Assembly (NCBI RefSeq): GCF_026571515.1
Contig: NW_026865484.1
Location: 1,116,001-1,180,000 of the forward strand
Reading direction: 5' to 3'
DNA: 64,000 nt
Origin: Ruditapes philippinarum
Taxonomy: Eukaryota
Shown: one piece after another, positions 1-64,000 of the stretch
How positions within the stretch are numbered: the first letter of the stretch is position 1
How the letters are laid out: each line of letters begins with the position of its first letter
Translations under genes and position numbers: made by a program
The notes under the pieces: model-generated
What the model was told of the DNA's origin: nothing
What the model saw: the letters and a program-made list of their open reading frames with translations, nothing else
The model's database searches: none

Positions 1-1603
1 TAGCACAGATGGCAAAGATGTCTTCATCATTTAAAGACTTGAGCTCCTTGAAGAAGTCATAGGGGTTGTACTTTCGAATGAAAGGGAGAACTTCCTGTGA
101 AATAATGTTAATGATTTCTGTTTGCTGTTTAGCCTCAAAAACCTGTTTTAAAATAATAGCTATCTTTTCAGGAGACAGAGCAAAAATTGCAAGTACGAAT
201 TGCTCTCTGAGCATTCTTTTTGGAATCACTTGTAATATCCTTTCTTCTTCTGTTGACAAAACATGATCATGTATTTGACAGGTATCCTGTACCTTTTGTT
301 CACCATCATTTACTGCCTCAGCAGATTTACTTAATTCTTCTTCTTGAAGATCTTTCTCTTGATCAATTTTCATTTTTTCTTTAACTTCATGTGATATAAT
401 GCCATCAATATCTGTTTCAACAGTTAACCTTAATACGCTATCTTTGATCAATGTAAATGGGCAGGTGTTAATCAAGATTTCAAGTTTCTTCATAAGCTTT
501 CCTTGTTCTGATTTTGATATTTCATCTTGGAACATATTCCTCTGGGGAATCATATAATTTGGGAGTTCCTCTTCCTCTATACATGTTTTCAGGTACTTTA
601 AAGAGTCTTTGAGAATATCATTAAAGTTCTCTCTATTCCATTCATTACAGTTTTTCTGCTCCATTTGCCAGAAAAGAATAGTTTTGATAATATATGATGT
701 AATATTGCTACATATTGGATTAAGGTGATGTTTTGTAATTAATTTCAGTGCCCCCAATAGCTTTATTTGGGCATCATTGAATGATTGAACTAATGCTTGT
801 TCCGCTTTGGTAAGACAAATCCTCCATTGTAGATGCTCATTTTGACTTCCTTTCAAGCCAACAGGCACAACATAAACATCCAGATTTCTTATCAATTCTA
901 TCATTTCTGTTGATGGCCAGTGTTTTGATCTTTTACGACTACACCAAGCATCTTTAACTGATGGAAAATCACACCTGAATGCTAAAACATCATCAAATAT
1001 AATATAGCTAGGTAAACATGGTGTTTGAATCTTGTATGGTTTGGAAGGACCAGTTTTCGATTTGGAATGGACAAGGTTTTTTTCAATCCAGCCACAGTCA
1101 GCTGATGTGTATTCTCTACCAATACCTGGACTTAATATGCAGTCATTTCTTACATATTGTTTACCATTTATGTCTTCCATTGCATCCATTATGTTTGTGT
1201 GAAGTTTGTCCGTTTGATTATCTGCATTTCTAATGAACTGAAGATAGGTATATCCACTTGGGGCATCTTCTGTGTCTAAACTTAACACAGTGTAATTCTG
1301 TTTTGGTGTTGAAGCCATTAGTCCCTTTTCAATACATTCTAAATTATTTTGAACCAGGAGTTTGTCAACATCACTGTCAATATATATTCCAGTTCCATCA
1401 CCTCGGCTTCCTGCAATCAGAACTTCATAATCTACTTCAAATTTATTTGTTTCAAATAAACTCGCTCCTTTACTGGTATTCCTATAAATCTGAACTCTCT
1501 TTTCAGTAAGATCTTTGGAATATCCAAGCTCGTGTAAAATATCATATCCACCTGTTAGGTCAGTTTTTGAATCACTTTTTCTTTGGTTAAGAACTTCCTC
1601 CAT
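1..1603 (-). CDS. Mab-21/cGAS-like receptor (cGLR) nucleotidyltransferase, intronless, >534 aa, 3' end outside window
   Basis: Manual translation: the frame is open from ATG 1603 to base 1. It is missing from the ORF track, probably because there is no stop in the window. It contains IAGSRGDG..IDSDVD (G-S and DxD NTase motif, ~1364-1411), DDVLAFRC (third acidic residue), W..R.RSKHWPS..MI, VVPVG, QWRICLTKAEQALV, ITSYIIKTILFW and LPNYMIPQRNMF, which are typical Mab-21 family blocks. Confidence 0.9.
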   Translation of the reverse strand, partial: MEEVLNQRKSDSKTDLTGGYDILHELGYSKDLTEKRVQIYRNTSKGASLFETNKFEVDYEVLIAGSRGDGTGIYIDSDVDKLLVQNNLECIEKGLMASTPKQNYTVLSLDTEDAPSGYTYLQFIRNADNQTDKLHTNIMDAMEDINGKQYVRNDCILSPGIGREYTSADCGWIEKNLVHSKSKTGPSKPYKIQTPCLPSYIIFDDVLAFRCDFPSVKDAWCSRKRSKHWPSTEMIELIRNLDVYVVPVGLKGSQNEHLQWRICLTKAEQALVQSFNDAQIKLLGALKLITKHHLNPICSNITSYIIKTILFWQMEQKNCNEWNRENFNDILKDSLKYLKTCIEEEELPNYMIPQRNMFQDEISKSEQGKLMKKLEILINTCPFTLIKDSVLRLTVETDIDGIISHEVKEKMKIDQEKDLQEEELSKSAEAVNDGEQKVQDTCQIHDHVLSTEEERILQVIPKRMLREQFVLAIFALSPEKIAIILKQVFEAKQQTEIINIISQEVLPFIRKYNPYDFFKELKSLNDEDIFAICA

Positions 1604-1900
1604 CAACAGTTTTAGCACTTTATTTTCACCTTCTCCTTTCTTTTTTATGATATTATTATAATATAATTATACACATTGCATATGACCAGCTGTTACAGTT
1701 AAATTTAGGCTTTGTTACTAGGTATACAAATTAATATAGATTTACGGTCATAAAGCAACAAAATCTTTAATGCATAACATTTATTACTGTACAATTAGTT
1801 ATGTTTTGTGTGTTCAAATAAATACTAATTGGGAATAAAGGACTGGTCTATAGTATGCCATATTGAACTAGGCCAGTAAATATTTCTGTGTTATATTTTA

Positions 1901-2231
1901 CCGTAAAATTCTAAATAAACGCCCCTCCCCTAATAAAGGCCCCCTCCCCAGGCCTTTTGATAAAGAAAACAATCTACTTATCAGTGCTGAACTCATGATT
2001 AAAGCCATAATTTTATTCAAATCATTCAGATTCCATAGTATTTTATAGTAAACACAAATATGTATAATATGAACTTTAAAACCTTAACACTTTTTAATGT
2101 TGTTACCAACACTTGCTAACGCTAAATGTATTTACAGTGATTTTTGGATTTAGGAAAAACTGTATTGTAATAATAGCCCCCCTTTTGGAAAATGTTTAGT
2201 CCCCCGGGGGCGTTAAATAGGAATTTTACAG
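1901..2231. mobile_element. Tc1/mariner-pogo-type MITE
   Basis: Inverted ends CCGTAAAATTCTAAATAAACGCCCC / GGGGCGTTAAATAGGAATTTTACAG, flanked by TA on both sides. Confidence 0.7.
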
Positions 2232-2654
2232 TAAATATGAATTCCCTAAAATTAACAATGGACACATCCAAATTCAAAGCAGGATGAGTCAATTTTCAAA
2301 TTTAGCATGGTAAAAGTTCAAATACATACATGTCACTAAAAGAATTCATGATATTGTGATGTGAAGAATTATCACATACATTATTTAGAAGACAAATGTT
2401 TAAACTTTTATAATTGATGTTTTAATATGCAGTATTTTGATATTGCACATGATTGAACTGCGTGTATATTTATGTTAATCTTTTGAGATGTTTTATTCAA
2501 GGTTATTAGATTTTAGTCCTTTATTACCTGTTATTAAAATGAATTGTTTTGATGAAAATTGTTTTATCTCAATGGCAAGATGTTATGTTATGTTTAAGGG
2601 ATCAAAGGATATTGTGTCTGAAATATTAGAAAACTGTGTATTCACAACTTGAAA

Positions 2655-2782
2655 TGAGCGGCGTCATGACAAAACCAACATAATGGGTTTGCAACCAGCA
2701 TGGATCCAGACCAGCCTGCGCATCTGCGCAGTCTGATCAGGATCCATGCTGTTTGCTATCAGTTTCTTTACTTTTTATAGGG
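2655..2782. mobile_element. Truncated half-copy of the palindromic MITE family also at 37264, 43996 and 57533
   Basis: TGAGCGGCGTCATGACAAAACCAACATAATGGGTTTGCAACCAGCATGGATCCAGACC matches one arm of the full copies. Confidence 0.85.
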
Positions 2783-2789
2783 TCTGTTT

Positions 2790-3460
2790 TAAGAAGATGA
2801 TAATTTATTGTATGAATAACAGTCTGGTTTTAGAAATTCCTACTCTACTGATAGATTTCTTATCCATCTTATGGATCATATCAGAAATACTACTACTAAA
2901 GGTTTCCACACAGGCATGATAATGTTTTATCTACAAAAGGTTTTGATACTGTTGAGCAATGAGTTCTTATGTGAAAAACTGAAAAAAGAAATGGTATTAC
3001 AAATACAGACTGGTTTATGTCTTATCTTAGAGGTTGAAAACAATGTATGTATTTATAATATGTTATCATATTTTCAGAATATAAGCCTTTTTCATGTGGG
3101 GTTCCCCAGGGTAGCATCCTGAGTCCTCTTGTATTTTTGTGCTGTGCTTATAACATGATAATTAGTAAAGATGATGAATGTAAACTTATTCTGTATGCTA
3201 ATGACAGCGCAATTCTGTTCACACACAAACACCCAAACACTCAAAAACTTGGAAATGTATTAGGGTATTATTCAACTTGGCTTGTAGATAATAAATTGTC
3301 ATTACATCTAGGAAAGACTGAATGTTTTATCTTTCATTACAAACAAAAGATTAAACAAGTTTAATAAACAAGTTAAAAAGAGTTTAAAATTGTTTGTAAT
3401 GGACATATTATTGAGTCCAAACAATTTGATAAAAATCTAGATCTAAATATTGATAATTCT
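2790..3460 (+). mobile_element. Decayed non-LTR retrotransposon reverse transcriptase fragment (CR1/L2-like)
   Basis: Remnant motifs across stops and frameshifts: SGFRNSYST, GMIMFYLQK.FDT, GVPQGSIL.PL, LYANDSAILF (YADD-derived), WLVDNKLSLHLGKTE. Confidence 0.8.
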
Positions 3461-3569
3461 TTCTGTCAGTCTGAGTCAGTCTGTTAACTTTTAAAAATAA
3501 ACTATAGATTAAAAGATTGTGAGGGGGGAACAACACATCAAAAACACCAGGTCGGTTTATAAATTTAAA

Positions 3570-3612
3570 ATAACTATCGGTTTCGGGTAAGATATACCCT
3601 TCATCAGGTTAT
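3570..3612 (-). ncRNA. Minimal type-I hammerhead ribozyme motif (Penelope-like element terminal repeat), probably degenerate
   Basis: The minus strand reads ATAAC-CTGATGA-AGGGTA TATCT TACCC-GAAAC-CG-ATA-GTTAT. This gives the core CUGAUGA/GAAA, stem I ATAAC/GTTAT and stem II GGGTA/TACCC. Stem III is one substitution from the GAAACCGGTA palindrome. Confidence 0.65.
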
Positions 3613-4409
3613 GCATTTTGACTAGAAAAATTAGAGCTAAAGTACATAAAAAGATGGTACAATTTCAGTCAGTTCTTACTAAAAATAGACATTTTGTTAC
3701 TATTAATAGTTTGATATTGGCTAATGGCCAAAATTAATTGGCAATGTTCCAGATTACTTGATGGTATTTACAGTTATTGTTGATCGGAAAAATATTGTAA
3801 ATAGAGCAAACATTTATAATTTGTTCGTTTTCCAGGCTCAAATTGTCCAATTTCATCTTGTAATAGTCTTTTTAAAAATATTAGCTAGAGTTCTTGTGAT
3901 TGAAACAGTGATCAAAACATTATCATTTTTAGCTTCACACTTACAAGAAAGAGCATATTTATTATCATGATCCACTTGTTGGATTCAGCATCTGTGTTGA
4001 CATTTGTAAACCTTATGGTTCATAATTATAGAGGGTTTATGCCTTTTCATTATCATCTGAAATAACGCGAGGTGCATCTAAGATGTTTTCGGGAGTTTTC
4101 ATATAGACATACATGTAATTGCAAAATTCAAACTGTTCAATAGCATTTCTTAAAACTTGGCATGTTCTTAGAATATGATAATAAACGTCTTTAAGCCAAA
4201 GCCTGCATTGGAGGGAATTAATTAGTCTAAGTTACCCTATTTTATAATCAGAAATCTGGTTCTTATTAACACCAATGACTTGTGCTCTTTCAATTTTGAT
4301 TGAATGATAAATATTAGTTCTTGGTAAGGTTTGATCTGTTCTTGATATTTTGATTAACCAGCAATATCATTGGACAAGGAAACTCAAAATCTCCTTCTAT
4401 TTTTTTCAG

Positions 4410-7400
4410 ACAATTTGTTCTAGAATTTTCCGAATATGAAGACATTCAGAGGACTAGTCTAAGATTGCTGACAGAGGCAGGGCTTCAGTCAGTTTTGCTT
4501 GACTTTGCTATGGTAAGGTTTATTTTGAATTCTTTGTTGCTTTTCTTAAAAAAAAAAAATCAGACAGGAAGTTTCTTCAGGATATTCATGGATTTATATT
4601 AAAGGGAGGCAATTTTAAGCTTCAAGTATGTTTACAAAAACAGTACAATTAACAATGTCTTCACATGTATACAGAATACCTCAAAAGCCAATATATGATT
4701 TACAGGTAGATTCTGCAATTTCTTTTATCAATAAACATTATTGTATGTGATTTTATATTTTAAATGAATTAGTAGAGATGAAGACATTATGTATATTTTA
4801 ACTGTTCATTTCCAGCAGATAGCAATTGGTAATAAATCAACCCAGACCAAAGTCAATCTGGCATCTAGTTAATGCAGCCCAAATCAGTTGATCCGGCCCT
4901 GAGTTATTTTGGCCCCAAATTTTTAATTTTATTTTTCTTCTTCAAAGATTAAATTGAGTTGTTTTAAGAAACAACTATTACAAGAGACCAAGATAAACTC
5001 AAGATACTGTCTGCAATAATTTAAATGTCTTACTTAATGTATTAATCCAATGAACTATGAAATTATTTTTTTTTTTATCTAAAACACACTTTGAATGCAA
5101 TGTTTTTATTATCTATAAAAACTTATTCATAAACTAAAAACACATGTATGTAAGCTTGTTTATATTATTTAAACATAATAAAGTCATTAGGTACAGCAGT
5201 GTCTTTCAAATAGACCCTGGGACTACAGATATACTCCACTTACAAACTGCTGATTCACAAATCATTTAGGATTGATAGCCAGTCTCTTGCAGAGATATTG
5301 GAAATTACTGGTTTATTATCAAAAAATGACTGTTAGGTTGACAGACTCCCTAGATAAAAAAAAATATGTTAAAGTTGGAGTAAAAAAGCAGATAAAGAAA
5401 CAAATGCAACTGTGTAATTACAGACAAGAGGTTTAGTTCTGGAGGCTTTAGAAGAAATGGCAAGACAAAATCAGTACCAATTATCAGAGACTTCACTGGA
5501 GTTGTTGATCAGTAGAGGATATGGAGGGCATCTTGCACAGGTTTCTTCAGGTAATAATTATGCCTATGATTTATTTGTAAAAAAAAGTTAACTTTTGTAA
5601 GTTAGTTTTACCTACATCATAACCTTTATCTTTTTGGGTTTATTTTAAAACTAGACTTGCAGTGGCGTACCGACCAATACGCCAATACGCACGGGCGTTT
5701 AAAAAGAAAAAGTTTCGAAAAAAATAAAATGAAATCATTAATTTGGGCATAGCTCGATCAACATATTCGTAGCTGCTAATTGATTCTACAGGTATGCTTA
5801 GGATGTTACCTTATTCGAATACGCGTTACCTTTTTATGCACAATCAAATTTTCAATTATGAAGAAAGGGAGTAAAAATATGATATGAACAATTCCTTTGG
5901 AATTTTCTCTTTTTGTGCCCCCACGTTAGTGGCGGGCATTTAGATTTACCCTTGTCCGTCCGTCCGTCTGTCCGTCCGTCCGTTCACTTTTGTGTCGCAC
6001 GTAACTCAAAAAGTATTTGACCTAGAGTCATGAAACTTTCAGGAATGTTGATCAGCATGTGTAGTTGTGCACCTGGGTATTTTCGTCTGGATATTTTAAG
6101 TATTTTCAGAGTTACTGCCCTTGACTTAGTAAAATTTTGCAATTTTCAACTTGTGTCGCACGTAACTCAAAAAGTATTTGACCTAGAGTCATGAAACTTT
6201 ACAGGAATGTTGATCAGCATGTGTAGTTGTGCACCTGGGTATTTTTGTCTGGATATTTTTAGTATTTTCAGAGTTATTGCCCTTGACTTAGTAAAATTTT
6301 GCAATTTTCAACTTGTGTCGCACGTTACTCAAAAAGTATTTGACCTAGAGTCGTGAAACTTTACAGGAATGTTGATCAGCATGTGTAGTTGTGCACCTGG
6401 GTATTTTCGTGTGGATATTCTTAGTATTTTCAGAGTTATTGCCCTTGACTTAGTAAAATTTTGCAATTTTCAACTTGTGTCGCACGTAACTCAAACAGTA
6501 TTTGACCTAGAGTCATGAAACTTTACAGGAATATTGATCAGCATGTGCAGTTGTGCACCAGGTATTTTCGTCTGGATTTATTTAGTATTTTTAGAGTTAT
6601 TGCCCTTCACTTAGAAATTTTTGCAATTTTCAACTTAAGTCGCAAGTTTCTCAAAAAGGATTTGACATAGTCATTAAACCTTATGGGCAGGTTGCTCAGC
6701 ATATTTTAGATTTGCACCTGGGGTTTCGCTTGTGGATTTATCCAGTATTTGTAGAGTTATTTCCCTTGACTTAGTAAAATGATTGACAGAACAGTGGCGC
6801 GGTGGGGGCACCCGTGTCCTATGGACACATTTCTAGTTTCAGCTTGAGTTAAGCGTTATAATGCTAATAAACCTTGTCAAAATCCAAATTAGAATAAGAA
6901 ATTGGCCAATATATTAAAATCTTCTTTTTTTTCAGAAGAATCAAATCACTGAAAAGTAAACATTTATTTCATTTTTTACATCTGGATCTATATGCAAAAT
7001 AAAGATCTTGTTTGCAACTTGGCGTTTGCAGCACAATGCAAGGGAGTGAGTTAGCTGTATGGAATGTCTTTTTATATTTTACCTTGTTACTATAAATCAG
7101 TATATTATTTTTAAGTTAGTAATATTTATACAACTTATATTCATTTCAAATTATGTAGAATAGTTTTGACACTGCGAATCAGATCTTTGCAGTGAACTAT
7201 TGCCAACATCCATATATATATTATGTTCTTTATTATACGTAGTCTCATCTATACATATTTAAACATTGAGAACAATGTATAACCATATAAGACACATCAT
7301 GTCTAAATTCTTTTAATTTCGCCGACTTTAGATAACAAATTGGTGAGTCTGTTATACCAACATGTTTTATGTGCGTGAGGCATTTAACTTCGTAATGAAA

Positions 7401-10400
7401 TAACTTAAATATTTCGAATGGAAATTGAAATACTAGAGTTGAGAACAAAAATGTTAAAGACAATAGTTATTGTCTACACCATTGACATAATACGCATTAG
7501 AAAATATTTTAAGGAAGCTAAATGATTGTGCGATACTACATTTTAGCTGTGAATACGATAAAAACATTTAAGCTGTTGTGTTTTTATTAAAGTCATACAG
7601 ATCATTTTAAAGCATAATTATTTTCCCTTGATTATATCTCACGTTAAGTTATGGTGAAACAAAAGAAAAATAACAAAGAAAAAACTAAACTTGTTACAAA
7701 AGGAAATAAAACCCATCTTTTTTACAAGAGAGATACCTGGCTATGTTTTGTTTTTCTAAAAGCAAATAACTTTTGAACTATTTAAAACAGTGTACACGTT
7801 AGACTTTGTGCTATTTCTCTTACATTCCAGGGAAGGGCCCACGATAATGTTGTAAAAACTTTTGGCCCAACCCTTTTGTATATTGTGTAATTTTGTTGAT
7901 GTAAATGAATTGTTGTATATTTATATATGCAATAAAATATTATTAAACTTCTCTTACATTCAATATTATGTACTTGATGTTATTTTCATAACTATAGATA
8001 AAGACAACAGTCGTACAATTAGCTTAAATATCCTCTAAATACTAAGTTAAAGCACATAGCTATATTTGATATATAAGTTTCTAGCGATCCTTCAGCCAAA
8101 AACCGGCACTCAGCGTACACTCATAATAAGCCAAGGTACGTCCCTGACTTGTCAATGTCAGAGCTGCATTACTGGTAATGGTACTCAATGTACAAGACTT
8201 GTCAATGTACATGTATATACAGGTGTTATACAGAAGTTGATAATATAAATGTAAGTCATATTAAAATTGTCCAGGTTTTACTGCAGTGATTTTGCAAGTA
8301 CTGGTACTGATACTGAATTACTCTTACAAAATTTTGCTACTACTGGTACTGGTACTGCATTACTGTCTTAAAAAGTGCTACTGCTACTGCATTACTAGGC
8401 AGTACTTTTGGTTTTGATAAAAATAGCATAAATTTTTCTCATGAAATAAAGCTGTAATTTACATTATTTCATTTTTGTGGAAAAAAAAGTTATCAAATCT
8501 ATAGATAATTTGCTGCAATATTCCTTCAAATGTAAACATAGTATTTATCATAAAAAGCACCAAAGACTTTAGTAAAAATTAAATTGAGATACACAGACTC
8601 AATAACTCTTTACCCTAAAATATCCTTATTAAAATCTTTTATTACTTTGTATTTACTAGTAAAAGAGCAAAATAATCACTAATTAATTGCTTCTATTTTA
8701 AAATTTTCTATTTCAAGTGATATTGTTAGCACCATAAAAAATTGTTATTTACTTTGGTTTAAATTGAACAGAGGTGTGAAGGGGTGAAAGGCAACAAAAG
8801 ACTGTTGTGTTTTAAATGAAAGATGATTGCATTGTATTACAGTTGACTTGTTACTAAACAATAAGATATGACATGAATATATGTTGTAAATATTGTTTGT
8901 AAAAAGTATGTTAAAACTATAAAGTTGTAAAAATGTTATGTTAACTTGAAATTAAATTATGATTTTATTTATTTGCTGAATAATATTTGCAATTATTTGT
9001 TTCACACTGTGTATTTATTCAAACTTTGATGAATATATAAAAGTAATGGTACTGATACTTAATTACTTCAGCAAAAAAAGTACTGGTACTGTAGAACCGA
9101 GCTAAAATCTAGTACTGGTACTGGTAATGGTACTGCATAATTTGCCAAGTACTGGTACTGGTACTTAAGTATTACACTCTTAGTACTGATGCAGCTCTGG
9201 TCAATGTACAAGACTTGTCAATGTACATGTATATACAGGTGTTATACAGAAGTTGATAATATAAATGTAAGTCATATTAAAATTGTCCAGGTTATGATGT
9301 AGTTGGAGTATGTAATTATGCATTTAATACATTTACCTCAACTTTATTAAAAGTAGTTAATATAATGAAAACAAAAAAACTTTAAATTTTTGCTTTTATT
9401 TGGTTTTAAGGAGCATTTCTACATCTTTTGGATCAGAAACAGCTTGTGACAATCTTCTGTGAACGTCCTCAGCTTGTTGCACAACATCCTGATCTGTTGC
9501 TAGGCAACCTGGATACCCTTGACCTTTGTGAACTGTTACAGTTAGTTGAGGTGCTTGACCCTTCTAAGCCTATTATTAGGGGTTTTGTGCAGAGGAAACT
9601 GAACTCAAGGAGAAGAACTAGCTCATTGACATCATTAACAGGGTCAGGAGAATTTGGAGATAGTGTAACAAGTGTAAGAATGGTAAGTAATGTTACATGT
9701 TTAGTATAAGAAATTTGATTTTAAAAAATGAAGCCTGCCAGATGGCAGTGGGGAAAGTTTGATAGAGTTTATTAAAGCACAGCAAACTTAAATAAGATTT
9801 TGAGATCTGTTAAGGATTTTCTTACTCACATTAGCATATATCAAGTGCTTTGTGGCAGCTATGAAAAGTTGTCCTGTACTTGATCTTAGTATTGTTGCAT
9901 TTTTCTGGTCTTACAGGATCTTTGATCCAATAACTTTTATAGTGTTAAATAAATCAATGAGAGATATAGCAATTTTAACTTTGTCTCATGGACAGACTCA
10001 ATCAAACGTTTATCTCATAATTTTTCTCTCATAATCCCTCATTATTCTCAAGAGATTAACCTTTTTCAGACTTCTAATTGTTTATGGTTAATGTACTACC
10101 TAAACTTCAGGATGTGAAGAGTTTAGATGCTATGAGAATGGTCCACTGTTTCATCATGGTAGTACTTCATTTGAACAAGAGGAGACTTCTAGATGGTAAA
10201 CCAGTCAACACTGACTTCCTGTTTGAGGACATGGAAGATACTCTAAAAAATATTGTAAGTATTCTGTTTTAAAATAGCATTTTTAAATGAGCAGTTTTAT
10301 CTAATTAAGCAATTGGAAAGTGTTTAAACAGCTAATTATTTGATAATTTCTAGAACATATTTAATATGCGTATTTATATGCGTATTTAAATGTTTATAAA

Positions 10401-13400
10401 ACTTATGCGTCTGCTCAAAATTAAAAACATAAAATGTGGTCACTAAACTTACCGTTTCTGTTAAAAGGTACTGCTAGGAAGGTATTTAATAGGCTTCCAT
10501 TAAAAAATAAAACAAATTATAATAAGCTAAAAAATGCTTTGTTAAGGCAGTTTAAGTTAACTAATAATGGGTATAAAAAAAAAGTTTAAAACCAAAAAAC
10601 CCCGTAAAAATAAAACTTTTGTTATGTTCCTAGCTAAAATTTCTAAATACTTAAATGGTTGGCTAAAATTAAGTAAGGTAAAAAAAACTTATAAAAAGTT
10701 GTTAAACTTCATAGTAAAAAATCAATTTTTAAATATCTGCAATAAAAAACTATATCAAAACCTTAGTAGTAAAAAGTTGTTTTCAGCCGTAAAGTAGCAA
10801 AAAATGCAAATTTGTTTGCCAAAACTAAAAAAGGTCCAAAGTATGTAGTAAATCATAAAATTAAAAAAAAAGCTAAGCCTTATGCACTGCCAAGTAAACC
10901 TGTAAATAAAAATCAAGGTAGTAGTTATCGTATGCAAAAAGGTAACAATAAACTGGTAAATAAAGGTAAAGCATCTCAGCAGTATAAAGGTTATAAATGC
11001 ACATATTGTGGTCGTTTAGGGCATACAGCATTTTTCTGTAAAAATAAGGCTACAAATAAAGCTAACGCAGCAAAAAACATAAAACCAAACTCAATAAATC
11101 CAAGTAAAAATAATAATAGTTATCAGGGTAATAAAAGGCAAAAAGGTTATAAAGGTAAAAGTAAAGGTAAAAAAAAAAATAAAAATGCAAATTCAAAAAT
11201 TCATGTACACCCAGTATTTTTTATTGCAACTATAGCTTTACCATTACATATACCTTTAGTTGTTGGACATGAATTTAGAGTAACTGTACCCACGTTTTTA
11301 AAATTTTTAAGTTTTATTAAACTACTACCACTATTTGATCATGTTATACTGCAGTAGCCATAGCTTCGGTAAGTTAAATTGGTATACAATTCGAGACATT
11401 TGAACTTTGATTTCTGTATTGGCGTCAATTTAATGACAAGATTTTGAGCCATTGAATAGAAATTTAGTAATTTACAAAAGAAAACAGAATGAAAAGGATA
11501 GGGCGATAACTTAATTAACAAGCTTACAGTAGATACATGTATATCCTGTGTCATTATCATACATTGATATAATAATAATATAATTCTTTAATAAAAATAT
11601 AACAGGGTAAAAAATTGGTTTTTCATTTTCTTTACGATATGGAGAAAATCGACTTATCAAAGTTCGACATATATGGTAGAGATTTAATTTAGTTTAGCTA
11701 TGGTTTAAATGTTGGCATGTCTGTCATATTAAACGTCTAATTCCTTTCTGTTTATGATTTCTATAGCTACAAAGTTCCCAGTCAAACAGAAGGAAAATAA
11801 ATCCTCGGCCTAATCCTGTAGGCTGTGGACAGACCCATGCTGCAGTGGCACTAAAGAACGGTGATCTCTATACTTGGGGGAAGTCCAACAATGGCAGGTC
11901 AGTTTACATTAACAAATTGTTACATGTCTAATCATTTGTATTACTATATTTAATTTTATGGAATGTATAGCTGTCCTTCATACCCCTGAAATTTACAGTC
12001 CATTGGTTGGATAGGTAATCTAATGTGTGCTCTGTTTTTCTATGACAAATATTGAAATAAAATCAATGAGTGTTGTAATTTTGTTGACATAGACAAAGAA
12101 ATAGAGAAATCTTGTTGACAATAATTTTTTTTATTTAAAACCAAAACATTTAAAGTGAATTAAAACGAAAAAATTAAAACATTGGGAATAATACCGGATT
12201 TACAGTAATAAAACACTTGCTGGAAGGTTTTTGCTTTCAAGGTCTTATATGTTTACGAAACACATTTTCTTGTTTATATTTTATTCATTGTTAATACATC
12301 AATACTGTAAACAAACAGTTGTTATTTGTATGTAGATTGGGACATGGGGAACAGAAAGGTAGCCCTGTATCATGTGGACCATGTAGAATAGGAAACTTTC
12401 AAACACTACAGATTAAAGTGACCTCTGTAGCATGTGGCATGCAGCATACAATAGCACTTACCAATCAAGGGGTAGGTATAAATGAAACATATAAATTCTG
12501 CATTCTGCTTTGTTTTCTTTTGAAATTATCTACTTAAAACACATTATGCTCTTCCTTTCATAGCATAGCATGAAAAATATTACAAATAAAAGAAAACAGT
12601 TGATTTTATCTTCACAGGCACTATTTCATGGATTATATTACCTTAGCAGTTGTAAGGAGCATTTCAAAATTGATTACGATTTGTGTGTACTGATGTTCAT
12701 AAGAAGAAACATTTCATTAAATTAGTTAAATGTTTTGTCATATAACTTGCAGCTCTATGGATGGGGTTCATCTAAGTATGGTCAGGTTGGTCTAGGAACA
12801 AAGCACATGTACACTCGTCCTATGCCTTTAGAGGAGATGTCAAAGGTCACATGTGTCGCCGTTGACTGCGGACAATACCACTCTGTAGCTCTAACAGAAG
12901 ATGCTCAGTATGTATAGAATAAGTTACTCATTAGCTTGTGAAATACTCAATCGGGTAACAAAGTAGTTTCCACTGTCCATTGTTATTAATTTCTGACCCT
13001 TGATCATATTCCTAAAGGAAAAGACTAGTAGTATTCTTTTTCTCCAGTTGACGGACAAAAAAATCTCAGTTGTAAGATTTTTTTTGTTTTAAAAATATGT
13101 GATCTGATTTTCATATATAGATAAAGAAAATGTTTTTTATACTTGAAAACAAAACATTCAACAACCGCAAAAGTAGTGTTGTCCTGATTGTCTCTGAAAA
13201 TCGATAACTAATCGGACCACCCCAAAATTGGTGACAAGCGATAGTCCTTTTTAAAAATCGATTATTTAACTTTTAATGTTCTACCACCGCTGAATTGCCT
13301 ATACTTTATTGTTAATACTACTTTAGAAAATTATAGTGTGTAATAACATAATATTATAAACTTACATATCTAATGTATTTAAATAAGTGATCTGCAATAT

Positions 13401-16400
13401 TTTGACCTGTTGACTAGTACTAATATTGACTGCCATAAAGTTGTATTATACAAAAATTGCCTGTCACAAAGTTGTATTAGGTATTTGTGTTGTTTGTTTT
13501 GAATTCAAAGAATAAATCTTACTTTTATCATGGAGACAAGAGTTTATTTATTCTCAAAATGTGGTCACTACTGTATAAAAAAAATACATACAAGGATTGA
13601 TACCTTAAAAGAAAAAAGGGCCATAAAAGATGCGAAACTCGATTATACTATCGGCAGACAATCAATTTTGGTGGTCCGGTTATCGATAGTGATTTTTGAG
13701 TCGGATACCCAACACTACTCAAAAGTAAATTTACAGTTTGGTGCAAAACAATTAGATTGACAGTCCTGATTGTATAGGTTATGTTACTAAAATACTAGAA
13801 AAAAATCTCTACACTATGATGAATGACAACAATTTTTATACAGTTAATTTGTACAAATGAAACCAGAATCTATACTAATAGCCGCTCAATTTTAGTATTT
13901 TAATTCTGAAACCCTTTTTACTTATAATAGATTGTACCAAAATCAACCTGGGACAAGTCCAATACAGAAATTCAGCAGGGGTAATTTATAACATGTTTTT
14001 CAGGCTGTACAGTTGGGGTTGGGGTGTACATGGTCAACTAGGTCATGGAGACACAGAGGAATTAATGGTTCCAAAACTTGTGGATAGTTTCAGTAACCAG
14101 TCTATTGTCAGGGTTGCTGCTGGATATTGTCATACATTAGCTCTTACTGCACAAGTATGTATCGTTTAAAATATTTAAAAAAAAAATCCAACCTGGTAAT
14201 TGGCAATTTTAAATTTTTTATTTTGATTGTGTATTGCATTATGTATTTTGATGCTTTATTCCAATACTGTCTTTAACAAATGGTTGATTGTTATGATTGT
14301 TATAATTATATGTCAATATGACTTTTTCAAGAAAACAGGAAAAAAACTGTTAAATACTGTATAGTAATATTTTTCAGGTAAAATTATCATATATGTATTT
14401 TGTAGTCTCAATTGTGAATTTAGAAAAGTGAAGTCTTGTTTTTGAAGGAAGATTGTAAATTAATTGGTTATAATACTGATGACCTTTTTAGCTGGACTAT
14501 TTGATAAGAATAACTAGAGGTATACTAGTCACCCGAGCGTTGGCATCGGAGTAACCACTTATGTTAAAGTTTTTGTAATACGGCTTTGAAACTTTGCATA
14601 CTTGTTCACCTTCATGACCCCAACCTGTAGACAGGAGGAGGTAACTCTATCAAGCATTTTGACAGAATTATGCCCCTTTTTCGACTTAGAATTTAGGTTA
14701 AAGTTTTTGTAACACCTCATATATTTTCAAAGTCCATTGACATGTGGCTTTGAAACTTTGCACACTTGTTCACCATCATGACCCCAACCTGTAGACAGGA
14801 GGAGGTAACTGTATCAAGCATTTTGACAGAATTATGCCCTTTTTTGACTTAGAATTTATGTAAAACCTCAAATATTTACAAAGTCTATCGACATATGGAT
14901 TTGAAACTTTGAACACTTGTTCACCATTATGCCCCCAATCTGTAGACAAGAGGTGGTAACTCTATCAAGCATTTTGACAGAAAAATGCCCCTTTTTCGAC
15001 TTAGAGTTTACATTAAAGTTTGCATACCACCAAGTTGAACATGTAGCATTGACAGTGCTGGAATGACCTTTGAACAAATAAAAAGTATATGAAAACAGAA
15101 ACAATAGGCTTTAAACATTGTTTAACTGTTTAATTCTTTTGTTTGTATCTGGGGCAGAATATTATGGAACAAACAACTTGAGACAGTGCTGCATTACCTT
15201 TTTGTCCATTTAGCTGGACCTGCAGCCATTTTGTCATGTTGATTGTTGTGAAAGGGTTTATTTAGGTCTGTAGTTAAGAGTATCAATAAGAGGAACATCA
15301 GGTGATTGGCATAAGTTTTGAAGTGTCTCTCAGTATTTAACCGGTTTTAAATTTTTAATTTCAATTTATAAAATTTATCAATGATTGTATGTTTATAATT
15401 ACGGTGATAATGTGGGATTTAATCACTACACTTATTGATAGATCAATTGGACACCATCACCAGACCATTTATCTGGTTTGTAGTTGCTCTTATCTTTATA
15501 TATTGTTCCACTTTGTATGCATTTGTTGAATCTTCTATTTTCCTATTACATTTTGTAGGGAGAACTTTATGCATTTGGCTGTGGTTTCTTTGGCCAGCTT
15601 GGATTGGGGACTAGTATTAAACATACACTACCTGTCAAAATCACCAGCATTCCTGATAAAGTCATCACTATGGCAACCAAGTTTTTTCACTCTGTAAGTA
15701 TGTTTGTTACATTCAGAATACTAATAAATTACTCTGTGGTTAAAGTAACAAAATTTTGCATACTATACATGTAAACCAGGATAGTACTTTTTCTAAGAGT
15801 GGAGAATGATGAGGATATTAATAACAAAATTTTATTAAAAAAAGAAAGCAACAACAAAAAAATTAACCTCCTGATTAAATTGTGAGACTGTAACTGTTTA
15901 ACATCAAAATTGTTGTCCATGGGGCTTTTTAATATAAATGAGACACCATTATAACATCTTTGGACAATAAACATAAATCAGTAACAAATCTAAGTTAATA
16001 TGTTTATTGTGCAAAATACGACTGTATATTTTTGTAATGATTTATTTGTATGTGACAATCAGTAATAACAAAAACTTCTTCATCAATCTAGATAGCAGTT
16101 GACAATCATAATCATGTATATCAGTGGGGAAGTCATCCACATGGACTGAGACATTTTGTTCACAATCAGCGAAGAGCCAGGCAAGCAGGTCAGAGTATTT
16201 TTGAAGCAGCAGACAGTCATCTTAGACCTCAAATAATTGATACCTCTTATGTACATGGCAGAATCAAACAGGTATTGATGTAAATTTTAAATATTTAATA
16301 AACACAAAATATACCACCAAGCAAGACTCAAATGTTTCAAAGTTTCTACCAGTTCTTATGTTAGAGCTTTATTATTTCTGAAAAACTGTAAGTGTATTTA

Positions 16401-19400
16401 CTTTAATCAGATTTATTTAAACTTAATTATGGACAAAGATTAAAGCATATTTGAATTACTCCTGAGTCTGTTTCATATCACTTACCAATACTTATAAATT
16501 TTGCCCTTGTCATGACCATTGCTTAAACATACAATTCCTGGAACTGCAAACATATTAACCACTACTATTTACACGTGCTACACCTATGCTCTTGAATGTT
16601 TGTAATCAAATTAATTAAAGTAGAATTTGGCATATAAGAAAATGTTCTGCCTGATGCGTTAGGTAACAGGATGAAAGAAGTTAGATTTCTTAAATAAAGT
16701 TAGACCTCGAAGAATTAATTACTATTTTGTTATAATTAAGGCATTTCAAGTAAAATGTGTACACTTATACCAGCTTCACTGAAATTTAATAAGATGGCAG
16801 TACATGTATTTTCATTTTAAGACTATCTAAAGCCCTTATACTTCTTAATTTTGTCATGGAATTGCTCTACTAAGAATTTGAAATAGTCCATTTAAAGTTA
16901 GGAATTTCAGTATCAAAATACAAAAAATTATCTACAAACACTATAGAGCCTGGTCCAACTGTAAGTATGACACTATACTAGATGACTAAAAAGCTAATCA
17001 CTTTTTGTTCCAGAACATTAAAGGTTAAACTGTATTAATTTAATCTGGTGTCCATTGTATTATGTTACAGGTTGTATGTGGTAGTTTCCACACATGTATT
17101 ATAACTAGGGATGGTGACGTTTATACCTGGGGTAGGAACACTGATGGTCAACTTGGCAACGGAACAAGACAAGATGGGGTAATGTCTATCATTTGTTCAT
17201 TGTGATTCTGGTTTTTCAGTTTTCTTGTTATTCTCTTATTTTAGTGCTACATGATGTTTTTGTGAAAATATTTTGTCTAAAACTGAGTTATCCTTAGAAA
17301 AACTGATTTTTGGTATTCAGTTCATTGCTGATACAATTGATAAGTTATTGAAATATTGAAAAAAAATGTAAAAAATATCTGACACATATCATATGTCCTA
17401 GATGTTGTATTTACATGTGACATATGTTTAATCTGTGACATATTCTAGATGATTTATACGTTTGTGACATTTGTCCTAGATTCAGCATTTAATTGTGACA
17501 TTTGTTCTAGTTGTGTCATTTGTTTGTGACATATGTCTTAGATATAGTCTGTATTTTGCATGTGGTATGATTATTATCACAGGTTTGACTGTATACTTAT
17601 TGTATTTTATAGAGAATACCTCAAATGGTAACAACCATCAATGATCGTACTATTATACACCTGACATCAGGGGGAGAATATAATGTTGCCATGGATACAG
17701 ACAGTCAGATTTGGGTATGGGGTAGAAATGAATTCTGTCAGGTGAGATTTTATCCAGAATTACATTTTGTTTAAAACATCTATGGAATGTTTCTTAGCCC
17801 TTTTATAGAAATTTAAGAATTTTCTAGATATTGTTAAGGCAAAATTATTTGTATAGATTGTTTAAAGATTTATTATGGCAATACTTAAATTAAGAAATTG
17901 AACCAATAGTGCAAATGACATGTCACAGAAATGTTATATCTGCAAGAAAGCTGTAATATTATTTTGGCATTTCAAATAAAGTAAGTGTCAGGTCAACAAA
18001 TTGTTTAGATTGTGAAACAAGGGTATGAATTAACTTTTGTTCACAAAATCATTGTACATTGATATGCATATTTTAATAGCTACATCTTACATCATAAGAA
18101 GTAAGGAATACTTTTCATCTGTATCCATCGCCTATTTATTACAAAAGTTATTGTGTTGTGTTGAAATCAGTGTGAAGTGATTAATCATTTACTCAGAAAT
18201 AATAATCATGAATCAAGATTTTAAAGACATACTGAAAATTTGTATGTTAACAATGTGTATTTTTGAATTTCACAGTTAGGTTTACAAGCTTCAGACCCCA
18301 GACAATCAAATAAAGTTATAAAGACAGCAGGGTCTAAGAACTTGAGCCAAAGTCTTTCAGAAGTGCTGGCACCAACGCTTTTAAAACTCCAGCCTGGTAC
18401 CCTGCATTCATCATGGCAATATAGACCACTCACAGAACAGTTCAGCATCTCAGAATCAATGGAGAATCTTATGGTAAGTAGTAATAGACCCAGTACGATA
18501 AATTCCAATCACATTATTCAATTTGAGAGGGCACCACATGATTCAATTAGAGAGGTCATTGCATAATTCAATTTGAGAGGACATTGCATAATTCAATTTG
18601 AGAGGGCATTGCATAAATACTTTGAGAGGACATTGTATAATTCAGTTGAGAGGGCATCGCACAATTCAATTTGAGAGGGCATCACATAATTCAATTTGAG
18701 ATGACATCACATAATTCAATTTGAGAGGGCATCACATAATTCAATTTGAGAGGGCATCACATAATTCAATATGAGATGGCATCACATAATTCAATTTGAG
18801 ATGACATCACATAATTCAATTTGAGAGGGCATCACATAATTCAATTTGAGAGGGCATCACATAATTCAATATGAGATGGCATCACATAATTCAATTTGAG
18901 ATGACATCACATAATTCAATTTGAGAGGGCATCACATAATTCAATTTGAGAGGGCATCACATAATTCAATATGAGAGGGCATCACATAATTCATTTTGAG
19001 ATGACATCACATAATTCAATATGAGATGGCATCACATAATTCAATTTGAGATGACATCACATAATTCAATTTGAGAGGGCATCACATAATTCATTTTGAT
19101 AGGGCATCACATAATTCAATTTGAGAGGGCATCACATAATTCAATTTGAGAGGGCATCACATAATTCAATTTTAAAGGGCATTGCATAATTCAATTTGTG
19201 AGAGAACAAACATGGAAGCATATCAGTGGTAGAATCAAGATATGACAATCTTTCACACTTTCACTGCCAGAACTATAATTGTACAGTTACAGTTCTATAT
19301 ATTTGCCTATATTCTAGGACATTTTTAAGACCGATAGGACTTAACAATAGAAAATGAATGCTTGTGTAATTATGGGATGATTTTTGTCACCTATGAAATA

Positions 19401-22400
19401 TATTGAATGTTACTTCTGTTCATTTTGGATATTTTTTGTAGTATCAAAAATGTAAAAGCTTTCATTTTTGTCAAATTGTCTTGAAGAACTTTTATAAAAC
19501 TCTTAAAAAGACTTTTAAAAAAAATGTTTATTCTACTTTCTAGTCAGTCTGATACAAGTCCTGGAATAAGACTGAAACATGCCTTGTTTTAAGTTGTTCA
19601 ATGATCAACAATAAGCACATGAATCAATATAATAATACAATTTTTGACATTCATACTTTAGTATTATGTTTTACTACGGTAGTTATCAAACTGAAAGTTG
19701 TTGTTTAAACACTTCTATTACTTCTTATAATACTGCAAGTTTGTAATTTCACTTTTCATGGGACCATCGTGACGTTTATGTAGTTTTATATATACAGCTG
19801 CTGTCAATTTACAAAGATATCTCAATTATTTTCTCTAAAAAAGGAAGTTTGCTGTTAAATAAATTTATTATAAAGATTCCTGACTGGTTATATGGCCAGT
19901 ATATCAATCGGCTTGAGTTATATATACAAACAACCATTTATATAGGGCCATGTAACCTGCCAGAAATCTTTATAACTAATAATATATAACATATTTACAA
20001 GATTTTCTGTTATAATATTTACCTTCTTTCTAGACAACATAATTATAATTGACTGTTACTTTTTAAAGGTTTCAGGAAAATACTATTAAAACTGTTATAA
20101 AATGAATGCTAATAAACTGACATTAGATATGGTTCTGTTTTCAGCTTGAAGAAGAGAATGGTAAAGAGACTATGATGAATATTCCAAGTCTAGCAGAAAT
20201 AGGCACCATACCTTATAACAGGATAATCATTCCAGTTATTCTACAGGTACTCCAATCATTTTACAAACTATGCCCAGAGCCTAGATATTTGGCATGCAGC
20301 ATTGCCTAGTGGACCTGTACAAAAGTTGTATATAAGTGATGCCCATAAGGTCAAAATTGCAACACTCTAAAGGTCACTTAGTTAAGATAGACTTGTCGTG
20401 TAAAAATATCCAGGGTCATCATGGCCTTCTTGTTTTGTAACTATTAAATATATTTACATTAAGTTAAGTGTACTTGATCAAAATATGTCAGCATTTTATT
20501 TGTTATGTTATACAGTATGCTTGATTAGAGCTGCTAACATTTATACCTAATAATTGACAGTTTTTAGCTTGACTATTGGAAGAATAGGGAGCGCAATAGT
20601 ACTCACCTTGGTGGCGGCGTTTTTGAGCTCCAAACCTACTGAATGGAATGGATTGAAATTTCACACTCTTACTTGAGAGCATAATAAGAGGTCATTGTTC
20701 AAGGCCCACCTATAACTAAAACATTGATTTTGACAGAATTATGGCCCTTTTTGGACATACATGTATAAAGAAAATTCTACATCATCCAGGCACTTGTTTT
20801 ACTATCAGGCACTTAAAATAGCTCTTGTTTGATAAGATACCAGCTTGTGAAAAACTATGTTATATATAATTATTTGCAATATTACTTAATGAAAAATAAT
20901 AGATACATTTGATACATTTAAAATTTGTGTCCAATATTTTTGATACAGTAAAAAAACCTTACAATGCTAAAACCTTAACTATCATGGCCCTTCACAACCA
21001 TGCAGTTTGGTGTGATTCTGTACTATTTGTCAACAATTTTCTAAATATTTTTTTGGGTATCCCTAATGACAATGAACTTTGCTAATTACCATTTGGTTAA
21101 GTCCATTCTAGAAATTAAGCGGGTAAAGAGTAAAATGCCAAAATTGATTATTCATGATTTATATTTTTGTATTTACTAGATTTGTGGTATTTATTTGTAA
21201 TTTTCAGTGTATGCCAGATTTATGTGATTGTAATCAGTTGCTAAGAAACGCTGTTGATATGAGAGATTGGTGTGTGGCAGCCAGTATCTGTCTCTACCTG
21301 AAGAATTATACACAGGTAATGGAGAAATGAGTGAAACTGTGTCAACACTCATCGTGTTTGGTTCAATCTGACCAGGCTCTTAACAACTGCAGGCTAACTT
21401 ACTTCAAAATATCATCTTGATATTAAAAAAAAAAAATGTTTTATTCATGAATATTAACACATATGACTCATGGCTAGATAATTGAATAATCATTTGTAAA
21501 ATTAGGTGAGTTGTTTAAACTGCTTAGCCAGAGGTAGGGACATTTTTGTAGGGGAATAATTTTTTTTTTAATAGTTAATTTAATTAGCAAAACTTTTTAA
21601 GCTGGTATTCATGTACATGTTTGTTTGTTGTTTTTTTCAGTTAGTGTTAATAATTGATTTAATAATTATTTAAGGCAATGGCATATCATCTAATGGTGTT
21701 AAGAGATAATTATGAAGAAACAGAGAAAGATGATTTTACTGTGAAAAGTATAAAAGTTATAGAGTACTATTACAGGTATGTTGACACACTTCTACCAGTG
21801 ATTGATGACTAGTGAGTAGAGACAGACAGGATAGCCTGCATGTTATTTATGGCAGTCTGACGTACTTTATACTGTCATGGTTAAATATTCCGAAACGGTG
21901 GGGTCAGAGTCTCCACCTCCCATCCCACTTTTATGTCACAGATTATAACTAGGAATAAAATATTATTCAATCAATTGGCATTCAATAATTTGTGTATGAA
22001 TCACCCCATGTCTTTGAGTGTACTATCAAATTTGGCCTTGCACTGCTTTAACCATTGCCTACTTTCCTAAAGATTATGCCTCCTAAATCTGAAATACTGA
22101 CAAAATATAGACAAAATGTATAAATGTGCTGATTTGCAATAAATAAAAATGCAATGAACCGCTAACTGTGAGATAAAATTTAATAATAATGGTTCAAATT
22201 ACAAAAATAGCATGATCAAAATAAGGATCAATTTTAGGACCAAGATCAATTTTTAGATTATTTTTTAAATATGTACATGTATGCTTTGGTAATAATAAAA
22301 CATTAATTTTCTAAAATTGCCAAGAAAATTTTGGACATGTGACAGGCTAAAAATGGCCTCAGGTTGATAGTTTGTGTAACCAATGCTGAAAAGCCTTTAA

Positions 22401-24454
22401 CTCCATCTCAATCCATTGAGAAGTTGCAGTACTTTGAAATCAGTTTTGATAGAAAAAACAATGCAAAATAGTGATTTTTGGCAATTTTGAGACGTCCTCC
22501 CGTTGCCATGGTAACAGGAAATTTAAGATTGAGCATGCTGTTACAGAGGCTTTGTTCCAATCAACATTAGTGCCAAGTTTCATCAGTATTGAAGCATTTT
22601 TCATAGTTTTATAGCAGTTTGAACTTGTAACAGGAGGCATTTCAATGAAAATGGCCATTTTAACAATATGCTGATGAGGTACATGTAGAGGGTTAATATT
22701 GAACATTTTATAGATAGCAATAAAAATGAAGAAAAATTTGATTCTGATCTTGAACATGATCCTTAAAACTTTTTTAACATAAGGCCCCTCTATAAATGGT
22801 GTGTATTTTTTCCTTTACAGTTTGGTGAACACAAGTCAGGTCTGTCATGAGGAAGAATACAAAAACTTTTTACATCAGGTCTGTACTAGTTATCTTTTGC
22901 TTAAATTTGTCTTTTATTCCTATATATTTTCCTCTCAATATATTTTTTTTTAGAATTATGAAACTTTAGTGTTTTTATCTGAAGAATTCAATTGAATTGG
23001 TTGTGGTTTATTAAGCTTTAAGCACAGTAAAAGTTTGATTTACTAAGCTTTAAGTTCTGTAAAAGTTTGCTTTATTAAACTTTCAGCTCAGTAACAGTTT
23101 GATTTATAAAGCTTTAAGCTCAGTTTAAGTTGTGATTTATAAAGCTTTAAGCTCAGCATGATTTATCAAGTTCTTAGCATTTGGGGGGAAAACACCAACA
23201 TGGATTGAAATTACATGTTATACATTGTAACTACATGATTATTTTGTATGAAGTGTAAATTGAGAAATATTTTTTTTTAAATCAAAACTCCATGTGCTTA
23301 CAGAAAATACAGAGAAAAGTTACAAATTGGTTTCATAGAACTATCCATTTATTTGTGTTACCATAAATTTAATATTCATTGATAAAAAAATCTGTTTTGC
23401 ATTTATAGGTATTCTACCATTGGGAAGTGTGTAAATGTGGAGTCTCTCATCTAGAGAATTTCTTCAATTCAAACATTGATGATCTAGCTCTTGTACTAGC
23501 AACTATACTATTTAGGTCAGTGAAATATTAATTATTAATGCAAGAAAAGTATTTGCAAATAAATTTGATTCTCCCCCAACTCCTTTAAAATTATTAAACT
23601 TTGACTTGCAAATCGACTCATAATTATACTCAATGATTTAATGATATCTATCCACATTATGTGGAGGATATAAGTATTAATGTCTGTTATTGCATTTCTT
23701 GTGTTTTAAATTTGTACCATATTCTTGTTGGTAGAAATTCTATTAATTCTTCATATAAGGTAAAACCATATTTAATTTTAATTTGTATTTGTAATATTAT
23801 TGGATAAAATAATTATTTCTAAGATCCATAGAAGTACTGTACTTAATCATAACGTTTGCCTATTTTTATAGAAAACCACACATTACATCAGATGAGAAGA
23901 TAGATACAGAGAAACCTTCCCTGAATGAGCCAACACCTGCTTTCCTGTCACAGTTTACTACAAAGTTCTCCTTAAACCTCTCATCATCAATACTGAACAA
24001 ACTACAGACAGATGTTTGGAATGAATCAAGCACAGCCAAAACACTACAACAGTTTGGTGATCCAGAACTAAATTCTGTACCAGTGACCATGTTAGAGGGA
24101 GATAAACTTCCATATGACCAATTGTGGCAGGACATTATGCAAAATTTATTGAAAAGTCAAGACAGCAGGAAGTACATCTATGTCACTCACAGTGAGCTTG
24201 ATCGACTACAAGAGCAGCTGGGAGATCCTGATCAAAATAAGGGGCAAGTCACTCCAGCTGTATTTTTCACATGTGGACATTACTACACCAAAGTAGCATT
24301 CATGGGGGAGCTGGAAAGAATGAATAAAGATTTCAGTATTGGAAATATAAAAATATCAGAAACATTATCTGTGATACGTGAATATTACAATAGGAAAGGA
24401 TGCATTCCTCTAGCATGCCCAAGGTGTGTGGCGAGTGCTGTTATGTCAGTGTGA
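4410..24454 (+). CDS. Multi-exon RCC1-repeat protein, claret/GLO-4-like (putative Rab GEF), 5' exons outside window
   Basis: Phase-consistent AG/GT exons read manually: 4410-4512, 5424-5550, 9411-9682, 10111-10254, 11767-11897, 12336-12471, 12753-12907, 14004-14154, 15559-15693, 16092-16271, 17071-17178, 17613-17741, 18276-18473, 20145-20246, 21208-21315, 21675-21775, 22821-22878, 23409-23515, 23872-24454 (TGA). RCC1 blades include GCGQTH..LYTWGKSNNGRLGHG, ACGMQHT..LYGWGSSKYGQVGLG, DCGQYHS..LYSWGWGVHGQLGHG, AAGYCHT..FGCGFFGQLGLG and CGSFHT..TWGRNTDGQLGNG. The C-terminus has FTCGHYY...ACPRC, with AATAAA at ~24533. The claret assignment rests on architecture only. Confidence 0.85.
5660..8146. 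mobile_element. Non-autonomous DNA transposon with imperfect CAG-type TIRs and an apparent 5-bp TSD; hosts a nested HINE
   Basis: Left end CAGTGGCGTACC, right end GGTACGTCCCTG. ACTTG flanks both ends (5655-5659 and 8147-8151). Confidence 0.55.
5910..6838 (+). mobile_element. Helentron/HINE (DINE-1-like) element carrying a ~162-bp tandem array
   Basis: T-run, subTIR TGCCCCCAC (5916) / GTGGGGGCA (6802) and a (GTCC)n microsatellite. About 5 repeats start at 5991, 6152, 6314, 6476 and ~6637. The 3' end has the palindrome GTGTCC-TAT-GGACAC followed by CTAGTTT. Confidence 0.85.
8159..9199. mobile_element. hAT-type non-autonomous element
   Basis: TIR CAGAGCTGCAT / ATGCAGCTCTG, perfect 8-bp TSD GTCAATGT (8151-8158, 9200-9207), subterminal TACTGG/GTACTG repeats. 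Confidence 0.85.
10365..11200 (+). mobile_element. Ty3/Gypsy LTR-retrotransposon gag fragment (capsid/SCAN-like region plus CCHC zinc knuckle), G->A hypermutated and frameshifted
   Basis: Translation AYLNVYKTYASAQN*KHKMWSLNLPFLLKGTARKVFNRLP..NYNKLKNALLRQFKLTNNGYKKK/FKT...YLNGWLKLS..TYKKLLNFIVKNQFLN matches the Gypsy gag pattern (W..W...LLxGxA...DYDxLKxALLxxFxLTxxxYRxxF...EQFL) with D->N, E->K and R->K. CTYCGRLGHTAFFC (CX2CX4HX4C) lies at 10998-11039. No LTRs were seen. Confidence 0.9.
11201..11337 (-). mobile_element. Inverted continuation of the same Gypsy element: start of the aspartic protease
   Basis: The minus strand translates NSGSSLIKLKNFKNVGTVTLNSCPTTKGICNGKAIVAIKNTGCT. This fits the G.vNG....(L/I)RDTGC protease motif with RD->KN (NTG at 11210-11218). 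Confidence 0.8.
13174..13717. mobile_element. hAT-type MITE
   Basis: Ends TAGTGTTG / CAACACTA, subterminal ATCGAT motifs, near-perfect 8-bp TSD CGCAAAAG / CTCAAAAG. Confidence 0.65.
14484..15040 (+). repeat. HINE-like element with ~3 copies of a ~180-bp unit
   Basis: Starts TTTTTAGCT. The unit GGCTTTGAAACTTTGCA..CATGACCCCAACCTGTAGACAGGAGGAGGTAAC..AAGCATTTTGACAGAATTATGCCC recurs at ~14582, 14746 and 14897. Confidence 0.7.
18515..19200. repeat. 25-bp minisatellite (ATAATTCAATTTGAGAGGGCATCAC)n, ~27 copies, intronic
   Basis: Head-to-tail 25-nt period visible directly, with no spacers. Confidence 0.95.
23008..23165. repeat. Degenerate ~30-bp tandem repeat (TTTATTAAGCTTTAAGCTCAGTAAAAGTTTGA-like), ~5 copies
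   Basis: Recurring AAGCTTTAAGCTCAG core. Confidence 0.7.
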
Positions 24455-25564
24455 TGCATTGTAACATTTCTGTCATAGTTTTACTTACCGGCAGTTTTAT
24501 ATTTATTCAAGACAAGTGCAATGTTTGTGTGCAATAAACAGTTTGTTTGTTATGCCACATTAAGTTAAGGATATAAAAAAACTGCATTTCATATTTGGTC
24601 CTATATAAAATATGTGTAATCGCAATTACAGCCATGGTGCTTTGTTGAACTATTGACTGTTTTCCAGAGTGCATAGATTTTCCAGAAAATGGTATTCAAC
24701 ATTTAAAATGTATTATGTTTTAGAACAAACATCATTAAGTTTACTTAATAAAATTTATTCAGTTTAATTTTGTTCTAAATCAATGTATTGGATCAGGGAA
24801 ATTATAAACTTTAGTATTTGCTGCACAGTCTCATTAGGTCCATCCTTTCGTCCCACATTTCTGAACATAGTGTAACTCAAAAAATATTTGAATTATTAAC
24901 TTGAAACTTCACAGGTGGGTAGATATCATTGAGTAAGAGAAGAATGATAACACTACCCTTTATTATTTTTTTTTGAGTTATTTTTCAAAGGTGAGCTTTT
25001 GCTACTGCCTGGCTGCCTGGTGTCAAACATCTTTACTAAAACAGCATCTCCTATACCACTTTTATTAAAACTAAGCAAGAATATTCCTGGCATAAAGCTC
25101 TTTAAAAATTGTTCAAAGAATTCATTCCATTCTATGTAGAAAAAAAACCAACTAAAAATCATTTAGTAAGTGTCTACAAAGATTGACAAATTAAAGGCAT
25201 GGGGTCAAAATTGGCAATGTTCTGGAGGGTCATAGCTTTTCTTATGTAAATATAGTAAAAAAAGTTTTTTTATAGTTAAAAAAAGCTAAAAACTATGTTC
25301 TTCTATATAACAATAAAGGCTAAAGATGAAACATTGTCCAGTAGACCTCTGACAGGTATGTCAAGTTGTAGCCCAGGTGTTTAAAGGTGGTCATGGATTT
25401 TCTTTATATGTATATAATCTCCTGAAGCATAGACTGATATTTTGGCACAAAATATCTTGTGGACCACTACCAAGTTTGTTCAAATTATAGCTCTGAGATC
25501 TAACATTGATCCACCAAGGATTGAGGGGCGGGAGGGTCATGGATTTTCCTTATATGTAAATGTT

Positions 25565-26372
25565 CAGTGGCTTCCATAGCAATTAATGACTTCCATAGCA
25601 ATTGTTGACTTTCAATAAGTACCAGTGATCGACTTCCATAGCAGCTTTTTAATTTTCATAGCATAAATTTACTTCCATAGCAACCTTTGAACCAGTGACT
25701 TCTATAACAACAGTTGATTTATTGGCAACAAGTAACTTCCATAGCAACCATTTGCTATTCCAGCAACCATTGACTTTTCGAAGCAACATTACTTCCATAG
25801 CAAGCAGCCATTTATATAGCAACAAGTGACTTCCACAGCAATCACTGACTTCAGTAGAGACCAGTGACTTTCCAAAGCATGCAGTGACTTTCAATGGCAT
25901 CCATTGGCTCCCCATAGCAACATTCCCCTTTCCATAGCAACCATTAACTCTGATAGCAATCAGTGACTTCAATAGTAACAATTGACTTTCCGTAGCAACC
26001 ATTAACTTCCATAGCAACTATTGACAGAACTTTGTCACCTATGATTTCTACAAACTGAGACTACTATTATTAACAGACAGTTGAATCCAAAGCATATACA
26101 TGTAGTGACTTTCCCTAGTATCAGTGAATTCCATAAGAACAATTGACAATTGCATTGCATAGCAACTATTGACTTTCCATAGCAACCAGTGACTTCCATA
26201 GCAACCAGTGACATTTTACATAGCAACCATAGACTTCCATGGCAATCATTGACATTCTATTGCTAACAGTGAATCCTCCATTGACTTCCATAGCAACCAC
26301 TAACTTCCATAGAAACCTTTGATTTTGTATAGCAACCAGTGACTTCTATAGTAGCTATTGATTTTCCTTTGC
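25565..26372. repeat. Degenerate ~20-bp minisatellite (GACTTCCATAGCAACCAGT-like)
   Basis: The CTTCCATAGCAA core recurs roughly every 20 nt. It explains the spurious ORFs 25649-26017 and 26035-26226. Confidence 0.9.
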
Positions 26373-26489
26373 AAGAGCAACATTTCAGATGCAGATATGA
26401 ACTTTGTAATATCAGTTTAAGACTTTATATCTGCTCTTCATTAATAGTTTACAATATTAATTGTTCCTTGTCAGGTGAGCAATATAAAG

Positions 26490-26836
26490 AACTTATTTGT
26501 CAAAATGGTGAAATTGTTCTTGTGCACTGCACTTCCTCTAAATGTACTTGACAATTGTATGAAGTTGTATTAAATTCCAACCAGTAGTTTTCAAGTTATG
26601 CTCCGGAGAAGGAAAAGAAACAAAGGGCAATAACTCTGTAATTAGTCAAGATGGAGTTATGGTTCTTGTGCACTGCACTTCCACTCAATGTGCTTGACCA
26701 TTGTATTAAGTTGTATTGAATTCCAACCATTAGTCTTCAAGTTTTGCTCCAGACAAGGAAAATGCAACGGATGGCTGGACTGACCAACCAACTCCTATAT
26801 ACCCCCCTCCACCCAAACTTAGTTTTGGGGGTAAAA
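26490..26836 (-). mobile_element. HINE-like remnant
   Basis: Two copies of GTTCTTGTGCACTGCACTTCC..TGAC.ATTGTAT.AAGTTGTATT.AATTCCAACCA, then a GGAC/GACC-type microsatellite and a terminal CCCCC..GGGGGTAAAA. Confidence 0.6.
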
Positions 26837-26974
26837 TGAAGAAGTAGAAATAAAAACAAGAAATGCTGAATGAAACATATGCCCCCATTTCTAGCCCATG
26901 ACTCATACTGTTGGTTATTTTGTTATAGAAACATGTCATAAATGGGTACATGGAAGTGAAGAAAAATAATGACC

Positions 26975-27665
26975 ATTATCACATAAACCGCGGCGCAGGA
27001 GTGTAATAAAGCCATTTAATAATCAAAGCACAGAAGGCGCTGAATTTGTTTTGGTCTCTGAATGTCAGAAAGGTGAAGGTTGTGAGATTATAAAACAATT
27101 TGTTTTTGTATAGTGACACCAATGCTTTCAAGCGTTTTAATTGTAGAAGATTGTCTTTAAGACTAATTACAACACTGATATTCAATCCAATGTTTATTTG
27201 ACTAAAACAATTTGAAAAAAAAGTTGCCTTAACTGGAATTTGAACTCCAGACCTCTCGCTTCCTAAGCGAGCGCGCAAACCACTCGGCCACGGTGAATTT
27301 ATATGTTAACGGCCTGAAGAAAACCATATTATTCTAAATTAGGGTTTGTAACGACGCTAACTGTTGTTTAACACTTGTGTAAATAATCATGGCGCTTACT
27401 ATAAGCATGTATATCTATAAAGAATAAAACAATATTAGAAATCTTCGACCATTCGGGAATTATTTTGCTTGAAAATTAATGCGCCTGTCATGTGACCATA
27501 TTTACGCAGTGATCTCCCCTGAATTTTTCGGCCTTAGTGTTACATATAAAGGGAAGTAACCGCTTCAAAAAAGCGGACTACTTTCGGCATTTGCAATTAA
27601 CAGCATTAGAGTCTGAAATTTCGCTACCATTATTTGTTTGGTCTGACGACCCAAACAAATAAAAA
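26975..27665. mobile_element. Interspersed element with an internal tRNA-like (Pol III box A/B) segment; second, interrupted copy at ~31949-35640
   Basis: 27021 onward (AATCAAAGCACAGAAGG.GCTGAATTTG..) recurs at 31949. Minus-strand GTGGCCGAGTGG..GAGTTCAAATTCC lies at ~27232-27292. The terminal inverted motif TTTGTTTGG-TCTGACGAC-CCAAACAAA recurs at ~35605. Confidence 0.7.
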
Positions 27666-28011
27666 CGATATTACACTAGACGATATTACACTAGTGTAAT
27701 AACACTTTGACTTCACGTCATTTGCGCTATAAACATAGCATTAAAGCGCGCTAATGTTAGCATGACACTATAGGCGCGTCAAAGAAAAATGACTCTTGAT
27801 AACAGTTTACCCTTCTTATTTTATATATGTAATAAATAGAATATTATATTCGTGTAGATTCAATACTAAATTTATTGAACTTGTTGAATAAGCCAGAGGC
27901 TCGCATAATATGATTTTATTTAACTCATTCAATAAATTTAATATTAACACTCATTCAGTATCCTCTATATATATGACCTGAAAGTGAATGAAAGCTATCA
28001 TTAGTATGAGT

Positions 28012-28735
28012 GGAAACCACTTTGACCCCTGGTGGCCTTAACCTTTGACCTAGTGTCCCCAAAATCAATAGGGCTCATCTACTTGTTATGACTTATCAGT
28101 ATGTGAAATATGAAGACTTTGTGATAATAGTTGTTAAGATAATCAGCAGAAACCACATGGTCTACCAACATATGACTAATCAATATGTGAAATATGAACT
28201 TTGTGATAGTTTTCAAGATAATGAGCGGAAACCATTCTGACATTTAAGGTCCCTGTGACCTTTAACCTAGTGACCCCAAAATCAAATAAGTCATCCACTA
28301 GTTATGACCAATCAGTATGTGAAATATGAAGACATTGTGATAAATAGATTTTTAGATAATCAGCGGAAATCATGTGGTCTACCAACAGACAGATTTAAGG
28401 TCCCTATGACCTTGACTTTTGACCGAAATAGCCCAAATTGATAGGGGTCATCTACTAGTTATTAACAGTCAATATGAAATATAAAAGCTTAGCGATAGTT
28501 TTCAAGATAATGAGCAGAAACCATTGAGACATTTAAGGCCCCTTTGGCCTTGTGACCCCAAAATAAGTAGGGATCATCTACTAGTTATGACAAATCAATA
28601 TGATTATGAAATATGAAGACTTTGTAATAAATAGTTTTTAAGATAATCAATGGAAACCATGTGGTCTACTTACAGACACTGACCGACATTAGCAAAACAA
28701 TATACCCCCTCCCCTCTTCTTCAAAGGAGGGCATA
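28012..28735 (-). mobile_element. HINE-like element with tandem TGACCTAGTGACCCCAAAATC units
   Basis: Repeated ..CATCTACTAGTTATGAC..TGAAATATGAAGAC..CAAGATAATGAGCGGAAACCA blocks, followed by GACAGAC and a TATACCCCCT..GGAGGGCATA terminus. Confidence 0.7.
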
Positions 28736-29757
28736 TAGATAAGAACATTTTTTAAGGAAAGTTCAATGGGGGAGTTCTGGAAACAATATTATTATAATAG
28801 GGTTATGAACCTTACTGCATACGATGTGGGCGAAGATAAGACATGTTGATGTAATTTTAAGTTTGAAGCAAATATCTATAAAAAGTTTCATAAAAAGTAT
28901 TTTACTGCACAAAAAGTTTAACCACAAATCTGGATGCAAGTGCCAGAGCTACTGTAATATGACACCTATCCATGTACTTTCCAGCTCAGCCATCAAAAGT
29001 ATATGGATAGGTGAAGCGATTAAAGTTTAAGATGAACTGGGTACAAATATCACTTTAACATGTGGTTGCTTACTCGTTCTTGTTTCCCTTACAAGTTACA
29101 ATTTCTCGTTCTTGCTGTTTATGTTGTCCTTACAGACAGAGCCAATATTCGGTTACAATAATACTATAGAATAAATAAAACATGCTTAGTGAGTTTTCAT
29201 TTAGTCCGTTACATTTATCAACAAACTGATTAAAATCAGGTGCTGTTATATTGTAGTACAGTAGTACTTGTGAAAATGTTACTGCAGAATTTGAGGTGAA
29301 AATTTAGGAGAAAATATAGAATTTATAGCGTTTTTTTATATACATGTAGGAGAAAATATAGCTTTTTAAGGACGAGGATCATTTGGGAAACAGCCTATAC
29401 TTTGCTGCAGGATGAAAAGGTGGTAAAACATTTATAAGGAAAATACAGCTTTTTAAGGACTAGGAGAAATAGCCTTTATATTTGGCTGTAAACATAGAGG
29501 GTGAAAGGGGTAAAACATAAGGAAAAAAATATCTTTACTTATTTATATTATTATTAAGCCTTTAAAAAAAAATTTATTAAGCCTGTAAAGTTATCTTTTC
29601 ACAATACAACATCTAATATAAAGTTTTAATTATAGATTAATATACACTTAACATGTGTAAAATTGTGTTTCTAATGTCAACAACATGACTTTCTGTCCAC
29701 TTTGAAATTGATAATCGATAACTTAATTTTAACAGTTATCCCTTTCACTTAAACTGA

Positions 29758-30765
29758 TTAATTCCAACAGTTATTCCTTTCACTTTCTGGAACCAAACTC
29801 CAATTTGGAGAATGTTTGTCTGCGGCAAGCCAATTGAAATCATCAATATCATCCCAACTATTTCTATTTTTGTCAAGGCCTGAAATACCATAGTGACTCT
29901 CAATTTCTGGGTATGTCCAATTATAAGGTCCAAAGGTTACTGATGAACAGTCTTCTATAATTGCTCTGCTGGTTACATGAATGAAGAACTTTGTATCTGT
30001 TGTTGTGTGTATACGTAACTGCTGGCAGGCCACAACAAATGTACAGTTTTTACATCCTCGGATAAATATAGACCCCGACACTGGACCTGACAAGATTGTA
30101 CAGTTTGTCAATTTATTAATATGAATAGCAGAAGGTGCACCAAGAAGTCTAATGGTACAAGATTCTAGTCTTGCAAGAGCAACATCTTTCTTATTTATTT
30201 CATCTTTCATGTATAATTCCTTTTCTTTCATGTCAGTAAATTTACAGTCGGCTAAAATAACACTGTCATCTTCATCATCACCTTCTTTCTTCACATCCTC
30301 CTGTTTTTCCACAACCGTTCCCTTTTTCTTAGATTTAAATGCAAACTTCTTCTTTGGAAGTAACTTATCTCTTTTTTCCTGGATCTGTGTTTGCAACTTT
30401 GATAAAATATCCAGTGTTTGCTGAACATCATATGATGGCAAAAACATAGTGGATTCTGTGAAGAAGCGTTGCAGTTTTTGATGTTTAGCAGTTAAATCAT
30501 CAAATTTTTCAACAAGTTTATTTTTATCCAATGAGTCACATTTTTCTAGTTCATTTTCTAGATTGATCTTTTCAGTTGAAAATTGATCATAGAAAAATTT
30601 AGCGCTTTCCTTGACAGATGTTACCGCCGATTTCTCTTCTTTGCGTTTCTGGATGTTAGCTAGTCTTTCATCTTCCCTCTTCTGTAATTTCTCTTCAATT
30701 TCATGTTTCTTATTGTCGAATTTTTCAATATTTTCCATAACAACAACTTTTTGTGATTCAGCCAT
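29758..30765 (-). CDS. TBCC: Tubulin-specific chaperone C (tubulin folding cofactor C), intronless, 335 aa
   Basis: N-terminal helical region with FLPSYDV and LLPKKKFAFKS. C-CAP/cofactor C domain GPVSGSIFI..C.NC....ACQQLRIH......F.IHVTSRAIIEDC....FGPYNW.Y, ending W..IDDFNWLA....SPNW. Confidence 0.97.
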   Translation of the reverse strand: MAESQKVVVMENIEKFDNKKHEIEEKLQKREDERLANIQKRKEEKSAVTSVKESAKFFYDQFSTEKINLENELEKCDSLDKNKLVEKFDDLTAKHQKLQRFFTESTMFLPSYDVQQTLDILSKLQTQIQEKRDKLLPKKKFAFKSKKKGTVVEKQEDVKKEGDDEDDSVILADCKFTDMKEKELYMKDEINKKDVALARLESCTIRLLGAPSAIHINKLTNCTILSGPVSGSIFIRGCKNCTFVVACQQLRIHTTTDTKFFIHVTSRAIIEDCSSVTFGPYNWTYPEIESHYGISGLDKNRNSWDDIDDFNWLAADKHSPNWSLVPESERNNCWN

Positions 30766-32124
30766 GATTTAGAATGACAGCTTATATCATTAAAATATTT
30801 TAAAAATATATTGATAAGTTGTCACATGTTTGATTCAACTAGATTGTTTCCGTTCTACAACATTAAAAAGAACTGTTTTAAAAATTGTCAATCACTGCAA
30901 ATTACTATAAAATTGAGTTTATTTTTAACGATGTAAGCGACTCATGCTTTTCGGTGGTTGTACAGAACTGAGATTCATTTTAGGTTGAACATCACTAATT
31001 ATCCTTTACATTGTGCAATTTTTAACGTGTACATTTAAACAGGCCAATCAACCTATGCTTCTGAATTGAATAAAAGGAGCAAACATCATTACTTTCAATC
31101 AGAGTTTATTTTTTAAGCAGATGCAATTTATCATTGAACATTTATGCCTCGCACTCCATAATGTGTATGGTGTTCCGATTAGGCAAATGGATACTTAAAT
31201 TAACATGTTTTATTTTAACATCGTGTCAACATCGCGTCAAAAACAACATTGTTACGTTGTTTACTTTAATTATATTTTATCTACATGGTATATAAACACA
31301 AATCATTTTCTAAAGCAATAATCACAATTTGTGATTATTGCTTTAGAAAATGATGTCAATGTTCATACAAAATTAAGGTATGGTCAAGTTACAAGTATAT
31401 TGTGTATTCTAGCAATTTTAGATTAATTATAAAGTTATTGACACAAGCTGTTTGTATACAAATGTAAGTGGTAAAAATGCGTTAGCTTACAAACAAAATA
31501 AAGAAATATGCAATGAAATAAGATATATAATAAATTATCCATTTGCCACCAGCTAGAATAGATGTCCAAACGTTGATCAAATGTTAATTATTAATTGTAG
31601 CAATTATTCAATGAGTCATATTTGCGCTAAAACTTAGAAAAAAACACACTGAACGGTAATCAAAATCTTATTCTCTGTATACATTTGTGTGACATGTACT
31701 TCTTACCTACTCACAAATAATATAAAACAATGTTGCAGTGGACAAGACTTTATTTGTACATACATATTGAGTTAAATTGCATATGTAACTAAATATTTCA
31801 GTAAAATTTTAATATTTAACGTGTACATGCTCCAAACCAATCTGCGGTTATTTTATACAACATATACAACATAAACCCCAAAATCTGATGGATTATTCAT
31901 CTATGGACGAATGGCAGCTGTCCACGAACCAAAACCTCTTCGAGGAAAATCAAAGCACAGAAGGTGCTGAATTTGTTTGGGTCTCAGAATGTCAGAAAGG
32001 TGAAGGTTGTGAGATTATAAACCAAATTGTTTTTGTATTGTACCAACAATGCTGTTTCCAGTGTTATAACTGTAGTAAATTGGCTATAAGACTAATTGCA
32101 ACACTGCAACAATCAACACTGATT

Positions 32125-32695
32125 TAAGGAAAATTTCTCATATGAATGTTATTTAGATGTTCTAGACATTAGAAAATTTAGATATATATACTCAAATTTT
32201 AGAATAGGGTCACATGATCTTGAAATTGAGGTTGGTAGACATAAAAAGATATTGAGGGAAAACAGATTATGCACAAAATGTTCTAAGAATGTAATAGAAG
32301 ATGAATTTCATTTTTTACTATGTTGTGATTTTTATTCAGAACTTAGAAAATTATATTTACCGATTAAGTACCTAAATGCTCCAACCCGAAACAAATTTAA
32401 TATATTAATGTCTACAAAAAATGATGATCTTATAAAGGGTACAGCAACATTTTTGTATTACGCTTTTGAAAAAAGGAAGATTAACAATTAATATGTCTTA
32501 GATACAAAATGATAATTAAGAAACTCCCAGAAAATTTTTTTTATGCTTAAAAGTTATTTTCAGTTAAATTTATATAGTATATGTTTAAACATTGTGCACA
32601 TGCTATAATTTTGTGTAAATTGTTTCTCTGTATATATGTTTTTGCATGGGCCGGAGGCCTTAAAGCGAATAAAGTATTTGTATTGTATTGTATTG
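32125..32695 (+). mobile_element. 5'-truncated non-LTR retrotransposon 3' end inserted into another element
   Basis: FRIGSHDLEIEVGRH..RENRLCTKC...VIEDEFHFLLCC.FY..LR C-terminal Cys/His motif; AATAAA and a (TATTG)n tail at ~32669-32695; the host element resumes at 32696. Confidence 0.85.
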
Positions 32696-32961
32696 ATATT
32701 CAATTCAATGTTTATTTGGCTTAAACAATTTAAAAAAAGAAACAAAAAAAAAATAATTAAAAAACATGCCTAAACTGGGTTTTGAACTCTAGACCTCTCG
32801 CTTTTTTAGCGAGCGTGTAAACCCCTTGACCACGGGAAGTTATAAGATATAGTCTGAAGAAAACCACATTATTCTAAATTAGTGTTTGTAACCCTTATTA
32901 ATACACTTGTTATAGTAACAAAATTGTCCATGATTTCAACTGATTATGAGTGTCACGTGAC

Positions 32962-33533
32962 CTATTATGAGTTTGCGGCCCGGGGCCGAGAACTAGTTAT
33001 CAGCCCGCAGAACTAATACACGTGCACAAACTGAAATGACGTCAGATTTTACGTCATCAAACAGTTAACTGTAAAAGTGAAAGTAGATTTTTAGCACGAA
33101 TCGCTTGATATTATTATGAGAGCTTAAGCGAATTTCGTACAAACACAGTTTTTTAACTATTGAAATTTAAATAAATAGATCTATTACGATAAATTCATTC
33201 CGAAAAAAAAAAAAAGGAAATAATACTTGCTTCTAGATTCTAGTATACTTTGTCAAATAAAAAGTAAACAACTCTGTAGAAATAACTGTACAGTAGAAGT
33301 ACAGACAGGAATTTCAACGAAAGAAATATCAAAGTATTTGTTTTAGAAAAATGCTACTATTAGATCTACCAAGTGTATTAAATACATTAATACACGTCAT
33401 AGTTGTGCCAGAAGGTGATAATCGGCCCTGAAATGAATAATGCCCTCGGGCTGAAGCCCTCGGGGCCATTATTCATTTTGCGGGCCGATTATCACCTTCC
33501 GGCCCTACTCTGCCGTGTATTAATCTCTTATTA
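32962..33533. mobile_element. Non-autonomous hairpin-terminated element (Crypton-like); duplicated at ~34724-35295
   Basis: Long imperfect hairpin GAAGGTGATAATCGGCCC..AAATGAATAATG..GCCCTCGGGC/GCCCTCGGGGC..CATTATTCATTT..GGGCCGATTATCACCTTC at ~33411-33499. The family assignment is inference. Confidence 0.55.
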
Positions 33534-34337
33534 TATGCGGTCATCCTATTTAATAAAAACTTATATTAACAAATAAAGTGTTAGTGTAACACTATGATTA
33601 CTAAATATATTTAACAGATTTGCCTTGCAAACTAAACATTTGTTTGCAACATGCGCCATTTTTAAAATCGTTCACCAATATTTCATATTTTTCAATTGTA
33701 TGCAGTATACTATTAAAAGAATAAATGCAATAGGTACTTTTCAATAGTGAGATTTTAAAATAATTGCTATGAACATATAACTTGTGTATTACTCTATTAT
33801 GTTAAATTCGGATTGTGCAGGAGCAGTTTGGTTCTAGTTTAAACAGCAAAGACTGTAATTCACCGCAGCCACTAGGCTCTGTTACCTAAAGCAGCGGCTG
33901 ACTTTTTTTTACAGTATTTGTTTACAGCATGTATACAATAACAGGAGACTAGCGACTAGCAATCTATGTGAAAGAAAAAGATTCCTTCAGAACATACACG
34001 AGATGTTGATACTTTTATAACCTAAAAAAATGTGTGATTAAAAGTAGTTGTAATAATAAGACCTTTTTGTAAATGTTTGCTTATAAAACTTTGATGATAC
34101 ACACGCTCCTTGCGTTATGTTTGATATTGGATTTACTATGCAAAAATACTTGAATGGTTTTCATTTCAGTGAAAATAGCATGAAATTACCAACAACGATG
34201 CAAGATAAACTCATATTTTAGATTATCATACTGACGGTAGCAATCAAAGGCTTGACCTTGTTGCAAATATCATATTAATCCTTTATTTTACTTGAAGCCG
34301 AGTAGAAGGACAAAATCAACTACTATAATTTAAACTC

Positions 34338-35295
34338 TAAACAACTCTGTAGAAATAACTGTACAGTAGAAGTACAGACAGGAATTTCAACGAAAGAAAT
34401 ATCAAAGTATTTGTTTTAGAAAAATGCTACTATTAGATCTACCAAGTGTATTAAATACATTAATACACGTCATAGTTGTGCCAGAAAAAAAAAAAGAAAC
34501 AAAACAAAAATAAAACAAAAAAATGCCTAAACTGGGTTTTGAACTCTAGACCTCTCGCTTTTTTAGCGAGCGTGTAAACCCCTCGACCACGGGAAGTTAT
34601 ATATAAGATATAGTCTGAAGAAAACCACATTATTCTAAATTAAGTGTTTGTAACCCTTATTAATACACTTGTTATAGTAACAAAATTGTCCATGATTTCA
34701 ACTGATTATGAGTGTCACGTGACCTATTATGAGTTTGCGGCCCGGGGCGAGAACTAGTTATCAGCCCGCAGAACTAATACACGTGGCACAAACTGAAATG
34801 ACGTCAGATTTTACGTCATCAAAACAGTTTAACTGTAAAAGTGAAAGTAGATTTTTAGCACGAATCGCTTGATATTATTATGAGAGCTTAAGCGAATTTC
34901 GTACAAACACAGTTTTTTAACTATTGAAATTTAAATAAATAGATCTATTACGATAAATTCATTCCGAAAAAAAAAAAGGAAATAATACTTGCTTCTAGAT
35001 TCTAGTATACTTTGTCAAATAAAAAGTAAACAACTCTGTAGAAATAACTGTACAGTAGAAGTACAGACAGGAATTTCAACGAAAGAAATATCAAAGTATT
35101 TGTTTTAGAAAAATGCTACTATTAGATCTACCAAGTGTATTAAATACATTAATACACGTCATAGTTGTGCCAGAAGGTGATAATCGGCCCTGAAATGAAT
35201 AATGCCCTCGGGCTGAAGCCCTCGGGGCCATTATTCATTTTGCGGGCCGATTATCACCTTCCGGCCCTACTCTGCCGTGTATTAATCTCTTATTA
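34338..35295 (+). repeat. Local segmental duplication of 33266-33414 plus ~32731-33533
   Basis: Near-identical text in both places, differing mainly by homopolymer indels. Confidence 0.85.
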
Positions 35296-35879
35296 ATTTC
35301 GCTATATTTTGTTCACGGTAAACCTGTTGTTTAACACTGATGTAAGTAATCATGGAGAATGTATATTTATAAATCTGTTTAGAATTCTTCGACCAATCGG
35401 AAACTATTTTTTCTTCCCGGAGAAAGCTTGAAAATTAATGCGCCTGTCAGATTTGACAATCTTTACGCAGGATCCCCTTTTAAATTTTCGGCGTTAATGT
35501 CACTTTAAAGGGGAAGTTAACCGTTTCAAGGGATTTTTGGAACTACTTTTTCGTTTTTGCAAAGAGCACATCAGGGCTGAAAGTTCGCTAAAACCGTTAT
35601 TATTGTTTTTGGTCTGACGTAACCAAAAAATAAAAAAACCCGTGTGTTCCGTAACACGGAACGCTGCGACCTGTCACTGCTGGTTTAAGACAAATTCACT
35701 ACGTCCTACAATGCAAATTAGGGTTGAAAAAAGCTTCATACTACATAGAGATATGACCTAATTGTGCTACTTAAAAAACAAAACATTTAAGTACCATTTT
35801 GTTTAAAACTTGGTAATCTACGGCTGTGGACACGGATTTTCAATTTCGTCCTTACCCCGGAGCACAATGGTAGATTGAA

Positions 35880-36230
35880 AACGCGATTGCGATGGGAAAT
35901 GCGATGGTACGATGGGGAAAATGCGATGGTACGATGGTGAAAACGCACTGGCACGATAGTGAAAACGCCATGGTACAATGGTGAAAATGCGATGGCACGG
36001 TTGTGAAAACACGATGGTACGATGATGAAAACATGATGGCGCGATGGTACGATGGTGAAAACGCGATGGTACGACGGTGAAAACGCGATGGTACGATGGT
36101 GAAAACGCGATGATACGATGGTGAAAACGCGAAGTAACATCGCGATTTCACCATCGTACTATTGCGCCATCGCGATTTCACCATCGTACCATCGCGTTTT
36201 CATCATCGTACCATCGTGCATCGCGATAAC
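35880..36230. repeat. 22-bp tandem repeat (CGATGGTGAAAACGCGATGGTA)n with an inverted terminal block, inside a MITE-like element (~35640-36273)
   Basis: Forward units run 35890-36132 and reverse-complement units (TTTCACCATCGTACCATCGCG) run 36139-36225. Outer ends are GTGTTCCGT / ACGGAACAC. Confidence 0.85.
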
Positions 36231-37263
36231 AGACTATATAAAAAATCACGACTATCCAAACGGAACACCGTAGTAAACGAACTTACTGTAGCCAAATACA
36301 ATCTCTTCTATTTTTCTATGTCAGTCTGACTAAAGTTCAGATCTTCATATTTCTTACATGTAGCTAAAGTGCGTGTAGCGATTTAGGAACTTGTTTTAAA
36401 CCAGATTGTTTCTATTCCGAACACCCATTTTGGTTGTATAATATGTAATTGAAACTGAACACTTCTATGCCTTACGCTCCTGTTTAAAGAGAATAGATAT
36501 TTACAATATTACTGATAGGGTGTAAGATATATCATATGATGAGATATCGATGTGATATGATATGATTTAATTCAAGTTTTAAACAGTTGTAAAAAGGGTA
36601 TTACCAATTTTAATTGTGTGATTTCTGCTGTTCCTAAAATTTCAATAAAAATATAATTGTTAAATTTGGCAAGGAGTAAAAACATAAGAAGTAAGAAATT
36701 GTCAAGAGGAAACTCTCAAATTAGATTTGAAAGTAGCAAGTCAGCAACTACCACACATAAAAGGGGGCAAACTCGAAAAGAACAATGTATACTGCCAAAT
36801 GATGTTAGGATATGGAATTAATTATATTTACGTTTTTATGACATGTTATGAATGTGTTTCCATAATAACTAAAGGTCTGTTTCAGTAAATAGTAATTGTC
36901 ATATGTATCAATAGATAGTTTATAGAAATCTTTTCAAATATGTTCAAGGAATACATACTACTCTTATGTTGATCATGCTCAACCAGCCATTTTGAATTAC
37001 TTGTATGTTTTTTTTTTTATCTATTTTCTTAATTGATTCCAATCCTTTATTGTATTTGTAGTAAATGCGACATTTTAGTCTGTTAAAGCTATGTAACAAT
37101 TTTGAATTCTGGTATCTTATCATGTATGGCATCAAATATATTTTGTAGTCTTTTAAATTTCTCTGCAAATTTCTACGTATATATAGCGAGTGGTATTAAT
37201 TATGCATTCAAAAGTCGTTAAAATATATATTTAAGTGAGAAAAAAAATAAATCAAAATTAATA

Positions 37264-37476
37264 TGAGCCGCGTCATGAGAAAACCAACATAATGCGTTTG
37301 CGACCAGCATGGATCCAGACCAGTCTGATCAGGATCCATGCTGTTTGCTTCTCTACTTGTAATAGGGTTGGTAAGCGAACAACATGGATCCTGATCAGAC
37401 TGCGCGGATGCGCAGGCTGGTCTGGATCCATGCTGGTCGCAAACGCACTATGTTGGTTTTGTCGTGACGCGGCTCA
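37264..37476. mobile_element. Palindromic (fold-back) MITE
   Basis: TGAGCCGCGTCA.GA.AAAACCAACAT...GGATCCATGCTG arm and its reverse complement; AT-rich flanks; small internal deletion in the left arm. Confidence 0.9.
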
Positions 37477-38924
37477 TATATATAAGTAAAAAAAGAAGAT
37501 CAAAATTAATATGTGCTATAGCTTAGAAAACATTATCAGAGTAAAGCTGATGGTTCCATTTATTAATTAAAGCCGTAACTCTAATAATCGACGTGACCGA
37601 GATTTAAAGGGTATTCTGAAATCATATTTTTGTCTTGAAAAAATCATAATCGCGTAAATACGCCAAAACCGCATGTTCTCTAAAGCTCAAAAAGTCGCGA
37701 ACAGTGCTCTTGCTTCTTTTTTAAAGACGAAAGTATTTTGAGATGATGAGAAAAAGTATTTTGAGATGATGAGAAAAAGTATTTTGAGATTATGAGAAAA
37801 ATCCCGTGGCTACCATACTTTATTACTGCAGTGGCCCAAGCAAACTCACTTTTCCCTGTTGATATTTCTGTGTTTGGAAGTATATGTAACCCACAAAGCT
37901 TGAACTAGTAGAAGTCAGTTTTATGCACATTATTCCAATCCAGAAACTTCCTGGCTTTATACTAGACCTATAAAAGTGTATGGATTTCCAGGAACCAAAA
38001 AAACAACATCTTATCTTCATAAGGTTTTGGGTAAAAGTGCTAAAAGTGTAATTTTAAATTTGCATATTTAATCAATTATCATTCGAGTTGTTGTTAATTG
38101 AAATTTAAATTCCATAACATTGAAAATATGTAAATGCACGTTAGAAACGGATCTGTTTACATAACTTTGTGATTTAAATATCACAAAAACCTGAAAATTT
38201 ACATAGAATTATTTAAAAAAATAATATGATAATTAAGATACTTCCTGAACATTATGGTTTATTCATATTCATACCGCTTATTACATTTTAATATATATTC
38301 TGTGACAAGATTGATTAAAAGCTAAATAAAACAGGTACGAATTTGATATTTTAATATGTTATAAACCCATATGATTTAAACATTTTCACAAATTTTCATA
38401 GATAAATATCAACAAACAACAAAAATATGCCATAAACACCATGGCAACTAACTGAATCGCGGCGCACGTCCAACGTCAAAGACGGCGTTAAATCTATTTA
38501 AGGCGCCTTTCTCAAATACTCTCAATGGCTTTCAACGCAATAATGGTACCCATAAATCGTCAATTTCTGACTTAAATCATGTGGTTGTTAATGTCTGTGA
38601 AATGTTTGGATGGCATACATTAATTTTTGCTATACGCGAACTTCCGGTCTCGTTACTCCTGTTTTTAGCTGTAGGAAATAGGCGACGAAGATCGGTCTTC
38701 CTATCCGTGTTTTCCTTATTTTCGCTTTTTGTAGCGCAAAACTCTGATTCCGTTCATGCCTTTTGTACACAAATGCTCAGAATATGTTGCTAAAATGTTA
38801 TATTTGGTATATTTGTTGAAAATCGTTACATGTGTCATCTCGAAATAGTCATGAAACCCGAGTGACATGTTCATTGCGCCGCAAATTCTTCGAACGTCGC
38901 CATTTTAACTTTCCTATTTTATAT

Positions 38925-40018
38925 CACAGGCGCTAGTCACATAATCAAATATTTTACATAATCGGTCTATATATGTATATAAAGATATAAGGCCCCCAAC
39001 GAAACAAAAACATCATGCGGAACAAACAAGAACAATGCTGAAAGAAACGACCAGATCACGGTTATCTCTTTCTGGTTGCCATCTGAATGGATCAATCCAA
39101 GCGTTAAAGCTTTTTATTTCATTAAAATTCTTCAAATAGCAAAGAAATGAGTAAAAGTTTCAGAAAATGCCAATATTTTCAATCCATGTCGTTTTCGACG
39201 TCCAATCTATTCATGTATACAAACACGATTTCTGGTCGATTTCTACGAAATAAATAGAAAACATCTAAAATTTCCTCATAAAATTAATAAACAAACTCTT
39301 TTTCTATCAATCTGCGAAGTCTAAATTGAAATAGAGCCCTCTTTGTACTCAAATATTAAAAAAATATTGGTTGTAGAAGCGGAGGTCAAGTAAAGTGCGC
39401 CATTTGTAATTTGAAGTGACAGATAAATGAAACAAAGAAATAGTATTATACGATTGGTCAATAGTATTCCGGTAATTATCTTAACCAATCAAATCCTTAT
39501 ATAATATTCAGAGCGGAACAGTATATACATGCGCTATACATGGCGATAAAATACTGTCACAAGCGAGTTCCTTGTGCATTTTTTAATGAAATACGTACGA
39601 AGAGGGCATTTGATCAGTGAAGACTTCGCAGATCGATAGGAAAAGAGTTTGTTTATGGAACGTACGTGGAAATTCTAGCCGTTTTTTGTTTTTTCCGTAA
39701 AAATCGATCAGAAATCGTGTTTGTATACATGAATGGACTGGACGTCGAAAACGACATGAATTGAAAATAATGGCATTTTGCGAAACTTTTCCCAATTTCT
39801 TTGCTATTTGAGGGATTTTAATGAAATAAAAAGCGTTGGCACTTAGATTGATCCTTTCAGATGGCGACCAGAAAGAGATTACCGTGATCTGGTCGTTTAT
39901 TGCAGCAGTGTTCTTGTTTGTTCTGCATGATGTTTTTGTTTCGTTGGGGGCCTTATATCTTTATATACATATATAGACCGATTATGTAAAATATTTCATT
40001 ATGTGACTAGCGCCTGTG
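38925..40018. mobile_element. Foldback DNA transposon with ~410-bp TIRs and 8-bp TSD
   Basis: CACAGGCGCTAGTCACATAAT... / ...ATTATGTGACTAGCGCCTGTG, with inverted identity from 38925-~39340 against ~39600-40018. TTTTATAT flanks both ends (38917-38924, 40019-40026). Confidence 0.9.
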
Positions 40019-40477
40019 TTTTATATGAGATATTTTCATTTATTCGTATCTTTTTTTGTTTTTTAAGTTATTTAACTAAAATTTTCAGAGATGATTTAAA
40101 CATAGCAGCAGAGGAAGTCAACGTGACATTGTGCAGACACATAATCAGATATTTGAAATATACGTAATTAATTTCAGCTGATTCATAACAAAATGTAAAT
40201 TATTTGACGTGCGCCGGCAACTCAAACCAATGTCGTTAATACTGAAAATTTCTAAGTAACTAGGGTAAATTTTTTGTAAATGATTTGTTGTAATGTTAAA
40301 TAATAAACTTAACGGTTATATGTGTGAATTATTTTCTATTGGCGTTAAAAAAGAACCGGCTATAAAATTTGTCACGGACTTTTGGGACAACCCTCGTACA
40401 TGTACATATTTTTCTAATTTCAGTGCATGTATCACATAAATACAGGCTGTAAATACACTCATGCCATGGTGGTGATG

Positions 40478-41763
40478 TTGGTTTTGTTTGTTTGGATTTT
40501 TACGGCACGTCAACACATAACTGGCCATATCGTGCCGAATGCTATAATAGGCTTAAAATATTATGTAAAACATTGTAAATGACAATAAAAATGAGCCAAT
40601 TAGATCCTAGAATACAAGTTTATCTCTTTTAAATAATCAATTATGTTTTTTGATGGAATTGTATTAAAAAGTTCTTTGAGTGAATTTACAGAATAAAATC
40701 TATTACGGGCCTGTGAAAAATCATGACATTCAAGAAGAAAATGCTTGACGGTAAAATTTTCATTACAACCTACACAGAAAGGGGCATTGTCATTTGTGAG
40801 GAGATAAGAGTGGGTAATTTTAGTGTGTCCAATTCGGCATCGAAGAAGAACTGTTTGGTCACGGCGGTTTGACAGAGATAGAAGATGGTGACATATCAAG
40901 AGATGGGTTTATATCGTGAAGTTTATTAAAAACGGCATTGTCCCAATTTGCTTTCCATTCAGATGACACGAGTTTATTTATAGCCGGTCTAAAATCACAA
41001 GCAGGTAACAATAAGTCAGTTTTTTGAAAATTTAATGATTGTTTAGCTAAAGCATCTACTTTTTCATTTCCTCGTATTCCTACATGGCTTGGAATCCAAT
41101 ATAATTTAACATATTTTGTTTTAAGTATATCATGAAATCGCAAAAGAAGTTTCTTTACCATGATATTGTCACATTTTTTATTTTTAATGGATATTAAAAC
41201 AGAAAGCGAGTCAGAAAATATCACAAATTTATCGTGGGTATGCTGTGCTATGTTATGACAATGCTAAATCGATAGCTTTTGCTTCAGCAGTAAAAATTGA
41301 TGCATTATCTGGTAACCTCATACTAGATGTAAAATTATTTTCATACACAGCCGCACCTACTTTGCAACCTTCTTTTGAACCGTCCGTATAAATATGTATA
41401 AAATCTTCATGTTCTTCCTTAATTGCTAGAAACTTTTCTTTGAAATATTCAGGTGAATTTGATGCCTTTTTTATATTTGAAAGGTTAATATTTATTTCCG
41501 GGGAATTATAAGTCCAAGGTGGAACATCCTCATCGTCATTTTGAAGGATACTGTCTGGATTAATTTTAAGTTTATCTAAATCATCTTTTAAACGAAGGCC
41601 TAATGGTTTAATTTCCTTTGGTTTGCTAACAAATTTTTCAGTATAACTTGGTTTGAAAATAACATTTTTAGCTGGATTTTTCCTATTAGATGAAATTCTA
41701 GTTGCATATTGAAGTGATAGTTTTTTACGACGAAGATAAAGCGATGGTTCCCCAGCTTCCGCA
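40478..41763 (-). mobile_element. 5'-truncated I-group (Nimb/Ingi/I-like) LINE, RNase H plus C-terminal CCHC, frameshifted
   Basis: IYTDGSK, RLPDNASIFTAEA.AI, IFSDSLSVL, WIPSHVGIRGNEKVDALAK (RNase H); RCRIGHT, CVGC....TVKHFLLEC. These fall in three different frames. The 3' tail is GTGCCGTAAAAATCCAAACAAAC. Confidence 0.9.
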
Positions 41764-42055
41764 TGTTGGTAGTTTTCACTCCGGATCACGGCAGTAAGCC
41801 ACATTGAATTTACCAGAGCACAGTTAAAACCCGCACTGCTCCTGGGCAAACTGTCAAGCAGTTTACCATACTAGATGCCTTAACTTTCGCAAGAAACTTG
41901 TGATTTCTATACATGCCAGAGATGAGGTACAGTGCGAATGACCGTAGAAAGGATTTCATGATCAATCACAACGAAAGTCACCTGTAACGTCCGGGAAGCA
42001 AAACCCGGGTCTCCCGATTGACAGCCCAACGCTCTACCTATTGAGGTAGCCGGAC
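41764..42055 (-). mobile_element. tRNA-derived SINE, MetaSINE-like
   Basis: tRNA-like head (..CTCAATAGGTAGAGCG..CTGTCAA..CCGGGTTTTGCTTCCCGG), then GATCATGAAATCCTTTCTACGGTCATTC, which resembles the conserved Meta domain as I recall it. Confidence 0.7.
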
Positions 42056-43187
42056 GGTGCTGCACTATGCCGTGTTGTTGTATTATAAGTTTGTTTATAC
42101 TCGGCGCCAGAATAACCATATGTCCGAGAATTATCAGCGTCCATGCCGGTCCACTGTTGTATAGACTAGTCGCATCGAGAACGTCTTTTCATGCAGAATC
42201 GTCCTGGAACCTGTTCTTCTCTCGTTGGTGATTGAAGGAGACGACAATACTATCAAGGCATCAGCTTTCTGACGGAATCTTTAACAAAAACGAACCTAAT
42301 TGTTAGCGTTAGTCTTTACTGGTCAACCAATCACCTCTGGTACTTGAGATGACTTGACCTTGACCTGCCGTCCGCTTCTCCGCGACGTGCTTGCCTCTGG
42401 AGGGATTTGGAGAAGTATTATGCCGTGTACTTTATGGTTGAATATATACATGTAGTTTTTATTTCACACCTTATAAAAATTAACTAATGAACTTTAAGCA
42501 TTTAAACCACGAGATGTTTCGACAGAAATAATTACCGGATTCAATCTTATCAATGAAAGTTTCGTTTCCATTTCCAAAGTTAAAAAAATCCATATCAAAA
42601 TGTATATCGATTACCCATATAGCCTCGATCGTTTTCATCTACATAGTCCAAAATATCTACATGTATATCAAATGGATAATGGTACTTCCTAGCCTCATTT
42701 TCAAGTGCAGGGTGAAAAACTTCATATCAATTCCTGATAGCTAGTATTTGAAGGTAAAAAGTTATGTCAAATTGTCAGTAAATGTGAAATAAAGAGGTCA
42801 TTATACATTGTTAAGAACAATACTGATTTATTTGACCCGTACATAGGTGTAAAACCTACATCAGATTCGCCTGGCGCCATGTAGCAGCTGTGTACTCGTC
42901 CATTGTGCCAACAATGTATAATAACCTCACATTCGACAAGGTTTATAATGAAAGGATTATTGTAGTAGTATCTCTATCCTTTATATTTGACTCTCACGGA
43001 TTTTAAGGGAATAGACCCCGAGCCTCATACGATCCTATAACAAATGTTTTATGTAAATGAAATATAAAGAAAACATCAAATATTTTTATTAATGATTTAC
43101 TTCTAAAATGATAATGCACGGAATGAATATCTACACACGACAAGGCTTTGGTATGTTCATATTAAATAACAATATAATTATATAAAA

Positions 43188-43661
43188 TCAGATTTCTTCG
43201 ACCTTTGCCAGGCCATTTTCTACCCTAGTTCCGTAGCGGTAATCTCTTTCAGTAAATCCAATGTATCTGTCATAACTGTTTCCATTTATGTTCAATTCAC
43301 CGTTTTGCATAATTGTACTGTTTGTCCGTTCGTACGGATTTAAGGTAGGTTCCCACACACCATCTACCGGACCTGAGACAGTTGACCGGATAGAAGTGAA
43401 AGAATCATTCATTGTAAAATTTGAATCAAGTCTGCTCAACTGGCTACGTTGGAATCGAACCCGCCCTCCAGACATTACGTCAGAGTGAATTGTTCCAATG
43501 TCAGTCATTTTAGGACGGGCTTTGATTAAATCCGCACCGGTTCGTTTATTAGCGAACGAGACTCTAGGCTGCGTGTTATCGGTGCTCGAACCTTGTGGTG
43601 ACTCAAGCACAACCCGGGGCTTGGTCCGCTGTGACTTTTTCATGCTCGAACCATTGCCCAT
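43188..43661 (-). CDS. Uncharacterised 157-aa protein with an N-myristoylation-like start (MGNGSS)
   Basis: GC-richer open frame from ATG 43661 to TGA 43188. An upstream acceptor TTTTCTCTTTTGCAG at ~43766 is followed by an in-frame stop, consistent with a 5' UTR intron. No recognised domain. Confidence 0.65.
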   Translation of the reverse strand: MGNGSSMKKSQRTKPRVVLESPQGSSTDNTQPRVSFANKRTGADLIKARPKMTDIGTIHSDVMSGGRVRFQRSQLSRLDSNFTMNDSFTSIRSTVSGPVDGVWEPTLNPYERTNSTIMQNGELNINGNSYDRYIGFTERDYRYGTRVENGLAKVEEI

Positions 43662-43995
43662 AGAATTGTAGGTTTTCCATCCATATAACAAGTGATATGT
43701 ACACGACCGTTGCTCTTCACAGGATTGCCACGTTAATAATGAGAGTAACTAAAGAAGTACAATATCTGCAAAAGAGAAAATAATGTGATCAATAAATTTG
43801 CATATATAAAAATTAAAAATACAACAGCACCACCATTTGTATAAAATTAAATCGAGTATACTGATCGAAACTTGTTGGTGAGTTCGGTTTCTTTAAAACT
43901 ATATTATGTGTGACAATTTCGAATGAAGCCATTAAATATCCGTACAAATGGACATGTGAGAGCGATGGAAAGTAGCCGAAAATCCAAACATAATA

Positions 43996-44232
43996 TGAGC
44001 CGCGTCACGACAAAACCAACATAATGGGTTTGCGACCAGCATGGATCCAGACCAGCCTGCGCATCCGCGCAGTCTGATCAGGATCCATGCTGTTCGCTTA
44101 CAAACCCTATAACAAGTAGAGAAACTGATAACGAACATCATGGATCGTGATCAGACTGCGCGGATGCGCAGGCTGGTCTGGATCCATGCTGGTCGCAAAC
44201 GCATTATGTTGGTTTTGTCATGACGCGGCTCA
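43996..44232. mobile_element. Palindromic MITE (full copy)
   Basis: Same family as 37264 and 57533, with ~100-bp inverted arms. Confidence 0.92.
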
Positions 44233-45134
44233 TATAAATAACGCCATTTTCCGTGAGTGAACTATAAATACATAGAAATTAATTGTTACATATTCGTGTA
44301 TATTTTTTATATTAATAATTACGTATATAAAGATAACACGTAAATATTTTTGATGACTCTCCCAAGAAATTGTCAAGAGAATCCATACATCTATAAGAAA
44401 TGTAATCTTAATCAAATTAATCTACATTTTCTTTAAACAAAAACTTAATGAATGTTTCCGTTTGGTATGCCGTGGACTTGTATGAACAAAACGAAATCTA
44501 TCTGCAAAGAAAATCCACTGTACCTACATTAACTTCCTTTTCTTTCTAAAAATACGAAGTTAAAATATCACAACATCTCTTTGTCTAAAATAAGTGACAA
44601 TCCATCGATATTATTTAGGTTTATCAAAGTTACGAAAAGAACTATCTTATTTTATAAAATAGAAATATTATTAAACATAGAAAAGTACACGGGATAGATC
44701 GATTTAACATCAAAGAATCTATTGACATGCCACTAACTTGCTTTCAATCTATTCTATAGACGAGGGATAATATAGATATTCAATATATTCAAAAGATTTA
44801 GTCATGAATACATTGGTGAAATGGTTCCCTAAATAAAATACGTACGGTAGATCTATGTTAATATTTATTTGACTAAATAGATTTACCATCAGTAATGTGT
44901 GCAGGACAGAATCAGATACTTATATTACCATGGCTAATGAAAATTTCAACGATGAGCGTGTGTACAGTTGTATGTGTATAGTCGAAATAAATTCTGCATG
45001 CTTTATAAAAGAATGTGTGTTAAATTGTTTGTTTTATATGATTCTTCTCTATGAACATTTCGGGGCGTAAAACCCTGAAAATTTCAGCTATATAATCAGC
45101 ATTTTTTTTTCTCATATATAAAAGCAGGTCCGAG

Positions 45135-45335
45135 AAAAATAAATAAATAGATAGATAAATAAATAAATAAAAAATAAATAAATACAAAGCAAATAAATAA
45201 ATAAATACATTTGTGAATAAAATATAAGTAAATAAATACATTTGTAAATAAAATATAAATAAATAAATTTATGAATGAATGAATGAATGAACGAACGAAC
45301 GAACGAACGAACGAACGAACGAACGAATAAATAAA
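45135..45335. repeat. Compound microsatellite (AAAT)n-(GAAT)n-(GAAC)n
   Basis: Directly visible. Confidence 0.9.
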
Positions 45336-45391
45336 TGTTTGAATCTATAAAGCATTGACAATAGACATTAACTTTAAATGAAATAGAGGAT

Positions 45392-45543
45392 ATTTGTTTA
45401 GTTTAGTGTAAGATCGGAATATATTTCACCGAGTGAGCACCAAAAGGTATATTTCACGAGTGGCGCAGCCACGAGTGAAATATGAACTTTTGGTGTTCAT
45501 AAGGTGAAATATATTTCAATCTAACACTAAACTAAACAAATTT
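45392..45543. mobile_element. Long terminal hairpin of a Crypton-like non-autonomous element (element probably extends to ~47120)
   Basis: TTTGTTTAGTTTAGTGT.AGAT..TATATTTCAC..TTTCACGAGTGGCGCAGCCACGAGTGAAA..GTGAAATATA..ATCT.ACACTAAACTAAACAAA imperfect palindrome. Confidence 0.6.
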
Positions 45544-45841
45544 TCTTTTTATTACATGCAAAGAAACGTTTTAAAAGGATATTAAACCTAATACTGAACG
45601 AAAAGCGCGCCAAATTATAATACAACGTGACGTCATTTACGACGTCACGTCAATAAGTTGGTACCCAGTACTGTGCACGCAGGTATTTCACTGAAACAAG
45701 GTAAGGGGCTTAAATTCAAAACAGTGAAATTATCAAAGTAGTCCAGTCATTCTAGCTCAAAATACAGCCAAACCTCAGATCGCTTGAAAAACCCTGTTGA
45801 CCTTCAACGTAATAGAACTTTTGAAAATAGGAATATTTTTG

Positions 45842-46645
45842 ACTAAAACATTTTTTGCACTTTGATATGAAATTATTGTTTTACAATGCATATATATTGC
45901 CCATTATGGACTATTGTTGTATTATATGGGGTAAAGGAAACACAAACTACATAAATAATGTTTGTAAGTTACAAAAACGAATTGCTAAAATCATTTTACA
46001 GCAACCACAAAGATCTCCGTCAATAAATCTATTCGAAACTCTTAACTGGTTACCGTTCCTTGACAGATGTAAATACCACACAGCGGTGCTTGTTTTTAAA
46101 ACTTTAAATAACATGGCACCGACTTATATGACAGAACTGATGACTTTATCCGACAACAAAATATATAACTTAAGATCTAGGTCACGAAAAGATATTGTAT
46201 TATGGACAAGACCTAAAACAAATTATATTAAAGACACATTTTCTTATTATGGCATGAACATTTGGAACAATATACCTTTAAATATTCGTAATGTTAATAA
46301 CCTTAAATGTTTTAAAGAAAAATACAAAGCATATCTTGATGTTCATATGAATGAATGAGTGAGTGAATGAATGAATAAATGAATGAACGAACGAACGAAT
46401 GATGCAATATACGTATATGTTTAAACAAATTGTTGAGTGTCTGTCGAAAGTATATGAGTTGTATTATTCTAAAAATTACATATTATACATTCATTTTTCT
46501 ACCTATGCATGTCCTGTTGTTGTTGTTGTTGTTGTTTTCTATTTCAGAAGGCCACATTGGAAATAAGATATATATGATTGTTATTGTATGTTCTTAATGT
46601 GTAACCTTCTTTAAATAAAGATATTATTATTATTATTATTATAAT
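45842..46645 (+). mobile_element. 5'-truncated CR1/L2-like LINE 3' end
   Basis: LFYNAYILPIMDYCCIIWG..LQKRIAKII..LFETLNWLP..VFKTLNNMAP.Y..YNLRS..TFSYYG..IWNNIP..IR..LKCFK; AATAAA plus (TTA)n tail at ~46613-46641. Confidence 0.9.
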
Positions 46646-47462
46646 AATAATAAACGTTAGGACCTTACATAAATAATTATTTTTATGTTCTGTAAATAAT
46701 TTTTGGGAAAAATACCAAACCACTTTACAGTGTTGTACCTTTTTTTACTCACAAATGATTTGTTTACACATATTTTGTTGTTGTTGTCGTCATTCTGCAG
46801 ACGTTCTTCGGGGTATCGGAGACGCTTTGTTCGCCTATGGAAGACCGTCCAAGTCAGAAAAAAATCATAAAAATACCGTGATAAAACTCCGGTTTTTTAC
46901 AATGTTGCGCTAATTAGATTTTGCTAGACTTTTTATATGATTTATTTCATTCCATATGCTTTCTGTAGCAGGCAAAAAAAATTTCTGTTGCAATTTGTTT
47001 GAGGTTAATTTACAGACTGACTGGACTAAAGTGGTAATTTCACTGTTTCAAACAGTGAAATTACCAGTTTTATATCACTGATATATTTCTATAAACCACC
47101 GAAAAGCATGTAATAAAACAGGTTAAACTCATTTGTTTTTCAGACATGAAAAGTTCTGAAATCTTCATATTCGGTCGTTTCTCAATTGCACGAAACTAAA
47201 ATATCACGTGACGTGACATTGATTTATAAAAAACAAAAATGTTACAATATTCAAAACGTTTCTTTCCTACTTACAATAGTATTATTATGTGAACTGGATA
47301 TGGCGCGAAAACCTAAGCAACGGCGCTTTTTTACGTATGACGTCATATTAACGTCATGTTTTTCGTTTCAAAATGTCGGTGCTAAACAACATACACACAA
47401 TATTCGGCATATAATTTACAAGAAAGGGGTTCAAGATTTTCAAGACATAAGAAGACGACACA

Positions 47463-50400
47463 ATGGTCGTTTCAATCGTTTTGAAGGAAAAAGGAAGAAA
47501 CAGACTCGGGGTATTGACGGCAATTCTTTCTGCAGTTCTAGCTCTAGCTGGATTTTGCATTATATTCGTTGGCTTATATATTCAACTGCATATTACTGAT
47601 CAACTTATTCTCTTAGAGAGTTACGGCTCAGGCGTTTTACCACATTTTATTGTTAGTGTCGGGGTTATCATGTTTTTGATAAATGGTGCGACTGTGAAAT
47701 TTGCATATGACAGTGGTTTCGCCGAAACATCCGAAAAATTTCGCCTTGTTCTTATCCCAGTATTGATTGTAATGTTTTTGTTTATTTGGGTCATACTTGC
47801 TGCTGCCATAATGACCCTGTCTATGAGAGGAGATGTCGAGGACGCACTGCATGCCGGCCTTAAAGGCGCCATGAAACGGTATAAGAAAAACCTACCTGTG
47901 AAAGTTACAATAGACAAAATGCAGATGGTAATGAGATGTTGCGGCAGCCGCTCTTATAAAGACTGGTTTGAAGTTGGATGGATAAACACGGAGTATGTCG
48001 ACACGCAGGATGTCGATGTAAAGAGGTTTGTAAAGATTTTTATTATTTTCGATATTTAAACTTTTTTTCATTAACTCTCTTACAAAAAATATCAAAACGA
48101 TTTTTTTATTCTTATTTTTTTTACTATTCTAAACCCGAACAAGAATTTGTAACAGAGTTACCAACGTCCCCCGCTTCGGGGAAGTTTTATATGAAGCATA
48201 AAATTGTGCTATTTCAAAAGATTGAGGTATGGATTTCAGGACTTTCAGTCCAAAATTATGATTAATGCTAGATCTGCAAATGCAACAATAAATTTATTAA
48301 AGAAATACTAGTAAAATGAAACATGGAATTTAAAATTCTATCATAATAACCTTTGACCTCTAAGTGTGACCTTGACCTTGGAGATAGGGGTGCAGGTGTT
48401 GTGCGTGACATATCGTCTTATTAATATTACTGTTTGTGCCAAGTATTTTCAAAATCCCTTGAACTATGTAGAAGTTATAGATCGGACATAAAATATACCC
48501 TATAACGGACTATGTCAATCTTTGACCTCTAAGTGTGACCTTGGAAGTAGGGACCCATGTTTTGCGCCTGACATATCATCTTATTATTGTGATTATTTGT
48601 TCAAAGTATTTTTAAAATCCCAGGTTATGGACTGGACACAAAATATACCCTATAACAGACTATGTAAATCTTTGACCTCTACATGTGACATTGACCTTGG
48701 AGGTAGGGACACATATGTTACGCATGACATATGTGATTATTTGTGCCAAGTATTTTCAAAATCCCTTGATCTATGAAGAAGTTATAGACGGGAAACAAAA
48801 TAAACCACATAACAGAGTCTGTTAACCTTTGACCTCTAAGTGTGACCTTGACCTTAGAGTAGGGGTGCAGGTGTTGTACCTGACATATTGTCTTATTATT
48901 GTGACTATTTGTGCCTAGTTATTTCAAAATCCTGAAGAAGTTCTAGATCAGACAAAAAATATACCTTAAAACATACTATGTTAACTTTTGACCTCTAAGT
49001 CTGACCTTGAACTTGGAGGTAGAGATGCAGGTGTTGCGCATGACAAAATTGTGGCAAGTATTTACAAAATCTTTGATCTATGAAAAAGTTATGGACCGAA
49101 CACAAAATTTACCCTGTTATAGACTATGTTAATCTTTGACCTCCAAGTGTGACCTTGACCTTGGAGGTAGGTGACCGGTTGTTGCGCATGACACATCGTC
49201 TTATTTAACAAACATTTGTGCCAAGTTATTTCAGATTCCTTTGATAAATGACAAAGTTATGGACCGGACTCGAAAGTGTAACGGACGGATGGACAGACAG
49301 ACAGACGGATGAAGCCTATTACTATATCCCCCTTTTTTCTTCGAAAAGGCGGGGGACAAAAAAAAACCAGGCAGTGACCAGGTTTTGAACCCCGAACCTC
49401 TCGATTACACTGAACCACGTCCCTAAAGGGTTAACCCAACAGCCTTGCTTACGCCTGAAATCACTACCTTACCGTAAAATGGTTAACTTCCCATTTAAGG
49501 TTTGAATAAAACTCCCAAAATAAAATCATTTTTTTATTATGTTTATTATTGGCTATATAAATTTTGTAATTTAGACAATGTAAGATTAAACTTACGATAC
49601 ATATAGTAACACGTCAATGACGCGATGCTAGGCAGGCGCTAGGCCGGTGCTAGGCTAAGCATTTTTGTGTTGACCTATTTTCCTATCAATTGTGGTTTTC
49701 AGTAAGATGAGAGACGGCGATCTATTTACAGACGACGTCCCCTTTAGTTGCTGTGACATAAAAAGTGCACGTCCATGCGTTTCACACAGAGTTACTGATA
49801 AAGGACAACACAGCAATTACGAGAAAGTGACACTGTATTCCAATGGATGTACAGACACTATTATGGACGAATTCGAGAATAGGATTCTCAAGCCTGCCGG
49901 ATCGGTTGTGATGCTATTGTTTGGTGCACAGGTACTCAAATATCAGTAATCTAGTAGTCTAACAGACGCAAGCTACATTGTTTGTCTTTTTCATATATAT
50001 TTTCAGCATACACGGCATGCATAAATACAACATAATACTTTACGATCATGATGTATAGTTGTATACAAGAAGCTTTGGCAGGCGCCTACTCGTTTAACAC
50101 GACACAAACCTAAATTTACAACTTTATGGTAATCTTTTATTTTTTTCTAATAGAATAGAAGTGACCTTTACCGAGGTTTTGAAGTTTTTACTTTTCATGA
50201 ACAATCTTAGTAGAGTAAGTTAATATATGGAGGTGTCTCCAGTTACTGTTGTACACCTCTGTTACTTTACACCTTAAGATATAACAATTTCAGGTGTTTG
50301 TGATGATTTTATTGAGATATCTACAGACCTCAGTGCAGGGTGCATTTGAAGACGGTGACATGGAAGGACCCGGGCGAGGATTTCTGTTCCCCGCCATGTG

Positions 50401-51975
50401 TACATCATGCACGAGTGGAAACCCTGATAAGTACAAAGATGGAGGTAAGTAATACAACGCTTGAGTTTAGTGTTACATTAAGATCTCATCTTCCCAGAAA
50501 TTTTGTTCACAAAACAACACGTGTTAAGTGCTGGTGGCAGCTGTAGAAAGTAACCTCGTTCTTCATCTTCGTGTTGTTATATTTTTCTGGTCCTTTGGGA
50601 TCACTGATTTTAATACTTTAGTATTAATGATTGAAAACGGCGGTGAAAATGGGTATGAGATGTTGCACTTTGAATTGTCGCTTATAAACATACTCAATAA
50701 AACCGAATCTGCAGTTTTATACCTTCTGTTTTTTTTAAATTGCTCTTAAAAATTTAAATGATCTTCCCATTTCCAGATTGTTCCTATCATATATTAGTAT
50801 GACAATTGTTACTCTGCAATGTATCCTATTGACAAGACTGTTGCATAGATATTGACGTCAAATATGTGTTTACAATAATCTTATAATATAAGTATATTTA
50901 TAAACAGAAGCATATCCTCTCTCCAATACTTTCAATACTTTACAGTTTATACATACATGTATACCAAACATTAAACAGAAAAATAAAATTCAAAAGGTGG
51001 TTTTATTTGGAGCCATCACGCCGTAACATATACATGTGAGATGTTTTCCGGAACGCTGCAGATGCGGTCCCTCCCCCCATACAAACATTTCCAACCAGTT
51101 TATCCCCGGTACAAACAATTACTGTTACTGTTAAATTAAGTATGAGATTGGATTATTCAAAACACTCCTTATTCCGGAGAAACTCTTTTTATTGGGAAAG
51201 TAACAATGAGGTCTATGCAAACATATCAGGATGAAATTTCTGAAATGTATATGTTTCTCTTTCTTTTGATTGACAATACATAAAAAACTTTCACTTACTA
51301 CTAAGATTTAGATGAAGAAGTATCTGTAAGTATTCTGTACAACATGTATATACACGTATATAAATTTTTGACATATGTGTATATATTTCAGGGACGATAT
51401 AAACAATATACTTTAAAAACAAAAATATAAAGATATAAAATGACAACACAAAATTCATTTTATTTTCTCACAAATCTGGACTGCCTGTTGAAACAAAATT
51501 AAGTCATTTACATGACGGAAAATGAATTAGATACACATATACCACATTTCATATTTCTTATTCTTGTAGTGTTGACACATATTCGCGGAGAAGCCACCGA
51601 TATAGAAACAACAGCAGACGTATCTTTGCACTGAAAATAATAACTGAAAATAAGACCGTTTTATGTTTTGTAGCGTTGAAAGCCATCCGTGGAGAAGGCG
51701 GTGACAATTCGACAGTAGGCGACACAACACAAGACAGTTCTTTACTACCAGACGGCCTTGATTTGCTCATGGATGATAAAGGTGGTGGCGGCGGTGGAGA
51801 TAAAAGTAAAAGTAAGAAAAATAAAGCAAAATCCAAGAAAAAACCGCCCAAGAAATCTAGAACTAAATCTAAAAGAAAGTCAAAAAAGAAAGGATTTAAG
51901 AAGAAAGGTGGTGGCAAAAAGAAAGGCGGTGGTGGAAAAAAGAAAGGTGGTGGCGGAGGTGGAAAGAAACGTTAA
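47463..51975 (+). CDS. Peripherin-2/ROM1-like tetraspanin (isoform with K/G-rich terminal exon)
   Basis: Exons 47463-48025, 49703-49931, 50294-50444, 51674-51975. Four hydrophobic segments; IDKMQMVMRCCGSRSYKDWFEVGWI, DDVPFSCC...ARPC, LY.NGC and LRYLQTS match the PRPH2/ROM1 D2 loop and post-TM4 motifs. Confidence 0.9.
48138..49362 (-). mobile_element. HINE-like element with a ~160-bp tandem array, in the tetraspanin intron
   Basis: Repeated TTTGACCTCTAAGTGTGACCTTGACCTTGGAG.TAGGG units, a (GGAC/AGAC)n tract, and subTIR GTCCCCCGC (48167) / GCGGGGGAC (49349). Confidence 0.85.
51570..51634 (+). CDS. Putative short alternative terminal exon of the tetraspanin (VLTHIRGEATDIETTADVSLH*)
   Basis: Pyrimidine-rich acceptor TTTCTTATTCTTGTAG, phase 1 as required by exon 3. 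It shares the xLxxIRGE start with the 51674 exon. Confidence 0.55.
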
Positions 51976-52313
51976 ATGAATGCAAGATAATCGACATTAA
52001 AGACTAAGAATTAATGTATTCACTTCAAAGAATCATAATACATATACATTGTAGTTCATTTTTTTGTCTAAACATGTGAATGGAATATGTAGTCTATTAA
52101 TTAAACTGAGTACAAAACTGACCATTGCTCTTTTTGTTTATTTTGATATAGCCGCTTTTTTGCATAGATCATCAATAAAATGTCTATAAATTTATATGAA
52201 TAGACAAGAAATATAAATGTAATACATTTAATTCATTAATATATCCGCTGTTGCCTGTTCTACACGATATATTATTCAAAATCTTGCAAGATAACCTTTT
52301 TCGTGTTTTGTAG

Positions 52314-53728
52314 AGCTAGAAATAACGTCTAATGTCGGTCATGACTTTGAGGAATCAATGATGTCAGAGATACAGCGAAGTGAGGATTTAAATGCAGATG
52401 ATATCACGTTAGAAAACGCAAGCTTTAGCAGCTTAACGGATTTAGAGTCAGGGACAAACCTTTTAAATGATAGTATCAACAAAATGCCCAATTTCAATCC
52501 TGACAATTCTTTACAGCACAGTTACATACATGAAGACAATTTACATGATTTAAATGCTCTCAGAACAACACGTGATAGTATACACAGACAGAATAGGAAT
52601 AACAAAGATGATAAGGGTTCTAATATGAAAATAACAACGGACATAGGTGGATTTGTATCCGAACAATACGATAAAAGGGATAGGTTGGATAAACATCACA
52701 GTTTAAATAGCTCAAAAATGTCCCATCAAACAGAAAAATCACCAAAAAAATCACTGTTTCAGTCGGCCAGAGAATCACAATCCCCCAAAAAGTCAAAAAC
52801 CCCTAAAACAGCAAATTCATCTTCTTCATCACCAAAAGAACCACGATCCCCCAAGAAGTCAAAAACCTCTAAAACGGAAAAATCATCTAAAAAGTCTAGG
52901 TCACCATCACCAAAAGAACCACGATTCCCGAAGAAGTCAAAAACCTCCAAAACGGCGAAATCATCTAAAAAGTCTAGGTCACAATCGCCAAAAGAATCAC
53001 GATCCCACGAGAAGTCAAAGACCTCCAAAACGGCGAAATCATCTAAAATGTCTAGGTCACCCTCACCAAAAGAACCACGATCCCCCAAGAAGTCAAAGAC
53101 CTCTAAAACGGCGAAATCATCTAAAAGGTCTAGGTCACAATCGCCAGAAGAATCACGATCCCCCGAGAAGTCAAAGACCTCTAAAACGGCGAAATCATCT
53201 AAAAAGTCTAGGTCACAATCGCCAAAAGAATCACGATCTCCCAAGAAGTCAAAGACCTCTAAAACGACGAAATCATCTAAAATGTCTAGGTCACCCTCAC
53301 CAAAAGAATCACGATCCCCGAAGAAGTCAAAAACCTCCAAAACGGCGAAATCATCTAAAAAGTCTAGGTCACAATCGCCAAAAGAATCACGATCCCCCAA
53401 GAAGTCAAAGACCTCTAAAACGGCGAAATCATCTAAAAAGTCTAGGTCACAATCACCAAAAGAACCACGATTCCCGAAGAAGTCAAAAACTTCCAAAACG
53501 GCGAAATCATCTAAAAAGTCTATGTCTCCATCGCCAAAAGAATCACAATCCCACAAGAATTCAAAAAAGCTCGAAACAGCGAATTCATCTAAAAGGTTTA
53601 GGTCACCATCGCCCAAAAAATCACGATCCCCCAAAAAGTCAAAAACCAAAAGGTCAAAACCTGTCAAGAAGTCACGATCGCCAGCAAAATCAAAACCACC
53701 TAAAAAAGGAAAGACACCTAAAAGGTAG
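52314..53728 (+). CDS. Ser/Lys-rich SPKK-repeat coding exon (protamine-like/H1-tail-like), probably an alternative last exon of the tetraspanin
   Basis: Acceptor CCTTTTTCGTGTTTTGTAG at 52313, phase 1 and in frame with ORF 52358-53728. About 11 copies of a 78-bp/26-aa unit SPKESRSPKKSKTSKTAKSSKKSRSQ. Confidence 0.75.
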
Positions 53729-55449
53729 AACAATAATTTGTTAAACGAAGAACTTCAGTGTTTATTAATTTATTTATTTATTTTTGGCGTGGGAGGGGAG
53801 GGGAGGGGTGGTGGTCTTGTTTAAAAAATGGAAGAAAAAAGACCTGTAAATGTGGACATAAACACTTTTATGTACAAACAATTGAAATGGTGTTGGCCGC
53901 AATATAAATAAGAGTTTAAATCATTGTTTTGTTCACAATATTTCAATTCAAAGTTAGTGAGAAAATGCTTGACATAATTTACTTGGTATTATTAAAACAA
54001 GATAAATGTAATATGTAACACATTGGGCAATTTTTGTGTGTCGACCTGTATATAATCAGAAACGTTTATCACGTATATGTTCACTATATACATCCCTGAT
54101 ATTACTTTTGAATTTCATGTCATCCATTTTTATTTTTGTCGAAATTTGTATATTTTAAGAGGCAACATAATGTTGACAAAACAACTGCAGCTTAAAGGCG
54201 GATAATATATAGTGTTCGTCCTTCCGTTAATTCTTTTATTCTACTCCTGATTACCCCGGTGGAGGATGACCAAAATGTGGAAATATGTCCGATTAGGGCT
54301 GCCCATCTCTACACTGACGTTTGTATACATACTGGTAAATGTAGCAAATCGTTATACATGTGGACATAAAGTTTATGTACTGTTTCTGTATATTGTTTTT
54401 TTTTCTAAGATAAAGTTTAAAAATATTCAATATAATTATGATAAAAATACGCTATGTATATAAATTGTCCGCATTATCAGGATTGATCGCTGTAAACCAA
54501 ACGACAATATAACAAGTGCTACAAAACAGGCGCGTTTTAACCTCACAAATTCACGATTTCAGCTTCATGAATTCGCTATTTCAACTTTATGATCTCACTA
54601 TTTAAGCATTAAGAATTTACCTTCACGATATGTAATATCTGAAAAGTGATCCCTCGGAAGCATTACGAAGTGCAAAATTACAAGACAATTAACTTTACAT
54701 TTTCAGAATTTCAGCTTGATTAATTAACGAAATCATTTTCGATCAGTTCGTGATTTCGAAAAGTTGAAATCATTAATTTATGAAATTCAAAAGTCGTGAA
54801 GTTGAAACTGTGAAAACGTGTCTTAGTTAGTTGGAATTGTGATTTCATGAAATTGAAATGGTAAATTCATGAATTTGAAATAATCATGAAGTTGATATAG
54901 TGAATTCATGAAGCTGAAATTGTAAAATGTTGAAATGTTCCCACAGATGTTTCGTATATTTGGGATGGCTTACAGAAACACCACAGTTTTTAGTTGTTGT
55001 CTGAATATAAATAGCATGAGATGATTATGACAAAAATGGCATACTATCATGGATATATAAATATAGAAAAATAGAACAGTTCTTTATCTTTTATTTAACA
55101 TGTGTAACAGCAACAAAAGTAAATATCTAAATAATAAAAAGACATATAAAATAGTATACTTTTTATGACAAATTCATCATTCACATTTCTTAAAAAGTAA
55201 ATGCGACACCCGCAATTATCAAAATACTATTATAAAAAAATATCAAAAGATCCACGAGTATAGTCAATGCACTAGTTAACGTCTTCAGTGACAATATCCC
55301 AAATGTTTGGTTATTTACAACTCCAAACTGATTCACTGAAATTAATAAGTTAATATACTGATTTTGATTGATTAGCTTAAAGCTGTATATCACAGAGACG
55401 CTCTAAATTACGTTTGTGTGGATTCCTAAACCAGTCTATGTGTTTATGG

Positions 55450-58400
55450 TCACAAGGGTGGTTTCGTTCGCCGAACTGACTCTTGGTTTTGTTTATTGTC
55501 TCCGCTGTAACTGAGCCAATCATAAAATCTGTCCATCAAAACAGATGGAGATGCACACGGACATGAACAGAACTTCCGGTCTGCGGATGGATTTGAAGAT
55601 ATTTGTTCCATGGTGTCGCTCTTTTTGCAAAACTTTACCAAACTCGAAGCGAATTTTGTTATCGAGCCAGTTTCGTTTTCCGGTCCACACAGAGATAAAA
55701 ATGTCGTAAAACCAAAAAGGGAAAACAAGAGAGAAATTCCGACTGTACTTAATATAAATATCCCAAATTGGAAGAAAAATTGTATTTGAGCAAATAACAT
55801 AAAAACAGCAGCACCCATCGTTGTAATGGCCCCTGATATTACAGAAAGTCCAATTGATTCAAGCATATCGTGAACTCTATCTAATCGTCTGGATGACTTT
55901 GACATCCGGTAAGCTTCTGCGAGATGAACAATATAGTCAACAGATAGTCCGACAACCATGCAAAGATTAATTGACTCCAAAACCTGCAATCAAAGGATAG
56001 TTTTTTTTTATATCAAACAAAAAAAAACGACATTTTAATTCAAAATAAGAACAAACAAATGTCGTGGTTAACGCTCGAGCAGAATTTTTCCTAGAAAATA
56101 TTCATTTTTACAAGTCTCTACATTTGTCATAAAAAGGGTAAATTACTAAATTAAAAAAGAAAATATGTTTCTTTATCATAAAGGAACTTAATTTAATAGA
56201 TCCTGACTACAATATCAAATCACAATGAGGAATAAAGCATTAAAACAGTAATTCACTATTTGACTTATTTACCCCAAGTTTCCAGCCGGCTAGTGGTACT
56301 ACACCTATGACACAAGCTGTGACAAGACCTATAGTAATGGCGGCTATAGTTCCGATTATAAAGTTAGACGTTGTTAGAACTAGAATAGGCCATGCAGACA
56401 ACAATCCGACGATGATACCTGTTATTGCTGATGTCGCAAGTGTCTGAAAAATAATATATAAATAGACGATATTGAAAGAGTGTAAGTTCAATACTGAATT
56501 TATTGAAGGAGCAGAATAAATTAATATTTTGCAAACTTTACGCTTATGTTTTATTACGCAAATGACATTACCTCAAAATACAAGCACGGCCGTGAATACG
56601 TTTTTTTACGGGGCCGCAAGTTACATTGTATTATTTGTGTACCCCTGTTTTCTTTTCTACGTTGATTCATTTATAAATAAATGATCCGATATTCTAACAA
56701 TAAAAGAGGACAAAGTTGTTGTTTTTTGTTATTGTAGTTCAGTAGAATCTACATCAATCACAAACAGAAAAGGACAAAATTTTATATCATCGTTGCGTCA
56801 ATTAAAATACGCACGTGTAATACGATGTTGTATTATCATATAATACGTACCTCTTGTACATGTAGCCAGTGCCAAAGAGTCTCCGTTACTTGGATGCCAT
56901 TTTGTAGAGATGCTGGCATTCTTTCATTCTTAAAATTAAAAATAAATACATGTTTAACAAAGTCTTTTTTTAGAATTAAATGCAAGGTTACGTACTTAAT
57001 TTAAGCGTATCTTTAATATTTCAATTACACGTATAATAGTGACACAGTGACCACCATGCCCATCAGCGATGTAATATGACATGATAGTGAATAGAAAAAA
57101 GTTTAAAATAAAGTTTAATAATTGGTGTATATGATACAACGCTTTGTACAAAATATTTGGGAAGACAAATGAAATTCTCCAATTTCTATCAAAGTGCACA
57201 AGTCTTTATCATTTTCCAAGACTTAACAATATTATGCTGAACTATTTTGAATAAATAAAAAATACTTACTATATTTTGAATGAAATTTTCCCACTCATGA
57301 AATATAGGAAGTCCTTCCTTGTAGCCAATACTGTAAACGTTCATGGTCGTGTTGATTTCTATAGCCAGATACTGTAACTTTGTACCATAGTACAGGCCTA
57401 TAATAATTACATATATCATTTGATTAATATTGGCTTGAAAGCGGACAGACGTTTATAGCGGAATATACTTTTACGTCATTCTATGGTTAAAACATAAACT
57501 TAATAATATTAGGTTTGGTGAATAAAAAGAAATGAGCCGTGTCACGACAAAACCAACATAGTGGGTTTGCGACCAGCATGGATCCAGACCAGCCTGCGCA
57601 TCCGCGCAGTCTGATCAGGATCCATGCTGTTCGCTATCAGCTTCTCTACTTGTTATAGGGTGTGTAAGCGAACAGCATGGATCCTGATCAGACTGCACGG
57701 TTGCGCAGGCTGGTCTGGATCCATGCTGGTCGCAAACGCATTACGTTGGTATTGTCGTGACGCGGCTCAAATGTAATTTTGTTTAATGTTTTAGAGGTGC
57801 CGGATCTTCCACAGTTCTGTAGGGAATGGGAAATAAATGATGGTAGGCCATACCCAATGCTAACATAACGGATGTGTACATAAAGGCACATGTCGATGGC
57901 ATGCATGCATATACGTTTTCTGTGTTAATCACTTTTTCCCAGGTACAGGTTTAAAATCAATGGCTACTGGAAAGGTCAGGTATGTCATTAAATTTTCCCA
58001 TTATTTTAAAAAGATATTTAAGAAATAAAAAGCGATACCTATCAAAGTTTGTGTGGTACATGTATATATTAAAGAAACATACCAGAGTTGGAATAGTATG
58101 CATTTTGTGTGACGTCTTGAACCTTCTTTTCGGCAAACAGGTGATTATAGCGAAAATAGTCTTTTGTCGGATTCAACTGGTAACCATCCGTCAGCCAGTA
58201 CGATATGAGAAGCTGGAAACCAATTTTCATAAACTAATCATGTACTTAATGCCATACATTCATGATCTAGAATTTTTGCCAATTTCAACATAATACAGCT
58301 CATCGTAATAACGTACACATATAAATAAAGACATAACCAGTAAATTATTATAATTATCTTTTCAATATAAGGCACGTTTTCACTTCAAATGTAAGGCTAA

Positions 58401-61400
58401 TATGAAGTTCACCACGACCACAAGGCCATTATGCAAAAAGTACGACCTTTATGAGAAAACTCGGTTATTATGAGATTGGAGAATTTTGATTGGCTCTCCA
58501 GCTCGACTATTATGAATCTGCCTTTTTTTTTTCATTGAAAAAAGTCGCCATTTTTAATTTCTGCGAGGTAGGTTTCCGAAACATTTTTAAAACAAGAATC
58601 TCATTTGCAATACCTCACAACAACGGAATTTCACATAAGTTATTTTTTGCAGAGACATAGATAACATGTTTTCTATGTCTCTGTTTTTGTTCACTAAGTA
58701 CTTAACTTTTTTAGATAAGGTGTAGTTAATTAATAAAATTGTCATAATAATGGTCTTTTTATTGGACTGAAGACTGTCATATTAGACAAAGGCCATAGGC
58801 TAAAGGCTAATATGACAGTCGAAAGCCCAATAACAAGGTCATTATGAAAACATTATACATAGTATTATGTATTATAACCAAGAAGTTGTTGATATTATTA
58901 ATTCAATCACGTAGGACTGTTAAACATAAGGGCAGTACTAATGTAGTTGTTGTAAGTCTTACCTCAAAATAATTTGTAAAGTTGTCTGGTAGAGGAGAAC
59001 GATATATATATCGATAAGCATCCATTAGTTTGGTCACGTGGTCTGGTGATACTGGAAGTGACAAATTCATATCCGCCGGAAGTCGCCAGTTTGAATCTAC
59101 CTCATTCTGGTGAATTGAATAAAAACATACCATATATTTCATTTTGAATTTAGTGTATAGACTATATATTATATAGAGGACAGTCGTAAGTGTAGATTTA
59201 ATACGTATGTATTGAACAAGCTGAACAAAATTTAACGTGCATTATGCGAACCTCAGGCGTTAACCAACGAAGTCAGAAAAAGGCTTCAACGTTTATCACG
59301 AGACATCAAACTCCTCATGGGACGCTCATATGTACCGGAAGTGGTTAATTTTAAAATGTTTTATCTACCATTGAGGTAGTAAATCTAAAAAGGCAATCAC
59401 ACACAAAAGAAATCGAACGAAAATTCATTTAAGCATATGATAGGACCATCTTTTATTGGAAATTTTATATGTTGACATAAAAGGTTAAGAAAATAAAGGC
59501 GAGTTAATAACATATACATGTACTTGGATATATAGATTATGTTATTATTGAAATCTATATTCCTGCGGGCACCAACCAAGATGTTCGATTTTTCCATTAC
59601 ATTTTTATGTATTGAAACAATACCCACGGTGACTAAATATTTAATTTTCACTTGAATATGAATATACTTTCGATTGAACATTCTAAATGTAAATAAACTT
59701 AGCAGGAGTCATACCAAATTTCCCTTTAACGACAACTCAAGTGTTTTCAAAGCAAACTTGTTCTATACTCGGAGATGTAAAATTACCACCAAAACAAACA
59801 CGTTAAAGCAATAGAAATTTATAATAACCCCATGATTAAATATTTGTATTTCAACATCAGACACTAGTTGAAAATAAAGTGTATATGATTTTCTTAATAA
59901 AGATGAATGAAAGAGGATCCATAAATATATAAAACTAGAAATGTGTGAAAAGGACACTGGTGTCCCTAATAAATTTGCCTTTCACAATGACATATTTACA
60001 GACTTATGCATGTTTCATAAAGATCAAGTGTTATATAAGTAAGTAATTTATATACATATACATGTAAATAAATAGTATTACAACTAATAAGTTTTAAAAA
60101 CCTATGACTAAGAAAACTTTAGTCATTATTGATAAGATCAAGTGTCACGCGCTGTGACCTGTAAATGAATTGAGGCCATCTTTTGGTCATGGGCAATATT
60201 CCCCCTTAATTTTAGCAAACTTAGGCGTATTCCTTCTCAAGTTACTGATCGAACAAGGATTGTACACAAACTGTTACTGTGACCTTGAACTTTGACCTTA
60301 TGATCTCAAAATAGGTAGTGGTCATTTACTTTCCATGGGCAATTTTTCCTACCAATTTACATAATTCATTGCTTATTGCTTCTCAAGTTATTGATCAGAC
60401 AATGATTTTACACAAAGGAAGTCTATCACTGTGACCTTGACATTTGACACAATGACCTGAAATTAAATATGAGTCACCTTCTGCTTATGGTTAATATCGC
60501 TTCTAACGTACATAGAGCCAGCTTATATCATGTTAAATAGATAAAAGGACGTACTTATATACCGACAAACCACCCAATTATAGTACACGCTTTCCTCTTT
60601 TATTTGGGACAGTAAAAACCTTACTTACCTCGAAATAGTTTTCAAAGTCTTCGGTAAAGCAGGAAATTCTGAGTTCGTCATTTATGTTGCTTCTCTGAAT
60701 ATGCAGACGATCAGCAAGTCCTGTATCTATGTTCTTTAAACGACTGCACAAATCCTGTAAAACAGTTTTCAATATTCATATTGTATTCATTAAAATTCCC
60801 CGTTCATAGAGACTCGTCTGGATTGCAATGGCACCGAACACTTAACAAAACAATCGATTTGATAAATATAAAACAACAACAACAACAAAACAACAACAAT
60901 CCCACCCTCTGAAGAAAAAAAAACTCAACAAACAAAACATTATCAAACATTTGATCAGTAATATCTATAATGTATGTATTTTACTCTTTGGTGTTTTGAG
61001 ATCTAAAATTATTAGTACAGTTTGTCTCACTGAATGAAATTAGATGTGTTACATAAGAAATTATAGCCATTGTCTTATTACCCTAACACTTGTCCAAATT
61101 TACACGTAGACTTATCGTCCATCCCAAAAGATATCAGTTATAAAAATCAATCAATTTGAAACAACTGGCAAAAAATATATTGTAATTGTCAGAAGGGCCA
61201 ACTTTCTAAGGGCCATGTCGACCCTTGTGCTTTTTATAAACAACTACAGCATCATGTAAATATTGTAAATTTATTTGTTATATTTTGTCTTATGTTCGCA
61301 TGTGACATTGTATCTGTTTTTTGTATATAGAAAGAAAAATAAGCAATAAAATAGACAAAAAATTGCTTAAGTCTTCATCCTGCCATTATAACCTTATTTT

Positions 61401-63825
61401 TCATGATCAGATAATCCTTTCTAATTTTTCAAAGCAATAAATCTTACCTTAAATGCTATTTGAGCTGAATCTGTGTTCAAATCTAAATGTTTGTCATACT
61501 GGGGCTTTCCAAAACAGAATTCAGCAGACTTCTGATCACACGAGCTTATATCCGCCGGAAGTATACCCCATATCAAATAGAGGCGCTGATACTCGTCATC
61601 TTGGTTTCTGAGGAAAGAAAAATAGTGCCTGTCCGTTGCTTTGGCATAATTGTGTGTACTTCGAAATAGGCGCAGCTGAAAACAGATATATACAATGTTG
61701 AAATAAAGATAAGAAATGAAGTAACGAATTTTTTTTTCGATGAAATTGTTTTCTTCAAGTTTAATGTCTCGAAGTTTTCCAATGCTAAGAATACCAAGTA
61801 AATAACTTTATATGATAAAATTAAAGTGTGTACTTTGTGAAGGATTATTTCATTTAAAATATATAACTATATGTAATAAACTACATGTATTCTACTATTG
61901 CTTAACATAAAATGTGTCAGAAGATTGTTTACAATTTAATGTATATATCTCATGTAATAAAGTTACCTGGTGCGTGTCGGGTTCAATCATGGTTGCTCTG
62001 TGAATGAAGAATATTGAAACGCCAAGAAATAATATGGGAAAAACGATTTTTACAACTCTTTTGGTCATAAAATCAAAGAATGTGTTCCTCAGAAATTTAA
62101 TTATTTTGTTGCGTTCTTCGAATGTTTTCTTTGGCTTCGATCTTTTTCGTCTAAAGTACTCCTCTCTTGCCGTTTCTGATTGGATTTTTTCCCAACTCAA
62201 AACAGATCCCGGTCCAACTTGTGATTCGGAATCGAATTCTTTTCGATCTCCTTCATCTATGGTGACAGACACTTCCGGTTGAATCTCACGTGATACATTT
62301 ATCTTTTCCATTCGTGGCGTACTGGAATGATCGGGGGAACTTAGACTTGAGATATTTGGAAGAAATTTGCTGTTTGATATTACATATTTTCTCGGACTGC
62401 TGTCTAATGCGATACTTTCTGCACTAGAACCAGGTATTAAGGCACGTGCACTATTTGTTTCTGATAGAGAATTTGTGTCAGTATTTGGTGAATGTTTATC
62501 AGCTTCATCAAAGTGCGGCAGTCTTTCTGCTAAACAAATTGAAAGCAAAAAGCGATGAAAGCGCCTCCACAGATTTTTTGTTTTGGTATGATGAATTATT
62601 ATTATTGATGGGAAATAAAGTATTACCCATGCATAGTTGACTACCACTAGACATCCAGTAAATATTCCAAACGTTTTCACTGGTAACAAGGGGGATAATC
62701 CACTGACAAGGAAAGCCATAGCAGTAGTCAGTGACGTAACAAAAGTTGTTTTCGCTGCTTTCCGGAAACAATCAGAGAGTCTATGTGCGTCACTCGGGTA
62801 TTTCGTATGTCCCGTGAGCCGCCACGTGTCGTAGAAAACAAACAAATCATCAGCACCAATACCAAGAATAAGAAATATCGCAATAACATGAAAAAATCCA
62901 AAATATATAAACTGAAAGACATAGCGGTACACGAGATTTGTTAAGAGAAAACTTGAAAGAATGCTTAACACTCCAAGACTAGTTACAACTATGCTCCCTG
63001 TTTGGAAACACATGAACAAGAAAATGAACAGAACACTTCCGATCGCAAGCTTAATATCAGTTAAGGCTTGCATGACTAGATCATGTTGGTAAAGCAATTT
63101 ACTTAGATAATACACATCCAAACGTTCCACTAAGTAAAAATCACGTATATTCTCGACTTTAGGTTTGAATGTATCAGCAAGGTAATTTTGGATGTCTTTC
63201 TCCGTGCCACGTCTACTCCAAGTGAAAAGTGGCCAGCCAATAAACAAGAAGGAACGGGTGATAGAGGTGTAACTGTAGTTTCCATTTATCACACTGTCTT
63301 TACCCAGAAATAATTTCAAATAATCTTTGGTTTCATTATAAATAGAAGCTTTGTATAAAACCTCATTGATGTTGCTAAAATTTCTGTCATAGAAAACTGT
63401 ATCAATATTAGAATATGTCCCGTCAAATAACCTTATCAGCGACTGTGGTTTTATACAATTATGATTATGATCAAGTAAGCAAAAATCTTCCTGAAATTTT
63501 ACTTCGTTGAAAAGTCTATCTTCTGCTGTTTTTATCCAACTTAAGTGCGCTTGCGTCAGAATGTTTACTTTTGGTTTCTCATATATTATTTCAACCGTAT
63601 CCTTAATTGAACCCCTGTACCCAGTGTTTATATTATAACCATACACTGGTCTGTAAATGTAGCTATCAAAATTTGTCCTCGATCGCCATGACAGTTCCTT
63701 CAGACGGACATCATTGTATATATAGAGCGGCAAATCGTCGAAAACGGCGGGAAATACGTCATATCCGGTGAAAACGAGTCCTAGTGTAATGCCGATGATA
63801 GCTGAATGTATTAATGTTACTGCGA
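55450..63825 (-). CDS. Dispatched-family (Patched/RND, sterol-sensing domain) multipass membrane protein, 5' exon(s) outside window
   Basis: Phase-consistent exons 63825-61967, 61675-61448, 60754-60629, 59106-58963, 58212-58083, 57397-57270, 56928-56851, 56443-56273, 55983-55450. SSD with FLILGIGADDLFVFYDTW and FVTSLTTAMAF; second repeat with GWKLGVLESI, VGLSVDYIVHLAEAY and GLSVISGAITT. Confidence 0.92.
57533..57769. mobile_element. Palindromic MITE (full copy), intronic
   Basis: Same family as 37264 and 43996. Confidence 0.92.
58395..58855. mobile_element. Hairpin-terminated non-autonomous element (Crypton-like), intronic
   Basis: Hairpin ATAATG..TTATTGG..GACTGTCATATTAG / CTAATATGACAGTC..CCAATAA..CATTAT at ~58747-58846, with a partial direct copy of the right arm at ~58394-58432. 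Confidence 0.45.
60135..60510 (-). repeat. Decayed HINE-like tandem units
   Basis: CTGTGACCTTGA..TTTGAC and TTCTCAAGTTA.TGATC motifs repeated 2-3 times. Confidence 0.55.
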
Positions 63826-64000
63826 CTGAAAGAGATTTAGTAAATACAATGTACACGGGCTCATCATAATTGTGTGCTTTTCATATTAAAAAGAATAAAC
63901 GGAACAAGTTACGCTACATTTAATTTTGGTTTGTGACAGAATCCTTTAAAAAAATGGATTCCATTCTGCATAATCGTAATCTAGCTAGTCATAATATTAT

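Follow-up and report, generated by a model that had tools for sequence, protein, structure and literature searches.

One-strand G-to-A hypermutation of a captured Gypsy gag fragment in a bivalve genome suggests APOBEC-like editing of retrotransposon cDNA

Introduction

Vertebrate LTR elements and endogenous retroviruses edited by APOBEC enzymes are recognised by clusters of coding-strand G-to-A changes relative to an unedited source and by inheritance through the germline (PMC4866542), two features shared by the locus described here. Knisbacher and Levanon, who list GA among their editing motifs, define as ultra-edited an element with at least 25 G-to-A changes that form the majority of its mismatches; as a negative control they used 19 invertebrate genomes, bivalves not necessarily among them, which yielded 21 elements, at noise level (PMC4866542). 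In the available text of this broad screen, invertebrates were treated as free of retroelement DNA editing. Invertebrate enzymes of the AID/APOBEC family deaminate DNA in E. coli (Liu et al., PMC5956068), and the family is expanded in molluscs, with 22 members in the Pacific oyster (Krishnan et al., PMC5889660; Liu et al., PMC5956068). The natural substrates of these enzymes are an open question, their targets being merely speculated on in the available text of both reports (PMC5889660, PMC5956068), and that of the latter gives no sequence preference for them. In the literature covered, which leaves out most subscription journals, no APOBEC-type editing of a retroelement in an invertebrate was found. 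An APOBEC-like signature in transmissible cancer of clams was considered as a precedent and dropped, the term 'apobec' being absent from the accessible text of those papers.

Fungal RIP and CpG decay also leave many C-to-T and G-to-A transitions in repeat DNA; their targets are repeats already in the genome, as a rule at CpA or CpG and with both strands affected. In yeast, single-stranded minus-strand intermediates of Ty1 are inserted at chromosome breaks (PMC10802722). The present analysis concerns a 64-kb window, that is, the whole stretch of Ruditapes philippinarum DNA analysed, in which a sequence-only reading had proposed an APOBEC-like edited Gypsy gag.

Results

On the + strand between 10355 and 11265 the dinucleotide GA occurs exactly once, at 10478, as the sequence-only reading had counted; the observed/expected ratio is 0.02 (binomial P for the depletion about 7e-21), with GG, GC and GT in the same tract at 1.6–2.2 and TC at 0.76. 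The longest GA-free gap of the window measures 788 nt, compared with a maximum of 214 across 200 simulated windows. The strong loss of GA is therefore real, but the limits first given for it had to be redrawn, since the element-derived piece, part of the gag of a young Gypsy family of Gmr1-like type, spans 10378–11340 (963 nt). The loss of GA from the + strand holds as far as 11201 and not in the inverted piece at 11202–11340, where the + strand loses TC instead. The proposed Gypsy gag origin stands, but the sequence is a fragment within an intron and not a whole element.

Against the closest natural copy (L002), 115 of the 117 substitutions in the fragment are coding-strand G-to-A changes and none is a coding-strand C-to-T change; each of 26 copies differs from it by 108–117 G-to-A and 2–15 other changes, with about one indel per alignment. 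Relative to L002, G was changed at 95 of 96 GA sites, compared with one of 105 GC and GT sites (Fisher P 7e-56), the single GC-context change, at 10599, being the exception to the context rule. GG sites were changed in 19 of 20 cases where the next G was also changed and in none of 34 where it was not (P 1e-13), and consecutive changed G residues form runs of up to four. The context counts were near-identical in the five copies examined out of 19. As a control, the natural copies were compared among themselves and differed by 1.07% on average (171 pairs), in all six substitution classes, and they retain 96–100 GA over the region compared. Strand-specific change at GA, retention of GA by intact family members and asymmetry of the mismatches, all put forward in the sequence-only reading as checks, were borne out, the polarity following the inversion described below. 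The lone GA of the sense piece (10478–10479, + strand) is a secondary site remaining in a run of G of which the last G alone was altered, much as had been guessed.

The reading frame, open in L002, has lost all 19 Asp and all 18 Glu residues of that copy, in agreement with the earlier remark that acidic residues were missing and that Asn and Lys stood in their place; the residue changes are R>K 24, D>N 19, E>K 18, G>K 4, W>stop 1, M>I 1 and R>Q 1. A stop codon at 10422–10424 (+ strand) stands where the natural copy has Trp. The origin of this TAA from a Trp codon had been correctly recognised, but the base that follows is itself changed relative to the natural copy and is not an original A; Trp codons with T or C as the next base are preserved, as claimed.

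The fragment lies in an intron (10255–11766, + strand, GT/AG boundaries placed by eye) of a host RCC1-repeat gene, with open exon frames on both sides and RCC1 Pfam matches in the three downstream exons tested. Its sense piece (10378–11201, + strand) reaches from the putatively SCAN-like capsid region to past the zinc knuckle (CX2CX4HX4C, 10998–11039, + strand, also encoded by the natural copy L031), and 101 of its 102 changes against L002 are G-to-A (94–103 G-to-A per copy in 19 copies). The terminal 139 nt (11202–11340, − strand) is the following piece of the element, 10 nt further on in L002 coordinates, in inverted orientation, and the polarity of the edits reverses along with it, the + strand of the window showing 14 C-to-T changes against each of 19 copies. 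The host flanks of 300 nt retain 21 and 17 GA, so the host DNA beside the break is unaltered. Inversion, reversed polarity and unaltered flanks together indicate that the template was edited prior to its capture.

At the left junction, 13 bases (10365–10377, + strand) have no counterpart in the empty allele, which joins 10364 to 11338; they contain a 12-nt tandem duplication of the fragment start in its edited state (period-12 repeat, 10358–10389), which is read as a scar of re-priming. At the right junction, where the empty allele resumes, target site and element have a 3-nt microhomology in common (11338–11340). The sole unchanged GA site, at 11340, falls within it, and this base is therefore probably host-derived. 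The insertion contains no LTR and created no target duplication, and four target bases were replaced; a poly(A) tail, which together with a target-site duplication is a hallmark of LINE twin priming, is likewise absent from its junctions. The window insertion is an end-joined fragment and not a provirus, and it came in through break repair, not by integrase. A search for the second haplotype with the left flank as query returned an unrelated repeat only.

The edited allele was recovered as independent contigs from four of four sequencing runs belonging to four studies, one of these runs possibly being the source of the assembly, and the check in raw reads that had been asked for thus favoured the edited bases. 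The empty site was also present in two of the four runs, with no target duplication. The edited allele is heritable and not an artefact. The allele of runs X8 and X12 differs in showing G at five of the edited positions, which do not form one contiguous tract; simple gene conversion was rejected as the origin of the X8 variants, only four of the eight edited sites of the interval being G. Across the inner inversion junction runs a single contig of run X1 with 30 letters on its short side, one below the threshold, and this junction was not counted as bridged. Small indel errors of the assembly were found at 10575 and 10786, where all four runs differ from it.

The fragment derives from a Gypsy gag. 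Its parent family is young and abundant and has LTRs, a single ORF, a gag domain that may be SCAN-like (E 5e-6, but 26.6 bits at a cut-off of 27) and an integrase upstream of the reverse transcriptase (RT). Terminal direct repeats ending in CA were seen in five of six stretches compared with themselves, 33–148 nt of the 5' repeat being 99–100% identical to the 3' end. The order of domains (INT aa 665–837, RT 1167–1324, RH 1391–1500) places integrase ahead of RT-RNase H, which is a Gmr1 trait. A SCAN domain is described for Gmr elements (PMC4131045). The parent family is an ordinary Gmr1-like Ty3/Gypsy family.

Editing is rare in this genome, in which two edited elements were found. None of 39 other copies across the same gag region was edited, and pairwise comparison of 20 long copies revealed no edited tract. 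A Gypsy RT motif in its edited state gave 33 matches (control 21), none of them RT-like within the 80 nt inspected, compared with 336 matches of the intact motif, 100 of which were among the matches listed; among about 334 Gypsy RT cores there were no edited copies. For the parent family, an LTR motif and an integrase motif, each in edited state, had no matches, and an edited LINE RT motif had one, with GA kept, compared with at least 2258 for the intact motif. None of the probes (gag, RT, LTR, integrase, pairwise copies) recovered an edited copy of full length or with LTRs, the motif probes being such that copies with an edited Gly codon or altered spacing are missed. In metagenomes, at least 120 RT loci carry the edited motif; among the matches listed the lowest GA observed/expected ratio was 0.60, versus 0.02 in the gag tract, and the loci lowest in GA were depleted on both strands.

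A generic integrase motif in edited state gave four matches (control two), namely one edited element (L171), one integrase-like sequence with GA kept and two that were chance-like. L171 has no GA in 878 nt, where about 40 are expected, with TC at normal frequency. In a protein-level comparison with its closest relative (P0009) none of 29 Asp and Glu residues was kept, compared with 54 of 70 in a control pair. Its family differs from that of the gag fragment in having the order RT-RH-INT and no DNA match to L031, and it too is cut, at its 3' side. L171, seen in the assembly, was picked by two coding-strand changes and compared with a relative at the protein level; on this footing it appears to be a second, independent edited retrotransposon fragment, from an unrelated Gypsy family of the same genome, such as the suggested scan for GA-depleted LTR elements was meant to find. 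None of 359 relatives of the edited integrase in protein databases was free of Asp and Glu overall. P0183 and P0204 were considered as edited copies and rejected, having N at catalytic Asp positions yet 11–14 acidic residues kept and mixed changes.

The genome contains at least three open AID/APOBEC-like deaminase frames, all partial (L047, L048 and L169), and one further frame with two stops, as had been anticipated for genes with HxE and PCxxC motifs. All three open frames contain HAE and SPCxxC zinc motifs and match the APOBEC_N profile above its cut-off (1e-12, 2e-9 and 1e-6); it was this profile that found the genes, a search of the genome with the Inv-AAD profile (PF18785) giving nothing above cut-off. 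Their best PDB matches, AID and APOBEC3C/3F, are weak (E 0.003–0.01), and their nearest protein clusters are mostly from Mollusca, which may be considered a lead. The earlier guess at the host is supported, by indirect evidence, as far as its being a mollusc. The HxE and PCxxC motifs and the several paralogs, a broken one included, liken them to the classical AID/APOBEC enzymes of invertebrates, for which the edited locus suggests both a possible substrate in vivo and a sequence context.

Discussion

The gag fragment fits the published definition of an ultra-edited element, with 115 edits in 962 nt (12.0 per 100) compared with 392 in 4304 (9.1 per 100) for the most edited element of that survey, and it differs from the cases described there in its invertebrate host, its all-or-none context and its nature as an end-joined fragment rather than a provirus (PMC4866542). 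The vertebrate-like signature proposed from the letters alone holds, but the locus departs from the vertebrate picture in that no probe recovered an edited copy of full length or with LTRs. The label 'A3F/A3B-like' is right as to GA on the coding strand and TC on the other, but the context is stricter than the label implies; saturation this complete, with no leakage, goes beyond what is known to us of vertebrate APOBEC3.

The best explanation, and in our judgement a probable one, is that a cytidine deaminase with a strict requirement for 5'-TC on single strands acted on minus-strand cDNA. During reverse transcription of the Gypsy element, the single-stranded minus-strand cDNA would have been deaminated to saturation by an enzyme that acts on a C directly after T or U and not on one after C, A or G. 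Runs of the TCC type would be converted stepwise because each fresh U would license the following C. The likeliest candidate for this enzyme is one of the AID/APOBEC-like deaminases of the host. The uracil-rich cDNA would have failed to complete normal integration, and a piece of it may have been used, in a germline cell, as the single-stranded template for mending a chromosomal break. The two ends of the break would have been primed on the same minus strand by microhomology of a few bases, have read U as A and have then been joined, and such two-end priming would produce the sense and inverted pieces together with the small duplication at the junction. Ty1 cDNA capture at double-strand breaks shares with this locus an internal fragment with no LTR and no target duplication and with microhomology at its junction, but here the template was hypermutated first and presumably copied from both break ends, hence the inversion (PMC10802722).

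An RT error at a very low dCTP/dTTP ratio, in which the enzyme slips after template A and places T opposite G (dislocation), would predict the same strand, the same GA context and stepwise G-runs while requiring no host enzyme, and retroviral RTs have dislocation hot spots and make G-to-A errors at low dCTP/dTTP (PMC3185545). We consider it improbable, since the hot-spot error rates given there, 1e-2 to 1e-3, compare with 95 of 96 here, and since the RT would have had to place the correct C at 138 of 139 other G (those in GC and GT, and those in GG whose second G is unaltered) and to extend past as many as four mismatches in a row, with about one indel in each alignment; the same endpoint in two unrelated RT families argues against it too. 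Equally improbable is incidental action of the same kind of deaminase on long-lived single-stranded DNA, be it free or repair-template fragments, with no measurable restriction of transposition. It would suit a repair-captured fragment in the window, an L171 cut at its 3' side, the young and abundant state of the parent family and the absence of an edited full-length copy from the motif probes. However, the host DNA adjoining the break is unaltered, G-to-A on the left with C-to-T on the right is the opposite of what resected break ends should give, judging from kataegis geometry, and lethal saturation would by itself account for the survival of fragments only.

C-to-U editing of an antisense element transcript, followed by its copying into the genome by LINE machinery, would match the two-piece inversion by twin priming if the template were the minus strand, and LINE RT motifs are plentiful in this genome. 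The junctions with their four replaced target bases and without poly(A) or target-site duplication speak against it, antisense transcripts would be needed for both elements, and we know of no saturating UC editing across about 1 kb of RNA; this route is very unlikely. Filter feeders harbour many microbes, and one bacterial interbacterial deaminase has a strict TC preference and acts on double-stranded DNA, so that a toxin-type enzyme encoded by a bacterium, symbiont or virus comes to mind; such an enzyme, however, would leave its traces on either strand and in the flanking DNA, and the host has candidate deaminases of its own, which leaves this source a still slighter chance. The probability of an assembly or base-calling artefact, of CpG decay or of RIP-like or UV-type mutation is negligible. 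Assembly indel errors do occur at the locus, but the edited bases stand in independent contigs of four studies, which refutes an artefact there. Unlike RIP or CpG decay, the changes are on one strand, at TC only and not directed to CpG, arose before insertion and affect one copy among many; CC pairs without a preceding T were changed in none of 34 cases, and the metagenome RT loci that carry the edited motif keep far more of their GA (at least 0.60 of expectation among the matches listed).

Beyond the editing of cDNA by a strict deaminase, it may be proposed that bivalves run a germline defence against retrotransposons by means of their own AID/APOBEC-like deaminases, one of which would be an all-or-none 5'-TC/UC editor of single strands that alters nearly all sites on minus-strand cDNA; to this proposal we give even chances. 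If it is true, deaminase restriction of retroelements extends outside vertebrates. The edited cDNA would be destroyed and not integrated, so that the sole fossils would be rare kilobase fragments in chromosome breaks, and this would account for the negative result for invertebrates in surveys based on annotated LTR elements. The present case rests on two edited elements of unrelated Gypsy families and three open candidate enzymes in one mollusc genome, and it predicts that one of the three host proteins deaminates single-stranded DNA strictly at C preceded by T or U; a deaminase of such strict context could serve as an editing tool. GA-free fragments offer a target for genome-wide searches, and repeat annotation at the usual identity thresholds may misfile them. 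Elsewhere in the window, the other long dinucleotide gaps fall on tandem repeats, those of CC, CT and GT at 18.5–19.2 kb and those of TG and TT at 52.8–53.6 kb.

Loss of GA and substitution spectrum

Only one GA dinucleotide, at position 10478, was counted on the + strand between 10355 and 11265 (observed/expected 0.02), exactly as the sequence-only reading had claimed; over the same tract the ratios of GG, GC and GT were 1.6–2.2 and that of TC was 0.76. The longest GA-free gap at the locus spans 788 nt versus a maximum of 214 nt in 200 simulated windows, which rules out chance, and a simple repeat as the source of the loss was rejected after a repeat check. The gag frame was also correctly described as devoid of Asp and Glu, since 19 of 19 Asp and 18 of 18 Glu are gone in comparison with L002, the closest natural, i.e. 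unedited, copy of the parent Gypsy family.

Pairwise comparison of the window with natural copies, from which all spectrum counts were taken, divided the element into a sense piece (10378–11201, + strand) and an inverted piece (11202–11340, − strand) that begins 10 nt further along the element. Against L002, the former carries 101 G>A and one other substitution, and the latter 14 C>T and one other. Over 26 copies, coding-strand G>A amounted to 108–117 versus 2–15 other changes. The mismatches thus proved to be of the expected type and context: with respect to the 3′ base, G was changed at 95 of 96 sites where A followed, at 19/54 where G followed, at 1/34 where C followed and at 0/71 where T followed (five of 19 copies examined, near-identical), and the base preceding the G on the coding strand had little influence. 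GG sites were changed in 19/20 cases where the next G was changed and in 0/34 where it was not (P = 1e-13), which means that, viewed on the minus strand, C was converted when preceded by T or by a U that had itself been newly made, but not when preceded by C, A or G. The sole GA left unchanged, at 11340, ends the insert and lies within a 3-nt microhomology at the right end; because this microhomology is present in the empty allele too, that GA probably belongs to the host, and the count becomes 95/95. A single change in GC context (10599) is an exception to the rule, with an identical triplet there in 25 of the 26 copies.

The parent Gypsy family

The window's own genome contains at least 39 other copies of the gag region with 85–87% identity to the edited fragment (40 of 79 candidates scored). 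Comparison of 20 longer stretches gave an element length of about 7.6 kb, with a single open frame of 1537–1565 amino acids in three of them, and the terminal direct repeats end in CA. One natural copy has the domain order gag, integrase, RT and RNase H; integrase preceding RT is a Gmr1 trait, and the family, judged by its sequence, fits a Gmr1-like Ty3/Gypsy element. A SCAN-like gag domain in the natural copy scores just below the cut-off; SCAN is known from Gmr elements, according to the part of PMC4131045 used here. The 19 fetched copies differ from one another in the region of interest by 1.07% on average (171 pairs), with all six substitution classes represented, and intact members do not lack GA, each retaining 96–100. 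The parent family is young and unedited. In one further copy (L036), the element is followed directly by a second partial copy, apparently in tandem.

Inheritance and probable capture of the insertion

Neither LTR, target-site duplication nor poly(A) was found in the insert at 10378–11340 or at its junctions. Four target bases were replaced; the right junction has the 3-nt microhomology, and at the left one the first bases of the fragment, in edited state, are duplicated in tandem over 12 nt. We take these scars to be those of polymerase-theta-type end joining. Both pieces match break-end priming on one minus strand with copying toward its 5′ end, and the repair template would therefore have been single-stranded and antisense. 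Editing follows the element strand through the inversion and ends at the host flanks, of which 300 nt on either side hold 21 and 17 GA; it would thus have preceded capture. In yeast Ty1, replication intermediates of the LTR retrotransposon, including minus-strand single-stranded DNA, have been found inserted at breaks (PMC10802722, in part).

The locus was compared with assembled contigs, not raw reads, of four of the 24 listed sequencing runs, originating from four different studies; the assembly may derive from one of the four runs. An artefact is opposed by the presence of the edited bases in all four: each run has contigs that span the left junction and reach edited sequence, and contigs from the interior that show 1–4 differences. 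The right junction is also crossed in runs X1 and X3, and runs X8 and X12 additionally contain the empty allele (10364 joined to 11338, with four letters between). As the edited allele occurs in four runs, the empty one in two, and only 2 differences in 962 nt from the closest copy are not G>A, the insertion is germline, polymorphic and recent. The insertion is intronic, and the gene that carries it has RCC1 repeats.

The X8 insertion allele has G at four of eight edited positions in 10799–10831, and X12 at one more (region 10799–10857), in no contiguous tract; of the seven A>G variants in contigs carrying the insertion, five coincide with edited positions (P about 0.02). They may stem from patchy conversion, from mosaic repair or from effects of assembly. 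At small indels at 10575 and 10786 the assembly differs from all four runs, and these two frameshifts are probably assembly errors.

Frequency of editing and a second edited element

Since saturated editing is nearly deterministic, a further edited gag copy should match the query at about 99% identity. None of the 39 copies returned (40 of 79 candidates scored) did so, and the long copies, in which any 200 nt hold 4 events or fewer, showed no edited tract. For the Gypsy RT motif in its edited form there were 33 matches (control 21), none RT-like, and for the intact motif 336, placing the upper 95% bound of the edited fraction at about 0.9%, or a little above this because the motif misses some copies. 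One LTR and one integrase motif of the parent family in edited state had no match in the genome, the edited LINE RT motif yielded no GA-free match versus 2258 intact ones, and no comparable case occurred among the metagenome RT loci listed (at least 120) or 359 integrase relatives. Many of these metagenome Gypsy loci (L049–L168) are short of CA, TG, TC and GA on both strands, a RIP-like pattern, and others are depleted for CG only. Two degenerate database integrases from another source (P0183 and P0204) have Asn at the catalytic Asp positions and low Asp/Glu, but mixed changes.

Searching for a generic integrase motif in which Asn and Lys replace two catalytic acidic residues gave four genomic matches (control 2), one of them GA-free. 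This locus, L171 (1000 bases, G000:C1725:67120-68119), has no GA in positions 1–878, where about 40 are expected, and normal TC; GA returns at about 885, where protein homology stops. Compared at the protein level, as a single locus picked by two coding-strand sites, it is 77% identical to its closest relative (P0009) over the first stretch, with 0/29 Asp/Glu retained; its 73 mismatches include 40 of GA>AA type and one in the reverse direction; a control pair retained 54/70 Asp/Glu, with 8 GA>AA versus 12 reverse. The closest named relative is from R. philippinarum. With the order RT-RH-INT, 34–40% amino acid identity to the natural copy L031 and no DNA match, L171 is, by sequence, of a different family from the window element. 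Its edited part ends within the integrase C-terminal part (about 875–890), where 6 nt at the boundary are duplicated in tandem, possibly another break-repair junction. Edited copies are therefore infrequent, and of the two found, neither is a whole provirus.

Candidate deaminases and proposed mechanism

That the host has AID/APOBEC-like genes was borne out: an APOBEC_N search gave five matches above the cut-off among 11 candidates. Of the four examined, three (contigs C509, C2309 and C12228) are open frames with HAE and SPCxxC and one (C8225, 8855–9460) has two in-frame stops and 60% identity to the C509 frame; the fifth is a 502-aa frame at C3367. The frames match Pfam AID/APOBEC families at 1e-6 to 1e-15 and, weakly, AID and APOBEC3C/3F as best PDB entries; their nearest atlas clusters are mostly from Mollusca. 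On indirect evidence the host is a mollusc, probably a bivalve: mollusc-labelled RNA runs contain a small share of the region, and the closest named relative of L171 is from a clam. AID/APOBEC-like genes are known from invertebrates, some being active in bacteria (PMC5889660, PMC5956068), with no targets or sequence contexts given in the portions of these papers used; those of PMC13428168 and PMC6466128 add nothing to this.

We consider it probable that an ssDNA deaminase with strict TC/UC preference, for which an AID/APOBEC-like protein of the host is the likeliest candidate, would edit minus-strand cDNA to saturation, that this cDNA would fail to integrate, and that a piece of it would be captured at a chromosomal break. 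RT dislocation at low dCTP would affect the same strand in the same context. It is improbable, however, as the hot-spot rates described are 1e-2 to 1e-3 (PMC3185545, in part) and 138 of 139 insertions elsewhere would have to be correct; editing that was incidental, with no defensive effect, appears about equally so. Editing of antisense RNA followed by LINE-mediated insertion is a more distant prospect, a foreign deaminase slightly more so again, and an artefact or RIP, CpG or UV processes have a negligible chance.

Deaminase editing of cDNA would parallel what APOBEC enzymes do to LTR elements in vertebrates. The fragment falls within the published 'ultra-edited' definition, with 12.0 edits per 100 nt versus 9.1 in the most edited element of PMC4866542; the part of that study used here reports editing no higher than noise in its 19 invertebrate genomes, which served as negative control. 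Where the vertebrate cases are proviruses, the window copy is a repair-captured fragment, and its link to an enzyme is putative. Hence the GA loss is confirmed and extended, and the APOBEC-like interpretation of the sequence-only reading is supported in part: G>A strand and context, Gypsy origin and host deaminase genes agree with it, and the want of a provirus does not. The case is a variant of vertebrate-type editing rather than a proven member, with a candidate enzyme only. Whether bivalves have a germline deaminase defence whose only fossils are break-captured fragments is, in our estimation, evenly balanced.

Other features of the window

Long Ser/Lys/Arg-rich repetitive frames with a 78-nt period lie at 52295–53728 and 51526–51975 and resemble sperm nuclear basic proteins. 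CpG counts are clearly lower in 1–31000 than in 31000–64000, as expected under gene-body methylation.

Follow-up and report, generated by a model that had tools for sequence, protein, structure and literature searches.

A gypsy retrotransposon fragment with an APOBEC-type editing pattern, inserted without integrase in the clam Ruditapes philippinarum

Editing and capture of retroelement cDNA in described systems

Editing of retroelements by deaminases has been reported only in vertebrates according to a screen of 123 genomes (Knisbacher and Levanon, PMC4866542), which reports no editing in invertebrates, where 21 elements stayed at the level of noise, and used these animals as its negative control. 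Of the 19 invertebrates in that screen twelve are dipteran insects (flies and mosquitoes), and for its single mollusc the annotated LTR sequence amounted to 0 bp (supplement table S1). Within a window of 64,000 nucleotides of the R. philippinarum genome, the whole stretch of DNA analysed here, we identified an insert which resembles the 'ultra-edited' class of vertebrate LTR elements (PMC4866542) in its clusters of G>A changes in the element sense, its strand bias, its dinucleotide motif, a number of edits far above 25 and its fixation in the germ line. The GA motif is as for human APOBEC3F. Unlike the vertebrate class the insert has a bivalve host and its editing is complete (95/95 GA sites), and it is an internal fragment caught without integrase, full-length copies of the element being unedited at the sites probed.

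AID/APOBEC-like genes of invertebrates were described in 2018, with retroelement targets proposed by analogy (PMC5889660). Krishnan et al. (PMC5889660) count 22 of these deaminases in oyster and put forward transposons as their targets, and Liu et al. (PMC5956068) report sea urchin deaminases with mutator activity in E. coli. The clam, a lophotrochozoan, resembles these sets in possessing frames with the HxE...PCxxC motif. Editing of a native retroelement is not shown in the available text of either paper, whereas the clam locus supplies both a footprint and a motif.

In yeast, minus-strand intermediates of Ty1 are inserted at breaks (PMC11372161), and like these captured cDNAs the clam insert is an internal fragment with no LTR ends, is made of more than one piece, and shows short microhomology and no target duplication. 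As is required of cDNA capture, the foreign piece at this locus sits between host ends that are not duplicated, and short microhomology or templated filler is present at its borders. Capture of retrotransposon cDNA at double-strand breaks reportedly occurs in mouse zygotes as well. Unlike the yeast and mouse zygote cases, the clam insert is a natural germ-line allele of an animal in which the deaminase record shows in what order the events took place and which strand was the template.

Twin priming is the geometry proposed for the 5′ inversion of LINE-1 (PMC10760644). The clam insert shares with it the in-place inversion of one of two adjacent segments and, as reconstructed below, a second priming at the target site and the joining of two new strands. 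It differs in having no poly(A) and no target duplication, in deriving from an LTR element, and in a tail-to-tail join which needs an antisense (minus-strand) template and not sense RNA. So reconstructed, the insert works like LINE-1 twin priming and is not a member of that class. Snap-back end joining, in which synthesis leaves an inverted repeat near the join (PMC2943611), is similar in its apparently blunt join and in its templated insertion from nearby sequence, but here newly copied strands of a foreign template would be joined and the statistics are weak. The literature searched, mostly papers outside subscription journals, yielded no report of invertebrate or bivalve retroelement editing and none of twin priming on LTR cDNA, and the available portions of PMC5391955, PMC13428168, PMC7768089 and PMC3185545 contain no case of invertebrate editing or LTR twin priming.

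The insert, its source family and the pattern of changes

The insert (window positions 10378-11337, about 1 kb with 960 aligned element-derived bases) is part of a young Gmr1-like gypsy retrotransposon and consists of two segments. Segment A (10378-11201) is an edited gag fragment including a SCAN-type capsid part, with the element sense on the + strand and a zinc knuckle at 10998-11039; a SCAN match for this region was seen in a natural copy. Segment B (11202-11337) is inverted, with the element sense on the - strand, and covers the edited gag-protease junction, its minus strand reading ...GKAIVAIKNTGCT. A first-pass annotation of this DNA had read the protease motif on the minus strand as IKNTGCT, which translation of 11204-11224 reproduces, and had expected an unedited IRDTGCT, which is not what the family has: the natural copy reads MRDTGCT, so the first residue was edited too, and editing also altered the codon of the catalytic Asp. 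The strand flip placed by that annotation within 11190-11340 also stands, although element-derived sequence stops at 11337 because 11338-11340 are present in the empty allele as well. The insert lies within 10255-11766 (+), a putative GT...AG intron judged by its splice-site letters, in a + strand RCC1-repeat gene with RCC1 matches at 12295-12534 and 13882-14166.

We searched the window's own assembly (1.41 Gb, 15,874 contigs) and scored 40 of 79 candidates, identifying 39 other places that match 10378-11201 at 85-87 % and 38 that match 11202-11340, in full or in part, on the other strand. Twenty-nine matching copies were fetched for comparison, and copies are 95-99 % identical to L002, our main reference. 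In 29/29 natural copies the counterpart of B follows that of A on the same strand after a gap of 10 nt (26 copies) or 11 nt (three copies), confirming the earlier view that the inverted piece belongs to the same element. Natural copies are ~8.1 kb long and the captured part lies ~2.2-3.2 kb from the 5′ end. Direct repeats are seen in two of four fetched copies: they measure at least 483 nt in L037 and at least 593 nt in L039, are 99 % alike, end in CA and are followed by a TGG-type primer-binding site. The remaining two copies are interrupted or cut off. Pfam domains in L037 run in the order SCAN, H2C2/rve, RVT_1 and RNase H with a protease motif before the integrase, and the order SCAN, protease, integrase, RT, RNase H defines Gmr1-like elements (bioRxiv 10.1101/2025.03.03.638093). 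Judged by LTRs, primer-binding site and domain order, the source is a Gmr1-like Ty3/gypsy LTR family. Coding positions 1500-4500 of L037 are GA-rich and TC-poor (42-66 versus 7-17 per 500 nt), so that its minus strand is full of targets; avoidance of editing targets was not seen in this copy.

All editing comparisons were made pairwise against natural copies. On the coding strand the insert differs from L002 by 117 substitutions over 960 bases comprising 115 G>A, one T>C and one A>C, and the picture is identical against all 29 fetched copies. Segment A accounts for 101 G>A among 102 substitutions and segment B for 14 changes that appear as C>T on the + strand among 15, a flip in strand bias with a Fisher p=3e-18. 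The direction is G to A, as at 113 columns the A of the window is found in at most 2 of the 29 copies and G in most. Every G directly before A has changed (95/95; 84/84 in A and 11/11 in B, host bases excluded), together with 18 of 20 additional G's in runs ending in GA, compared with 0/96 G's of runs before T and 2/42 of runs before C; the difference between GA (95/95) and G[CT] (1/105) has p=1e-57. Coding-strand TC, the target of the opposite strand, has changed at none of 27 sites with no C>T at all, and a G at CpG has changed only when GA or a run into GA comes next. All 95 GA targets are fixed as A with zero G>C or G>T and none restored. Between natural copies the background of GA>AA is 1-8 per 84-682 sites, with a maximum of 6/84 (35 non-self loci of the 37 given). 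Codons are altered at 79 of 324 positions, mainly as R>K, D>N and E>K, with one Trp changed to stop. Seen from the minus strand, the edits are C to T at TC, spreading into adjoining C's, a run-on to be expected from an enzyme for which a first U at the -1 position counts as T.

The window has no GA-free run longer than that at 10478-11266 (788 nt), the second longest measuring 155 nt. The return of GA without TC on the + strand, described in the first-pass annotation, is seen as well: no TC occurs between those at 11201 and 11339, and GA stands at 11266, 11271, 11278 and 11337. The TC-free run of segment B is not significant by itself, since 12 out of 3189 gaps between TCs across the window reach 130 nt or more; it is the comparison with natural copies that decides. 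Host flanks retain both dinucleotides (GA/TC 14/8 and 15/4 per 200 nt). The bias follows the coding strand of the element and flips with the inverted segment in flanks that keep GA and TC, in agreement with the earlier reading; because it tracks the element and not the host strand, editing preceded both inversion and insertion. Since 115 of 117 mismatches to an unedited relative are G>A, against a threshold of at least 25 forming the majority, and given the context described above, the insert agrees with APOBEC-type editing on every criterion that can be tested in sequence.

The empty site and the path of capture

Contigs of four public runs out of 24 (X1, X8, X9 and X11), from four studies, were compared over 9500-12500. 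Gaps in contig cover (e.g. 10940-11100 in X8 and X11) were left out of the evidence. The edited sequence is present in contigs of all four runs and is thus not an error of sequencing or assembly; contigs of X1 bridge all three junctions, those of X8 the right and those of X9 the left, and X11 has no junction-bridging piece among the pieces listed. Two of the four runs, X9 and X11, contain an empty allele in which 10364 is joined to 11338 with GTAT between, from which it follows that there is no target duplication and that 4 host nt have been replaced by 13 nt repeating the start of A. X9 looks heterozygous for the insert, with depths of 89 and 104, and the insert allele is an inherited polymorphism. 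X8 has family letters at both of the before-C exceptions and at a neighbouring T>C site (10593-10599), and in X9 one edited site (10857) carries the letter of the family. Two 1-nt indels in the window are absent from all four runs and are probably assembly errors.

Insertion took place without integrase or target duplication. Capture without integrase had been proposed earlier, and the comparison with the empty site upholds it: there is no LTR and no duplication of the target. The left junction (10365-10377, +) is formed by the 13 nt that replace host sequence and largely repeat the first bases of A, with the previously noticed 12-mer occurring twice at 10364-10387 and a microhomology that is 2 nt long and ambiguous. 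At the right junction (11338-11340, -) the 3 nt of microhomology are shared between the host end and the start of segment B, and this 3-mer has a frequency of 0.031 in the donor; the only unedited GA in the alignment lies within these host-owned 3 nt. The internal tail-to-tail junction at 11201/11202 (11197-11206) was located by alignment and has no plain microhomology. A 10-mer spanning it reappears in inverted form at 11267-11276, 70 nt off, with a chance of 0.026 in simulated joins and 0.068 at ordinary positions for what was a post hoc observation, and the same nearby-repeat test found nothing at the two host junctions. The 10-mer is only suggestive, and snap-back synthesis at the internal join is possible.

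We propose that the locus reflects deamination of a minus strand followed by its twin-primed capture at a break, an explanation to which, taken whole, we assign a probability of about 0.65. The path would start with one molecule of the Gmr1-like family in which every minus-strand TC had become TT with run-on into neighbouring C's. That change very probably arose through C-to-U deamination of single-stranded minus-strand cDNA, the run-on fitting an enzyme that accepts U at -1, and the editor is likely to have been one of the clam's own AID/APOBEC-like deaminases, for which there are candidates, at work in germ-line cells. The level of editing in HIV has its minimum immediately 3′ of the primer-binding site and rises the longer the DNA stays single-stranded (PMC1635257); this gradient together with saturation in gag, distant from the 3′ primer tract, suggests that the strand remained single for long as a stalled product of reverse transcription.

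For the capture itself we lean towards a path in which both ends of a break prime on one edited minus-strand cDNA in a twin-priming geometry. The two 3′ ends of a host double-strand break would anneal to the same minus strand by 2-3 nt, the left end copying A until nearing the second primer and the right end copying B in the same direction, and the new ends would be joined tail to tail by microhomology-type end joining, probably by polymerase theta, which has a role outside Drosophila. Polymerases would read U as T, giving G>A on the + strand in A and C>T on the + strand in B. The top strand of A runs away from the left host end and the bottom strand of B away from the right, both in the element sense. 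A left primer stopping ~10 nt short of the right primer would account for the adjacency of A and B, and the unedited GA in the 3 host nt is as expected of a primer; we estimate that, for two pieces drawn independently from an 8-kb element, so small a gap would arise about once in 400 cases. Against this explanation, both microhomologies are short (3 nt on the right, 2 nt and ambiguous on the left), the edited sequence and double depth of X11 could mean a longer edited donor, and the pattern at the junctions would not by itself distinguish twin priming from the ligation of double-stranded pieces.

Such a ligation is the core of the first alternative, in which edited cDNA turned double-stranded and broke at sites of uracil excision, after which two neighbouring pieces were ligated with one flipped. 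Two of the four breakpoints adjoin an edited G, the internal junction has no plain microhomology, and insertions made of several fragments are frequent at yeast breaks (nearly 4000 of about 33,000; PMC11372161), but the enrichment at breakpoints has P=0.20 (chance 0.21 each) and the 95 targets without transversion or restoration bear no trace of excision. This route requires three breaks and the capture of two adjacent pieces, and gives no prediction that B should start 10 nt after A and at host microhomology; three independent breaks leave that start unexplained, whereas two primings explain both of its features. We consider it unlikely, and the first-pass suggestion of broken, uracil-processed cDNA is not borne out, since all 95 targets fixed as A indicate uracils that were copied and not excised.

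A second alternative, that an edited element was fixed elsewhere or was longer here and that the fragment was copied during break repair or trimmed later, leaves the editing step the same and draws mainly on X11. This run has a loose end at 10378 where a two-contig consensus extends 5′ of the left junction with A at 5/5 GA sites in 30 nt; the consensus agreement of 0.92 corresponds to one edited and one unedited contig. Its depth on segment A is 21.9 compared with 10 for its empty allele, about double, and X11 probably holds a second GA-edited copy of the family reaching 5′ of the insert. That sequence could stem from a separate event, from a donor or from a longer form of the allele, and the doubled depth on A does not discriminate between the three. 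The left junction resembles a secondary repair scar, but X11 may be pooled, and a search of the assembly for the upstream edited motif of X11 gave nothing above the control, with one match at 2 mismatches (control 1). A double-stranded template furthermore fails to explain how both ends copied one strand in series.

The absence of further edited copies from the places examined in the assembly weighs against any broad claim of recurrent editing and against our own explanation too, X11 being the only sign of recurrence. No second edited copy of the insert region was identified among the 40 scored candidates of 79 in the DNA search, and edited sites numbered 0/42 at an integrase probe, 0/47 at an RT probe and none among at least 202 at an LTR probe; the probes cover four 26-nt positions of the 8-kb element, and short edited fragments elsewhere escape them. 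A cross-family integrase motif was doubly changed in 0 cases and unchanged in 104; a second abundant family plus smaller ones share this motif. Four LTR variants returned by the LTR probe proved to be ordinary copies, and a protein search with the edited gag frame gave nine matches of which four were inspected, none being an edited relative. Full-length copies are unedited at the sites probed, and one event is well documented. An origin of the insert from a genomic donor appears quite improbable.

A third alternative dispenses with a deaminase and supposes that reverse transcriptase put T opposite G under a shortage of dCTP, with slippage giving the GA preference. Slippage was part of the explanation of G>A hypermutation that preceded APOBEC enzymes. 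It too predicts run-on into G runs, and mutants of HIV RT have been shown to make G>A errors when dCTP/dTTP is low (PMC3185545). However 95/95 changes at GA beside 0/96 before T would need ~140 error-free C's in one molecule, and there are no real frameshift errors, given that the two 1-nt indels of the window are absent from the four runs, which makes this path very improbable. Mutation after insertion into the intron of a + strand gene, followed by inversion, or else an assembly artefact, is largely refuted: opposite biases on one host strand with untouched flanks rule out RIP-like and transcription-linked models, the irrelevance of CpG context to G>A rules out CpG decay, a later inversion would require a breakpoint exactly at the insert end, and the edited sequence is in 4/4 runs from four studies. 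The feature is confirmed as real, in a host group thought to be without editing; its enzyme and the exact path of its capture we infer.

Candidate deaminases, wider meaning and other features of the window

A profile search identified five loci (L031-L035) above the APOBEC_N cut-off in the genome. These AID/APOBEC-like loci lie at G000:C509:28735-29430, G000:C2309:141065-141658, G000:C12228:234007-234456, G000:C8225:8861-9454 and G000:C3367:199216-199434. Four of the five have uninterrupted frames with the HxE...PCxxC motif and one has stops; four, the stop-bearing locus among them, group together at 38-63 % identity to the first. The long frame of the fifth opens with hydrophobic residues, which in our reading makes it similar to secreted types. 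The Inv-AAD model had no match in the genome. What would tie these candidates to the edited insert is family function alone.

The locus provides a direct footprint in a mollusc, on the minus strand and with a TC motif with run-on, and because it is inherited it names the compartment as germ line or early embryo. The edits serve both as a strand label and as a time stamp for the patching of cDNA into breaks. We see balanced odds for a wider reading in which bivalves would have an active TC-specific APOBEC-like germ-line defence that edits LTR-retrotransposon cDNA to such an extent that the edited molecules almost never integrate and survive only as break-captured fragments. Were this so, screens of annotated LTR copies would have missed edited fragments for that reason, restriction of retroelements by deamination would extend outside vertebrates, and with the clam insert an AID/APOBEC-like enzyme of an invertebrate would for the first time have an in vivo target and a motif. 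The strand flip would then have recorded, in nature, how both ends of a break primed on the same single-stranded cDNA. The place to look is among GA-free fragments that repeat annotation may miss and not among full-length copies, and the question of the targets of invertebrate deaminases reduces to a simple assay on four or five candidate genes.

Elsewhere the window contains a single-frame gene for tubulin-specific chaperone C (TBCC) at 29758-30768 (-), whose best named relative is from Mercenaria mercenaria (80 %) followed by those from Mactra, Dreissena and Mya, a ranking that points to a venerid-like clam as host. A short high-copy repeat at 12170-12207 has many loose ends in all four runs. 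Frames at 2820-3364 and 32123-32491 (+) resemble what we take to be decayed LINE reverse-transcriptase and LINE C-terminal pieces. A tandem array with a unit of ~22 nt at ~18535-19190 accounts for long CT-, GT- and CC-free runs there, and long TG- and TT-free runs with a strong AT skew at 52755-53600 probably mark a further repeat.

Follow-up and report, generated by a model that had tools for sequence, protein, structure and literature searches.

An RDS/peripherin-family tetraspanin gene in a clam, with a probable composite terminal exon and basic tails of two lengths

The window analysed here, 64,000 nucleotides of a Ruditapes philippinarum contig read on the forward strand, carries a clam-type mollusc gene for a tetraspanin of the RDS/peripherin family; it has four or five exons and very probably ends in a composite terminal exon. 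The features of the locus, named by the letters used throughout, are the following.

47463..48025, + strand: coding part of exon 1, from the ATG to a phase-2 donor, encoding TM1-TM3 and the first half of EC2 with CCG
49703..49931, + strand: exon 2, with the second half of EC2 (PFSCC, RPC, GC), the start of TM4 and a phase-0 donor
49782..49844, + strand: allelic hypervariable patch in EC2, residues 215-235, window compared with runs
50294..50444, + strand: exon 3, with the end of TM4, LRYLQTS, a Cys pair, the GNPDKY motif and the phase-1 donor GAG/GTAAGT
51570..51634, + strand: "exon A", in which acceptor B and ~75 nt from the start of exon B are partially duplicated in tandem
51674..51811, + strand: 5' part of composite exon B that both isoforms contain, an acidic, Gly-rich linker of 46 codons
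51812..51817, + strand: internal 5' splice site GTAAGA (AAA/GTAAGA), used in the joint 51811>52314
51812..52121, + strand: read-through part of exon B, with a 53-aa K/G-rich end (49% Lys), a stop at 51975 and the 3' UTR
52100-52105, + strand: ATTAAA poly(A) signal of the read-through form, with poly(A) after ~52121
52314..53728, + strand: exon C, a 147-aa polar/acidic spacer followed by ~10.5-11 copies of a 26-aa repeat of the SPKESRSPKKSKTSKTAKSSKKSRSQ type
52827-53647, + strand: 78-nt repeat array in exon C, whose unit preserves the frame throughout
53991..53996, + strand: ATTAAA, from sequence only a candidate poly(A) signal for the long isoform

The core of the protein is encoded by the first three exons, which in the sequence model amount to 943 nt and therefore end in phase 1, and the donor of exon 3 (GGAG/GTAAG at 50444) is indeed of that phase, as the original prediction had it. 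Exon 1 is based on the sequence gene model and a Pfam Tetraspanin match (PF00335; E 4.5e-14; 53.1 bits against a cut-off of 32.1), and its end is matched by loose contig ends before 49701 in the transcript assemblies X1-X3. Exon 2 is covered by contigs at a depth of 339-431, and its joint with exon 3 is present in all three of these assemblies. Hydrophobic peaks at about residues 13-46, 54-81, 89-123 and 249-275 correspond to four TM segments, and EC2 holds the CCG motif and an even number of cysteines (six, at 159, 160, 204, 205, 213 and 237). In the hypervariable patch of this domain, 14 sites differ between the window and the runs, altering 10 codons; a hidden paralogue as the source of these differences was considered and set aside, exon 2 having one match in the genome assembly (G000), which may be incomplete.

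The assignment to the peripherin/ROM1 family, already made in the original prediction, is borne out by the nearest relatives and by shared intron positions. The nearest solved structures are PRPH2 (E 5.6e-45) and ROM1 (PDB 7zw1 for the RDS family); the relative from Mya arenaria (XP_052766894, P0001), 58-60% identical to the window protein, scores 157 bits with PRPH2, 102 with ROM1 and 38.5 with the next tetraspanin when used as query, and the 69 other database matches are ROM1/peripherin-like proteins of fish where they are named. Intron 1 splits codon 188 in phase 2 and intron 2 cuts after Q264, positions aligned to D194 and E276 of PRPH2, and the human PRPH2 splice variants c.582-1 and c.828+1 mark introns at c.581/582 and c.828/829 (PMC11098050).

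The transcript data comprise X1-X3, expressing assemblies from three studies, and the raw-read run X24, that is, four of the 24 listed runs, with tissues given as codes. The RNA label of X1-X3 is a guess for which splice joints and a poly(A) tail argue, and their short-read contigs drop rare variants and do not prove a single molecule from exon 1 to C. Exon 3 is joined to B (50444>51674) in X1, X2 and X3 at depths of 586, 350 and 339, and in all three the contig passes unbranched from one exon into the other. From there, two outcomes are seen. In X3, 22 non-templated A follow 52121, where the genome has no A run; X2 ends at 52103 in adapter and X1 at 52032. A second joint, 51811>52314, which is bounded by GT..AG and in frame, is found in two of the three assemblies (X2 and X3), and in X1 the contig of C begins exactly at 52314, with no joint into it listed. 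The donor of this joint lies inside B (51811/51812), was absent from the earlier reading, and matches the U1 consensus at six of nine positions versus eight of nine for the donor of exon 3. Contigs of C reach a depth of 8-20 in all three assemblies over 52314-52820, the part in which transcript coverage was assessed. Exons are covered at 339-586 versus 0-11 for introns in X1-X3, barring one 38-nt repeat common to other transcripts; in X24, of which ~4% was read, exon depth is 1-2, not above that of introns, there are no junction reads, and the reads piled up at 50571-50608 belong to a short repeat of other transcripts.

With high confidence, exon 3 splices only to B in the expressing assemblies, and C is reached via the donor inside B. 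An internal GT donor is used (X2, X3) and a poly(A) site lies within the intron that it opens (A-tail in one of three assemblies), as in a composite terminal exon, whereas skipped alternative last exons would call for one donor joined to at least two terminal acceptors and a single joint leaves 50444. The choice between splicing and polyadenylation in a composite terminal exon is a known mechanism, and this exon class, in which polyadenylation within an intron competes against the use of an internal 5' splice site, is defined in PMC8559711. The products are a major isoform of 414 aa and one of 831 aa, the latter at ~3-6% by contig depth, a poor measure of expression; their tails carry net charges of +22 and +84, respectively. 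The joined B-C frame has a single stop, at its end, and both isoforms would be encoded by full-length, NMD-free mRNAs.

The original prediction had instead proposed three interchangeable last exons, with a direct joint from exon 3 to each. Its three TGTAG acceptors are present, ending at 51569 (A), 51673 (B) and 52313 (C), and so are the phase-1 frames behind them, of 21 aa (stop ending at 51634), 100 aa ending GGGKKKGGGGGGKKR (51975) and 471 aa (53728). That each acceptor continues to its own stop is true but trivial, since nine of nine comparable YAG sites do so (50445-54600, at least 10 of 14 pyrimidines), and one unrelated YAG site in the same interval yields 18 aa, similar to the 21 aa of A. 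The likeness of A and B around xLxxIRGE does exceed chance: after the acceptor 21 of 33 nt agree, and none of 1633 controls (the other YAG sites of the + strand in the whole window) exceeds 17. On this identity the suggested origin of A by exon duplication is accepted. B and C are, as predicted, both transcribed coding ends, being found in transcript contigs. The interchange itself fared differently: B is the single acceptor to which exon 3 was seen joined in the three expressing assemblies, and in the sampled runs both observations that the prediction had named as speaking against its literal form were made, namely a single exon-3 junction and the splicing of C from a donor inside B. The "very different tails" were likewise overstated, as 46 codons of B are common to both isoforms and both end polybasic.

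Three mutually exclusive last exons, chosen perhaps by tissue, would agree with the quality and common phase of the acceptors, with the frame of B that A retains across a net 12-nt gap in the alignment, with the contig of C that starts at 52314 in X1 without a listed predecessor, and with transcript data that sample four of 24 runs. Yet none of X1-X3 lists a joint 50444>51570 or 50444>52314, although infrequent or tissue-restricted splicing to A, or straight to C, could have escaped such contigs. Over A, moreover, no splice junction is found in these assemblies, depth is 0 in X2 and X3, and in X1 a contig of depth 10.6 crosses 51570 unspliced; A shows no third-position excess (differences from B by codon position are 3/6/7 over 17 codons), and a sequence scan found no poly(A) signal belonging to A ahead of the acceptor of B. 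We regard the three-exon swap as very improbable, and A is probably an unused pseudo-exon, a duplicate of the start of B.

Exon C is single copy in the genome assembly. Two other origins for it were tried and rejected: a separate gene read from a nearby promoter, since coverage is 0 at 52192-52299 in X1-X3, so that C is not entered unspliced, and two assemblies have the joint from B; and a duplicate of B, where 10 identical acceptor bases are followed by an unconvincing ~14 matches in 37. Its repeat region consists of 30% Ser, 28% Lys, 11% Pro and 8% Arg, and the long tail carries 12 [S/T]Px[K/R] and 36 RS/SR motifs, and compared with the short form the long one gains ~60 in net positive charge and 26 Ser-Pro sites. 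The repeat region has no Pfam or Atlas match and no second match in the genome; the spacer has no homologue among 225 candidates, none in Atlas and only itself in the genome, which are weak negatives. Between 52316 and 52820, 14 allelic differences are found, with no stop or indel listed; 10 of these are nonsynonymous and four synonymous, 81% nonsynonymous being expected without selection. With these allelic changes and a spacer without homologue, constraint on C is at most putative.

Among relatives, the clam protein falls into a molluscan clade of eight rows (support 95/91 in the tree) that includes Mya arenaria, Haliotis XP_046571098, Mizuhopecten OWF38240, Argopecten XP_069116530 and Lottia V3ZU77 (P0084). 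At least 21 Lys+Arg occur in the last 50 residues of five of the six clade members from other genomes versus one of 33 rows outside, by a cut-off picked after seeing the data; P0084 has 10 Lys+Arg there. Since clade members mostly end polybasic, the contrast between the two isoforms is one of tail length, charge and Ser-Pro sites rather than of kind. Long or basic tails are common among invertebrate relatives; the end of a tandem paralogue is encoded by one exon, which starts like B and carries ~440 aa of basic repeats, and the scallop protein P0079 has a similarly long basic repeat tail. Two Haliotis rubra isoforms have identical tails, and no relative that switches between a short and a long basic tail was found among the protein records examined.

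A unionid mussel unigene whose best UniRef90 match is Lottia V3ZU77 is male-gonad-specific, and a second, male-biased unionid unigene matches an abalone entry named "Sperm protein" (PMC5800059). The link to sperm is thus made through relatives by best match. The abalone entry reportedly stems from an abalone sperm proteome paper. Among the clade members, however, the one linked in this way to male expression, P0084, is also the one whose end is not strongly basic. By analogy, male germ-line expression of the clam gene is somewhat favoured, and a sperm role of the protein would be likely.

The transcripts show two fates. After exon 3 is spliced to acceptor B, the moderate donor at 51811 is either passed over, with polyadenylation near 52121 giving 414 aa with the 53-aa Lys/Gly end, or used, in which case the poly(A) site is spliced out and exon C joined in frame to give 831 aa. 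The core of four TM segments and EC2 may assemble in and bend membrane in a PRPH2-like manner, most likely in spermatids or sperm, at the acrosome rim or the flagellar membrane. The cytosolic tail, with its acidic linker and polybasic end, could act as a disordered tether that holds on to anionic lipids or acidic cytoskeleton by charge, a role that we advance tentatively and consider possible rather than probable; given its extra charges and Ser-Pro sites, the long form would be a longer, phosphorylation-switchable tether.

It could be objected that the long form reflects leaky splicing and has little function, and that a chance GTAAG in a run of Lys codons joins a downstream repeat ORF: A-rich Lys codons readily generate GTAAG, C amounts to only ~3-6% of the depth of the shared contig, its spacer is without relatives, and its allelic changes are mostly nonsynonymous. 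Leakage of this kind is nevertheless unlikely in view of a 471-codon open frame in the correct phase, a 78-nt unit kept in frame over 10.5 copies, the presence of C in all three assemblies from three studies, and the comparable tails of the paralogue and P0079. A different setting would be ciliary photoreceptors, or somatic ciliary membranes of another kind, where the protein would keep a PRPH2-like job and its basic tail would be a ciliary targeting or axoneme-binding signal and not a sperm feature. PRPH2 and ROM1 being the closest solved structures fits such a setting; sparse photoreceptors, however, would hardly yield contigs several hundred deep in bulk libraries, the clade-linked unigene is male-gonad-specific, and the oligomerisation cysteine of PRPH2 is absent, making a photoreceptor or ciliary job rather unlikely. 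The boldest version of the sperm reading, to which we give little credence, is a sperm-specific molluscan peripherin branch that couples a membrane-bender to a protamine-like tail: the long isoform, with its disordered acidic spacer and phosphorylatable SPKK/RS repeats, would reach a spermatid membrane, either the inner nuclear or the acrosome-facing one, and tether condensing chromatin or a perinuclear layer to the curved rim, the splice-versus-poly(A) switch setting the dose. On that reading, the hypervariable patch of EC2 would mark a surface that evolves rapidly in the manner of sperm proteins.

As a splice mechanism this is nothing unusual, and the interest may lie in the family: a molluscan clade with the intron positions of PRPH2, polybasic tails, no oligomerising cysteine and a male-gonad link. 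No published description of these tails was found in the freely accessible literature searched. If confirmed, the locus offers a non-retinal system for asking about the work of RDS tetraspanins before vertebrate discs existed, together with a natural isoform pair, with one core and two tail lengths, for testing tail function.

Peripherin-2 is a photoreceptor disc-rim protein that bends membrane at the rims of discs. Like vertebrate PRPH2, ROM1 and RDS2, the clam protein has four TM segments, the EC2 motifs CCG, PFSCC, RPC and GC, and LRYLQTS after TM4, and introns 1 and 2 lie at the same codon and phase as in human PRPH2 (phase 2; phase 0). It differs from PRPH2 in an extra phase-1 intron after exon 3 and in lacking a 4-5-residue EC2 insert with the oligomerising cysteine, the insert with the C150/C153-type cysteine being a gap in all six molluscan rows; in vertebrate PRPH2/ROM1 this unpaired EC2 cysteine (C150/C153; C150 of PRPH2) serves the formation of disulfide-linked oligomers. 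For the C-terminal inducible amphipathic helix, the best 15-residue hydrophobic moment is 0.41 versus 0.29-0.53 in four vertebrate-type rows, and the sequence there is unconserved. The tail after YLQTS is polybasic and of 137 or 554 aa in the clam, as against 57-78 aa in fish ROM1, and for human PRPH2 and ROM1 one isoform apiece is listed (PMC6773723). With molluscan RDS2-like proteins the clam protein shares a Cys-rich GDPxKY-type motif, the acidic linker and a basic end that often carries SPK motifs (Mya reads G-ALQKMRRE where clam isoform B reads G-ALKAIRGE), but those proteins have one tail type each in the records examined. The textbook composite terminal exon is the secreted/membrane switch of IgM; as in such systems, use of an internal donor is in competition with polyadenylation, here at a site 310 nt downstream, and the C-terminus is swapped, whereas in the clam the proximal polyadenylated form is the major one, with the ancestral-type end, and both forms keep four TM segments. 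Finally, SPKK/RS-rich basic sperm proteins include the SPKK tails of sea urchin sperm H1/H2B, the protamine-like proteins of bivalves and the cylicins; the long tail is like these in composition only, and differs in that its repeats are fused to a membrane protein and are cytosolic by tetraspanin topology.

The gene and its surroundings comprise the following features, exons 1–3 together measuring 943 nt and ending in phase 1:

40600-41870, minus strand: LINE-like fragment
43188-43748, minus strand: 186-codon frame containing MGNGSS
45843-46358, plus strand: LINE-like fragment
47463-48025, plus strand: exon 1 of the gene model
48347-49240, intron 1: array of about five units of 148-154 nt, then a microsatellite-bearing end
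49703-49931, plus strand: exon 2
50294-50444, plus strand: exon 3
55450-56572, minus strand: convergent gene, 3' end, dispatched/patched-like by its sterol-sensing and MMPL matches

The array resembles a non-autonomous bivalve mobile element, and the LINE-like fragments presumably correspond to RNase H and reverse-transcriptase C-terminal regions, two frames tested from them giving no Pfam match at E 0.01. The 186-codon frame has no Pfam match either, and its MGNGSS is a possible myristoylation start.

Exon 1 matches the Pfam Tetraspanin profile. The nearest named relative is a Mya arenaria protein (60% identity over exon 1), which points to a heterodont bivalve as the probable source; used as query, this protein scores 157 bits with PRPH2, 102 with ROM1 and 38.5 with the next tetraspanin. 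The large extracellular loop (EC2) has six cysteines and, unlike that of vertebrate PRPH2/ROM1, has no insert bearing the vertebrate extra cysteine, which serves disulfide-linked oligomerisation in those proteins. Intron 1 lies at the codon aligned to human PRPH2 D194 (phase 2) and intron 2 at E276 (phase 0), matching the human splice variants c.582-1 and c.828+1 named in PMC11098050. The amphipathic helix that PRPH2 carries, according to PMC11540925 and PMC6773723, is not recognisable in the window protein, although its best 15-residue hydrophobic moment there, 0.41, falls inside the 0.29-0.53 range of four vertebrate-type rows. Closest to PRPH2 and sharing its introns, but lacking the EC2 insert, the protein belongs to the RDS family and is not PRPH2 or ROM1 proper; RDS, ROM1 and RDS2 are vertebrate ohnologues (PMC2965184).

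The original prediction held that three interchangeable last exons are spliced directly from the exon 3 donor at 50444 to acceptors at 51570 (A), 51674 (B) and 52314 (C). These acceptors and their tails of 21, 100 and 471 aa were reproduced from the sequence, and the likeness of A and B is real (21 of 33 nt identical, against a maximum of 17 among 1633 other YAG sites); that each acceptor reaches its own stop is true but uninformative, since all nine pyrimidine-rich YAG sites in 50445-54600 do so. Among 24 runs listed in the run search, four were aligned to 49600-52820: contig sets X1, X2 and X3, from three studies and labelled as RNA by guess, and raw RNA reads X24, in which the gene is barely covered. 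The contrast in X1-X3 between exon depths of 339-586 and intron depths of 0-11 (one short shared repeat aside), together with GT..AG joints and a poly(A) tail, shows that they are transcriptomes. The intronic 38-nt stretch at 50571-50608, common to many other transcripts and reaching a depth above 1000 in X24 with unrelated flanks, is a fragment of a common repeat.

All three contig sets contain the exon 2-exon 3 joint and the joint from exon 3 to 51674, whereas neither 50444>51570 nor 50444>52314 occurs among the joints listed; the contig pieces, loose ends and differences used here are those listed, of which more exist, and contigs drop rare forms. C is joined from 51811 by a GT..AG joint (depth 10.3 in X2, 19.7 in X3). 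In both sets a single contig spans exon 1 sequence and exons 2 and 3 and stops at 51811, a graph fork between read-through of B and C, while X1 has a contig beginning exactly at 52314 (depth 19.2), with no predecessor among those listed. In X3, 22 A's follow 52121, 16 nt past ATTAAA, the genome itself not being A-rich at that point. The donor at 51811 (AAA/GTAAGA) is in phase 1, and therefore the shared part of B (51674-51811) joins C in frame, giving 831 aa with a sole stop at the end. The gene has a composite terminal exon, and competition between donor and poly(A) site yields two isoforms, of 414 aa (B read-through) and 831 aa. The three-way swap, now very improbable, is corrected to two isoforms of one composite exon.

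As for A, X2 and X3 give no coverage there (depth 0), and a contig of X1 (51343-51701, depth 10.6) crosses it into B unspliced, reflecting intron retention or pre-mRNA. A aligns to the B acceptor and the first ~75 nt of B with a net 12-nt gap; because differences are spread 3/6/7 over codon positions, no coding constraint on A is seen across the 17 codons compared. Since the window has no poly(A) signal between the stop of A and B, A, if used, would give B's terminal exon a second 3' splice site further upstream.

Of 488 matches in the relative search, 150 were listed; the 50 that reach 320 aa or more and four earlier matches were examined. The tree contains 39 of these 54, the window core and its paralogue, 15 being left out as truncated, mispredicted or distant by eye (among them P0161, with a short basic end). 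The paralogue lies about 30 kb off:

G000:C13971:1188600-1194186 (locus L005), minus strand: tandem paralogue, exon 1 identity 57%, modelled at 802 aa from sequence

In this model a single last exon starts B-like (DSLLxxGLDL) and continues into ~440 aa of basic repeats; the exon carries D/K/S repeats first, then S/K/R/G and RSRG-type ones. Two more distant peripherin-like paralogues (~30%) lie in tandem at G000:C14058:26338-26871 and 44765-45289, plus strand (L007-L009), the first with a transposon-like block after exon 2, the second with a 324-codon Ser/Pro-rich ORF downstream (L009 8311-9282). The window protein, its tandem paralogue and the Mya protein cluster with support 100/99, within an eight-row clade (95/91) that also includes, among the matches listed, Haliotis, two scallops, Lottia and P0185. 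Lys+Arg in the last 50 residues number 21-37 in five of the six clade members from other genomes (Lottia 10), 27 and 22 in the window isoforms and 15 in the paralogue, and reach at least 21, a cut-off set post hoc, in one of 33 rows outside the clade. A K/R/S repeat tail of 310 aa occurs in scallop P0079, and among the examined relatives outside the clade some tails likewise reach several hundred residues. An acidic linker followed by a basic end is thus the clade's pattern, of which the window gene makes a short and a long version.

An allelic hypervariable patch occupies 49782-49844 in the EC2 loop: 14 sites differ between window and runs, and the runs are not uniform either. In exon 2 each of X1-X3 has 12 differences, against none in exon 3; X2 and X3 also have none in 51672-51811 (all among the differences listed). 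The patch changes 10 codons (residues 215-235); in 200,000 uniform draws, clustering of this degree never occurred. As 12 of 14 amino-acid-changing sites is near the neutral 79%, the signal is the clustering, an amino-acid-change excess not being proven. The patch coincides in part with an imperfect tandem pair of 24 nt, so conversion of a short tract could explain it instead of selection.

By family, the protein would be a membrane-bending core with cytosolic tails. Composition and relatives suggest that in the membranes of spermatids or sperm the tail may serve as a disordered, electrostatic tether, the minor 831-aa form being perhaps a longer, phosphorylation-sensitive one; its tail has net charge +84, 26 Ser-Pro and ~11 copies of a 26-aa repeat, gave no Pfam, database or Atlas match and is single-copy in the G000 genome search. 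In PMC5800059, an RDS2-like unigene of freshwater mussels is male-gonad-specific, with Lottia V3ZU77 (P0084, inside the eight-row clade) as best UniRef90 match, and a second, male-biased, matches an abalone 'Sperm protein' entry; these ties are best matches, not tests of orthology. A somatic ciliary or photoreceptor role is a less likely alternative to the sperm tether. Leaky splicing, with C having no function, is unlikely. C depth is ~3% (X2), ~4% (X1) and ~6% (X3) of the shared contig and up to 17% of the read-through contig in X3, depth being a rough measure. Nor do these rivals, the three-way swap included, contradict every part of the main reading.

The remaining interest lies in a peripherin clade of molluscs, probably linked to sperm and bearing protamine-like tails, of which no description was found among the open papers listed. 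The composite-exon mechanism is itself ordinary: such exons are one of the standard classes of intronic polyadenylation (PMC8559711), and PMC6773723 documents human tetraspanins whose C-termini are altered.
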